Part shown: positions 1 to 29,168 of the stretch, one piece after another
How positions within the stretch are numbered: position 1 is the first letter of the stretch
Layout of the letters: every line of letters begins with the position of its first letter
Source: a virus
Strand: one strand, 5' to 3'
IMG/VR virus record: IMGVR_UViG_3300025012_000245
Length of the DNA: 29,168 nucleotides
Translations under genes and position numbers: made by a program
Notes under the pieces: generated by a model
Seen by the model: only the letters and a program-made list of their open reading frames with translations
Told to the model about the DNA's origin: nothing
Database searches by the model: none

Positions 1-1
1 A

Positions 2-1015
2 TACACTCAAATTATTCTTCAAGATTTAAGGGGTGGTCTTAGTGAAAAAACTATTAATAGTGCTTTAGGATATGAATTTATCTACATACACAAATTAGAA
101 AAAGGTGAAGTTGCTGAACCAAGACATTTAAAACTACTTAAAGGAAAAGAATTTGGTATTTATAAAAAGGTTGATGGATATCGAGCAGAAATTGAAGTTG
201 GAAATGGTAAAGTAAAAATTATGTCTTCTGGTGGAGAGTTATTTAAAGAATTAGTAGACATAGAAACTGTTTTGTTGAGTTCAAATTTGCCTCATGGAGT
301 ATTTGCTTGCGAGTTGCTTGCGATTGATTCTGAGGGTACTATGACAAGAATGGAGGTGTTTAATAAGACTGGTTCACTATTAAGAAGAGATGGTATTAAA
401 CAAGGAATTGAGGTTAACGTATTTAATTTCATTCCAGATAATGGTTTTTATGAAGGAAAACACTCTACAACTTGCAGAGAAAGAAAAGCATTGGTAAAAG
501 AATTAGTTGATAAGATTAATTCTCCTTTAATTAAAAATGTTGATCCATTTTATATTGGTAGAGATTTAACTCAAATTGATTATTGGTTTGAAAAAATGAT
601 TGAGAATGGTGATGAGGGGTGTATGGTTCTTCCAATGGATCAAAAATATGTTGGGAAGAAGTCCTATCAACAAATGCTAAAAATTAAAACTGAAAATGAG
701 GCAGATTTACGCATAGTTGGTTTTGAGCGCGGAGAGAAAGGTAAGGCATTTGAAAATACTTTAGGTAAAATGCTTGTTAATTACAAAGGAAATACAATTA
801 ATGTTATGGCAGGATATAAGATTAAATATGATTCTGCAAAGTATGATGATAGGTTAGTAAGAGATTATATTTGGAATCATCAAGACGAATTGTTGGGCAA
901 GATTGTGAAAGTGCGTTACATGGATGAAACTACAAATGATAGTGGTGGAATTGATTTAAGAATGTGTAGATTGATTGAATATAGGGATGATAAAACAGAA
1001 GAGTCTTATAATTAA
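2..1015 (+). CDS. ATP-dependent DNA ligase (5'-truncated by window edge)
   Basis: Open frame from pos 2 with no stop before 1015. Motif I KxDGxR ('KKVDGYR', ~nt 164-184), motif III 'FACELLAID', motif IV 'EGCMVLP', motif V 'LKIK', motif VI 'RLIEYRDDK' near the C-terminus. The start codon lies upstream of the window. Confidence 0.85.
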   Translation, partial: YTQIILQDLRGGLSEKTINSALGYEFIYIHKLEKGEVAEPRHLKLLKGKEFGIYKKVDGYRAEIEVGNGKVKIMSSGGELFKELVDIETVLLSSNLPHGVFACELLAIDSEGTMTRMEVFNKTGSLLRRDGIKQGIEVNVFNFIPDNGFYEGKHSTTCRERKALVKELVDKINSPLIKNVDPFYIGRDLTQIDYWFEKMIENGDEGCMVLPMDQKYVGKKSYQQMLKIKTENEADLRIVGFERGEKGKAFENTLGKMLVNYKGNTINVMAGYKIKYDSAKYDDRLVRDYIWNHQDELLGKIVKVRYMDETTNDSGGIDLRMCRLIEYRDDKTEESYN

Positions 1016-1034
1016 TTAAGAAAGGAGTGATTAT

Positions 1035-1490
1035 GTGATTAAAATAGTTGATGGAGATATATTACAAGCAAAAGAAGACATAAGATGCCATCAGACAAAT
1101 GCACTTGGTGTAATGGGTGGAGGAATAGCAAAACAAATTAAAGAAAAATATCCCGAAGTCTATAAAGCATATAAAGAATTATGTTTGTTACATAATTCAA
1201 AAGATTTACTGGGAGCAGTTCAATATGTTGAATGTCATGATGGACATATTATCGCTAATTTATTTGGACAAGAAGGGTTTGGTCGGAACAAACAATATAC
1301 TGATTATGATGCTCTAAGAAATGCATTAAAGATTGTTTACAAAAGAGTTAAACAATATCAAGAATCTATTGCAATCCCAGTAAATCTAGGTTGTGGATTA
1401 GCAGGAGGTAATTGGGATATAGTTTATAAGATTATTGAAGAAGTTTTTGATGATTATGATGTAACTTTGTATAGATGGGAGGTGAAATAA
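1035..1490 (+). CDS. macrodomain protein (ADP-ribose binding/hydrolase)
   Basis: GTG start 7 nt after 'AAAGGAG'. 'GDIL...HQTNALGVMGGGIAKQIKEKYP' and 'IAIPVNLGCGLAGGNWDIV' match the macrodomain Gly-rich phosphate-binding loops. Stop overlaps the TTG start of the PARP-like gene. Confidence 0.8.
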   Translation: MIKIVDGDILQAKEDIRCHQTNALGVMGGGIAKQIKEKYPEVYKAYKELCLLHNSKDLLGAVQYVECHDGHIIANLFGQEGFGRNKQYTDYDALRNALKIVYKRVKQYQESIAIPVNLGCGLAGGNWDIVYKIIEEVFDDYDVTLYRWEVK

Positions 1491-2713
1491 TTGGATACTA
1501 AATATAAATATCTTTATTTAGTAAAAGTTGAACCAGATGCAAATAATAATAAATTTTACAAACTAGTACAAACGGATGATAATAATTGGACTGCTGAATA
1601 TGGCCGCATTGGAGCAGGAGGTTTCAAACTGCATACTACAATATGAGTCACTGGGATAAAAAAGTAAGAGAAAAAGAGAAGAAAGGGTATTGTGATAATA
1701 CCAGATTAGTCGCAGAGGTTGTTGTTAAAGAAAAGAAGGACAAAGAATACTTAGACATTAAAAATCAAGTAATTGCATCTATCGTATCAAGACTTCAATC
1801 TATGGCGAGACAAGCCATTGCAGACAACTATACAATTTCTTCTAATAAAGTTACCCAAGTAATGATTGATGAAGCACAATTTACTTTAAATAATTTGATG
1901 AGTGCTGATACAATTGAATTATTCAATAAAGTTTTGATAGAATTGTTTAAAATTATCCCACGAAAAATGAAAAAGGTTAAAGATAATCTAGCAAAAAAAG
2001 TTGAGGATTTTGGAGAGATTATTCAGAAGGAACAGGATTTACTTGATGTAATGAGAGGTCAGGTGGTTACTGCATCTATAATTGAAAATGAAGAAATAGA
2101 GACAGATGAGCCTGTTAGAAATGAAACCATTCTTGATGTAATGGGTTTGCAATTTGAAGAAATTACAGACGAAGAGAAGAAAATGATTAAGAAAGAATTA
2201 GGAGAGATTAGTGATAGATTCTATCAAGCTTGGAAAGTTATTAATGTTAGAACTCAAGAAAAATTTGATAAATTTATTACTAATGAAAAAATCAAAGATA
2301 ATAGATTATTATTTCATGGATCTCGATCAGAAAACTTTTGGAGTATTATTAATTCAGGATTGGTGTTAAGACCAACTGGAGTGGTAATAAATGGAAAGAT
2401 GTTTGGGAATGGTTGCTATTTCTCGCCAACCGCCAGAAAGTCACTTGGATATACCTCGATAAGTGGGTCTCGATGGGTAAGTGGAAATGCAAATTCTGGG
2501 TTTATGGCATTATTTGATGTTGCTTATGGGAAAACTTATGATGTTCATTCATTTGATAGCAAATACTATAATTTTAATTATTAAGAATTACAAAAGGTTT
2601 GTAAAGGTGCGAATAGTCTTCACGCACATAAAGGCAAAATGTTGTACAACGACGAGATAATTGTTTATAAAGAAGATCAGATGACTATAAAATACTTAAT
2701 AGAACTTAAATAA
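1491..2713 (+). pseudogene. PARP-like ADP-ribosyltransferase (WGR + helical + ART domains), disrupted by a -1 frame break near 1641-1646 and an in-frame TAA at 2582-2584
   Basis: Frame 0 (1491-1646) encodes 'KFYKLVQTDDNNWTAEYGRIGAGGFKLHTTI*', a WGR motif. Frame 2 (1643-2584) continues the WGR end ('EKEKKGY') and helical domain, then 'LLFHGSRSENFWSIINSGLVLRP...GKMFGNGCYFSP' (PARP H-G-S and Y signature). After the TAA the same frame continues 'GANSLHAHKGKMLYNDEIIVYKEDQMTIKYLIELK*' (catalytic Glu 'YNDEIIVY') to the stop at 2711-2713. Confidence 0.8.
1643..2584 (+). CDS. PARP-like protein, largest intact reading frame (helical domain plus first two-thirds of ART domain; lacks catalytic Glu)
   Basis: ORF as it stands. 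ATG overlaps the upstream TGA (ATGA). Contains the H-G-S/Y-F PARP motifs but terminates before the conserved 'YNEYIVY'-type glutamate. Confidence 0.55.
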   Translation: MSHWDKKVREKEKKGYCDNTRLVAEVVVKEKKDKEYLDIKNQVIASIVSRLQSMARQAIADNYTISSNKVTQVMIDEAQFTLNNLMSADTIELFNKVLIELFKIIPRKMKKVKDNLAKKVEDFGEIIQKEQDLLDVMRGQVVTASIIENEEIETDEPVRNETILDVMGLQFEEITDEEKKMIKKELGEISDRFYQAWKVINVRTQEKFDKFITNEKIKDNRLLFHGSRSENFWSIINSGLVLRPTGVVINGKMFGNGCYFSPTARKSLGYTSISGSRWVSGNANSGFMALFDVAYGKTYDVHSFDSKYYNFNY

Positions 2714-2734
2714 AATATAAAGGGGATTATAAAT

Positions 2735-3034
2735 ATGAGTAATAAAAATGCTGAAATTAAAACAATTAAATATTATGGGACTAAACAATATTTTGTAGAA
2801 ACAGACGAAAGAACAGGAGAAGTTATTAAAGATAGTTCTTTTAGAATGAAACCAAAGAGTGAACGTGTTATTCATAATGATATGGCAACTATTGTTATCC
2901 TTGAAGATGGTTCAAAGGGTGTTTCAAAATGTATGCCAGAAGATGAATACAATAAGATAAAAGGAGTTAAGATTGCTTATCTAAGAGCAAAAATTAAATC
3001 TTTACATAAAGAACTTAAAACTTTAACTAAATAA
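2735..3034 (+). CDS. hypothetical protein
   Basis: ATG preceded by 'AAAGGGGA'. 99 aa, no recognisable motif. Confidence 0.6.
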   Translation: MSNKNAEIKTIKYYGTKQYFVETDERTGEVIKDSSFRMKPKSERVIHNDMATIVILEDGSKGVSKCMPEDEYNKIKGVKIAYLRAKIKSLHKELKTLTK

Positions 3035-3173
3035 TTTAACTAATAAAACAATTGAGCGAGGGACTGAAAAATCACTGATCCAGTCACAACAAAAGCCGAA
3101 TCCCAAACGGTGTGATTAATAATAAAACTGGGTAATGCTCAATTTAATTTCTTTAAAGAAAGGAAATAATTAA

Positions 3174-3419
3174 ATGAACTGTACATGTGGTTGCAAACTT
3201 CAATTCACAGATAATAGTCTTAAAACTGAAAATGGGAAGACAGGAGAGGTTAGAGCAGTATATTATTGTGACTCATGTAATATTGCATATGATGGTTACG
3301 AATTAGATTGTGAAGGTAAGTATGTTAAATTGCCAAAGAGATATCTAAAATGGTTTGATAGAAACTATATGAATGGAATTTTGAATAAATATTGTAGAAA
3401 CAAGAGGGTTAATTTATGA
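3174..3419 (+). CDS. small Cys-rich (zinc-ribbon-like) protein
   Basis: RBS 'AAAGGAAA', 'CTCGC...CDSC' Cys pairs. Stop overlaps the next start (ATGA). Confidence 0.6.
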   Translation: MNCTCGCKLQFTDNSLKTENGKTGEVRAVYYCDSCNIAYDGYELDCEGKYVKLPKRYLKWFDRNYMNGILNKYCRNKRVNL

Positions 3420-3886
3420 TATTCAAAGAAGAAAAATGCGACTTGTTTAATTTAGATAATAAATATGCTTTAGCACATTGCATCTCAAATGATTGTGCTA
3501 TGGGAACTACAAAAGACGGAAGAATATTACCATGTGTTGCAACAGAATTTATTAAAAGATTTCCAAAAATGAAAATAATTATTAAAATAAGAAAAGACCC
3601 TAATGGGATTGGTACTTGTTGTTTATATGCAGAGTGCAAAGATGACAAATGGATTAGAATTTTTAATCTTATTACTAAAGAAAAATATTGGCTTAAACCA
3701 ACCTATGATACATTAAAAAGTAGTTTATTAGATTTAAAGAAGCAATGTGAGCATTTAGATATTAAATTTATTGCAATACCTAAGATTGGATCTGGACTTG
3801 ATAGACTTTCTTGGAGTAAAGTTAGAGAAATTATTAAAGAAGTATTTAAAGACACTGATATTGAAATTTTAGTGTGTTATTTATAA
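3416..3886 (+). CDS. TARG1/OARD1-like (DarG-like) macrodomain ADP-ribosyl hydrolase
   Basis: 'CDLFNLDNKYALAHCISNDCAMG', 'LITKEKYWLKPTYDTLKSSL' and 'IAIPKIGSGLDRLSWSKVREIIKEVFKDTDIEILVCYL' closely parallel the TARG1 motifs 'GDLF..SLAHCISEDCRMG', 'KPTYENL' and 'PRIGCGLDRLQWENV..IEEVF..TDIKITVY'. Catalytic Lys (KPTY) and Asp (GLDRL) positions are conserved. Confidence 0.8.
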   Translation: MIFKEEKCDLFNLDNKYALAHCISNDCAMGTTKDGRILPCVATEFIKRFPKMKIIIKIRKDPNGIGTCCLYAECKDDKWIRIFNLITKEKYWLKPTYDTLKSSLLDLKKQCEHLDIKFIAIPKIGSGLDRLSWSKVREIIKEVFKDTDIEILVCYL

Positions 3887-4005
3887 TAAAAACTCTATAA
3901 TTGCGAAGTTCAATTTCTAAAACCCTTGCTACAGTAGTCTTTCAGAGGTTGGACTTTCCCTTAAAATAACTATTTTATATGCTCAATAAGGAAGGAAAAA
4001 TAAAT

Positions 4006-4158
4006 ATGAATAGACTATCATATATTCTACTTATTTTAATATTTTGCATTTTTGTTTCCATAGGATGTATAACTGGTGATATTACAATTGGTTGTTTACT
4101 TATGCTTGGAATGTTATTTTCAGTGATTATAGGTGTTTTAGAATGGGAGGTAAAATAA
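4006..4158 (+). CDS. small hydrophobic membrane peptide (50 aa)
   Basis: 'AGGAAGGAAAAATAAAT-ATG'. Sequence 'MNRLSYILLILIFCIFVSIGCITGDITIGCLLMLGMLFSVIIGVLEWEVK'. Absent from the ORF track only because it is under 60 aa. Confidence 0.45.
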   Translation: MNRLSYILLILIFCIFVSIGCITGDITIGCLLMLGMLFSVIIGVLEWEVK

Positions 4159-4331
4159 TGACAAAAACAGAAATCCTAATTTATGGAGCATTGCTTGAAA
4201 GCGATATGTATACTGATGGATATGGATCAACTGACGAGGATACGGAATTATTAAAAAAAGCATTAAAGAAAATATATGGAGTTGCAGAGGGAGTTTCGGA
4301 AGAGGATTTAAAAAAGCAGAAGAACAAATGA
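4158..4331 (+). CDS. hypothetical protein (57 aa)
   Basis: ATG at 4158 has RBS 'GGGAGG'. The upstream part of track ORF 4092 overlaps the membrane peptide and lacks an RBS. Confidence 0.5.
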   Translation: MTKTEILIYGALLESDMYTDGYGSTDEDTELLKKALKKIYGVAEGVSEEDLKKQKNK

Positions 4332-4405
4332 AAAATGATATGAGAAAATTGGTTATAGAATTTAGAGGTAAAATGGCAGAATATTTAGAAGAGGAGGAAT
4401 AATTA

Positions 4406-4642
4406 ATGAGCCAAGTAGATTATGAAAAATATTATAAGATTAGTAAACAATCTCTTAATCGTGCATGTGATTATCTAGAAGAAAGAATTGGATGCCCAAA
4501 ACAGAATAGAATATTTATGTGTGATATTTCAATTAATGAATGCAGAGAAAACGATGAAACATATGGAGAGGTATGTTGGATTAGATATTTTAGTAAATTA
4601 GCAAAAGAAGATATTGAATATGATGATAACCTGTTGAAATAA
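4406..4642 (+). CDS. hypothetical protein
   Basis: RBS 'GAGGAGGAAT'. 78 aa. Confidence 0.6.
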   Translation: MSQVDYEKYYKISKQSLNRACDYLEERIGCPKQNRIFMCDISINECRENDETYGEVCWIRYFSKLAKEDIEYDDNLLK

Positions 4643-4702
4643 ATATCCCTCGAATGGATTATTTCATCACAATCAAAATTAATAATAAAAGGAGAATATT
4701 AA

Positions 4703-5649
4703 ATGAAAGTAAAATTGTTTAGTCATCTCGATTTAGACGGAATTTCTTGTGGAATTGTAGGTAAATTAGCATTCCCAAATATTGATATTGAATATTGTGA
4801 TTATGATGATATAAATGGTAAAATCATTGATTACATATGTAGCGAGAAATATAGAGACTATGATACAACATTTATTACAGATATTTCAGTAAATACAGAT
4901 GTAGCAAAACTAATCGACAACGCACACACACTCAATCAAACGAATTTGTATTACTAGATCATCATAAAACAGCGTTGTGGTTAAATGATTATAAATGGGC
5001 ATTGGTAGCAGAATATCTAGATGAAGAAAATAATACTAAGCATTGTGGGACAGTAATGTTTTACGAAAATTTGATTAATTTTTATATTCCTAAACCACAT
5101 ACTAGAAATGTATTCTTAGATAATTTTTCTGCTTTAGATTTTGTAGAAATTGTTAGGCAATATGACACCTATGAATGGAAATCAAAATACAATAATGTTT
5201 TACCTAAACAAATAAATGATTTAATGTATATATTAGGGCGAGATACTTTTATTGAAACTGTTTTGGATAAATTAAGCATATTACGAGACTATGAATTAAC
5301 TGAACAAGACTTAAAATTATTAAAACGCAATCAGGAAACAATTGACCATTACATAGAATCAAAAAACAAATCAATTATTGTTAAGGAAATTCAAGGTTAT
5401 CAGGCAGGAGTAGTATTTGCGGAAAAATATGTTTCAGAATTGGGAAATAAGCTATCTGAATTACATCCCGAATTAGATTTTATTGCTATGATAAATCCAT
5501 CACATTCGGTCAGTTATAGGACTGTAAAGAAAGATGTAGATTTGAGTGTTATAGCGTCAATGTTCTGTGGAGGTGGTCATAGGCAAGCTTCAGGAAGTCC
5601 TATTGATGAAGATATGAAAAATAGGATTATTAATTTGGTGTTTAGTTAA
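4703..5649 (+). pseudogene. DHH-DHHA1 phosphoesterase (NrnA/oligoribonuclease-pAp phosphatase-like) with frame break between motifs II and III
   Basis: Frame of 4703: 'SHLDLDGISCGIV' (DHH motif I) and 'FITDIS' (motif II), ending in TAG at 4955. Frame of 4975 runs upstream as '...QSNEFVLLDHHKTALW' (motif III DHH) and ends with the DHHA1 'FCGGGHRQASGSP' motif. The break lies at or near the (CA)4 tract at 4923-4930. Confidence 0.75.
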
Positions 5650-5672
5650 TTTAAACTAAAATAAAAAGGAGA

Positions 5673-6155
5673 ATGAATTTAATGAGCAACAACAAACAAG
5701 AAATATCAATTGATCGTGTTAAGCAAATAACCCAAGAAGAACTACAAAGATATGTAAAAGGCAATTTTTCAGAAGATAATCTTAGGAAAATGATTCAAGG
5801 ACAATTAGATAAGTCTGGTAAAAATATAGTTTTTAAACAATTAGGTTTAAAATACGAATCATGGAATCATACATGGGAAGTTGATGGTTATGGAGAATTA
5901 TCTAATATGGTTAAAAATAGTTCGCATATTAGAGATATTGGAGAAAAAGTAATCCAAGAGATTATTAAACAAGTAACGCCAGAAGATATTCTTACTTCAT
6001 TGAACAAAAATAATATTCAATCATTAAAGAAAGTTTATAAAGAAACTTTAATGGGTTATTTTACACAAGAAGTTAGAAAACTAGCAATACTGCATGGCAC
6101 AGAACAAGCAGAAAAGTTGTTCAAGAAGTATTTATATGAAAGATTGGACGATTAA
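5673..6155 (+). CDS. hypothetical protein
   Basis: RBS 'AAAAGGAGAA'. 160 aa. Confidence 0.6.
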   Translation: MNLMSNNKQEISIDRVKQITQEELQRYVKGNFSEDNLRKMIQGQLDKSGKNIVFKQLGLKYESWNHTWEVDGYGELSNMVKNSSHIRDIGEKVIQEIIKQVTPEDILTSLNKNNIQSLKKVYKETLMGYFTQEVRKLAILHGTEQAEKLFKKYLYERLDD

Positions 6156-6181
6156 ATTAAGTTAGATAAGGAGTGTTAATT

Positions 6182-6352
6182 ATGTATATGGAATTTAAAG
6201 AAAAGACTACCGAAAAGAAATTTGGTGTATCATTGATTGACGAAGATGGATTTGTTTCTCAGTTATTTTACACAAGAGATGTTTGGGAAAATATAATTAA
6301 AACAATAGAGAAAGAAATTTCAGAATATGATATATCTAGAATATTTAATTAA
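6182..6352 (+). CDS. hypothetical small protein (56 aa)
   Basis: 'TAAGGAGTG' then ATG. Under the track length cutoff. Confidence 0.5.
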   Translation: MYMEFKEKTTEKKFGVSLIDEDGFVSQLFYTRDVWENIIKTIEKEISEYDISRIFN

Positions 6353-6358
6353 GGTTAG

Positions 6359-6390
6359 TTATCCTAGCAAATTATGGTTTTATAGGATAA
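6359..6390 (+). promoter_or_regulatory. 8-bp inverted repeat TTATCCTA-N16-TAGGATAA containing the TCCTAGCAAA motif
   Basis: Read directly. Lies between the stop at 6352 and the start at 6408. Confidence 0.3.
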
Positions 6391-6407
6391 AGAAAGGATT
6401 GAATATA

Positions 6408-6632
6408 ATGTTTAAAATTGATGGAATTGAATATACAGAAATGGATGCTTATTTATATAAAAAAGAGAATGATTTTATGAAAAGCAAAATTAGTAACTTA
6501 CAAAATGCTTTAGAATGCTTAAAAGATGAATATGTTCAATATGTAGACAATGCTTGCCATTGTAATGAGTATGATGACAATGAAGAATGTTCATATTGTT
6601 ATGCTAAAAGAGTATTAACAGAAAATAAATAA
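6408..6632 (+). CDS. hypothetical Cys/His-rich small protein
   Basis: ATG at 6408 with 'AAAGAAAGGA' RBS, in frame with track ORF 6327. 'CHCNEYDDNEECSYC'. Confidence 0.55.
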   Translation: MFKIDGIEYTEMDAYLYKKENDFMKSKISNLQNALECLKDEYVQYVDNACHCNEYDDNEECSYCYAKRVLTENK

Positions 6633-6650
6633 AAAGGAGTGTAATTTTAA

Positions 6651-6911
6651 ATGAAATATCAAGCAGGAGATAGAATTAAAGTCATAAAAATTATTGACTC
6701 GGAAAACAGTATCGATGGTATTGAACCAGATTATTTTATAAATAAAACAGGTACAATCACTGAAGTTAGAACAAACAGGGATTATCCATATATAGTTGAA
6801 TTTGACGATGAAAGAGCAGAAAATTCAGGAATGGGACTTTGGCATGAAGAAGAATTAGAATTGATTAATGGTAATGGAGAATGTTGCCCAACTTGCGGAA
6901 GAAAACTATGA
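6651..6911 (+). CDS. small SH3/KOW-like protein with C-terminal CxxC
   Basis: RBS 'AAAAGGAGTG'. N-terminus 'MKYQAGDRIKVIKII' is paralogous to the ORF at 14730. Confidence 0.6.
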   Translation: MKYQAGDRIKVIKIIDSENSIDGIEPDYFINKTGTITEVRTNRDYPYIVEFDDERAENSGMGLWHEEELELINGNGECCPTCGRKL

Positions 6912-7078
6912 AATGTTGCATTGTTGGTTGTGAAAATGAAGCAATTATAACGAACGAAGAAGAGAAATTCTTACAATGTTGCTCAGAACATATAAATGAT
7001 GTTAGAGATTATTTTGAAGAACGTCACAATAAAGAACAACAAGAAATGTACGATGATTGGGTTAGAAGTCAGATATAA
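6908..7078 (+). CDS. small Cys-rich protein
   Basis: ATG overlaps the upstream TGA (ATGA). 'MKCCIVGCENE...LQCCSEH'. Confidence 0.5.
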   Translation: MKCCIVGCENEAIITNEEEKFLQCCSEHINDVRDYFEERHNKEQQEMYDDWVRSQI

Positions 7079-7093
7079 AAAGGAGGATTATAA

Positions 7094-7480
7094 ATGAATC
7101 TTGAAGATATGGATTTATCAGTAAGGTCTTACAACTGCCTCAAAAGAGCAGGAATAGATACTCTTGAAGATATAATTCAAAAAACAGAAGATGACATGAT
7201 TAAAATTCGCAATCTTGGCAGAAAGAATTTTGAAGAAGTAAGATGGAAGTTGAAAGAGTTTGGACTGACATTTAAATATGAAATCTCTTACAAATTAACA
7301 GGAAGAGAAAAGTTTAACTTAGTATTTGCAAAAATGACAAATGAAAATTTAGCTGATTTAATTCTTGGAGGAAGTTGCCCTAGCCAATTTAATCTTTTTG
7401 ATAAAAAAGAAAATGGATGTCCAGTTTTCTTTTGCACAAGTTGTTGGGAGAAAGCATTAGAAATGGAATACGAACAATGA
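7094..7480 (+). CDS. RNA polymerase alpha-subunit C-terminal-domain (alpha-CTD)-like protein
   Basis: '[43 protein letters not shown]' matches the RpoA alpha-CTD helix-hairpin-helix ('LSVRS.NCLK...I..L......ELL...N.G.KSL.EI'). The C-terminal part is Cys-rich. Confidence 0.65.
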
Positions 7481-7617
7481 AAAAGATGACAGAAGAACAA
7501 AAACTATATTTTCTCTATGGTGCTATGTACCAAATGGCAAAAGAAGCAAAAGATGATGGATTATTTGAAGACTTAAACATATCACAAATAATTGGTTTAT
7601 TTATTAAGGGGTTATAA
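7477..7617 (+). CDS. hypothetical small protein (46 aa)
   Basis: ATG overlaps the stop of the previous gene (ATGA). In frame with track ORF 7417. Confidence 0.4.
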
Positions 7618-7664
7618 AAATAACCAAATCAAAAGAACATTTCTTGGGATTGGAGGTAACTAAA

Positions 7665-7832
7665 ATGGAATTAGTTAAAACAACAAAACTTCATACAATT
7701 GATTTAACGGAAGATGAATTAAATGAACTATGGAATATTGTTGGATTTTATATTACGTCAAACGAAAAAGTACATAAAAATTTTGCAGAAAGATTTGACG
7801 CTTTAGCTACAAGAATACTTGAAAACGATTAA
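7665..7832 (+). CDS. hypothetical small protein
   Basis: 'GGAGG' 8 nt upstream of ATG 7665. Confidence 0.55.
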   Translation: MELVKTTKLHTIDLTEDELNELWNIVGFYITSNEKVHKNFAERFDALATRILEND

Positions 7833-7873
7833 CTTAAAATTGCATTTTTATTTGAATAAAGGGAGGAAAAATA

Positions 7874-8239
7874 ATGGGATATATGACAACAATCACAATT
7901 CTAAACGATGCGTGGCATGTTATTGAAAAGAATCAACAGGAATTTATTGATAATATTAATGCAGGTATGAGTGGAATAGATGAGTTTAGGGGTCGTGGAA
8001 GATATATTAATGATTACAGCATTGGTAATCATTCCAGTCCAGTAATAGTTGCACAATCAAATCACGCAGATGATCCAAGATTATTCTTGACATATCGGAA
8101 CATGATGACTACTTTTGGATATGTAAATGATAATATGAGTAATTTGAAACTTCGTAAAGAATTATTAAAAATAGCAAGAGAAATTATTAGAAAAGAAGCG
8201 AAAGAAATTAAAGATTTGGAAGAGAAAATAAATTCCTAG
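7874..8239 (+). CDS. hypothetical protein
   Basis: RBS 'AAAGGGAGGAAAAATA'. 121 aa. Confidence 0.6.
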   Translation: MGYMTTITILNDAWHVIEKNQQEFIDNINAGMSGIDEFRGRGRYINDYSIGNHSSPVIVAQSNHADDPRLFLTYRNMMTTFGYVNDNMSNLKLRKELLKIAREIIRKEAKEIKDLEEKINS

Positions 8240-8273
8240 CAAAGATACATTTGTTTGGATATAGGAGGTAGAT

Positions 8274-8435
8274 ATGAAATTAAGAGGATTATCTCCAAGA
8301 GAATATTTTACATTATTAATATGGTTTGATGGAGCATGTGGTGTAAGTAGTGCAGTTAATGGAATGTATTTATCGGCAGGATGTAGTATTGGATTTGGGT
8401 TAATATTGATTTATTTAAGAGAAAAATTTTGTTAA
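8274..8435 (+). CDS. small membrane protein (53 aa)
   Basis: 'ATAGGAGGTAGAT-ATG'. Hydrophobic 'LLIWF...GFGLILIYL'. Confidence 0.45.
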   Translation: MKLRGLSPREYFTLLIWFDGACGVSSAVNGMYLSAGCSIGFGLILIYLREKFC

Positions 8436-8449
8436 GAAGGAGAATAAAA

Positions 8450-8587
8450 ATGAGCGATCCAAATGATTTTCAATGTGATATTTGTGGCAATACATTAACT
8501 TCAGAATCTTGTAATTGTTCAAAATGTAAATCGTGGTTATGTAATGGTTGTGCATTTGAAGATGAATGTGAAGAAAGACAAGGATGA
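8450..8587 (+). CDS. small zinc-ribbon protein (45 aa)
   Basis: 'AAGGAGAATAAAA-ATG'. 'CDICG...CNCSKCKSWLCNGC'. Confidence 0.45.
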   Translation: MSDPNDFQCDICGNTLTSESCNCSKCKSWLCNGCAFEDECEERQG

Positions 8588-8595
8588 TAAATAAA

Positions 8596-8754
8596 ATGGA
8601 TAAAGAAACATTGGATGAGTTATGGAAAATCTTATCTTCAGCAACTAATATTAATAAATTGCGTTATGATGAAGCAGTAGTTATTGGTTCTGTTTTCGGA
8701 CAAATGAGAAAAGAAATTGAATATCTGCAATGGAGATTAGATAGCATGAAGTGA
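8596..8754 (+). CDS. hypothetical small protein (52 aa)
   Basis: ATG after 'AGGATGATAAATAAA'. Clean ORF packed between neighbours. Confidence 0.4.
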   Translation: MDKETLDELWKILSSATNINKLRYDEAVVIGSVFGQMRKEIEYLQWRLDSMK

Positions 8755-8776
8755 ATAATTTAAAGGAGGACAATAA

Positions 8777-8953
8777 ATGACTAGAACTCATGATAATTTA
8801 TTTACAAAAATAATTTATAAAGATCAAAGGGATAATTCTCTTTGGATAAAAGATTATGAAGAAAATAAAACAGTTTATTTAGTATCTAGATATGGGGATA
8901 GAGATAGAATTGAAGAAAGAATTGAGTTTATAACATGGTATGATGCCGTTTAA
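8777..8953 (+). CDS. hypothetical small protein (58 aa)
   Basis: 'TAAAGGAGGACAATAA-ATG'. Confidence 0.45.
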   Translation: MTRTHDNLFTKIIYKDQRDNSLWIKDYEENKTVYLVSRYGDRDRIEERIEFITWYDAV

Positions 8954-9073
8954 TTCTGACTTTGCTCGGAAAATTAAGCTTGCAATTATCATAGTTTTAA
9001 TACATAATAAACATATCAACAGAAAATAATAATATCATTGACACAAACTATAATCAGAAAGGATGATATTATT

Positions 9074-9307
9074 ATGGTAGCAGTAAAAAGTCTTCATAAT
9101 GGTTACATCAAGCACATCTATGTACTAGGAAACAAAGAAGGTACTATGTTTATTAACCACAAGAGCAACACATTTATTCCAGATCCATTAAAATCAAAAG
9201 AATTTAATATTAAGAAAGATGCCTTAGATTATAATAAACAGAATAAAAATAATTACAAAGAAGAATTGTATCCACACCTTGTTAGAATCACAGTCGAGTT
9301 GATTTAA
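9074..9307 (+). CDS. hypothetical protein
   Basis: Internal ATG with 'AAAGGA' upstream. The track start at 9038 is a TTG without an RBS. Confidence 0.45.
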   Translation: MVAVKSLHNGYIKHIYVLGNKEGTMFINHKSNTFIPDPLKSKEFNIKKDALDYNKQNKNNYKEELYPHLVRITVELI

Positions 9308-9321
9308 TTTTGTGGAGGTAT

Positions 9322-9351
9322 GGTGCAATATGAGTGAAATTGTATTGCACC
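9322..9351 (+). promoter_or_regulatory. perfect 9-bp stem-loop (GGTGCAATA-N12-TATTGCACC) just after the gene's stop
   Basis: Inverted repeat read directly. No U-tract follows, so it is a terminator-like or processing/regulatory hairpin. Confidence 0.3.
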
Positions 9352-9400
9352 AATGAAAATTACCTTCTATCGTATTTAATTAAAAGGAGAGAAATAATAA

Positions 9401-9733
9401 ATGAATAAGCATATGATTGGTGAGGGAATTGTAATTAAAAAAGACTTTGAAATAGAAACTGCCTTTAATGATAATAAACTTCAAGTTAAAATCGGAGACA
9501 AAGGATATGTAGATGGTAATGGTTTTATTCATTACACAACAGGAGAAGCAAGAGGAAAAATGCAAAAAATTTCTGACGTAGTTCTTGAGGGTTATGATTG
9601 TGAAAATATTGCAACATTAGTATTTCAGAGGTTAAATAATCACTTTAATATAAAGGAGTTCTTAGATGATTATGAGATTGATAAAAAGTATTTTATTGAT
9701 GAAATTGAGTGTGCCTTGAGCGATATTTTATAA
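9401..9733 (+). CDS. hypothetical protein
   Basis: RBS 'AAAAGGAGAG'. Confidence 0.6.
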   Translation: MNKHMIGEGIVIKKDFEIETAFNDNKLQVKIGDKGYVDGNGFIHYTTGEARGKMQKISDVVLEGYDCENIATLVFQRLNNHFNIKEFLDDYEIDKKYFIDEIECALSDIL

Positions 9734-9755
9734 GAAAGAAGGAGAATAAATAATA

Positions 9756-10073
9756 ATGAAACGCTTTAAAACAACAGTAACTAGAACCGATGAATACATA
9801 ATTGAGATTGATGAAAATATTATAGACGAAGAATGGATGAAACATTTCAGACGATACTTTTATGACTTTGATTCTTTTGAAGAACATGCTGAACATTTAG
9901 CACAGAGTAGAGCACGATTTGAACAAAGTTTCTTTGAGGGTTATGGAGAGGTTTTAATTAATAGTAAAAAGTCTTGGAATGTAAAAGATGAAAATGAAGT
10001 ACAAAAGGGAATCAATATCATAGTAAAAAGTGAAGATCAAGATTGCGAAGTTGAAGTGGAGGAGATTGAGTGA
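9756..10073 (+). CDS. hypothetical acidic protein
   Basis: RBS 'GAAGGAGAAT'. Strongly acidic C-terminus 'DQDCEVEVEEIE'. Confidence 0.6.
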   Translation: MKRFKTTVTRTDEYIIEIDENIIDEEWMKHFRRYFYDFDSFEEHAEHLAQSRARFEQSFFEGYGEVLINSKKSWNVKDENEVQKGINIIVKSEDQDCEVEVEEIE

Positions 10074-10426
10074 AGATAACTGGCAAGATAAGACCTATTT
10101 ATACAGATGCTAGTATGGATCATTCTTTCAAACTTAAAGTGTATTTTAAAGAAGAAGGACAATGGTTTCATAGGAGCTATGAAAGAACATTGGTAAACAT
10201 TTGGTGGGAATTAACGGAAGATGTTACGCATGAAGATATTGTTAATAAAACATTTGAATATTTATCTGATGAGGAAGGTTTGATAGAAATAGCAAAAGAT
10301 ATTGTGTTATCTTATTACAAAAATAAAGAAAAGAATAATTCAGGTAATCAAAAGGAAAAACAAATTAGAAAGTTAATTAAAGAAATAGAAGGCAAAGAAA
10401 TTAGTTTTGAAATGGAGATAAAATAA
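10070..10426 (+). CDS. hypothetical protein
   Basis: GTG start overlapping the upstream stop. 118 aa. Confidence 0.5.
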   Translation: MKITGKIRPIYTDASMDHSFKLKVYFKEEGQWFHRSYERTLVNIWWELTEDVTHEDIVNKTFEYLSDEEGLIEIAKDIVLSYYKNKEKNNSGNQKEKQIRKLIKEIEGKEISFEMEIK

Positions 10427-10887
10427 TGAAAGTAATTAAATATAATAATAAAACAAAAACAGCAATATGGTATGTACATAAGCAACTAGTTAATGAAGGT
10501 AAGATAATTTATCTTGGTAATGGTAGTAAGAAAGGTGAACCAGATTGGCATAAAACAATTAGAAATGAATTTTATAATATGGATTTATACCGAAGCGATG
10601 AAGAAGAAATGGAAGATTTTCTTTCTTATCTATCAGATGAAGTTGAGATAGAAGAAGAAGATAGAGGTTTCGATATGCCTCTACCGGATAGTACAAGAGA
10701 ATATTTTATTATATTTGATGATAAGATTTGGGTATATTTCTATTTTGCAGATGAGTATATGGGCATGGGAGATTTTAGTCAGTTCGTGAAAATTGAAAGT
10801 ATTTTAGTTCCAGAAGGAACGGATATTGAAGATGTTAGAGAAGTTAGAAATTGGTTAGTTAAGGGTGGATTTAAGTTGTTAAGGTAA
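10426..10887 (+). CDS. hypothetical protein
   Basis: ATG overlaps the upstream TAA (TAATG). Confidence 0.6.
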   Translation: MKVIKYNNKTKTAIWYVHKQLVNEGKIIYLGNGSKKGEPDWHKTIRNEFYNMDLYRSDEEEMEDFLSYLSDEVEIEEEDRGFDMPLPDSTREYFIIFDDKIWVYFYFADEYMGMGDFSQFVKIESILVPEGTDIEDVREVRNWLVKGGFKLLR

Positions 10888-10931
10888 ACCAGATAAATCG
10901 AATCTTTCAAGGGATTAGAGGAGGAATAAAA

Positions 10932-11252
10932 ATGGAATTAGTTGATCCGAAATTATATAATATTTTAAATAAAAATGAAACAGGACTATATCCAAATGTT
11001 CGCACAGGTGAAATTATTGCTTATGTTCATATTAATTTGTATGATTTGTCTGACTTTGTTCAAGCAGTTGGAGGATGGCACTTTGATGAAGGCGAAGAGG
11101 TTATATTGTTTACTAATACAGTCTGTATAGAAATTAATGATATAATTAGTGGGTTTGACCATAGTTTAACTAATTATAAAGATTGTTTTGATGAAGACTT
11201 ATGGAAAGAACATGAGGAAGAAATTATTAAGGAATGGGATAGAGAATATTAA
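10932..11252 (+). CDS. hypothetical strongly acidic protein
   Basis: RBS 'GAGGAGGAATAAAA'. About 24 D/E against 8 K/R. Confidence 0.6.
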   Translation: MELVDPKLYNILNKNETGLYPNVRTGEIIAYVHINLYDLSDFVQAVGGWHFDEGEEVILFTNTVCIEINDIISGFDHSLTNYKDCFDEDLWKEHEEEIIKEWDREY

Positions 11253-11307
11253 TACCAATAGATTTAACCTTTGCTTGGGATTATAATTAAAGGAGCAAAT
11301 TAAAAAA

Positions 11308-11676
11308 ATGAGAAATATATTAAACTTAATATTAACATTTTCAGTGTTTTGGATTGGTAACGAATATTTCAAAGAATACCTATCTATCTCAGATACAAGG
11401 ACTATAATTATTGCAACATTACTTATGGTAGCTATGGGATATTTGTTTAGTTTACTTATGGTTGCTTCTGTATTAACTATTCCTATAGGGATTGGATGCT
11501 TAACTACAATGCTTCTATTTTTAGTGGCAATTGTATTAACTCCCGTGAAACTTTGGTTGCTTGATAGTTATTTGTTAGGATTTTATATTAATGGGTTCTG
11601 GGCATATGTAGTATTAACAGCAATATTAAGTATATTTACAATTAAGGCTAAATCAAGTAATAATAAAACCAAATAA
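11308..11676 (+). CDS. integral membrane protein (about 4 TM segments)
   Basis: RBS 'AAAGGAGCAA'. Long hydrophobic stretches. Confidence 0.6.
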   Translation: MRNILNLILTFSVFWIGNEYFKEYLSISDTRTIIIATLLMVAMGYLFSLLMVASVLTIPIGIGCLTTMLLFLVAIVLTPVKLWLLDSYLLGFYINGFWAYVVLTAILSIFTIKAKSSNNKTK

Positions 11677-11728
11677 AGAACTGATATGATAGGAATTTAA
11701 GATAAAGATAAGAAAGAAGGAAAGATAA

Positions 11729-12106
11729 GTGTTAAAAGATACATATAAAATGCATAATATTGAAATTGAATCAAATTATGGTGATAGGTGGGACTATACA
11801 GTAAGTCAAGATCAAGATTTTATCTTAATAAAAGACACTAATCATAATGAAAGTTTAGGTATAAATATAGCACAAGCAAAATTTATTAGAGATTCACTGA
11901 ATGAGATTATTACATATTATGAAAGCATTCCAAAGATAGGTAATAAAGTATTAGTAGTTAATGGTATGTTTCAAGGTTACTATGGTGTGATAATGGATAT
12001 TGATAGTTGCGATTCAAAGAAACCTTTAGCAATTAAACTAAACGATAATTCTACTTTTAATAATTGTACTTGTTTCGTGAATTTTGATGATGTTAATAAC
12101 GCATAA
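11729..12106 (+). CDS. hypothetical protein (KOW/SH3-like C-terminal half)
   Basis: GTG 8 nt after 'GAAGGAAAG'. 'IGNKVLVVNGMFQGYYGVI'. Confidence 0.5.
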   Translation: MLKDTYKMHNIEIESNYGDRWDYTVSQDQDFILIKDTNHNESLGINIAQAKFIRDSLNEIITYYESIPKIGNKVLVVNGMFQGYYGVIMDIDSCDSKKPLAIKLNDNSTFNNCTCFVNFDDVNNA

Positions 12107-12145
12107 AGAAAGAATTTTATGCCAATTAAGAAAGGAAAATTATAA

Positions 12146-12367
12146 ATGTTAGATATGTCAGAAGGATCTATTGATATAAACTTAACAAATTTACAAATTG
12201 AAATTGGAGAATATAGAAGGGTTGTAGAAACTTATTATAAAGCTTTTGAATTATATACACTAAAAGATGACGCAGAAATTAATTCGTTAATGGAGATGAA
12301 TCAAAAAATTATAAATTCAAAAAATAATTTAGTAAAAGTATGTCAACAATTTATTGATGAAGCCTAA
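12146..12367 (+). CDS. hypothetical protein
   Basis: RBS 'AAGAAAGGAAAAT'. Confidence 0.55.
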   Translation: MLDMSEGSIDINLTNLQIEIGEYRRVVETYYKAFELYTLKDDAEINSLMEMNQKIINSKNNLVKVCQQFIDEA

Positions 12368-12388
12368 TAAAGAGGAGTATGATTCTAT

Positions 12389-12526
12389 GTGCAATGCCTA
12401 AAAGAAAGATGCCCTGTATGCAATACTCAGCTATACGGTGAAGTAAATGCCAGTAATGAGAAAGATATTTTTGCAACAATATATTGTTTACGGTGCGGAT
12501 ATGAAAGAGAAGTCAGAGATGAATAA
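12389..12526 (+). CDS. small zinc-ribbon protein (GTG start, 45 aa)
   Basis: 'AGAGGAG' 11 nt upstream. 'CPVCNTQ...CLRCGYE'. Confidence 0.35.
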   Translation: MQCLKERCPVCNTQLYGEVNASNEKDIFATIYCLRCGYEREVRDE

Positions 12527-12565
12527 AACTCATGTTTTATACCAACTTAGAAAGGAGATAAAAAG

Positions 12566-12853
12566 ATGTCTGATATAAGAATGTGTAGGAATTGTTATGA
12601 AGATTTTCATATGGATGATGGATTAAAATGTGCAATATGTGAAACAGAACATTGTGACCATTGTGCTATTAAAATTGGAGTATCATTTCATGATCTAGAA
12701 GAAAGTTGGATTTATATTTGTGAACAATGTTTGGCACAGTATAAAGAAGATGGAATTGAACATATACAAGATAATATCAATGGAGAAGTTAATAAAGAAA
12801 TTATGGATATGGTGGTTCTGCAATTTGATGCATGGAAAGGAGCAGATCAATAA
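12566..12853 (+). CDS. Cys-rich protein
   Basis: RBS 'GAAAGGAGATAAAAAG'. 'CRNCYEDFHMDDGLKCAICETEHCDHC'. Confidence 0.55.
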   Translation: MSDIRMCRNCYEDFHMDDGLKCAICETEHCDHCAIKIGVSFHDLEESWIYICEQCLAQYKEDGIEHIQDNINGEVNKEIMDMVVLQFDAWKGADQ

Positions 12854-12999
12854 TGATTAGAAAAACTCCATATTTATGCGAAATGTGTAAGAAACATTTT
12901 GATGAACCAAACATTGTAAAAGAAAAGCATTGTGAATATAATGTATGCCCTCACTGTAATAGTAAATGGATTACACAGCCGTGTTATTGTACAAAATAG
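12853..12999 (+). CDS. small zinc-ribbon protein (48 aa)
   Basis: TAATG overlap. 'CEMCKKHF...CPHCNSKW'. Confidence 0.4.
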   Translation: MIRKTPYLCEMCKKHFDEPNIVKEKHCEYNVCPHCNSKWITQPCYCTK

Positions 13000-13045
13000 T
13001 AATCCTAGCAAAATACAGTTTGATACTATTAAAAGGGAGAATAAG

Positions 13046-13234
13046 ATGAAAGAAAATAAAATATTATATACAGAATTAATCGTAAAACAAGCAACATTAT
13101 TGCAAAATAAGATTTACGAGACATTGTTAGACTATATAACCAATGGAGAAATTTTATTTGAAGACTATCAAGTGACTGAGGAATATGAAGTCAAAGGAGT
13201 AAGATGGGATATTAAGTTAACAGTTATTGAATGA
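13046..13234 (+). CDS. hypothetical small protein
   Basis: 'AAAGGGAGAATAAG-ATG', in frame with track ORF 12932. Confidence 0.5.
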   Translation: MKENKILYTELIVKQATLLQNKIYETLLDYITNGEILFEDYQVTEEYEVKGVRWDIKLTVIE

Positions 13235-13247
13235 AGAGGTTTAAAAA

Positions 13248-13406
13248 TTGAAAATAAGAGATATATTAACCGACAATGAAAAACAAAGAATAGAACGATT
13301 TATTAAGAGAATGAAAAAATCTTCATATCTTGATGATTATAGCGATTATAAAGCAAGTATCGCATTAATTTTAAGAAACGCATTGTCTAGAGTGAATTTT
13401 AAGTAA
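13248..13406 (+). CDS. hypothetical small basic protein (TTG start)
   Basis: 'GAAGAGG' 8 nt upstream of TTG. Confidence 0.3.
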   Translation: MKIRDILTDNEKQRIERFIKRMKKSSYLDDYSDYKASIALILRNALSRVNFK

Positions 13407-13450
13407 CCCAATCAATCCACTGTTTTAAGTGATTATGAAAGGAAGATATA

Positions 13451-13780
13451 ATGGAAATTAATGAATTAATAAATAAAATAATTGAAAACCAAAAAGATAA
13501 CACAACTAAAGAAATTGAATTTCTTTGTGGAGAATGTAATTTTGATAAACCAGTAAATGTAATAGAAACAGATAAAATTAAAATTATATTCAAGGATAAT
13601 AAATGTGAAATAAGAAGAAAGAAAAATAATAATCCAGTTATCTTCAGAGATAAGATAGGAAAAATTTTTAGACAACATGGGGAATGGGTTTATTTAAAAC
13701 CTGAGATGTTAAATCTTGCTGGAATGAATACAGAGGCGAATAATCAGATTACACTCAATCAAGATTTTGTATATGATTAA
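13451..13780 (+). CDS. hypothetical protein
   Basis: RBS 'GAAAGGAAGAT'. 'CGECNF' motif. Confidence 0.55.
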   Translation: MEINELINKIIENQKDNTTKEIEFLCGECNFDKPVNVIETDKIKIIFKDNKCEIRRKKNNNPVIFRDKIGKIFRQHGEWVYLKPEMLNLAGMNTEANNQITLNQDFVYD

Positions 13781-13827
13781 AACCAACAAAAAATGCTGTT
13801 TAAATTCGAGAAGGAGGAATTAAATTA

Positions 13828-14073
13828 ATGAGCAAAATAGAATTTAAAAACGGAAGTACAATTGAGACGCTTGATTCAAAAGACAGTATTAGAAGCACAG
13901 GATATTTTTACCTTACAGATATAGACCAAAAAGAAAGATTAAATTATTTAATCGAAGCATTTAAAGATTTAGGCATTGCATTGAAATATACGGATGGAAC
14001 ATTCAGAGAGTTTGAATGTGTGATGTTGGATTTGCAAAAAGTATGGGGAGAATTAGAAAAACAAGAAAATTGA
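13828..14073 (+). CDS. hypothetical protein with N-terminal 'KIEFKNGSTIE' motif
   Basis: RBS 'GAGAAGGAGGAAT'. Paralogous to the ORF at 20444. Confidence 0.55.
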   Translation: MSKIEFKNGSTIETLDSKDSIRSTGYFYLTDIDQKERLNYLIEAFKDLGIALKYTDGTFREFECVMLDLQKVWGELEKQEN

Positions 14074-14161
14074 CCTCACGCATGCTCCATTATGCTTCCA
14101 AATGCTCGTGTTTTCAAAGTATAAAATCCAATCAAACTCAAATTTTAAAGGAGGATAATAT

Positions 14162-14383
14162 ATGCTTAGTAAAATTAAACTACATCCACTACAAGAAGAA
14201 CGATTAAATGTAGATGAATGGTACAGAAAAGAACGAGATAATCTAGAGAACCTTCGTAGACAGAAACTTAATGATATTCAAAATAAATGCACTCATAAAT
14301 GGGGAGACGATTTAGATGCTTGGGATTATACGTCACAACCATTTAGCGAAACTTTTTGTGCGATATGTCATAAGTTTAGATAA
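14162..14383 (+). CDS. hypothetical protein
   Basis: RBS 'AAAGGAGGATAATAT'. C-terminal 'CTHKW...CAICHKF'. Confidence 0.55.
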   Translation: MLSKIKLHPLQEERLNVDEWYRKERDNLENLRRQKLNDIQNKCTHKWGDDLDAWDYTSQPFSETFCAICHKFR

Positions 14384-14455
14384 TTAATTGTTGTAATTTA
14401 ATTCTATAGTAATTGATAGAATTGAAGAAATTATTTAAATACTAAAATAATTATC

Positions 14456-14484
14456 TTGACTTAATGTCTTAACCATGTTATTAT
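14456..14484 (+). promoter_or_regulatory. sigma-A type promoter TTGACT-17-TATTAT with TG extended -10
   Basis: Read directly: TTGACT (14456-61), 17-nt spacer, 'TGtTATTAT' (14476-84). Sits in a 180-nt non-coding gap. Confidence 0.6.
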
Positions 14485-14558
14485 ATAAATATACCAAATA
14501 CATAAATGAATTCCAACAAACTATTCCATTAAAGTTTGGGAAGAAGATGATTACATAA

Positions 14559-14720
14559 GTGCAACAAAAAGTTAAAGCTAAAATTAAAGGTGTATTCTGG
14601 GGAACTGCCACAGTTATATTAGATAGTGATGGAACAATTATTGAAGTAGAAGAAGTTGAAGATTTAGATGACTTTAATGATTGTGAAGTTAGAGAAATTA
14701 TTTATAAAATTGGAGGATAA
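14559..14720 (+). CDS. possible small leader ORF (GTG start, 53 aa)
   Basis: Only open frame between the promoter and the 14730 gene. RBS is weak. Confidence 0.25.
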   Translation: MQQKVKAKIKGVFWGTATVILDSDGTIIEVEEVEDLDDFNDCEVREIIYKIGG

Positions 14721-14729
14721 ATTTAGATT

Positions 14730-15029
14730 ATGAAATATAGAGAAGGGGATAAAGTTGAAATTATCGATCGATCTTCAGAGTTTTACAAAAAGAAAGGATA
14801 TGTTCTCACAAAACAAGAAATAAATGATAAGATATGGGTTGTTTTTAGACCTGCTAAGTCTAGTGGACATGGTTTTACATTAGAACAAATTAAACTTATA
14901 AAAAGTTCTATACAAGGTCAAGAGATTGAACCTTCAGGTTGTTGCGTATCTAGCACTGGTTATATATCAACTAATGTGTTGCTTGAAGAATGTCCAATAA
15001 AGAGAGAAATTGGACAACATGAATTTTAA
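14730..15029 (+). CDS. small SH3/KOW-like protein
   Basis: 'TGGAGGATAAATTTAGATT-ATG'. 'MKYREGDKVEIID' is paralogous to the 6651 N-terminus. Confidence 0.6.
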   Translation: MKYREGDKVEIIDRSSEFYKKKGYVLTKQEINDKIWVVFRPAKSSGHGFTLEQIKLIKSSIQGQEIEPSGCCVSSTGYISTNVLLEECPIKREIGQHEF

Positions 15030-15198
15030 AGAAAAGGTTAAAGTATGTACTTGTACAAATTCTTATCATGTATCTACTTGTAAACATTATAAAGGTCTTA
15101 GGGAAATAATCCGTGGTGGTAGAAAAGTATAGAGAGTATTTTGTGATGCTGTGGAAGTTTAAAACAATCAATAAGAGAAAGAGGAGATATATAACACT

Positions 15199-15354
15199 AT
15201 GGAAGAAGTAAGAGCATTTAAACTCAAAAAGTACATGGAATTTATAGTTGGCGAAAGTTCAATAGAAAACAAATTCAAGTTTATAAATATTCCTAAAGAA
15301 AGTATTATTACAAGAAGAAAGTATGCTTTATATGACTATTGCCAACATAGATGA
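15199..15354 (+). CDS. hypothetical small protein (51 aa)
   Basis: 'AGAGGAGATATATAACACT-ATG'. Confidence 0.45.
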   Translation: MEEVRAFKLKKYMEFIVGESSIENKFKFINIPKESIITRRKYALYDYCQHR

Positions 15355-15365
15355 GTTTAACAATT

Positions 15366-15512
15366 ATGATGCTGTTTTTAGGTTACTTAGTTGGAGTAGA
15401 ATTGATGGAAAAGGTGAATATATTTTTTAGAGTATTAAAGAGCAATAAGAATGAGCAAGTTAATTTTAAAGAAGAAAAAGAGTATTTAAAAAGTTTTTGC
15501 AGGATCGTTTAA
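15366..15512 (+). CDS. possible small ORF (48 aa)
   Basis: Open frame filling the gap. No clear RBS. Confidence 0.2.
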   Translation: MMLFLGYLVGVELMEKVNIFFRVLKSNKNEQVNFKEEKEYLKSFCRIV

Positions 15513-15545
15513 AAGTTGATTTTAATGGAGAAAGGAAGATCAAAA

Positions 15546-15779
15546 ATGGAGTCTTATGAAAAACTAAAAGAGCAGAAAGATAAACTAATTAATAAAAAGG
15601 TAAATTACATAGACACCGATTTGAGTACGGCATTACATAAATTCGCATTAGGATATAAAATTGAATGTAGAATTAATTTTTCAACTTGGGAATTTGATTT
15701 CTCTAAAAATAATGCAACAGTAATATTGAATCAAAGAATGATAGAAAATGGTAAGTGGTCTGTATGTTCTGAAAAGTAA
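15546..15779 (+). CDS. hypothetical protein
   Basis: 'GAGAAAGGAAGATCAAAA-ATG', in frame with track ORF 15516. Confidence 0.5.
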   Translation: MESYEKLKEQKDKLINKKVNYIDTDLSTALHKFALGYKIECRINFSTWEFDFSKNNATVILNQRMIENGKWSVCSEK

Positions 15780-15835
15780 CCAAATCAAAATTCCATTTTA
15801 AATAATAAAATAAAATTTGAAAGAGGTAATAATTA

Positions 15836-16276
15836 ATGAAAAGTATTTTTAAAGGAAAACACATCAAAAAGATTTATGAGTTTGAATCATATTTATACAA
15901 AGATGCTAAAATTCCTTATGTTGTTTTAACTAAAATAGTAGAAAATTATGAAACAATTTTAGAAACAGAGTTAGATACACCTCCTCTTAATAGTGGAGAT
16001 CAATTCTACTTAACAAAAGAAGATAAAATTATAAGAGTGGAAAGTGTATTACGAGGAACAGATAATGTTATGGTTTATCTTACAGATGTTATTTTAAGTG
16101 AGACTGAAGAATTGGAAGAATCGCTAAAAATAGCAATTGTAAAAAGAGAAGAATATTTAATCAAAAAAGAAATAAGTGACAAGGAATATGCAAAACGACA
16201 AGAAGAAAGAGATTATAAAGAGGAATATAGAAATGCATTCTTTGTAAAGCGTTTATTTATGAAGAAACCAGAATAG
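15836..16276 (+). CDS. hypothetical protein
   Basis: RBS 'GAAAGAGGTAATAATTA'. Confidence 0.6.
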   Translation: MKSIFKGKHIKKIYEFESYLYKDAKIPYVVLTKIVENYETILETELDTPPLNSGDQFYLTKEDKIIRVESVLRGTDNVMVYLTDVILSETEELEESLKIAIVKREEYLIKKEISDKEYAKRQEERDYKEEYRNAFFVKRLFMKKPE

Positions 16277-16309
16277 ACTATAAAAGAAATATAGAGAAGG
16301 AGAATAAAT

Positions 16310-16627
16310 ATGGAAATATTAGAATTACACGATCATGTATACGATTGTTACACAAATAAAGTCAAAGGTAATAAACTTCTAACTTATGAAATGGTTCAGA
16401 GAAAATTAACTAGGAATTATCATCTATCAAAGAAAGTAAAATTAGGTAGCCAAGAATTATGTCTCTACGGATGTCTTACTTTCCTAGTAGGAGAAAATTG
16501 TGTCTTATGGATTAAGAATTATGTTGGAACCGATACCTCTTGGTTTAAGAAAGATATGAAGAAATACAATAAACTGAATGAGCAATTAGGAATCGACAAC
16601 AATGCAAAAGAATTAAAGCTTGACTAA
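16310..16627 (+). CDS. hypothetical protein
   Basis: RBS 'GAGAAGGAGAATAAAT'. Confidence 0.6.
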   Translation: MEILELHDHVYDCYTNKVKGNKLLTYEMVQRKLTRNYHLSKKVKLGSQELCLYGCLTFLVGENCVLWIKNYVGTDTSWFKKDMKKYNKLNEQLGIDNNAKELKLD

Positions 16628-16665
16628 ATACTAAAATAAATATATAATGAGAGCGAGGATATAAA

Positions 16666-16815
16666 TTGGCTGAAATGATCATAACATACTTAACAAAAGA
16701 AGCAGATAAAGAAGTAGTAAGAAAAGCTAAAGCAAAAGAACAGGATATAAGAGAATACATAATTGGAAGCGTTTATAAAATGCAAAAGAAGAGAAGAAAG
16801 TATATGGGGAGGTAG
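16666..16815 (+). CDS. possible ribbon-helix-helix-like small basic protein (TTG start)
   Basis: 'GAGCGAGGATATAAA-TTG'. A beta-strand 'MIITYL' followed by a charged helix. Confidence 0.3.
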   Translation: MAEMIITYLTKEADKEVVRKAKAKEQDIREYIIGSVYKMQKKRRKYMGR

Positions 16816-16878
16816 GAAAGGATATATGCAGAATACATATATTGACTCCTTATTTGGTAAATAGAAAGGAATGTTTAA

Positions 16879-17322
16879 ATGTTAGTAGAAACTAAATATA
16901 ATTATAGAGATACCGTATATCCAATTAGTACAAGATTTGAAACACTTAAAATACCTACAAATTGTCCAGCTTGCGATGATAAAGGGAAAGTTGAACTGAA
17001 TGGTAATAATTATACGTGTCCTAAATGCAGAGGTTATACATATCGTGAAGTAGAAGGAGATATTGAATATTATGTAGCCTTTAGTCAAGGTAAAGTTGGG
17101 AAAATAGATATTAATATTTACGATCCTAAATATGAAGGGAAATATGGAAACAAATCTGAAATTAGATACATGTTAGATTCGACTGGAATAGGTAGTGGTA
17201 CAGTTTGGGAAGAGGATAATTTATTCTTATCTAGAGAAGAAGCACAAGCCGAATGTGATATGAGGAACAATGCATTAAAGATTAAGAAATTGGAAGAAGC
17301 AAATACAATCAAAGCAAATTAA
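16879..17322 (+). CDS. zinc-ribbon-containing protein
   Basis: RBS 'GAAAGGAATG'. 'CPACDDKGKV...CPKCRG'. Confidence 0.6.
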   Translation: MLVETKYNYRDTVYPISTRFETLKIPTNCPACDDKGKVELNGNNYTCPKCRGYTYREVEGDIEYYVAFSQGKVGKIDINIYDPKYEGKYGNKSEIRYMLDSTGIGSGTVWEEDNLFLSREEAQAECDMRNNALKIKKLEEANTIKAN

Positions 17323-17346
17323 GATTTTAAGGGGAAGGAGAAAATT

Positions 17347-17583
17347 ATGATACTAAAATCATTTGAAGAAATGCGCGATGATGAAACAATTTGTGATTAT
17401 TGTCATCAAACAGATTATGGAGAACATAAATCTTGTGTTACACCTTCTGGATACTCATCTTGTGAAGGAATGTGGTGTGAAGAAGCTTACGAGGCATATT
17501 TAGATGATAATAATGCATCTAAAATATTAATAAAATATCAAAATAATGTAAAATTATTAAATAAGGAGGAATTAATAAAATGA
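17347..17583 (+). CDS. Cys/His-rich small protein
   Basis: RBS 'AAGGGGAAGGAGAAAATT'. Confidence 0.55.
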   Translation: MILKSFEEMRDDETICDYCHQTDYGEHKSCVTPSGYSSCEGMWCEEAYEAYLDDNNASKILIKYQNNVKLLNKEELIK

Positions 17584-18188
17584 GTACAGCACTTAAATTT
17601 GAATTTGATTTTGAAGAAGTTTTTGAGGGAATTAAGTTAGGGGTAATTAAAGAAATGTCAGAAATGACTTTTGATGATATTACCACCAGTGCGATTAATC
17701 AGATTAAAAATGAAATGAAAAATAAAATATCTCTTACATATAAAGACGAATATGAAATCAGAGACGAAATTAAAGATGAAATCAAAGAAAAAGTATATCA
17801 AAAATTAATTGCAGAAATTAAAGATGAATATAAAAAGAAGTATGAAGAAGCATTTAGTAAAGATGTGACAAATGCACTTAACCTTGCCGAAGAAGATGTT
17901 ATAGAAGAGATAAAATCTGAAACGATTGATAGGTTATATAGTAATTTGTATTCAAATATTCAAAGTCAAGTAAAATCTAAGATTAATAATTCTATATCTG
18001 AAATTATTAATGCAATCACAGGGAATAGTATTAAAGTTGAAAATACTAAAAATACGATTTCTAAAGAAGAATATAGTGAACTTCTGCACAGAGATGAAAC
18101 ATTAACTGCATTGGAAAACGGTGGAGTAGATAACTGGGAATGGTATGGAGAATCTTTAAGTAATTATTTTAAAAACAAAAATAAATAA
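17580..18188 (+). CDS. charged coiled-coil protein
   Basis: ATGA overlap. K/E-rich heptad-like sequence. C-terminal 'LENGGVDNWEWYGESL'. Confidence 0.6.
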   Translation: MSTALKFEFDFEEVFEGIKLGVIKEMSEMTFDDITTSAINQIKNEMKNKISLTYKDEYEIRDEIKDEIKEKVYQKLIAEIKDEYKKKYEEAFSKDVTNALNLAEEDVIEEIKSETIDRLYSNLYSNIQSQVKSKINNSISEIINAITGNSIKVENTKNTISKEEYSELLHRDETLTALENGGVDNWEWYGESLSNYFKNKNK

Positions 18189-18230
18189 TTTAAATTGTAG
18201 TTTTTAATGGAAATTAGAAAGGGGTTAATT

Positions 18231-18494
18231 ATGGGATATATAACTAAATTTAATATTGGTGATACTGTATGGTTTAAAGAAGAAGAAACGGTATATGGAA
18301 CTAATTGCCCATGTTGTAGTGGTAGATTACCTGATTCTAAGGCAATGAAGGTACACAAAACTACAGTTAAAGAAATATTTATTGGAAGTGGATATAATGA
18401 ACCATACGAACAATATAATTTAACATATCCACGTAGTCTTTCTGCAAGTAAACTTTATGCAACTAAAAATGAAGCAGAGGAATCTATTAAATAA
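18231..18494 (+). CDS. small CxxC protein
   Basis: 'AAAGGGGTTAATT-ATG'. 'TNCPCCSGRLPD'. Confidence 0.55.
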   Translation: MGYITKFNIGDTVWFKEEETVYGTNCPCCSGRLPDSKAMKVHKTTVKEIFIGSGYNEPYEQYNLTYPRSLSASKLYATKNEAEESIK

Positions 18495-18520
18495 AGTTGA
18501 TTGTATAGGAGGAATATAAA

Positions 18521-18931
18521 ATGGATACAAAATTAATATTAGACTTTCTTAGTAAATTAGGAGATCAAGTAAGTTCCACTGGGCAAGAAGTATTTAAAAT
18601 TTATATGCAACAATCTTATGTAGATGGAATATCATCATTAATTTGGGCATCAGTATTATTTTTAATTTTTATTGTTGGATGCAGTATTGCAGGTTTTGTA
18701 TTGATATCTAAAAGTAAAAAACTAAATATGAAAGATTTTGATTCTAAGAATGATTTTGAAGAAGAAAAAATTGCTTATATATGTGTTGGAATAGCGTTTG
18801 TTGTTATAGGATGTATTCTTTTCTTAATATTTGGGATGTCGGAATTAACAAATGGGATAAAGCATTTAATTAACCCTCAATATTATGCTATACAAGATTT
18901 AGCTAATGCTGTAAAAAGTGCAGTAAAATAG
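18521..18931 (+). CDS. membrane protein (2 TM)
   Basis: RBS 'ATAGGAGGAATATAAA'. Confidence 0.6.
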   Translation: MDTKLILDFLSKLGDQVSSTGQEVFKIYMQQSYVDGISSLIWASVLFLIFIVGCSIAGFVLISKSKKLNMKDFDSKNDFEEEKIAYICVGIAFVVIGCILFLIFGMSELTNGIKHLINPQYYAIQDLANAVKSAVK

Positions 18932-18977
18932 CATCAAAAACAAGTTTTATTTTACTTTAAAGGTGGTGATGATATAT

Positions 18978-19112
18978 ATGTTTGTAATATTTATTCTTGC
19001 TATAGTAGTATTACTATTATTCTTAGCAATACCACTATACTCAAAAATAGGCCAGAAAATTGAACAAGTAGAAAATATAATTAAAGAGGAGATTAAAAAT
19101 AATGAGAAATAA
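18978..19112 (+). CDS. small single-TM membrane peptide (44 aa)
   Basis: 'AAAGGTGGTGATGATATAT-ATG'. Overlaps the start of the SPFH gene. Confidence 0.4.
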   Translation: MFVIFILAIVVLLLFLAIPLYSKIGQKIEQVENIIKEEIKNNEK

Positions 19113-20013
19113 TTTTGAAATCGGAGATATTTTAACAATGAATAAATTCACTAAAGGTTTAATTGCAGTTGGAGTATCAGCAGTTGTCTTACTTGCAGGT
19201 TTTGGAATGTCAACTACAAAGATTAATCCAGGACATGCAGGAATTGTATATAATGTATCTGGTGGTCTAGAAGATATTACATTGAGTCAAGGATGGCACA
19301 TAGTAGCACCTTGGAAAAGTATTAGAGAATATCCTATTAGTACAGAAACAGTATGGTTAACACAGGCTAAAACAGAGGGTTCACCCAATGATGATTCCTA
19401 TAATACTTCTACTATGGAAGGAAAACCTGTAAACGTAGACGCTTATTTTACATATCATGTGAATGTAGAAAAATTACCTGCAATATTTAATAGATTTAAA
19501 GGCGCAGATATCGAATCTATCCAATCAGGATATTTAAAGCAACAGGTGAAAACAGCTTCTCAATCAGTTACATCTAGTTATAGTGTTCTTGATTTGTACG
19601 GCAATAAGCGTTCAGAGATTCAAAATAAAATCCATGATATATTAATCAAAGAATTAACTCCATTTGGATTAGAAGTCGAAACATTTAGTTTTGGAGAAAT
19701 TCGTCCTGATGCAGATACTATGAAAGCAATTCAGGCAAAAGTTGATGCACAGCAAAAACTTCAACAAATGCAAACAGAATTAGAGCAATCAAAAGTTACA
19801 GCAGATAAAGCGAGAGTTGATGCGAAAGGGATAGCGGATGCAGCAGTAATTAGAGCAACAGGCGAAGCAGAAGCAAATCAAAAATTACAAGCATCGTTAA
19901 CTCCTGAATTGATTCAAAAATTATGGATTGATAAGTGGGATGGTCAACAATCTCAAGTTGTTGGTAGTGGAAGTCAAATGATTAATATTCCGGCTATTGG
20001 TGGGTCTAAGTAA
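19102..20013 (+). CDS. SPFH/band-7 (stomatin/prohibitin/HflK-C-like) membrane protein
   Basis: Strong RBS 'AGAGGAG'. N-terminal TM 'LIAVGVSAVVLLAGFG', then 'PGHAGIVYNVSGG...GWHIVAPW', typical of an SPFH domain, then a coiled-coil tail. Confidence 0.75.
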   Translation: MRNNFEIGDILTMNKFTKGLIAVGVSAVVLLAGFGMSTTKINPGHAGIVYNVSGGLEDITLSQGWHIVAPWKSIREYPISTETVWLTQAKTEGSPNDDSYNTSTMEGKPVNVDAYFTYHVNVEKLPAIFNRFKGADIESIQSGYLKQQVKTASQSVTSSYSVLDLYGNKRSEIQNKIHDILIKELTPFGLEVETFSFGEIRPDADTMKAIQAKVDAQQKLQQMQTELEQSKVTADKARVDAKGIADAAVIRATGEAEANQKLQASLTPELIQKLWIDKWDGQQSQVVGSGSQMINIPAIGGSK

Positions 20014-20068
20014 TCAAATATCAAGAATTAATTTAATAATAATTTAAAAAAGAAAGAGGTAATAAATA

Positions 20069-20377
20069 ATGTTTAATAAATTAATCGAGATGGTAATGTC
20101 AAATCCTAAATTAGCTAAACCAATGATGAGTGAATTAGTCGATCAATACAAACCTCTATTATATGGAGTTGCTGAAGAATTTTTTAATATCTATAAAGAT
20201 TATGCTAATAATATTGAATATTTTGCTACTACTGCAACTGTTAAAAAGAATCAATATGATGCATATGTCAGTGTTGGATTTAGTCCAGAGCAATCTATGA
20301 GTTTGGTATTGAATGATGCAAAGAAAATGGAAGATAGATTAAATAAATTATCTTCAGGCGTAAAATCAAAGAAATAA
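20069..20377 (+). CDS. hypothetical protein
   Basis: RBS 'AAGAAAGAGGTAATAAATA'. Confidence 0.55.
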   Translation: MFNKLIEMVMSNPKLAKPMMSELVDQYKPLLYGVAEEFFNIYKDYANNIEYFATTATVKKNQYDAYVSVGFSPEQSMSLVLNDAKKMEDRLNKLSSGVKSKK

Positions 20378-20389
20378 TGAAATTAGTAA

Positions 20390-20413
20390 GGGGAGAGCAA
20401 CAAATATCTCCCC
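20390..20413 (+). terminator. terminator-like hairpin GGGGAGA-N10-TCTCCCC
   Basis: 13 nt after the stop. GC-rich stem, with T-rich sequence about 12 nt downstream. Confidence 0.35.
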
Positions 20414-20443
20414 TACCTCCAAATAAATTTTAATTAGAGGTGA

Positions 20444-20671
20444 TATTTAATTAAAATCGAGTTTGAAAATGGAAGCGCAATAGAATGTTTTGAATCAAGT
20501 GTTAATAGCAGAGGATACAGAAGCACATTAATTAGTTTTTATTGTTTACAATGTAACACTATTCATGTAGATTACCCGATATCTAAAATTATGTCTATTA
20601 GTGAATCGTTTTCAATATGTAAAGAAAGTTATGAAAAGATATTAGAACCATATATGAGCAAAGGAGAATGA
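20444..20671 (+). other. ORF paralogous to 13828 ('IKIEFENGSAIE...') lacking a canonical start codon
   Basis: 75 sense codons opening right after a TGA. The only in-frame ATG is at 20591. 'AGAGG' lies 9 nt upstream of an ATT codon at 20450. Confidence 0.3.
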
Positions 20672-20678
20672 GGATTTA

Positions 20679-20963
20679 ATGGACATTAATAAAACAATAG
20701 AAAAACTTGAAGAATATAAGGAGTATAAGCGTAGTATAGATCCATTTAATATTGAAATGAACAGGTTAATGAATGATGTATATCCTTATGAAAAACTGTA
20801 TAGTATTTTTAAACTAGGTCAAGCACAAATGTTAGCGATGTTTAAAAACCATTTATGTCAATATTTCTGTAAAGATGATAAAGATTATATTGATGCTATT
20901 GTTAAACAGTCAAAAGAAGATATAGAAATGAAAAGTTTCTTGGATATTTTGATTAAAGAATAA
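20679..20963 (+). CDS. hypothetical protein
   Basis: RBS 'AAAGGAGAATGAGGATTTA'. Confidence 0.55.
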   Translation: MDINKTIEKLEEYKEYKRSIDPFNIEMNRLMNDVYPYEKLYSIFKLGQAQMLAMFKNHLCQYFCKDDKDYIDAIVKQSKEDIEMKSFLDILIKE

Positions 20964-21013
20964 AATACAGAAATTATCCATTTGCTAGAAAAAATGTAAA
21001 GGAGAAATGAAAA

Positions 21014-21202
21014 ATGGCAAAGGAAAAATTAATGAAGATTGGCGAATTAACCTTTATAATTGCTTCAAATTGTAATTTTAGATTGCCAGAAACTAATTGT
21101 CAACATAGAGAATCATGTAAAAGTGCATATATGACAATGGGAGATTATAAATGTCCGTTAGGTGTAATAAGAGATATGTCTAAAATTTATATTCAAGAGT
21201 AA
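21014..21202 (+). CDS. hypothetical Cys-containing small protein
   Basis: RBS 'AAAGGAGAAATGAAAA'. Confidence 0.5.
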   Translation: MAKEKLMKIGELTFIIASNCNFRLPETNCQHRESCKSAYMTMGDYKCPLGVIRDMSKIYIQE

Positions 21203-21245
21203 ATTAATTGTTATATTTATACTAAGTGAAAGGAAAGGAGTTATA

Positions 21246-21473
21246 ATGATGGCAGTTATATATGATTGTATGTATTGTGGAAAAGGAATCAGCTCAGACA
21301 TGAATTTTGAAGGCAATGCAGTAGATTTTCAAAAATGGTTTCTTGATAAGGTAAAACAATTATCTGATAAATGTGAATGTAGAAAAGAAGGTATGCATTG
21401 CAGACATTTACATACTGAATCAACACATCCTTATGGATGGATCGCATGTAAAAATAATACATTAAATCATTAG
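21246..21473 (+). CDS. Cys/His-rich small protein
   Basis: RBS 'GAAAGGAAAGGAGTTATA'. 'CMYCGKG...CECRKEGMHCRHLH'. Confidence 0.5.
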   Translation: MMAVIYDCMYCGKGISSDMNFEGNAVDFQKWFLDKVKQLSDKCECRKEGMHCRHLHTESTHPYGWIACKNNTLNH

Positions 21474-21497
21474 ATTAATTAGAAGGAGAGAATAAAT

Positions 21498-21677
21498 ATG
21501 GACTTAAAGAAAGCACAGGCAACCAAAGGTGGTAAAATACATATTGCACATTTAAAATCTAATATGAGTTTATGTTTACAATATGTTGGTGAAGATGTTC
21601 AAAATATTCAAGATAAAAACGTGAATTGTAAAAGATGTATAAAGGCATATGCAAAAATTGAAGGGAATGAGGAATAG
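21498..21677 (+). CDS. hypothetical small protein (59 aa)
   Basis: 'AGAAGGAGAGAATAAAT-ATG'. Confidence 0.45.
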   Translation: MDLKKAQATKGGKIHIAHLKSNMSLCLQYVGEDVQNIQDKNVNCKRCIKAYAKIEGNEE

Positions 21678-21699
21678 AGTTAAATATAAAAATAAAAAG

Positions 21700-21728
21700 T
21701 TGACTTATATTTAAAAAAATGTTATAAT
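21700..21728 (+). promoter_or_regulatory. consensus sigma-A promoter TTGACT-17-TATAAT with TG extended -10
   Basis: TTGACT (21700-05), 17-nt spacer, 'TGtTATAAT' (21720-28). Heads the operon containing the MVP gene. Confidence 0.65.
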
Positions 21729-21767
21729 TATTATGAGTCAAAAAAAATACAAAAAGGAGATAAACTT

Positions 21768-22160
21768 ATGAAAACATCAAATTTCACAGACATCTTTAAA
21801 ACTATGCAAACTAAATTTCCATTTGAAGAATGTACTGAAAAAGACAAGAAAGAAGAAGCAATTTACAATTCAAAGAATAAATATTTATGTTTAGTTGTAG
21901 ACAAAAGATTTAAAGACAATATAGAGTTAAAAATTATGACACCTTACATATGGGGAGGAAATGAATCAAAATATTCAGGACATGAAGGTTTTAAAGACTT
22001 TGTTGGTTATGGATGGATTAATGAAGATGGTTATTATATTGATAATTTTGAAAATCCTATACATGTTATTGATGATGAAATTGTAATCGGGTTTGTGCAG
22101 TACGAAGATAGAAATAGTGATGATTTAAAATTGTGGGATATTGTAAAAGAAGAAGATTAA
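21768..22160 (+). CDS. hypothetical protein
   Basis: RBS 'AAAAGGAGATAAACTT'. 130 aa. Confidence 0.6.
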   Translation: MKTSNFTDIFKTMQTKFPFEECTEKDKKEEAIYNSKNKYLCLVVDKRFKDNIELKIMTPYIWGGNESKYSGHEGFKDFVGYGWINEDGYYIDNFENPIHVIDDEIVIGFVQYEDRNSDDLKLWDIVKEED

Positions 22161-22198
22161 TAAATATTTTACATGTGAAGCGAGGCGATTACATATAA

Positions 22199-22762
22199 TT
22201 GAATTTTAACAAACCTAAAAATGAATCAGAGACACACTTTTTACTAAAGGAAATATCTAAATACATATTATTTGGATGGGGTTACAAAATGTTAGCCACT
22301 GAAGTTGGTGGCATGTGGGACTTAGACATCGGCAAAAAGAGAAAAGAAATAATTGATTGTGTTGGACTCAAAAAGATTTCAGATGGTAGAGGTAAGTATC
22401 ATTATGATGTTAAAGGAATTGAAGCAAAAGCAAGTTTAAGTGATTATAATAATGGGTTTTGTTGCGCAAGTGCAATGAGTTATGTAATAAGTACAGTAAA
22501 CACTATTCCTATTAATTTACTACCTCCATCCATAGGATTAATCGAAGTAGATTTTGATATTTTTGAGTTAAAGAAATATTCACAAAGGATTCCTGATATG
22601 CAGGGAGTTGAATTGGTTAAAAGAGCTAAGAGAAAAATTGATAGTAGATTCAAGTCCGAAGAAGCATATAGAAAATGGTGTGAAAAGTGTTTAGAAAGAG
22701 TTGCTTATAGAAGTAGTAGTGAATTATTGTTTTGGAGGAATTTTATTGAGTTTAGTAAGTAG
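22199..22762 (+). CDS. hypothetical protein, possible PD-(D/E)xK-type nuclease fold
   Basis: TTG start after 'GCGAGGCG'. 'E...GMWDLDIGKK...(x)n...GIEAKAS' fits a D-x(n)-E-x-K arrangement. This is tentative. Confidence 0.45.
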   Translation: MNFNKPKNESETHFLLKEISKYILFGWGYKMLATEVGGMWDLDIGKKRKEIIDCVGLKKISDGRGKYHYDVKGIEAKASLSDYNNGFCCASAMSYVISTVNTIPINLLPPSIGLIEVDFDIFELKKYSQRIPDMQGVELVKRAKRKIDSRFKSEEAYRKWCEKCLERVAYRSSSELLFWRNFIEFSK

Positions 22763-22789
22763 AAAATAAATAAATGGAGGTAGTATATA

Positions 22790-22939
22790 GTGGCAACTTT
22801 TATGGGGTATACGGTATTTTGTGATTGTAAATCAGAAAATATAAAGTCTTTAGATGATGTAGAGCATGGATATGATAGTTATGCAAGATATGAATGCTTA
22901 GATTGCGGAAATACATTTGAAATTATGCTTCCACAATAA
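22790..22939 (+). CDS. small zinc-ribbon protein (GTG start, 49 aa)
   Basis: 'GGAGG' 9 nt upstream. 'CDCKS...CLDCGN'. Confidence 0.4.
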   Translation: MATFMGYTVFCDCKSENIKSLDDVEHGYDSYARYECLDCGNTFEIMLPQ

Positions 22940-23100
22940 TCAGTTCAAAGTTTAGTTTTATTCTATATAAGGTGGTGAATAATTAAATATGGATAAATAT
23001 TTGATGAATAACTTATAGATAATTTTAGGATATGTTAATTAATTCTAGTAAAATTTTGATATTCAAATAAAAAATAAAATGATAAAGGGGATTTATAAAA

Positions 23101-29168: not shown

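Follow-up and report, generated by a model that had tools for sequence, protein, structure and literature searches.

The closest described relatives of the proteins analysed here are human TARG1/OARD1 (C6orf130; PDB 4J5S/4J5R), the DarG antitoxin and SCO6735 of Streptomyces coelicolor (PDB 5E3B), all of them active on T-ADPr and U-ADPr (PMC9411070, PMC13036486). SCO6735 removes the thymine-ADPr that DarT makes on DNA and, less efficiently, Glu-ADPr from protein, and its Gln85 is essential for thymine-ADPr hydrolysis; enzymes of both the SCO6735 and the TARG1 type undo DarT adducts and rescue cells from the toxin (PMC9411070). AdfM, a stand-alone phage macrodomain, counters and can defeat DarTG2 (PMC13309987). 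On the writer side, the WGR-PARP of Herpetosiphon (HaPARP) is activated by DNA and produces PAR (PMC8120803, PMC4245714), and phage PARPs have no known function (PMC7824862, PMC4245714).

The window, a stretch of 29,168 nucleotides of groundwater phage DNA, is an early-gene region rich in small ORFs, in which a T7 gp5.9-like RecBCD-inhibitor domain is also encoded. Its positions 2-3886 carry six genes, all on the plus strand and located where the original prediction had placed them, in the order ATP-dependent DNA ligase, macrodomain (macro1), WGR-PARP, two small ORFs and TARG1-like macrodomain (macro2):

2..1015, plus strand: ATP-dependent DNA ligase (PF01068, E = 3e-10; phrog_114, E = 2e-49; NCBIfam ATP-dependent ligase models also matched)
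1035..1490, plus strand: macro1, a stand-alone macrodomain of 151 aa (PF01661, E = 4e-7; phrog_335, E = 3e-48)
1491..2713, plus strand: WGR-PARP pseudogene (PF05406; PF00644, E = 2e-19), defined by reconstruction and three-frame translation
1622..1624, plus strand: lesion 1 of the PARP, a 1-nt deletion in a T run of 3, from a nucleotide alignment with nine relatives
2582..2584, plus strand: lesion 2 of the PARP, an in-frame TAA (GAA>TAA) where relatives have GAA, GAG or GAT (Glu/Asp)
2735..3034, plus strand: orf99, 99 aa, kept directly downstream of the PARP in relatives
3174..3419, plus strand: orf81, a Cys-rich ORFan of 81 aa whose stop overlaps the macro2 start (ATGA)
3416..3886, plus strand: macro2, a stand-alone TARG1/OARD1-type macrodomain of 156 aa (best PDB match human TARG1/OARD1, E = 3e-19)

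The predicted gene order and identities were thus confirmed by Pfam, phrog and PDB matches. The ADP-ribose erasers, the writer and the ligase all belong to known families, while a conserved ligase-macrodomain-PARP linkage in phages is not described in the surveys consulted. The ligase is cut by the window edge, with the C-terminal 337 of its 441 aa inside, and the full-length 441-aa ORF is present in the near-identical contigs L003 and L005; its KxDG motif appears as KKVDG.

The PARP begins with a TTG codon straight after the macro1 stop and has the same layout of WGR domain, helical region and catalytic domain with H-Y-E as HaPARP, CdPARP of C. difficile and gp031 of Cellulophaga phage phi4:1, but unlike these it is a pseudogene. 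Within the WGR domain, lesion 1 moves the reading from frame 0 to frame 2. The window has GG-TTTCAAAC at 1622-1624, one base less than the GGTTTTCAAAC, or variant of equal length, in each of the nine related loci, five of which show TTTT. Lesion 2 costs the protein its last 42 aa, catalytic Glu included; the H-Y-E codons are nevertheless all retained, that of the Glu 3' of the premature stop, and H276, Y310 and E389 are invariant (alignment A5). Since the split ORFs of 51 and 313 aa are identical in the four assembled contigs covering both lesions, and partial contigs from other samples agree with the window over the portion that they cover, the lesions are real; a sequencing artefact was ruled out by their recurrence in independent assemblies. 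Stop-codon recoding was also rejected because TAA, TAG and TGA each terminate ordinary genes in the window. The PARP is intact in eight of the nine related phages (L013-L017 and L019-L021, 61-86% identity), and the ninth, L018, has an independent nonsense codon (TGG>TGA). A DHH phosphoesterase gene in the window is likewise frameshifted.

Judged by its substitutions and alleles, the loss of the PARP is recent, since its dN/dS against relatives (0.10-0.14) falls within the range of intact pairs (0.08-0.15) and the end of contig L006, where the PARP 3' allele is divergent, has GAA at the lesion 2 codon. The stop may be polymorphic. The original prediction had noted that both macrodomain genes are intact and the PARP broken, which is correct (macro1 and macro2 ORFs are whole), and had read this as selection for the eraser function. 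With so recent a loss, the intact erasers of this window do not demonstrate selection, and what lean there is toward it comes from two related phages that retain a macrodomain with the PARP broken (L018) or absent (L062, with ligase, HNH and a TARG1-type macrodomain but no PARP beside the ligase-linked macrodomain). The present eraser-only state might even be transient rather than adaptive.

The gene order of the window was found again in nine related viral contigs and several genome-derived contigs, so the clustering is not due to chance, and ligase-macrodomain-PARP-orf99 is the order conserved in relatives. Among 21 loci with a PARP at least 47% identical to that of the window, 17 have a TARG1-class macrodomain upstream of the PARP, either immediately next to it or at most 1 kb away, and in 13 a DNA ligase is found inside the fetched flank. 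The macrodomain directly adjoins or overlaps an intact PARP in seven of the nine close relatives (in L013 a homing endonuclease separates the two), and about seven Firmicutes-type loci also have the two genes directly adjacent. Loci of the Rifle group have an SCO6735-type macrodomain, and L021, L027-L032 and L034 have one of TARG1 type. Most loci carry an ATP-dependent ligase, but that of L029 is NAD-dependent (LigA). That macrodomain and ligase types are exchanged while the order stays fixed speaks for functional coupling. A PARP and a ligase are also linked in L033, L040 and phage phi4:1, the last with an ATP-dependent ligase one gene from its PARP (31% identical), although outside the close Rifle group the evidence for ligase linkage comes from about five loci. 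The ligase could also be the phage's general replicative ligase, with its position partly inherited. In the bacterial systems described, PARP is paired with PARG; in the clade of the window its partner is a TARG1-class macrodomain directly upstream.

macro1 has a GTG start and an AAGGAG ribosome-binding site, and its top PDB matches are BT1257 (2FG1; E = 1e-13), SCO6735 (E = 4.5e-12) and DarG (E = 1e-8). On alignment it is a member of the SCO6735/BT1257 subclass, its nearest solved relatives at about 32% identity, with N22, GGG 28-30, Gln79 and the GCGLAGG loop as key residues (alignment A4). It shares the G-Q motif and GCGLAGG loop with SCO6735, and Gln79, which occupies the DarG-K80/TARG1-K84 position, aligns with the essential SCO6735 Gln85. 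It differs in having a 'mobile loop' after GQ that is shorter by 2-3 residues and in being a phage gene beside a PARP and a ligase, whereas SCO6735 is a chromosomal DNA-damage-induced gene. Homologues of macro1 occur in 2642 phage records, among them T4 Tk.4 and the macrodomain gene of a phiKZ-species phage (29% identity), compared to 14 records with a PARP; in the cultured phages Geobacillus E3 and Fusobacterium Fnu1, homologues of both macrodomains stand alone, with neither ligase nor PARP nearby.

macro2 aligns end to end with human TARG1 (36% identity) and retains the catalytic dyad, K88 and D129 corresponding to TARG1 Lys84/Asp125 (alignments A1 and A2), together with the LITK and GxGLDRL motifs. 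The Lys/Asp pair is conserved in macro2, but macro1 has Gln at the Lys position. Unlike TARG1, this phage protein has an 8-aa insertion in the ADP-ribose-binding (MGAG) loop and Thr32 in place of the near-invariant second Gly, and none of 37 aligned homologues shares the insertion and the Thr. The AF2 model has a pLDDT of 94, with the insertion at about 83, and superposes on TARG1 with Foldseek TM values of 0.80-0.89. Because the remodelled loop could abolish or alter ADP-ribose binding, activity of macro2 should not be assumed. The gene sits in a hypervariable slot, is missing from close relatives L013-L020 and has homologues in only 12 phage records. In the same slot, L017 and L020 have small Cys-rich ORFs unrelated to orf81, whose CxCxC...CxxC pattern is zinc-ribbon-like by eye only and whose sole match among 5.8 billion proteins was orf81 itself, with no family match either. 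The predicted fold of orf99 has a sheet of six strands and, after it, a long helix at the C-terminus.

Such features could be taken to mean that the whole module is decaying, PARP first, with the macrodomains free of selection and their lesions yet to come. The two PARP lesions, the DHH phosphoesterase as a second frameshifted gene and the insertion and lost Gly of macro2 would fit, and after a recent loss intact neighbours carry little information. We nevertheless find general decay improbable, as ligase, macro1, orf99, orf81 and macro2 are whole in every contig, the macro2 protein is 100% identical in 10 contigs from several samples and modelled with high confidence through its insertion, and macrodomains persist without a PARP in L062 and thousands of phages.

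Substrates other than macromolecules were also considered. The macrodomains might process ADP-ribose-1''-phosphate, O-acetyl-ADP-ribose or ADPr-derived immune signals, for RNA repair, NAD+ economy or signal quenching; PHROG and record annotations read 'phosphatase' or Appr-1-p processing, the ADPr-1''-P phosphatase Poa1p is among the PDB matches, the ThsA Macro domain is a weak fold match, and in comparative surveys phage Macro domains are proposed to break down signals or toxins derived from ADPr (PMC7824862). This would, in our view, be a long shot, since the top matches are TARG1, DarG and SCO6735 rather than Poa1p, the conserved neighbours (a DNA-dependent PARP and a DNA ligase) point to macromolecular or DNA substrates, and none of the window ORFs scanned was a gene for RNA repair or NAD salvage.

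The original prediction instead described dedicated counter-defence, in which the macrodomains erase ADP-ribose that DarT or another host toxin has added, nicks are mended by the ligase and the PARP is irrelevant. Enzymes of this class do strip DNA of the thymine-ADP-ribose that DarT attaches (PMC9411070), and the assignment to the TARG1/DarG class (TARG1/DarG/SCO6735, ALC1-like) holds for both proteins, but macro1 rather than macro2 is the closer to DarG (PADLOC DarG, E = 1e-22 versus 2e-15). DarG profiles match both over the macrodomain, AdfM (phiKZ gp104) is of the same class, and these matches, the rescue by SCO6735-type and TARG1-type enzymes, the defeat of DarTG2 by AdfM, the accessory slot of macro2, the abundance of the macro1 family in PARP-less phages and the survival of the macrodomain where the PARP is broken, nonsense-mutated or absent (window, L018, L062) all favour such a role. 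Unlike DarG, however, neither protein has the C-terminal DarT-binding domain (NCBIfam models), no darT lies beside either in the window, and a DarG equivalog was rejected for both (NCBIfam scores of 71 and 49 bits, where 250 is required); unlike AdfM and DarG, macro1 has Gln for the catalytic Lys, and the window lacks the nucleus-forming phage context of AdfM. The selection argument also fails from the window alone, and in the relatives described above the macrodomain lies directly upstream of a PARP that is intact and under purifying selection, near the ligase, which argues that the cluster was ancestrally a writer/eraser/ligase module. While an AdfM-like anti-DarT role for macro1 or macro2 is plausible by analogy, we consider a dedicated anti-DarT cassette rather unlikely, and the region is, from its gene content and synteny, best read as a writer/eraser/ligase DNA-break module.

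We slightly favour, over all else, a conserved phage module, here in degenerate form, made of a ligase, a TARG1-class eraser, a DNA-break-sensing WGR-PARP writer and orf99. The identities of the genes, both lesions, the conserved catalytic residues and the synteny are observed, while enzymatic activities, substrates and a connection with defence are inferred. By analogy with WGR-PARPs and TARG1, the ancestral WGR domain would bind where phage DNA is nicked or broken, during replication or under attack, and turn the PARP on, which would ADP-ribosylate itself, nearby proteins and possibly DNA ends; the co-transcribed macrodomain would then remove the ADP-ribose and the ligase close the break. 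Such a module would work like eukaryotic single-strand-break repair (PARP1/2/3, XRCC1-Lig3, TARG1) in combining a break-sensing WGR-PARP, a TARG1-class terminal ADP-ribose hydrolase and a DNA ligase, here encoded side by side. The likeness is one of analogy and not membership, as the phage module has no XRCC1-type scaffold, PARG or histones and action of its three proteins in one pathway is hypothetical.

In this lineage, the 1-nt deletion and the nonsense codon recently inactivated the writer, and a second eraser of true TARG1 type was gained two genes downstream. With no phage writer in the window, macro1 and macro2 would be limited to ADP-ribose added by other enzymes, and the best-documented substrates of the class are base-linked ADP-ribose on DNA or RNA, such as DarT-type thymine adducts, and Glu/Asp-linked ADP-ribose on protein. 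AdfM-like counter-defence would therefore most likely be the present-day use of these macrodomains.

The window has a G+C content of 29% and holds nearly all of its ORFs on the plus strand. Contigs identical or near-identical to it derive from groundwater metagenomes of the Rifle aquifer (PRJNA268031, with related assemblies at JGI and ENA), and since its IMG/VR relatives measure 137-180 kb, the window belongs to a large phage; megablast found no near-identical cultured phage and none close at the DNA level. The gene order in the original prediction, with a ligase, a macrodomain, a PARP, two small ORFs and a TARG1-like macrodomain, proved correct:

2-1015, ATP-dependent DNA ligase (ORF of 441 aa in contig L003, which is near-identical to the window)
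1035-1490, macro1, a macrodomain
1491-2713, WGR-PARP
2735-3034, orf99
3174-3419, orf81
3416-3886, macro2, a macrodomain

The adenylation domain of the ligase matches PF01068 over profile positions 15-204, its KxDG motif can be read as KKVDG at about nt 160-175, and the 441-aa ORF is uninterrupted in L003 and in L005, another such contig. The stop codon of orf81, a Cys-rich ORFan, overlaps the start of macro2, which suggests that the two are translationally coupled. An exact 9-mer, ATGCTCAAT, has just two copies in the window (3135-3143 and 3979-3987), one in each of the intergenic regions flanking the orf81-macro2 cassette; at one mismatch its counts were not above the shuffled expectation, and searches for longer similarity or a stable structure found none. 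The surroundings of the cassette held no Rfam family and no tRNA and gave a fold z-score of -1.4, so that an intergenic RNA or motif is not supported, and the promoter and terminator scan was uninformative in the AT-rich DNA of the window. Differences between strains are clustered: L003 carries 40 substitutions against window 1-1000, all within the ligase, and contig L007 carries 5 against window 1189-1308, all within macro1, with none outside these genes in the overlap with window 1-6200. Clustering of this kind, as opposed to an even spread, indicates mosaic recombination between co-existing strains.

The PARP had been predicted to be broken, and it is a true pseudogene with two lesions. It is composed of a WGR domain and a PARP catalytic domain (PF05406 and PF00644), and the codons of the H-Y-E triad are all still in place, with H276, Y310 and E389 invariant in our PARP alignment (A5). 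A 1-nt deletion (1622-1624) and a TAA codon (2582-2584) interrupt the reading frame: the WGR domain opens in frame 0 (1491-1646) and carries on in frame 2, which then hits the in-frame TAA, and the final 42 residues, with the catalytic Glu in NDEIIVY, stand after it in the same frame. Nine related viral loci (L013-L021) have GGTTTTCAAAC or a variant of equal length where the window has GG-TTTCAAAC, and GAA, GAG or GAT where it has TAA, which identifies the first lesion as the loss of one base from a T run and the second as a nonsense G>T substitution. The same split into ORFs of 51 and 313 aa is found in four assembled contigs spanning both lesion sites, and partial contigs from further samples agree with the window over the part of the PARP that they cover; pattern scans of metagenome and viral contigs for an intact allele over the frameshift site found nothing. 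Identical lesions in several independent assemblies rule out a sequencing artefact. Stop-codon recoding was rejected because TAA, TGA and TAG all end ordinary window genes, and programmed frameshifting because there is no slippery heptamer; neither is credible given that the relatives read through the same sequence unshifted.

This loss was late. The dN/dS of the window PARP against its relatives is 0.10-0.14 (0.21 against the most distant, L021) and that between intact pairs is 0.08-0.15, a likeness that implies purifying selection over nearly all of the history of the window PARP. One contig, L006, ends in a divergent PARP 3' allele that has GAA in place of TAA, differs mainly at third codon positions and is joined to an orf99-orf81-macro2 region identical to that of the window. 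This suggests co-existing strains in which a functional PARP and macro2 occur together; alternatively, the contig end may be chimeric. With the PARP lost so late, the intact macrodomains of the window are not evidence of selection for erasing, and the earlier argument to that effect, from intact erasers (the macrodomains) beside a broken PARP, is unsupported by the window.

Two other loci do point that way. In L018 (5523-7191), one of the nine relatives, the PARP has acquired an independent in-frame TGG>TGA at a conserved Trp of the WGR domain, and macro1 has ATA where the window copy starts with GTG; the module may have decayed in L018 too, independently of the window. L062, a 166-kb Rifle phage contig, carries a ligase, an HNH gene, a small ORF and a TARG1-type macrodomain and no PARP. 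In cultured phages the homologues of both macrodomains are solitary, with early genes around them. General decay of the module in the window lineage is an explanation to which we give little credence; in its favor, a DHH/DHHA1 phosphoesterase at window 4703-5649 is frameshifted too. The reading frame of that gene changes from 2 to 1 at or close to the CACACACAC run (about 4923-4932), with its DHH motif (LLDHHK) in the downstream frame, and is one intact ORF in L014 and L020, the window being 2 nt longer in that segment; it is a second recent pseudogene of the window phage.

The order ligase-macro1-PARP-orf99 is kept in eight related viral contigs (L013-L020; PARP 69-86% identical), often broken up by homing endonucleases. 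orf81 and macro2 are present in none of these eight, and the slot from orf99 to the next conserved gene is different in every one of the phages. The more distant L021, like the Firmicutes-associated loci L027-L032 and L034, carries in place of macro1 a TARG1-type macrodomain directly upstream of the PARP, with 25-42% identity to human TARG1. The order is ATP-ligase, macrodomain, PARP in L028; NAD-dependent LigA, macrodomain, PARP in L029; PARP, orf99, ATP-ligase in L033; and PARP, one gene, then ATP-ligase in both L040 and Cellulophaga phage phi4:1. (In the latter, gp030 was ruled out as a hidden macrodomain, with an hhalign probability of 0.2% and no Pfam match.) Among the 21 loci whose PARP is at least 47% identical to that of the window, a TARG1-class macrodomain lies just upstream of the PARP in 17 and a DNA ligase is found in the fetched flank in 13. 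That the partners can be replaced by non-orthologous equivalents at a fixed order argues that ligase, eraser and writer (the PARP) act together. The interpretation of the macrodomains as anti-toxin erasers therefore stands only in part: it agrees with the relatives that keep a macrodomain with the PARP broken or absent, whereas the synteny of the relatives points to a ligase/eraser/writer module. No description of a conserved ligase/macrodomain/WGR-PARP module was found in surveys of ADP-ribosylation and of phages (PMC9503650, PMC7824862, PMC8120803, PMC4245714, PMC5966428), and the module with a TARG1-class macrodomain, together with its repeated writer loss, is undescribed as far as we could find.

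The ligase-macro-PARP-orf99 module of the relatives is heavily invaded by homing-endonuclease-type genes, confirmed by HNH_3 and NUMOD matches in L013 and assigned by sequence only in the others:

L013, 3297-4022 and 4516-5397, homing-endonuclease-type genes
L018, 4630-5406, homing-endonuclease-type gene
L019, 7327-7905, homing-endonuclease-type gene
L020, 3105-5525 and 7241-7840, 806-aa ligase ORF and a homing-endonuclease-type gene
L021, 4579-5295, homing-endonuclease-type gene

The ligase ORF of L020 is 806 aa long and is interrupted just behind the KLDG motif by an insertion resembling an intein. Chromosomal WGR-PARPs of Cytophagales (L037 and L052, from Larkinella and Spirosoma; 3200-6100) are about 36% identical and have pPIWI_RE_Z-domain proteins on both sides, with a WYL-WCX regulator also flanking the PARP in L037, a context quite unlike the phage module that looks like a defence island. 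PARP neighbors in MAG contigs include a T4 endonuclease V-type pyrimidine-dimer glycosylase (L043, 5433-5909) and a Thg1-like tRNA-His guanylyltransferase (L036, 5224-6099).

Among solved structures macro1 is closest to BT1257 (E 1e-13) and SCO6735 (E 4.5e-12); DarG macrodomains and Poa1p come next. Macro1 shares with the BT1257/SCO6735 subclass an identical loop 2 (GCGLAGG) and a Gln instead of the catalytic Lys: Gln79, in NLFGQ, takes the position of DarG Lys80 and TARG1 Lys84 and aligns with NMIGQ of the two solved proteins. After the GQ these have an extended, positively charged mobile loop, which in macro1 is 2-3 residues shorter but keeps R84 and K86. SCO6735, for which Gln85 is essential, removes DarT-made thymine-ADP-ribose from DNA very efficiently and Glu-linked protein ADP-ribose less well, and it rescues cells from DarT (PMC9411070). 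The macro1 family (phrog_335) is very common in phages, with 2642 records including T4 Tk.4 and a phiKZ-species phage.

Macro2 resembles TARG1 over its whole length (phmmer E 3e-19 to 4J5R), and the top Foldseek matches of its predicted AF2 structure (pLDDT 94) are all TARG1, with TM 0.80-0.89; among catalogued phages its homologues are few, with 12 records. The Lys84/Asp125 dyad of TARG1 is present as K88 and D129, which are invariant in alignments of 20 and 38 sequences that include human TARG1. The ADP-ribose-binding loop 1 is MGAG-IA in all other homologues but MGTT-KDGRILPC-VA in macro2, with an 8-residue insertion seen in no other aligned homologue and Thr32 in place of a Gly conserved in at least 90% of them. 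The TARG1/OARD1-like assignment thus holds for the fold and the Lys/Asp dyad and fails for the canonical loop 1, a change that may shift specificity or damage ADP-ribose binding.

Neither protein proved to be a full DarG antitoxin. Macro1 scores better than macro2 on DarG models (PADLOC E 1e-22 for macro1), yet their 70.6 and 48.6 bits on NCBIfam NF048014 are far under the 250-bit equivalog cut-off. DarG joins a macrodomain to a C-terminal DarT-binding domain over 338 model positions, whereas macro1 (151 aa) and macro2 (156 aa) match positions 1-146 only. The PADLOC search covered the five cluster proteins; there is no adjacent darT, and the PARP pseudogene is the sole ADP-ribosyltransferase among the 37 window ORFs scanned with Pfam. 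Geobacillus E3 gp184, a candidate DarT beside a macro1 homologue, is an ORF6N protein and was ruled out.

With the writer dead in the window lineage, any present function of macro1 and macro2 must be on ADP-ribose from other enzymes. AdfM, a phage macrodomain able to defeat DarTG2 (PMC13309987), is of a type whose DarG2-like active site has an Asn and a catalytic Lys78/80; the Asn is kept in macro1 (N22), where Gln stands in for the Lys, and the Lys is kept in macro2, which, like TARG1, has a Ser (Ser24) in the Asn column of the alignment. Both states occur in T-ADPr-active enzymes (PMC9411070). The class to which the two proteins belong hydrolyses base-linked ADP-ribose on DNA and RNA (PMC9411070, PMC13036486); that they process small-molecule ADP-ribose is, in our view, very unlikely. 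The documented activity of the class and the AdfM precedent make a counter-defence use of macro1 and macro2 plausible by analogy. The stronger reading, that the whole region is a dedicated anti-DarT module, draws on the same precedent and runs against the synteny of the relatives; we consider it possible but doubtful. Phage macrodomain counter-defence is already published, and every component of the module comes from a known family. In the same early region, window 17580-18188 encodes a 202-aa protein, likely a counter-defence gene product, whose C terminus matches the T7 gp5.9 RecBCD-inhibitor domain (PF25708, E 2e-16).

The window also encodes an 826-aa homologue of the eukaryotic Major Vault Protein (MVP) at 23101-25581, with an MVP shoulder domain (E 2e-27), vault repeats and a match to MVP in the PDB (E 2e-17 over residues 455-789). 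Within the phage collection, MVP homologues are confined to three huge uncultured phages, and in one of these, LR756500, the gene lies about 6 kb from an intact WGR-PARP; a PARP is also a component of eukaryotic vaults. Viral MVPs have been reported in a 2023 preprint, which makes no mention of PARP (10.1101/2023.11.10.566534). Three further genes were recognized:

7094-7480, phage-encoded copy of the RNA polymerase alpha C-terminal domain (PF03118, E 1e-23)
19102-20013, SPFH/band-7 protein (E 3e-30)
27291-28292, Sak4-like AAA_24 annealing protein

From the observed gene identities, lesions, catalytic residues and synteny, we infer an ancestral mechanism in which the WGR-PARP would sense breaks in phage DNA and ADP-ribosylate protein and/or DNA ends, the upstream macrodomain would reset the mark, and the ligase would seal the break. 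A broader proposal, which we regard as speculative and rather unlikely, is that PARP-dependent break repair of eukaryotes has a minimal and self-contained analogue in large phages of Firmicutes-like hosts. In it the PARP would mark nicks or ends, possibly through ADP-ribosylation of the phage DNA itself, a TARG1-class macrodomain would unmark them and the ligase would seal; the PARP would have been lost repeatedly, and the eraser kept and turned against ADP-ribosylating toxins of the host.

Because its writer is dead, the window is a degenerate copy of the module and is of value mainly as a pointer to the conserved one. Macro1 and macro2 add two candidate stand-alone erasers to the AdfM-type counter-defence proteins, one of them with an unusual substrate-loop insertion. 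For over ten years, PARPs of phages and bacteria have been listed with no known role. In the window and its relatives a PARP is found time and again in a fixed place between a DNA ligase and an eraser of the TARG1 class, the partner families being swappable and the order constant. This conserved order provides a testable hypothesis for the function of phage PARPs, with the intact relatives as a natural set of proteins. If the repair analogue is real, it would be the first function for phage and bacterial PARPs and would connect the TARG1 class with a removal of ADP-ribose from DNA ends or bases that is coupled to ligation.

What the first reader, a model, noticed from the sequence alone, without database searches (positions are those of the whole stretch)
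1491..2713. PARP-like (WGR-HD-ART) gene split by a frameshift and an in-frame TAA
All three PARP1-3-type modules are present and colinear. The reading frame breaks at 'ACAATATGAGTCAC' (1638-1651) and a TAA at 2582-2584 removes the catalytic glutamate segment, which continues in frame ('LYNDEIIVYKED'). Restoring one A in 'ATA(A)TGAGT' gives a continuous 'GFKLHTTIMSHWDKKVREKEKKGY' WGR end. TAA ends most genes here, so genetic-code reassignment is excluded. In about 25 kb of coding sequence I found disruptions only here and in the DHH gene, while the 2.5-kb MVP gene is clean. This points to real decay or regulated expression rather than random sequencing error. A phage PARP is itself uncommon.
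Basis: partly seen in the sequence, partly recalled or inferred. Interest (0 to 1): 0.85.

Follow-up and report, generated by a model that had tools for sequence, protein, structure and literature searches.

The report
Recently broken phage PARP gene
A virus of groundwater bacteria carries a PARP-type ADP-ribosyltransferase gene that was recently knocked out by a lost T and a premature stop codon, while nearly all related viruses keep it intact, so it is an ordinary young pseudogene of a known gene family.

Summary
Window 1491-2713 encodes a WGR, helical and ART (PARP-type) protein interrupted twice. The repaired 407-aa translation hits Pfam PARP (5e-23), Pfam WGR (6e-7) and phage family PHROG 23333 over its full length (1e-58).

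Both lesions are real mutations. The identical broken gene appears in at least five other assemblies from several groundwater samples, and their flanking genes differ by SNP clusters.

Relatives read GGTTTTCAA and the window reads GGTTTCAA, so one T was lost from a T4 run at 1622-1624. The residues 'KLHTTI' are out-of-frame junk. The correct repair is GGFQTAYYNMSHW.

The TAA replaces a Glu codon (GAA or GAG in relatives) and cuts off catalytic Glu389.

Intact 397-411-aa orthologues are abundant: 116 of the 120 best protein clusters and 32 of 34 viral contigs. The closest is 92% identical. I found no slippery heptamer, no downstream RNA structure and no code reassignment.

The T deletion occurs in at least three recombinant backgrounds. 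The TAA occurs only together with it, so the frameshift probably came first. There is no excess of missense change, so the decay is recent.

Phage PARPs have been reported since 2005-2014. Interest is low.

The parts
1491..1646 (+). ORF1. It has a TTG start behind a GGAGGTG ribosome-binding site. There are 45 native WGR residues (M1-F45, including the YGR motif at 1599-1607), then 6 out-of-frame residues (KLHTTI) and a TGA stop.
1622..1624 (+). Lesion 1. The T3 run is what remains of an ancestral T4 run (GGTTTTCAA became GGTTTCAA). The 1-nt deletion shifts the frame by -1 after codon 45.
   Evidence: DNA alignments to the intact orthologues L005, L006 and L013
1625..2581 (+). True continuation of the PARP frame: QTAYYN, then M52. 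It covers the rest of the WGR domain (invariant Trp55 at 1652-1654), the helical domain (about residues 75-229) and the N-terminal part of the ART domain, with His276 (2315-2317) and Tyr310 (2417-2419). The callable ORF2 starts at ATG 1643, which overlaps the ORF1 stop (ATGA).
2582..2584 (+). Lesion 2. TAA nonsense codon at codon 365. Orthologues have Glu here (GAA in L005 and L044, GAG in L007 and L013), so it is a G-to-T substitution.
2585..2713 (+). Cut-off C-terminal 42 codons of the ART domain, including catalytic Glu389 (2654-2656) in LYNDEIIVY, which corresponds to PARP1 LLYNEYIVY. Ends at the original TAA stop (2711-2713).
1035..1490 (+). Intact Macro-domain gene immediately upstream, the presumed ADP-ribose hydrolase partner. 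A Macro gene lies directly upstream of the PARP gene in all 38 related loci examined.
221..1015 (+). 3' part of an ATP-dependent DNA ligase gene (441 aa in L001). The ligase-Macro-PARP order is conserved in the closer relatives.
3416..3886 (+). Second intact Macro-domain gene, downstream of the PARP gene.

Best explanation
This is a young pseudogene of a phage-encoded PARP, an ADP-ribosyltransferase of the PARP1-3 type with WGR, helical and ART domains.

In related phages the 397-411-aa gene is intact and always follows a Macro-domain gene. In the closer relatives a DNA ligase gene also lies just upstream. By analogy with PARP1-3, the intact protein probably senses DNA breaks through its WGR domain, ADP-ribosylates targets through a His-Tyr-Glu active site, and is reversed by the Macro hydrolase. 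That mechanism is inferred, not shown.

In this lineage one T was lost from a T4 run in codon 45/46. The ribosome therefore terminates after 51 residues. Later a Glu codon (GAA or GAG in the relatives) mutated to TAA at codon 365, removing the last 42 residues, which include the catalytic Glu. Neither possible product can be an active PARP: not the 51-aa WGR fragment, and not a 313-aa protein made by reinitiation at the overlapping ATGA. The gene is being lost. Two other related phage contigs show independent knock-outs.
For: Identity of the gene:
- Pfam PARP 5.2e-23 and WGR 5.7e-7.
- PHROG 23333 at 1.2e-58 over residues 5-407.
- PDB PARP1 catalytic domains at 4e-11; the tail aligns MLYNDEIIVY to LLYN-EYIVY. 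The profile search gives 1e-16.

Intact orthologues exist:
- P0001 is 92% identical and exactly 407 aa. Of the best 120 clusters, 116 are 395-425 aa.
- 32 of 34 IMG/VR loci have an uninterrupted ORF.
- 14 cultured-phage records hold a full-length homologue covering at least 80% of the query in a single aligned piece.

Nature of the lesions:
- T4 became T3.
- GAA or GAG became TAA at a Glu/Asp-conserved column.

The lesions are real, not artefacts:
- The identical 51-aa and 313-aa ORFs occur in L001-L004 from different samples and assemblers. The PARP region is 100% identical while the flanks differ by 40, 5 and 2 SNPs.
- L043, from yet another run, carries both lesions plus four further differences.

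Order of events:
- The 51-aa T-deletion ORF is on 16 contigs; the 313-aa ORF is on 6.
- The T deletion without the TAA is found in L044 and L007, on different downstream backgrounds. The TAA is never seen without the T deletion.

No sign of recoding:
- No X XXY YYZ heptamer.
- Downstream fold z = +0.61.
- TAA terminates 39 of 53 ORFs.
- No tRNA gene in the window.

Independent knock-outs elsewhere:
- TGG to TGA at the invariant WGR Trp in L008/L014, and at the Trp of LLWHGS in L033.

A second accessory gene (DHH) in the same genome is frameshifted by 2 extra nt next to a (CA)4 run.
Against: - There is no excess of missense change. The repaired protein deviates at only 1 of the columns that are at least 95% conserved, ranking 62nd of 117. 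Relaxed selection is therefore not visible. This fits very recent inactivation, but it does not by itself exclude continued function.
- The T-deletion allele persists in at least three recombinant backgrounds with otherwise open downstream ORFs. That could mean it is tolerated or even favoured.
- The short mosaic contigs (L007, L043, L044) could be assembly chimeras, which would weaken the inferred order of events.
- Read-level allele frequencies could not be examined.
- All carriers that can be traced come from one groundwater project (PRJNA268031 / ANAN16). The origin of L002, L007 and the JGI contig L044 is not established.
Confidence: 0.85

Rival explanations
1. Sequencing or assembly error: the phage really has an intact PARP gene, and the missing T and the TAA are artefacts.
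For: Both changes are single-nucleotide events, and one lies in a short homopolymer.
Against: - The same two lesions occur in L001-L004 and L043, from different biosamples and runs and from contigs with different assembler naming styles. The flanking haplotypes differ by SNPs.
- The T-deletion ORF is recorded on 16 contigs in ENA and JGI.
- A T3/T4 run is, to my knowledge, not an error-prone context for Illumina-type data.
Confidence: 0.03
2. Programmed recoding: a -1 ribosomal frameshift, with P-site tRNA-Phe slipping from UUC to UUU at GGU UUC AAA, plus TAA read-through. Together these would yield a low, regulated amount of full-length PARP.
For: A -1 slip of tRNA-Phe from UUC (1623-1625) onto UUU (1622-1624) would restore exactly the ancestral reading GGF-QTAYYN. 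This follows directly from the sequence.
Against: - There is no canonical X XXY YYZ heptamer, and the neighbouring tRNA cannot re-pair.
- There is no stable downstream structure (-10.2 kcal/mol, z = +0.61).
- The break is absent from 32 of 34 related viral loci and from 116 of 120 protein clusters, so it is derived, not a conserved feature.
- A second, unrelated barrier (TAA, to my knowledge the strongest bacterial terminator) would also have to be bypassed.
- No suppressor tRNA was seen in the window.
Confidence: 0.04
3. Adaptive loss or neofunctionalisation. Either knocking out PARP is favoured in this host, for example to avoid NAD+ drain or detection by a defence system, or the fragments have a new role. 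The fragments are the WGR stub and a Glu-less protein that would retain only His276 and Tyr310 of the catalytic triad and could be made by reinitiation at ATGA. A possible new role is as a decoy or dominant-negative.
For: - The T-deletion allele is found in at least three recombinant backgrounds.
- Independent nonsense alleles occur in two other phage contigs.
- The ORF1 stop and the ORF2 start overlap as ATGA, which would permit translational coupling.
- No missense decay is seen.
Against: - A few null alleles among about 45 loci is what mutation-selection balance of a dispensable accessory gene would give.
- The ATGA overlap is a by-product of a conserved Met52 codon.
- The truncated ART lacks core strands and the catalytic Glu.
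- There is no evidence for expression.
Confidence: 0.08

Closest known systems
Phage PARPs: PHROG 23333; Cellulophaga phage phi4:1 / phi17:2 'poly(ADP-ribose) polymerase'; Xanthomonas jumbo phages XacN1 and Xoo-sp13
   Same: Same WGR...ART architecture and length. tblastn matches cover residues 9-407 or 6-407 in a single piece. The PHROG profile matches full length at 1.2e-58. Phage PARPs were reported by Otto et al. 2005 (PMC1266365) and Perina et al. 2014 (PMC4245714).
   Different: Identity to the cultured-phage proteins is only 25-31%; the one closer hit, an uncultured phage, is 36.7%. The window copy is broken by a frameshift and a nonsense codon, whereas those copies are intact.
Uncultured-phage orthologues (P0001, 407 aa, 92% identical; P0002-P0120; IMG/VR contigs of 120-180 kb)
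   Same: They are true orthologues. They share the gene order (ligase, Macro, PARP, then a 99-aa ORF) and the His276, Tyr310 and Glu389 positions.
   Different: They have uninterrupted ORFs. The window lineage has T3 in place of T4 and TAA in place of the Glu365 codon.
Bacterial PARPs (Herpetosiphon aurantiacus PARP; Clostridioides difficile CD160 PARP; 'Clade 1' WGR-PARP_cat proteins)
   Same: WGR and catalytic domains separated by a helical region that Pfam PARP_reg often fails to detect. The first position of the 'WGR' motif is Tyr (YGR), as described for bacterial PARPs (PMC5966428). The H-Y-E triad is conserved (PMC4245714).
   Different: The window gene is phage-borne, paired with a Macro gene, and inactivated. 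No biochemical data exist for this clade.
Eukaryotic PARP2/PARP3 (minimal WGR-HD-ART DNA-break sensors) and PARP1
   Same: These are the best solved-structure matches: PARP1 and PARP2 at E about 1e-16 with the orthologue profile. The alignment covers PARP1 720-951, that is part of the HD plus the ART domain. The catalytic motif aligns.
   Different: There are no zinc-finger or BRCT domains and no N-terminal tail. The HD is divergent (0 of 32 orthologues hit PARP_reg). DNA-dependent activation is inferred only.

Membership tests
PARP1-3-type PARP (WGR-HD-ART) | WGR domain | tested here: met
   Pfam WGR scores 5.7e-7 and 30 bits (cut-off 22) on the conceptually joined translation. All 32 orthologues tested hit it. 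As encoded, the domain is split after residue 45.
PARP1-3-type PARP (WGR-HD-ART) | Helical regulatory domain (PARP_reg / HD) | tested here: inconclusive
   Pfam PARP_reg is hit by 0 of 32 orthologues. The orthologue profile aligns positions 117-347 to PARP1 720-951. The AlphaFold model shows helices at 93-195 but has low confidence (mean pLDDT 54.9).
PARP1-3-type PARP (WGR-HD-ART) | ART catalytic domain with the His-Tyr-Glu triad | tested here: met
   Pfam PARP scores 5.2e-23. H276, Y310 and E389 are invariant across orthologues. E389 aligns to the PARP1 LLYNEYIVY Glu.
PARP1-3-type PARP (WGR-HD-ART) | A single uninterrupted coding sequence that places WGR, His, Tyr and Glu in one polypeptide | tested here: not met
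   There is a 1-nt deletion at 1622-1624 and a TAA at 2582-2584. It is a pseudogene of the family, not a functional member.
PARP1-3-type PARP (WGR-HD-ART) | DNA-break-stimulated (poly)ADP-ribosylation activity | not testable with these tools
   This needs biochemistry on an intact orthologue such as P0001.
Phage PARP family PHROG 23333 | Full-length profile match | tested here: met
   1.2e-58; residues 5-407 match profile positions 3-383 of 383.
Programmed -1 ribosomal frameshift | Slippery heptamer X XXY YYZ at the shift site | tested here: not met
   The site reads GGA GGT TTC AAA CTG. Only tRNA-Phe could re-pair.
Programmed -1 ribosomal frameshift | Downstream stimulatory RNA structure | tested here: not met
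   For 1626-1725 the MFE is -10.2 kcal/mol and z = +0.61; 140 of 200 shuffles fold at least as well.
Programmed -1 ribosomal frameshift | Conservation of the split among diverged orthologues | tested here: not met
   32 of 34 IMG/VR loci and 116 of 120 clusters are continuous. The T-deletion carriers are 100% identical around the site, which indicates identity by descent.
Stop-codon reassignment (TAA as a sense codon) | The codon is not used as a terminator, and in-frame occurrences are widespread | tested here: not met
   TAA ends 39 of 53 ORFs of 60 aa or more. No tRNA gene was found in the window.
Pseudogene | Intact close orthologues, inactivating lesions at conserved positions, and lesions reproducible in independent data | tested here: met
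Pseudogene | Signature of relaxed constraint (excess change at conserved sites) | tested here: not met
   One deviation at the columns that are at least 95% conserved, ranking 62nd of 117. This implies very recent inactivation.

The most novel reading that the evidence does not exclude
The knock-outs may not be neutral decay. The T-deletion allele has spread by recombination into at least three phage backgrounds. Independent Trp-to-stop alleles occur in two other related phages. This could mean that loss of the phage PARP is repeatedly selected in nature, for instance because PARP activity or NAD+ consumption triggers or aggravates a host defence. Alternatively, the WGR stub and the Glu-less fragment might have acquired a decoy or regulatory role.
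Probability: 0.1. Interest if true: 0.5.

Novelty: new member of a known kind. Interest (0 to 1): 0.22.

Why it matters
It matters little in itself. A broken accessory gene in an uncultured phage is ordinary.

Three points have modest value:
- It shows that this large phage PARP clade, which to my knowledge is experimentally uncharacterised, is dispensable in at least some settings. The clade is always paired with a Macro 'eraser' gene and often sits next to a DNA ligase gene.
- It identifies intact, very close orthologues (for example P0001) as the proteins to express if one wants to learn what a phage PARP does.
- It gives a clean natural example of stepwise gene decay, frameshift first and nonsense second, embedded in a highly mosaic, recombining phage population.

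Tried and rejected
- Megablast of 25 kb of the window against 50,697 phage records gave no match. Distant blastn gave only short hits in neighbouring genes. No cultured close relative exists.
- AlphaFold2 on a 32-sequence orthologue alignment gave a poor model (mean pLDDT 54.9, ART domain below 50). I therefore ran no fold search and draw no structural claim beyond predicted helices.
- Pfam PARP_reg was looked for in 32 orthologues and not found.
- Exact-pattern scans allowing T3 or T4 at the frameshift site found nothing in IMG/VR or the JGI metagenome contigs. A scan allowing any base at the first position of the stop codon found nothing in IMG/VR. The direct un-mutated ancestor allele was therefore not recovered.
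- The test for relaxed constraint showed no signal.
- The tRNA scan for a suppressor found none in the window.
- The promoter and terminator scan showed nothing above the AT-rich background.
- I considered TGA-to-Trp recoding for the relative L008. TGA also ends one other predicted ORF in that 9-kb locus and only 9 kb was examined, so this is left open and noted in passing.

Full report
**What is in the sequence**

Window 1491-2713 contains three collinear pieces on the + strand.
- ORF 1491-1646 is 51 aa. It starts at TTG directly after the stop of the upstream Macro gene and 7-8 nt behind GGAGGTG.
- ORF 1643-2584 is 313 aa and lies in the -1 frame. Its ATG overlaps the TGA of the first ORF (ATGA).
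- After an in-frame TAA at 2582-2584 come 42 further sense codons, ending at the TAA at 2711-2713.

The joined translation hits Pfam PARP (5.2e-23, residues 230-407) and Pfam WGR (5.7e-7, residues 8-70). It hits the phage family PHROG 23333 over its full length at 1.2e-58. It also hits the catalytic domains of PARP1 and PARP2 in the PDB, at 4e-11 with the single sequence and about 1e-16 with an orthologue profile that aligns to PARP1 residues 720-951.

The cut-off tail MLYNDEIIVY aligns to PARP1 LLYN-EYIVY. Catalytic Glu389 (2654-2656) therefore lies downstream of the premature stop. His276 (2315-2317) and Tyr310 (2417-2419) lie upstream of it.

**Where the frameshift really is**

Alignment with orthologues shows otherwise.
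- At the protein level they read ...YGRIGAGGFQTAYYNMSQWDKK..., whereas the window's frame-0 reading is GGFKLHTTI*.
- At the DNA level the intact relatives L005, L006, L010, L013 and L038 have GG(T/G)GGTTTTCAAAC, and the window has GGAGGTTTCAAAC.

One T of a T4 run is therefore missing (the window T run is 1622-1624). The six residues KLHTTI are out-of-frame. The correct repair is GGF-QTAYYN-MSHWDKK. The repaired length of 407 aa equals that of the closest orthologue, P0001.

**The nonsense codon**

The TAA occupies codon 365. All but two of the orthologues aligned have Glu there, in NFNYEELQK (two have Asp). The codon is GAA in L005 and L044 and GAG in L007 and L013. This is a single G-to-T change.

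**Real mutations or artefacts?**

The exact 313-aa ORF, preceded by the same 51-aa ORF, is found on six contigs in public assemblies. Four were fetched: L001 and L004 from ANAN16 scaffolds of two different biosamples, L003 from SRR1658465, and L002 from another assembly.

These are 99.68-100% identical to the window. All their differences lie outside the PARP gene: 40 SNPs clustered in the ligase gene (L001), 5 in the Macro gene (L004) and 2 in the DHH gene (L003). Distinct haplotypes therefore share the identical broken gene.

L043, from a further run (SRR1658469), has both lesions plus three SNPs and an in-frame 3-nt deletion within 1651-1744. The 51-aa frameshift ORF is recorded on 16 contigs, 12 in ENA and 4 in JGI. 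An assembly or sequencing artefact is effectively excluded. Read-level frequencies could not be checked.

**Is the split a conserved, programmed feature?**

It is not.
- Of the 120 best protein clusters (60-92% identity), 116 are 395-425 aa.
- Of 34 related loci in IMG/VR, on contigs up to 180 kb, 32 have an uninterrupted ORF.
- In 14 of the 16 matching cultured-phage records the match is a single piece covering at least 80% of the query.
- The shift site GGA GGT TTC AAA is not an X XXY YYZ heptamer. Only tRNA-Phe could slip, from UUC to UUU.
- The 100 nt downstream fold no better than shuffles (z = +0.61).
- TAA is the main terminator in the window, ending 39 of 53 ORFs.
- No tRNA gene is present in the window.

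Full-length protein would need two independent recoding events, and there is no supporting signal for either.

**History of the lesions**

The phage population is strongly mosaic.
- L007 is 100% identical to the window from 56 to 1738, which includes the T deletion. It is then 11-36 differences per 100 nt away and matches L013. Its downstream ORF (P0019, 355 aa) has GAG in place of TAA.
- L044, from a JGI sample, is identical to the window from 1491 to 2358. It then matches L005, again with the T deletion but with GAA.

So the T deletion occurs in at least three backgrounds, and the TAA occurs only together with it. The simplest reading is that the frameshift came first and the nonsense mutation arose later on the already dead gene.

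One caveat applies. The three mosaic contigs are short (1.7-3.7 kb) and could be assembly chimeras of co-occurring strains.

The repaired protein deviates at only one column that is at least 95% conserved (F33W), ranking 62nd of 117. Missense decay has not yet accumulated, so the inactivation is recent.

**Independent knock-outs in relatives**

L008, the same contig as L014 (136.7 kb), has TGG to TGA at the invariant WGR Trp55. L033 has TGG to TGA at the Trp of LLWHGS; its near-identical sister L029 has TGG. The gene is thus sporadically lost in this phage group while being maintained in most members.

**Context and likely function of the intact gene**

The window is a one-strand array of small early or accessory genes at 29% GC. 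It includes the following:
- an ATP-dependent DNA ligase
- two Macro-domain proteins
- a T7 gp5.9-like domain
- a Sak4-like annealing protein
- an RNA polymerase alpha-CTD-like protein
- an SPFH protein
- an MVP-like protein

A Macro gene lies directly upstream of the PARP gene in all 38 related loci examined. The ligase is upstream in the closer ones.

From established knowledge of PARP1-3, WGR binding to DNA breaks relieves HD autoinhibition, the H-Y-E triad carries out catalysis, and macrodomains act as erasers. On that basis the intact module is most plausibly a DNA-break-responsive ADP-ribosylation writer and eraser pair linked to nick sealing. This is inference only. To my knowledge, no phage PARP of this clade has been characterised.

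In the window lineage the writer is dead. The possible products are a 51-aa WGR stub and, if reinitiation occurs at ATGA, a 313-aa protein that lacks the first three WGR strands and the C-terminal strands with the catalytic Glu.

**Comparison with what is known, and novelty**

- Phage PARPs have been reported since 2005 (phage Aeh1; PMC1266365) and 2014 (Cellulophaga phage phi4:1; PMC4245714). They are annotated in GenBank phage records.
- Bacterial WGR-PARP proteins with a helical linker that Pfam PARP_reg misses, and with Tyr in place of Trp in the 'WGR' motif, are described in PMC5966428. The present family behaves the same way: 0 of 32 orthologues hit PARP_reg, and the motif is YGR.

The finding is a new, inactivated member of a known kind.

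**Verdict**

It is real decay, not regulated expression, and the frameshift was mislocated. Interest is low, at about 0.2.

The most novel reading not excluded is selected loss or a new role for the fragments, with a probability of about 0.1.

Noticed in passing
window 4703-5649: The DHH/DHHA1 phosphoesterase gene is split between ORF 4703-4957 and frame-B ORF 4945/4975-5649. The relative L038 has one continuous ORF (…DEVFTQEHEFVLLDHHK…). The window has 2 extra nt next to a (CA)4 run (GCACACACACTC, about 4922-4933). Removing one CA gives DNAHTQSNEFVLLDHH. The same split is present in L001-L003. This is a second slippage-type pseudogene in the same genome.
   Followed up: partly
window 1035-1490 and 3416-3886; loci L005-L042: A Macro-domain gene lies immediately upstream of the PARP gene in all 38 related loci examined. 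The window has a second Macro paralogue downstream. Both Macro genes remain intact although the PARP 'writer' is dead.
   Followed up: partly
window 23101-25581 and 19102-20013: An 826-aa protein has an MVP shoulder domain (1.8e-27) and weaker Vault-repeat hits, so it resembles the major vault protein. A separate 303-aa SPFH/Band-7 protein is also present. It is curious that a phage region carries both an MVP-like and a PARP-like gene, since eukaryotic vaults contain PARP4. However, the PARP here is closer to PARP1 and PARP2 than to PARP4 in the PDB searches.
   Followed up: no
L008 3812-5026 (= L014) and L033 codon 265: Independent in-frame TGA codons sit at invariant Trp positions of the PARP gene in two other phage contigs (TGG to TGA). 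In L008, TGA also ends one other predicted ORF, so this is probably nonsense and not TGA=Trp recoding. Only 9 kb of a 137-kb contig was examined.
   Followed up: partly
L005 8585-9541, L006 273-1229: A GIY-YIG homing-endonuclease-like gene (318 aa) is inserted between the ligase and Macro genes in the closest intact relatives. It is absent from the window. L005 also has a NUMOD1 endonuclease-like gene upstream. This fits the sharp recombination breakpoints seen throughout this region.
   Followed up: no
L008 2465-3330: Downstream of the 441-aa ligase in L008 lies a 258-aa ORF ending in TGA. It is followed, in the +1 frame, by a stretch (…GEIDLRIARLVCYRDDKIIESYN*) that resembles the ligase C-terminus. 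This may be a duplicated or frameshifted ligase 3' fragment left by a mobile-element insertion.
   Followed up: no
window 7094-7480 and 17580-18188: A phage-encoded protein has an RNA polymerase alpha-subunit C-terminal domain (1.4e-23). A 202-aa protein has a T7 gp5.9 RecBCD-inhibitor-like domain (2.3e-16).
   Followed up: no
window 13828-14383: Three overlapping plus-strand ORFs lie in different frames (13828-14073, 14016-14207, 14162-14383). They could be another frameshifted gene or simply overlapping small genes.
   Followed up: no

Follow-up and report, generated by a model that had tools for sequence, protein, structure and literature searches.

A putative NrnB-like DHH/DHHA1 phosphoesterase gene of a Rifle aquifer phage, probably inactivated recently by a frameshift at a CA repeat

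NrnA, Rv2837c (CnpB), GdpP, and PggH are DHH-DHHA1 proteins that act as nanoRNases, pAp phosphatases, and phosphodiesterases of cyclic or linear dinucleotides. What is known of NrnB is limited to nanoRNase function: it complements orn and cleaves pGpG (PMC9779919). Phages also possess a group of NrnB-like DHH phosphoesterases (PHROG 26954 / 4771), exemplified by the "nrnB oligoribonuclease" of Clostridioides phage AR1086-1 and by the DHH phosphoesterases of Bacillus phages AR9, PBS1, and SP-15. In the literature searched, no biochemical characterization of any member of this phage family was found.

The gene considered here lies in a viral DNA stretch of 29,168 nucleotides (IMG/VR record IMGVR_UViG_3300025012_000245), referred to as the window throughout. 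Its parts are arranged as follows:

4689..4695, + strand: Shine-Dalgarno-like AAGGAGA, read from the sequence, 7 nt ahead of the DHH start codon ATG
4703..4957, + strand: ORF1, the N-terminal DHH-domain fragment of 84 aa (motif I DLDG, motif II FITDIS), true coding to about 4930 and then the tail LNQTNLYY; the exact product, P0121, is found on 19 contigs
4923..4930, + strand: (CA)4 tract with a 2-nt insertion, CATACA in the sister allele
4931..5649, + strand: remaining part of the gene, read in the -1 frame (which is open from 4864), with motif III LLDHH, motif IV YDT, linker helices, and DHHA1 with SYR and GGGH

Translation of the three forward frames of 4500-5900 gives ORF1 in frame 0, from ATG 4703 to the stop at 4957 (+ strand, 84 aa), which reads MKVKLFSHLDLDG...FITDIS...LIDNAHT and then, out of frame, LNQTNLYY and the stop; both DHH motif I (HLDLDG) and motif II (FITDIS) are within it. 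The -1 (equivalently, +2) frame is open over 4864-5649, reads ...HTQSNEFVLLDHHK...CGGGHRQASGS..., and carries LLDHH (motif III), YDT (motif IV), and the GGGH of DHHA1, so that the distribution of motifs between two frames described in the first-pass annotation agrees with the translations. The two open frames overlap at 4864-4957, a segment containing CACACACA at 4923-4930. The same annotation had put the break at this tract, and the comparison of the sister allele GCATACACTC with GCACACACACTC indeed places the indel there. The first stop after the 2-nt insertion falls at 4955-4957, and the gene is therefore not intact or translatable as a whole. As had also been proposed, deletion of one CA gives a continuous protein, 314 aa long and colinear with many intact orthologs of 300-320 aa; its junction aligns without gaps against intact orthologs (LIDNVYTTSNEFVLLDHHK in P0001), and in the alignment of 21 sequences the repaired junction (LIDNAHTQSNEFVLLDHHK) is as long as those of P0001 and P0007. 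Although CACACACA is the sole tract of (CA)4 or longer in the 29-kb window, it is statistically unremarkable, 0.34 such tracts being expected per window by chance and at least one occurring in 29 of 100 dinucleotide-preserving shuffles. The next gene (ATG 5673) is preceded by the same AAAGGAGA motif as the DHH gene. A second DHH copy that might compensate for the broken one was not found in the window, and a promoter and terminator scan around the DHH gene gave only background levels.

The repaired protein matches PHROG 26954 and 4771 ("DHH phosphoesterase") with E=5e-27 and 5e-24, respectively. Its Pfam scores are below the gathering thresholds (DHH, 19.3 bits against a cutoff of 28.1; DHHA1, 20.2 bits against 25.9, the alignment covering residues 267-312), and many of its orthologs have a precomputed PF01368 or PF02272 match. 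The catalytic residues D10-L-D12, D60 (FITD), D85-H86-H87, and D154 (YDT) are invariant or at least 90% conserved in 21 aligned sequences, and G289-G290-G291-H292 (GGGH) is invariant in this alignment. Among 5.8 billion clustered proteins, 706 matches were obtained, most of them full-length (300-320 aa) and up to 73% identical, several being labeled by JGI as [quoted passage not shown]. A tblastn search of phage genomes gave 22 records at no more than 46% identity, mainly from large Bacillus, Clostridioides, and Lysinibacillus phages, with the annotations nrnB, DHH phosphoesterase, or phosphohydrolase, and a set of 50,697 phage records gave no megablast match to 4400-5900. With the NCBIfam NrnA equivalog model NF053633, the DHHA1 end alone aligns, and the score is 15.8 bits against a cutoff of 350. 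Among solved structures, the best sequence-profile match is 6mtz, a DHH protein of Helicobacter pylori (E=4e-16), which is also the best Foldseek match (E=5e-16) of an AlphaFold2 (AF2) model of the repaired protein with a pLDDT of 83.6; the top 42 Foldseek matches in the PDB are all of the DHH family, with 6mtz followed by an archaeal PAP phosphatase, NrnA homologs, RecJ cores, PggH, and GdpP.

By these PHROG, annotation, alignment, NrnA-model, and fold results, the repaired protein is predicted to be a stand-alone DHH/DHHA1 phosphoesterase of the NrnB/COG2404-like branch and not NrnA, and its putative enzymatic activity follows by analogy from this family assignment. The earlier identification as a DHH/DHHA1 phosphoesterase thus holds, resting on the PHROG match at E=5e-27 and on a fold shared with 6mtz, NrnA, PAP phosphatase, and RecJ, with the Pfam matches weak and sub-threshold. 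The label "NrnA-like" proved imprecise, since the NrnA equivalog model stays at 15.8 of 350 bits and both the source annotations and the closest phage matches say NrnB/COG2404. Intact orthologs, the alignment of which had been suggested at the same time, are plentiful (100+, up to 73% identity), and to them the sister protein P0123 should be added.

All close relatives of the gene come from groundwater metagenomes of the Rifle aquifer (PRJNA268031, SRR16584xx, ANAN16-1 scaffolds, JGI 33000xxxxx), where two haplotypes are distinguished: w, the window type, and i, a co-occurring intact sister. An exact-sequence look-up in ENA, JGI, and Logan assemblies of several samples returned 19 contigs with the 84-aa ORF1 product (w); the downstream ORF is called as 224 or 197 aa in these assemblies. 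The intact 314-aa P0123 (i) was found on 7 contigs; it belongs to the same 90% cluster and is 93% identical to the repaired w protein. The broken allele is the commoner one in the sampled population. At the DNA level, the w tract GCACACACACTC is present in 11 of the 11 w loci inspected and the i tract GCATACACTC in 7 loci. The w contigs, mosaics aside, are 99.6-100% identical to the window and all read AACGCACACACACTCAA; i reads AACGCATACACTCAA, translated as N-A-Y-T-Q, with no frame break. Compared with i, the tract of w has two extra bases (CA) and a T>C change (Y75H), the latter making the repeat uninterrupted.

Across the gene, the divergence of w and i amounts to 7.5% (71 fixed differences in about 945 positions) and is distributed unevenly, staying below 2% over the initial 330 nt and reaching 18% over the final 300 nt. 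The w contigs have no SNPs within the gene, and the frameshift always accompanies the w-type SNPs at 4858-4927. When contigs were compared with window positions 3874-7004, five of them (L016, L018, L001, L012, and L017) appeared as w/i mosaics from various samples and with different breakpoints, and in some the frameshift is joined to an i-type 3' half. These mosaics represent either frequent recombination between co-occurring phage strains or strain-chimeric assemblies.

No signature of relaxed selection is detectable in the w gene by dN/dS or by the polarity of its amino-acid changes. Comparison of w with i gives a dN/dS ratio of 0.14 over the full gene and the same value past the shift, and of the 20 amino-acid differences polarized against 19 outgroup sequences about 12 are derived in w and 8 in i, mostly conservative ones, with the exception of G288C beside the GGGH motif. 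Therefore, nearly all of the w/i divergence has accrued under purifying selection. The 239 downstream codons are free of stops despite a GC content of 29%, and this, together with the low dN/dS and the absence of w SNPs in the gene, indicates that the frameshift is recent relative to the w/i split. An intact downstream ORF is also what continued expression would predict, and since the w gene is SNP-free, it bears no direct sign of decay.

The plausible genes in the window are all on the + strand, and most of them are small. The following are mentioned below or deserve a note:

off the window start, + strand: ATP-dependent DNA ligase, upstream of the DHH gene
1035-1490, + strand: Macro/DarG-like protein (PADLOC DarG model, E=1e-22)
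1491..2584, + strand: WGR-PARP, a second frameshifted accessory gene of w, split into 51 aa and 313 aa by a 1-nt loss (T3 at 1622-1624)
3416-3886, + strand: second Macro/DarG-like protein (PADLOC DarG model, E=2e-15)
7094-7480, + strand: small protein with an RNA polymerase alpha C-terminal-domain match (precomputed Pfam on the identical L009 gene)
17580-18188, + strand: 202-aa protein whose C-terminus resembles "host RecBCD nuclease inhibitor" PHROGs
19102-20013, + strand: SPFH protein, further downstream of the DHH gene
23101-25581, + strand: Major-vault-protein-like protein of 826 aa with shoulder and vault-repeat domains (MVP_shoulder, E=2e-27)
27291-28292, + strand: Sak4-like (AAA_24) annealing protein

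At the T run of WGR-PARP, the window has GGAGGTTTCAAAC (T3) and the related contigs L026 and L027 have GGGGGTTTTCAAAC. In relatives, T4 or TTA stands at this place and a single protein is encoded, 407 aa long in L026/L027 and 406 aa in the i strain (L002). The 51-aa fragment is found on at least 16 contigs, and the split is considered real because its fragment products recur in this way. The Macro pair flanks PARP, forming a writer/eraser module of ADP-ribosylation in a phage, DarG being an ADP-ribose-removing antitoxin; the second Macro gene is missing from the i strain. The P0001 phage has its DHH gene directly behind the ligase, which makes the Macro-PARP block look like an accessory insertion in the window. 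In the related phage contig L026 (features 1503-2093 and 6585-7541), a protein of the proteasome-subunit family (PF00227) is encoded, and a GIY-YIG homing-endonuclease-like gene is inserted between the ligase and Macro genes.

A vault-like protein is unusual in phages, and in the phage database its only matches, at about 42% identity, are in uncultured huge phages of 462-735 kb (LR756500, LR756501, and LR756503). Because of these matches, and because orthologs of the DHH gene were found on contigs of up to 277 kb, the element is most likely a large or huge phage.

The DHH gene is also broken elsewhere. An unrelated ortholog lineage (P0036; L028/L029; 6 contigs) has a +1 T frameshift of its own within motif I (ACG GAT CTT T GAT GGA):

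L028 1392-1500 and L029 63-171: extra T in motif I (ACGGATCTTTGATGG), an independent frameshift

The DHH gene of L028 directly follows an HNH endonuclease gene; L029 starts too near the DHH gene to show one. A further candidate, P0042 (199 aa), was taken for a truncated ortholog and rejected as such, since an in-frame TGA at a conserved Trp interrupts it, a sign of a recoded genome and not of a frameshift. In L023 / L024 (about 2659-3600), the TGA stands exactly at this Trp (between HHKTAL and LNKYRW), and gene callers split the DHH ortholog into 91 aa and 199 aa. The position of the TGA suggests that this relative, with contigs of up to 237 kb, reads it as a sense codon.

Taken as a whole, the locus is most probably a recently inactivated accessory gene of the phage, that is, a young pseudogene of a dispensable NrnB-like enzyme, and the "simple decay" offered as one of two possibilities in the first-pass annotation fits the data (a 2-nt gain at the CA tract, intact orthologs, and an intact sister allele). 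The ancestral gene would have encoded a stand-alone DHH/DHHA1 phosphoesterase of roughly 314 aa, NrnB/COG2404-like, which, by analogy with the family, may have hydrolyzed very short RNA/DNA oligonucleotides, pAp, or linear dinucleotides in a Mn2+-dependent manner and may have helped to salvage nucleotides during infection. A large Rifle phage would, in one haplotype, have acquired CAC in place of TAC at codon 75 as well as an additional CA unit, giving GCA-CACACACA-CTC; the likely source of the gain is slippage at, or duplication of, a short repeat, and the substitution probably came first. Translation from the strong Shine-Dalgarno sequence and ATG 4703 would now end at 4957 after 84 residues, and a product devoid of motifs III and IV and of the entire substrate-binding DHHA1 domain would not be an active enzyme. 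The 239 downstream codons would have stayed intact only because the event is so recent. The broken allele appears to reside in a mosaic, recombining accessory region that adjoins the second frameshifted gene, WGR-PARP. Because the broken allele is the commoner one, the accessory region is mosaic, and a second frameshift is nearby, these observations argue that both DHH and WGR-PARP are dispensable in the current host or environment.

The other possibility raised in the first-pass annotation was a reversible switch, in which (CA)n would keep the frame at n=3 or 6, break it at n=4 or 5, and toggle between these lengths, as at a phase-variable contingency locus. Some features of the locus do speak for it: the indel is within a dinucleotide repeat, n=3 restores the frame exactly, the T>C change has lengthened the repeat from an interrupted CATACA, and the broken allele remains frequent, its downstream ORF being undamaged. 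Nevertheless, n=4 on all 19 w contigs, and the intact allele belongs to a 7.5%-diverged haplotype without a (CA)3 tract. A collection of 15 billion proteins lacked every product predicted for a w gene with (CA)1, 2, 3, 5, 6, or 7 and for a mosaic gene with n=3 or n=6. Scans with degenerate DNA patterns that allowed any tract length between the conserved flanks gave no matches in IMG/VR and one in JGI metagenome contigs, the latter being an already-known i-type contig. Thus, at the level of assembled consensus there is no ON/OFF polymorphism, the tract evidence being that of consensus assemblies, which (CA)3 revertants below consensus would escape. PhasomeIt sets the threshold for dinucleotide phase variation at six or more units, and the four units of the tract are below this number (PMC6321876). 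Finally, the tract is of a kind expected by chance, and orthologs have no repeat at this position. On these grounds (an invariant (CA)4 in every assembled w copy, no products of other lengths, an intact CATACA allele on another haplotype, and fewer than six units), the proposal of an on/off switch was not borne out, and such a switch is improbable.

A distinctly improbable alternative to plain decay is that the loss was selected and not neutral. According to this scheme, the dominant aquifer haplotype lost both WGR-PARP and DHH/DHHA1, two enzymes whose substrates are nucleotide-derived, through short-repeat indels, and recombination moves the broken DHH segment onto sister backgrounds; a possible cause would be a host defense that senses these activities or is triggered by them, with rare sub-consensus (CA)3 revertants as a slow way back. 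The mosaics, if they are real recombinants, would mean that the broken allele is spreading and could be favored, not just tolerated. The sensing could be likened, by analogy, to guard-type systems that detect phage enzymes depleting second messengers.

Translational recoding would preserve the function of the gene as it stands, if peptidyl-tRNA-His re-paired from CAC to the CAC two bases downstream (+2 on CAC-ACA-CAC), or if a -1 shift took place, so that a fraction of the product were full-length. Re-pairing after a +2 shift would be perfect and would give exactly ...NAHTQSNEF..., the two frameshifts of w (DHH and WGR-PARP) need the same net -1/+2 correction, and the downstream ORF is intact. 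Against this, 4864-4957 has no in-frame X XXY YYZ heptamer, the downstream structure is not stimulatory (z=+1.0), no Shine-Dalgarno-like stimulator precedes the CA tract, and +2 ribosomal shifts are rare. Moreover, the sister allele and all orthologs are single-frame, and the shift is therefore not a conserved programmed feature. Recoding at this site is very unlikely. Canonical -1 PRF was considered separately and rejected, since the only X XXY YYZ heptamer is at 4774, upstream of the overlap, and the fold of the 80 nt downstream is no better than that of shuffles (z=+1.0).

It is still harder to believe that the frameshift is an artefact of sequencing or assembly and that the true genome carries an intact gene. 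Short-repeat indels are a common class of error and the data are metagenomic, but the identical tract was obtained from different samples and by independent pipelines (IDBA scaffolds, MEGAHIT k127 and k141, JGI, and Logan), and the i haplotype, sequenced in the same study on the same platform, was assembled in intact form. The frameshift is considered real because of this reproducibility across samples and four assembly pipelines.

Least credible of all is a functional split enzyme assembled from two pieces, the N-terminal 84 aa and 197-224 C-terminal residues translated from a start of their own, for, although both pieces are still ORFs and are annotated by gene callers, the internal starts TTG 4975 and ATG 5056 have no Shine-Dalgarno sequence before them in a region where genes have strong AAGGAGA sites, both lie downstream of motif III (4957-4965), which would thus be present in neither product, and no ortholog is naturally split here. 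Independent C-terminal initiation as such was rejected on the same two points, the lack of a Shine-Dalgarno sequence at either start and the loss of motif III.

If the locus is read as a young pseudogene, it has little weight alone, being one more phage NrnB-like DHH phosphoesterase, caught in all probability shortly after a loss-of-function frameshift. Its value at the population level is modest and consists in the coexistence of intact and broken alleles within one aquifer time series. The commoner broken haplotype, the second frameshifted gene, and the independent break in an unrelated lineage together indicate that the enzyme is dispensable for these large phages, and such dispensability argues against an essential counter-defense role. 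The first-pass annotation had supposed that a phage copy could degrade the cyclic-nucleotide signals of host defense. This anti-defense reading, which would place the enzyme by function beside Acb1, Apyc1, and viral ring nucleases, is unsupported: the literature searched for a role of phage DHH-DHHA1 proteins in anti-defense or cyclic-nucleotide degradation contained nothing relevant, and PADLOC gave no match for either the DHH protein or PARP. For annotation, the fragments of 84 aa and 197 or 224 aa should be treated as one probable pseudogene, not as two hypothetical proteins.

With the phage NrnB-like DHH phosphoesterases, the repaired protein shares a stand-alone DHH and DHHA1 architecture of about 300-320 aa with all catalytic motifs, as well as a placement in the early, nucleic-acid-metabolism region of large phages. 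The Clostridioides phage protein is 46% identical to it over the full length. Unlike these relatives, the window copy is frameshifted after motif II. Bacillus subtilis NrnB (YngD) / COG2404 is a putative relative of the protein, whose homologs bear the NrnB name in JGI and phage records. The DHH protein of H. pylori G27 (6mtz) is the best match in both sequence and structure, yet it is only about 23% identical and is itself uncharacterized. NrnA, Rv2837c (CnpB), GdpP, and PggH have the two-domain fold and the DHH and GGGH motifs in common with the repaired protein but differ from it by an identity of only 10-18% and by a score far below the cutoff of the NrnA equivalog; it falls outside these subfamilies. 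As to the break itself, it resembles the SSR phase-variable genes of Haemophilus, Neisseria, and Campylobacter in being a frameshifting indel within a short tandem repeat inside a coding region, whereas the tract of the window has four units, shows no length polymorphism between samples, and is a repeat that is not conserved in orthologs.

What the first reader, a model, noticed from the sequence alone, without database searches (positions are those of the whole stretch)
20444..20671. Paralog of gene 13828 without a canonical start codon (possible AUU initiation or pseudogene)
The first 17 codons after the TGA at 20441 ('IKIEFENGSAIECFESS') are clearly homologous, at nucleotide level too, to the start of ORF 13828 ('SKIEFKNGSTIETLDSK'). 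This frame has no ATG/GTG/TTG before the conserved motif. An 'AGAGG' SD sits 9 nt upstream of ATT at 20450. The shared 'IxFxNGSxI' motif resembles the post-Walker-B 'NGS' strand of terminase and other ASCE ATPases, hinting that both are small decoy or fragment proteins.
Basis: seen in the sequence. Interest (0 to 1): 0.5.

Follow-up and report, generated by a model that had tools for sequence, protein, structure and literature searches.

The report
AUU-started small terminase-like phage gene
This is a real, selectively maintained 73-codon early phage gene that very probably starts at the rare codon AUU. It belongs to a large undescribed family of tiny phage proteins whose first ~30 residues resemble a core segment of the DNA-packaging enzyme (large terminase).

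Summary
The frame 20444-20671 has no ATG, GTG or TTG before its conserved N-terminus. A strong Shine-Dalgarno sequence (AGAGGTGAT, 20436-20444) lies 9 nt upstream of ATT at 20450.

It is not a pseudogene. Five distinct relatives keep the same ATT, the same ribosome-binding region and the same gene order. dN/dS is 0.14-0.29, including the 47 codons upstream of the first in-frame ATG. One relative (L028) carries a 1-nt frameshift. More distant homologues start with ATG, GTG or TTG.

The resemblance to ORF 13828 is real (14/24 residues, E 2e-6) but limited to an N-terminal module, M-x-K-IEFKNGSxIE...S...IRGxRSxxI. An exhaustive search finds this module at the N-terminus of 187 clusters of 40-190-aa proteins with unrelated C-termini.

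Walker A and the catalytic DE are absent.

ORF 20444 adds a C2HC zinc-binding fold (AlphaFold2 pLDDT 87). Its function is unknown. The best guess is a low-dose early protein that mimics terminase core strands.

The parts
20436..20444 (+). Shine-Dalgarno sequence AGAGGTGAT. The GAGG core ends 9 nt before the ATT.
   Evidence: Read from the sequence. GGTGATATTTAATTAAAAT is invariant in window, L026, L027 and L028. L041 has one G>T change inside the SD, while the intergenic DNA further upstream diverges. Other genes of the window have GGAGG-type SDs 7-10 nt from their starts.
20450..20671 (+). Coding sequence of 73 codons plus TGA, proposed to initiate at ATT 20450.
   Evidence: There is no canonical start in frame before codon 48. 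dN/dS is 0.14-0.29, with p 3e-5 to 3e-3, in four divergent pairings. The same holds for codons 1-47 alone. Homologues of 73-79 aa have ATG, TTG or GTG starts.
20453..20545 (+). N-terminal terminase-like module, residues 2-32: KIEFENGSAIECFESSVNSRGYRSTLISFYC. It corresponds to the NGS beta-hairpin, the RGxRS motif and a Walker-B-like strand without DE.
   Evidence: A profile search of PDB puts T4/RB49 gp17 at the top, residues 225-258, E 0.05-0.16. tblastn of the consensus against phages gives 51 hits, and every one with an informative annotation is a TerL of the YonF type. The IEFKNGSxI scan falls inside TerL in 75 of 89 distinct contexts.
20543..20620 (+). Putative zinc site C32 (20543), C35 (20552), H39 (20564) and C57 (20618), with the strands between them.
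   Evidence: C32, C35 and C57 are invariant and H39 nearly invariant in 18 homologues. The AlphaFold2 model has pLDDT 86.6. Only weak zinc-finger-like structural matches were found.
20621..20662 (+). C-terminal helix, residues 58-71 (ESYEKILEPYM...).
   Evidence: Helix 58-71 in the model. hhalign places it on the TerL helix that follows Walker B (VI..VLKPFL), but only at E 0.035, which is not significant. Similar 'EVLKPF' tails occur in other family members.
20390..20413 (+). Conserved stem-loop GGGGAGA-N10-TCTCCCC between the upstream 102-aa gene and the SD. There is no T-run.
   Evidence: The stem is kept with a different loop in L027 and L041. The terminator scan does not call it.
20440..20454 (+). 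Out-of-frame mini-ORF GTG ATA TTT AAT TAA that overlaps the SD and the ATT. It belongs to a rival explanation only.
   Evidence: It is conserved in the relatives, with TTG in L041. It has no SD of its own at a workable distance.
13828..14073 (+). ORF 13828 (81 aa, ATG start). It shares only the N-terminal module (residues 2-26, 13831-13905) and has a different conserved C-terminal domain.
   Evidence: P0016 is identical, and 81-82-aa orthologues P0019-21, P0024 and P0029 exist. Its C-terminal half stands alone at L042:4930-5061.

Best explanation
ORF 20450-20671 is a functional early or accessory gene of a large, AT-rich phage. The phage is related to uncultured 0.46-0.74 Mb phages, and its host is probably a Firmicute.

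Translation most likely starts at AUU 20450, directed by the strong SD AGAGGUGAU 9 nt upstream. An AUU start should give a low, IF3-sensitive output.

The product is a 73-aa protein in three parts:
1. An N-terminal module that matches the large-terminase ATPase core. This is the 'IEFxNGSxI' beta-hairpin, the RGxRS motif and the hydrophobic Walker B strand, but without Walker A and without the catalytic Asp-Glu.
2. A C2HC zinc-binding knuckle.
3. A C-terminal helix.

The same N-terminal module heads a large, unannotated family of 40-190-aa phage proteins with many different C-termini. ORF 13828 is another member.

Shown: the gene is real, the ATT clade is under selection, the family exists, and the terminase motif matches.

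Inferred: AUU is the initiation codon, and the output is low.

Speculative: the protein acts by imitating exposed terminase core strands. It could do so as a decoy or blocker for host sensors that recognise the terminase ATPase, or as a modulator of terminase assembly.
For: Start site:
- There is no canonical start in frame, and the SD lies at 9 nt.
- ATT plus SD are identical in window, L026/L003, L027/L023 and L028. L041 comes from another metagenome and has one G>T change in the SD. Flanking intergenic DNA varies.
- The gene always follows the same 102-aa gene.

Selection:
- dN/dS is 0.14-0.29 (p 3e-5 to 3e-3), also for codons 1-47.
- A neutral simulation keeps the frame open in only 10% of trials at 13% divergence.

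Family:
- Full-length homologues have ATG, TTG or GTG starts.
- 187 representative clusters reach E<=1e-3. Nearly all are small, with the module at residue 1.
- C-termini are modular.

Terminase link:
- gp17 is the top PDB hit.
- All 51 tblastn hits with an informative annotation are TerL.
- The motif scan lands in Terminase_6N proteins, with RGxR and Walker B at the same spacing.

Structure: pLDDT 86.6, and the Cys/His ligands are invariant.

Context for mimicry (PMC13601566; PMC11564622):
- Upx is modelled as binding unfolded TerL core strands by beta-augmentation.
- The small TerL-ATPase-like phage proteins Ksap1 (74 aa), Ksap2 and T4 vs.8 engage Avs2.
Against: - No expression or N-terminal data exist, so AUU use is inferred only from conservation.
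- L028 has a 1-nt insertion at codon ~20. The gene is therefore dispensable or broken in at least one lineage, unless that is an assembly error.
- In L041 the SD is weakened (GGAGT).
- The terminase similarity is short, about 30 aa. Individual E-values are weak (0.05-6).
- The 96.6% hhalign probability used terminases that had been picked for the motif. With the first 12 residues removed, nothing significant remains.
- Pfam, PHROGs and NCBIfam give no hit.
- Fold searches show only weak zinc-finger resemblance and no ATPase fold.
- Nothing links the protein to any defence system.
Confidence: 0.68

Rival explanations
1. Pseudogene. An ancestral TTG or ATG start was lost (TTG GTT became TTA ATT), and the ORF is a decaying relic that is no longer translated.
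For: Homologues have canonical starts. The window's TTA ATT AAA AT aligns with TTG GTT AAA AT of the P0008 group. L028 carries a frameshift. Between window and L026 the counts are 4 non-synonymous against 2 synonymous changes.
Against: All five ATT sequences share the change, so it predates their divergence. Since then the frame shows dN/dS 0.14-0.29 with a third-position bias, also upstream of the first ATG. The SD-ATT block is more conserved than the neighbouring intergenic DNA. Four of five copies remain open, whereas the neutral expectation is about 10% per lineage at 13% divergence.
Confidence: 0.12
2. Translation starts at the out-of-frame GTG 20440 (mini-ORF MIFN*). It reaches the long frame by a +1 shift, or by termination-reinitiation at the overlapping AUU (A-UU-AA).
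For: GTG ATA TTT AAT TAA is conserved. In L041 the GTG is replaced by another start codon, TTG. The stop codon overlaps the ATT.
Against: The GTG lies inside the SD itself and has no SD upstream at a usable spacing. No known slippery or stimulatory frameshift signal is present. The conservation is equally explained by the SD and spacer serving the ATT.
Confidence: 0.05
3. The shared N-terminal module is a relic of terminase gene fragments spread by mobile elements (introns, inteins or homing endonucleases that target the Walker B region). On this reading it has no mimicry function, and the small proteins work through their C-terminal parts.
For: The Walker B region of TerL is an insertion hot spot. 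L094/L162 and L108 have TerL genes interrupted there, and L103 has an intein-like insert after DE. L018 carries a GIY-YIG endonuclease gene about 340 nt upstream of its family member. C-termini are freely exchanged.
Against: The module is the most conserved part of 187 diverged clusters, and its N-terminal boundary is fixed. That implies selection on the peptide. Similarity among the small proteins is higher than to any terminase found. Nucleotide identity between the two window copies is no higher than their protein similarity predicts. No endonuclease lies next to either window copy. The module extends past the L094 exon boundary.
Confidence: 0.15
4. Only the short C-terminal peptide from ATG 20591 (26 aa) is made.
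For: It is the first canonical start codon in the frame.
Against: There is no SD before it. Purifying selection acts on codons 1-47. Homologues are full-length, with the conserved N-terminus and zinc ligands upstream of that ATG.
Confidence: 0.03

Closest known systems
Large terminase subunit (TerL) ATPase domain: T4 gp17 / Pfam Terminase_6N (PF03237), especially the SPbeta YonF-type TerL of large Firmicute phages
   Same: The roughly 30-residue segment 'IEFKNGSxI-x(8-12)-RGxR[SA]xxI' is shared, with the same spacing. It forms the beta-hairpin and loop leading into the Walker B strand. A helix resembling the one after Walker B may also be shared (weak).
   Different: ORF 20444 has 73 aa against 450-700. 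It lacks Walker A, the catalytic DE (replaced by F-Y-C), motif III and the nuclease domain. A zinc knuckle is inserted. It cannot be an ATPase and is not a terminase.
Small terminase-ATPase-like phage proteins Ksap1 (74 aa), Ksap2 and T4 vs.8, which engage the Avs2 sensor (PMC11564622; PMC13601566)
   Same: These are small accessory phage proteins of unknown function that resemble part of the TerL ATPase. They are restricted to particular phage groups. The authors suggest they could be anti-defence proteins.
   Different: No sequence relationship was detected. For example, the tblastn search produced no Dhillonvirus or T4 hit. Ksap1/2 are modelled as a 4-6-stranded sheet with flanking helices, and vs.8 keeps Walker A and B. 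The present family keeps only three strands' worth of sequence, fused to varied C-termini, and comes from Firmicute-type phages. No interaction with any sensor is known.
AUU-initiated bacterial genes (infC and pcnB of E. coli; from general knowledge)
   Same: The AUU start has a good SD and is conserved among orthologues. Reduced, IF3-sensitive initiation is expected.
   Different: No autoregulatory logic is evident here. This is a phage accessory gene. Close homologues use ATG, TTG or GTG, so AUU is a clade-specific state.
Small zinc-ribbon / treble-clef (FYVE- or RING-like) proteins
   Same: Four invariant or nearly invariant ligands, CxxC...H...C, surround short strands followed by a helix. 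The best structural neighbours are zinc fingers.

Membership tests
Large terminase subunit (TerL, Terminase_6N/TerL_ATPase) | Walker A P-loop (G/AxxxxGK[ST]) upstream of the NGS strand | tested here: not met
   The protein begins at the NGS strand and no P-loop is present. Genuine TerLs found here have ASRGQGKT about 70 aa upstream.
Large terminase subunit (TerL, Terminase_6N/TerL_ATPase) | Walker B hhhhDE with the catalytic glutamate | tested here: not met
   The equivalent position reads LISFYC(LQC). TerLs read NILIVDEF.
Large terminase subunit (TerL, Terminase_6N/TerL_ATPase) | Significant match to the Pfam or PHROG terminase profiles, and a C-terminal RNase-H-like nuclease domain | tested here: not met
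   No Pfam, PHROGs or NCBIfam hit even at E<=10 or E<=1. The length is 73 aa.
Large terminase subunit (TerL, Terminase_6N/TerL_ATPase) | NGS hairpin plus RGxR motif preceding Walker B | tested here: met
   gp17 is the top PDB hit (E 0.047-0.16) at residues 225-258. All informatively annotated hits among 51 tblastn matches are TerL. The spacing is the same in 75 of 89 distinct motif contexts.
Genes with non-canonical AUU initiation | No in-frame canonical start upstream of conserved coding sequence, and AUU at SD-compatible spacing | tested here: met
Genes with non-canonical AUU initiation | AUU and its ribosome-binding site conserved among orthologues that are under purifying selection | tested here: met
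   Five sequences carry them, with dN/dS 0.14-0.29. One of the five has a frameshift.
Genes with non-canonical AUU initiation | Direct evidence of initiation at AUU (N-terminal peptide, initiation-site profiling, toeprint) | not testable with these tools
   This needs an experiment.
Pseudogene | Relaxed selection (dN/dS near 1) with stops or frameshifts accumulating among relatives | tested here: not met
   dN/dS is well below 1 and four of five copies are intact. L028 alone is frameshifted.
Ksap1/Ksap2/vs.8-type terminase-ATPase-like small phage proteins | Predicted central sheet with flanking helices superposable on the TerL ATPase, and binding to or activation of Avs2 | not tested
   These are known only from the papers. 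Their sequences were not compared directly. Our model gave no ATPase-fold match in PDB.
Zinc-ribbon / treble-clef small proteins | Four conserved Cys/His ligands arranged as two knuckles, and structural match to known zinc fingers | tested here: inconclusive
   The ligands are conserved. Structural matches are only weak.

The most novel reading that the evidence does not exclude
The 'IEFKNGS...IRGxRS' module marks a widespread class of phage-encoded terminase mimics. On this reading, short early proteins display the same core beta-strands that host sensors of the terminase ATPase bind. Examples of such sensors are Upx-like proteins, modelled to capture unfolded TerL strands by beta-augmentation, and Avs-type receptors. 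The mimics would occupy or blunt those sensors before the real terminase appears late in infection. The variable C-termini would supply stability or extra activities. The AUU start in this clade would keep the dose below the level that triggers the sensor or poisons the phage's own packaging motor.
Probability: 0.15. Interest if true: 0.85.

Novelty: new variant of a known kind. Interest (0 to 1): 0.55.

Why it matters
There are two points.

1. Gene finders that allow only ATG, GTG or TTG miss this gene entirely, or call a 46-aa stump (P0026). It shows that a 300-nt 'gap' in a phage genome can hide a conserved AUU-initiated gene. It also offers a clean natural case of start-codon down-tuning, because sister genes use ATG or TTG.

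2. The gene led to a family of at least 187 sequence clusters of tiny phage proteins with no entry in Pfam, PHROGs or NCBIfam. Their common N-terminus matches the terminase ATPase segment around Walker B. Terminase is now known to be a main trigger of bacterial pattern-recognition immunity (Avs1-3, Upx). Small terminase-like proteins such as Ksap1/2 and vs.8 are already puzzling players in that field. A portable terminase-strand module on early proteins is therefore a directly testable candidate for mimicry-based counter-defence or packaging control.

Tried and rejected
- **Close DNA relatives.** megablast of the region against phage records found nothing. Relatives came only from IMG/VR and JGI metagenome contigs.
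- **Recoded stop codons.** I considered extending the ORF upstream through TGA or TAG, because related huge phages sometimes recode stops. The frame still has no start back to TAA 20387, so this was rejected (read).
- **DNA repeat between the two window copies.** It is not among the repeat families. Its identity is explained by the protein similarity.
- **Profile libraries.** Pfam, PHROGs and NCBIfam gave no hit for either protein.
- **hhalign after removing the selected motif.** No significant terminase match remained. The 96.6% must therefore not be over-read.
- **Intermediate-length members** (P0168, P0178, P0067, P0044). They gave no terminase Pfam hit.
- **The phage's own terminase.** Scanning IMG/VR with a TerL alignment returned none from the relevant metagenomes among the best 80 loci. 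Whether the module copies the cognate TerL is therefore unknown.
- **Promoter and terminator scan around the gene.** Nothing rose above the shuffle expectation.
- **RNA hairpin covering the ATT.** The hairpin predicted is A-U only and is not conserved in L027 or L041, so it was discounted.
- **tRNA and Rfam scans of the window.** Both were empty.
- **Literature.** Searches found no description of this family.

Full report
**What is in the sequence.** The window is 29% G+C. It is packed with short + strand ORFs, each preceded by a GGAGG-type ribosome-binding site 7-10 nt from the start. Its larger genes point to a very large phage. An 826-aa protein with major-vault-protein shoulder and SPFH domains has its only phage-database relatives in uncultured phages of 462-735 kb.

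The gene map leaves a 301-nt hole at 20378-20678. In that hole the frame opening after TGA 20441 reads YLIKIEFENGSAIECFESS... and runs 75 codons to TGA 20669-20671. TAG 20435 and TGA 20441 close the frame upstream. The first in-frame ATG, GTG or TTG is ATG 20591, at codon 48. AGAGGTGAT (20436-20444) is a near-perfect anti-SD complement, and its GAGG core ends 9 nt before ATT 20450. Reading through TGA or TAG would not help, because no start codon occurs back to TAA 20387.

**Similarity to ORF 13828.** BLASTP aligns KIEFENGSAIECFES--SVNSRGY with KIEFKNGSTIETLDSKDSIRSTGY: 14/24 identities, E 2e-6 for the pair. tblastn against the window plus fetched loci gives E 0.003-0.005. No other real-frame copy exists in the window. 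Nucleotide identity is 33/48. That is far above background (15 +/- 3.3) but equal to the expectation from the two peptides and the local codon usage (31.9 +/- 2.3). Third positions agree in only 7 of 16 codons. The relationship is old and lies at protein level. It is not a recent DNA duplication. It also ends after about 25-30 residues.

**Is it a gene?** Relatives were fetched through the neighbouring SPFH gene and through the peptide itself. Five distinct versions of this ORF exist:
- the window;
- L026 (identical to L003, L019 and L025), 89% amino-acid identity;
- L027 (identical to L023), 77%;
- L028;
- L041, from a different metagenome.

All sit immediately downstream of the same 102-aa gene. 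All read ...GG(T)GATATTTA ATT AAA AT... The SD-spacer-ATT block is invariant except for one G>T change in L041's SD, while the intergenic DNA just upstream has diverged.

Substitutions are concentrated at third codon positions. Nei-Gojobori dN/dS is 0.14-0.29 in all pairs with enough divergence. The binomial p for excess synonymous change is 3e-5 to 3e-3. The same holds when only codons 1-47 are analysed, upstream of the first in-frame ATG. In a neutral simulation at 13% divergence only 10% of sequences keep the frame open. All five share the ATT, so selection has continued after the canonical start was lost. That argues strongly against a pseudogene and requires initiation at or before codon 1. 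ATT is the only near-cognate codon there at a usable distance from the SD.

One caveat remains. L028 has a one-base insertion at about codon 20 (AAC ATT TAG against AAC ATC AGA in L041), with an otherwise conserved downstream frame. This is either a very recent disruption or an assembly error.

**Homologues with normal starts.** Protein searches found full-length homologues of 73-79 aa:
- P0009, 69% identity, ATG AGT AAA ATT GAG (L042).
- The P0001 group, ATG, behind a TTGACA-17-TAAAAT promoter.
- The P0008 group, TTG GTT AAA ATT. This aligns codon for codon with the window's TTA ATT AAA ATC.
- P0017, GTG AAA TAC AAA ATT AAA ATC.

Gene callers missed the ATT clade or truncated it. P0026 is a 46-aa call from an internal TTG in L041. 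The ATT is thus a derived, clade-specific state of an otherwise ordinary gene. The simplest reading is down-tuned translation.

**The family.** A profile of the paralogues retrieved 74 proteins from the word-indexed database. An exhaustive HMMER scan of 1.84 billion representatives gave 187 clusters at E<=1e-3. Almost all are 40-190 aa and begin M-(S/N)-K-IEFKNGSxIE-x3-S-x3-4-IRGxRS-xx-I. After that point the sequences fall into unrelated types:
- the CxxC...H...C type, to which ORF 20444 belongs;
- the '...YFYLxDIDQ...KYTDGTFREFGCVMLDLQKVW' type, which is ORF 13828 (P0016 is identical to it);
- a Cys-rich 58-aa type (L018);
- a 'CFDTVENEY...LDLREP' type;
- fusions to a Phage_ABA_S domain (P0190);
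- tandem or permuted modules (P0170, P0133).

The C-terminal half of ORF 13828 occurs on its own as a 45-aa ORF at L042:4930-5061. Members occur in groundwater metagenome phages, a Clostridium MAG, and an SPbeta-like prophage region of Priestia filamentosa next to a YorE-domain gene. Pfam, PHROGs and NCBIfam have nothing for them. Three literature searches found no description.

**The terminase connection.** Three searches that were not pre-selected for terminases point the same way.
1. The family profile searched against all PDB sequences puts RB49 and T4 gp17 first. It aligns kIEfkNGSkIetleSk.dniRGnrsniisFyCd with [33 protein letters not shown], E 0.047-0.16.
2. tblastn of the 32-aa consensus against 2.3 Gb of phage records returns 51 records, E 0.05-6. 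Every record with an informative annotation shows a large terminase at the homologous site: SPbeta YonF, Lactococcus 949-type, phiCD211-type, Thomasclavelia.
3. A DNA-pattern scan of IMG/VR for IEFKNGSxI gave 89 distinct contexts. Of these, 75 lie about 100-150 residues into long ORFs and continue ...RGxRAxILxxDEF. Four that were tested are Terminase_6N proteins.

The module therefore corresponds to the beta-hairpin and loop that lead into the Walker B strand. It lies before Walker B, not after it. The small proteins stop being terminase-like just where the catalytic DE would be: LISFYC in ORF 20444 and YLTDID in ORF 13828.

The limits must be stated. hhalign gives 96.6% (E 5e-10) against a terminase alignment, but that alignment was chosen for containing the motif. 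With the first 12 residues removed nothing significant remains. There is only a suggestive placement of the C-terminal helix on the helix after Walker B, at E 0.035. Homology to TerL is likely but rests on about 30 residues. The protein fails every other defining feature of a terminase.

**How it probably works.** The established points are these: it is a selected, syntenic small gene; it has a strong SD and ATT; it has a terminase-like N-terminal module; it has a zinc-binding core; and it sits among early or accessory genes, some behind sigma-70-type promoters.

It is inferred that AUU is decoded by initiator tRNA, giving a low, IF3-sensitive yield.

The rest is speculative. The module may imitate terminase core strands. 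Recent work makes this testable:
- The defence protein Upx is activated by terminase ATPase domains and is modelled as threading unfolded core strands by beta-augmentation.
- Small terminase-ATPase-like phage proteins (Ksap1 of 74 aa, Ksap2, T4 vs.8) bind the Avs2 pocket and have been suggested to be anti-defence factors (PMC13601566 and PMC11564622).

A decoy or blocker role, or modulation of the phage's own or a competitor's packaging motor, would fit an early, low-dose protein. No evidence here addresses either role.

**Rivals.**
- Pseudogene: contradicted by selection and by conservation of the initiation region.
- Initiation at the out-of-frame GTG 20440 with a shift or reinitiation: the mini-ORF is conserved, but it has no SD of its own.
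- A functionless relic of terminase fragments moved by mobile elements: the Walker B region of TerL is indeed an insertion hot spot (L094, L108, L103), and L018 has a GIY-YIG gene nearby. However, the module is the best-conserved part of a very diverse family.
- Translation only from ATG 20591: contradicted by selection and by conserved ligands upstream.

**Verdict.** AUU initiation is the best-supported reading and pseudogene is unlikely. The 'paralogy' is a shared N-terminal module. The terminase resemblance is real but short, and its position was misdescribed. Non-AUG starts and terminase-like small phage proteins are both known kinds. The combination, and the large unannotated module family, are new variants worth experimental follow-up.

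Noticed in passing
window 23101-25581 (+): An 826-aa protein with a major-vault-protein shoulder domain (E 1.8e-27), a Vault_3 repeat and an SPFH/Band 7 region. Its only phage-database relatives (about 42% identity) are in uncultured phages of 462-735 kb (LR756500, LR756501, LR756503).
   Followed up: partly
window 1643-2584 (+): A 313-aa protein with a poly(ADP-ribose) polymerase catalytic domain (PF00644, E 2e-19).
   Followed up: no
window 17580-18188 (+): A 202-aa protein whose C-terminus (residues 159-192) matches the T7 gp5.9 RecBCD-inhibitor family (PF25708, E 2e-16).
   Followed up: no
window 2709-2740, 23060-23100, 27251-27296: A shared upstream element, AATAAAATATAAAGGGGATTAnAnATAAATG, precedes three genes: the 99-aa ORF at 2735, the vault-like gene and the AAA_24 gene. 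It may be a common promoter or translation-initiation signal (repeat families D4 and D19).
   Followed up: no
window 25582-25938: A 335-nt gap holds a G+C-rich hairpin (GTATGAGGGAG...CTCTCATAC) followed by a strong sigma-70-like promoter (TTGACG-17-TATACT with TG). The listed TTG 25917 start of the next gene has no SD. ATG 25939, behind GAAGGA, is the likelier start.
   Followed up: partly
window 20390-20413; L027, L041 equivalents: The stem-loop GGGGAGA/TCTCCCC after the 102-aa gene is kept in relatives with a different loop. It has no T-run, so it may be an RNA stability or processing element rather than a terminator.
   Followed up: partly
L018:534-3150: In this close relative the segment between the 102-aa gene and the 187-aa gene is replaced. 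It carries a 434-aa ORF, a 266-aa GIY-YIG homing-endonuclease-like ORF (1831-2631), a 94-aa ORF and a different member of the module family (58 aa, 2974-3150). The region is hypervariable.
   Followed up: partly
L028:3001-3217: This orthologue of ORF 20444 has a 1-nt insertion (AACATTTAGAGG) that shifts the frame at about codon 20. The downstream frame is still conserved, so it is a recent disruption or an assembly error.
   Followed up: partly
L094:2083-4142 (also L162), L108, L103: These terminase genes are interrupted exactly at the Walker B strand. In L094 the two halves are ...ARSNRS|CEYGFAN* and, about 260 nt later, MNIIIVDEF.... No ORF lies between and there is no Rfam hit, so an intron is possible. 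L103 has an intein-like sequence right after DE.
   Followed up: partly
L042:4930-5061: A stand-alone 45-aa ORF is homologous (61%) to the C-terminal half of ORF 13828. That protein is therefore a fusion of the terminase-like module with an independent small domain.
   Followed up: partly
window 3915-3965 and 9598-9648: A 51-nt direct repeat (71% identity) contains TTTCAGAGGTT. Its function is unknown (family D1).
   Followed up: no
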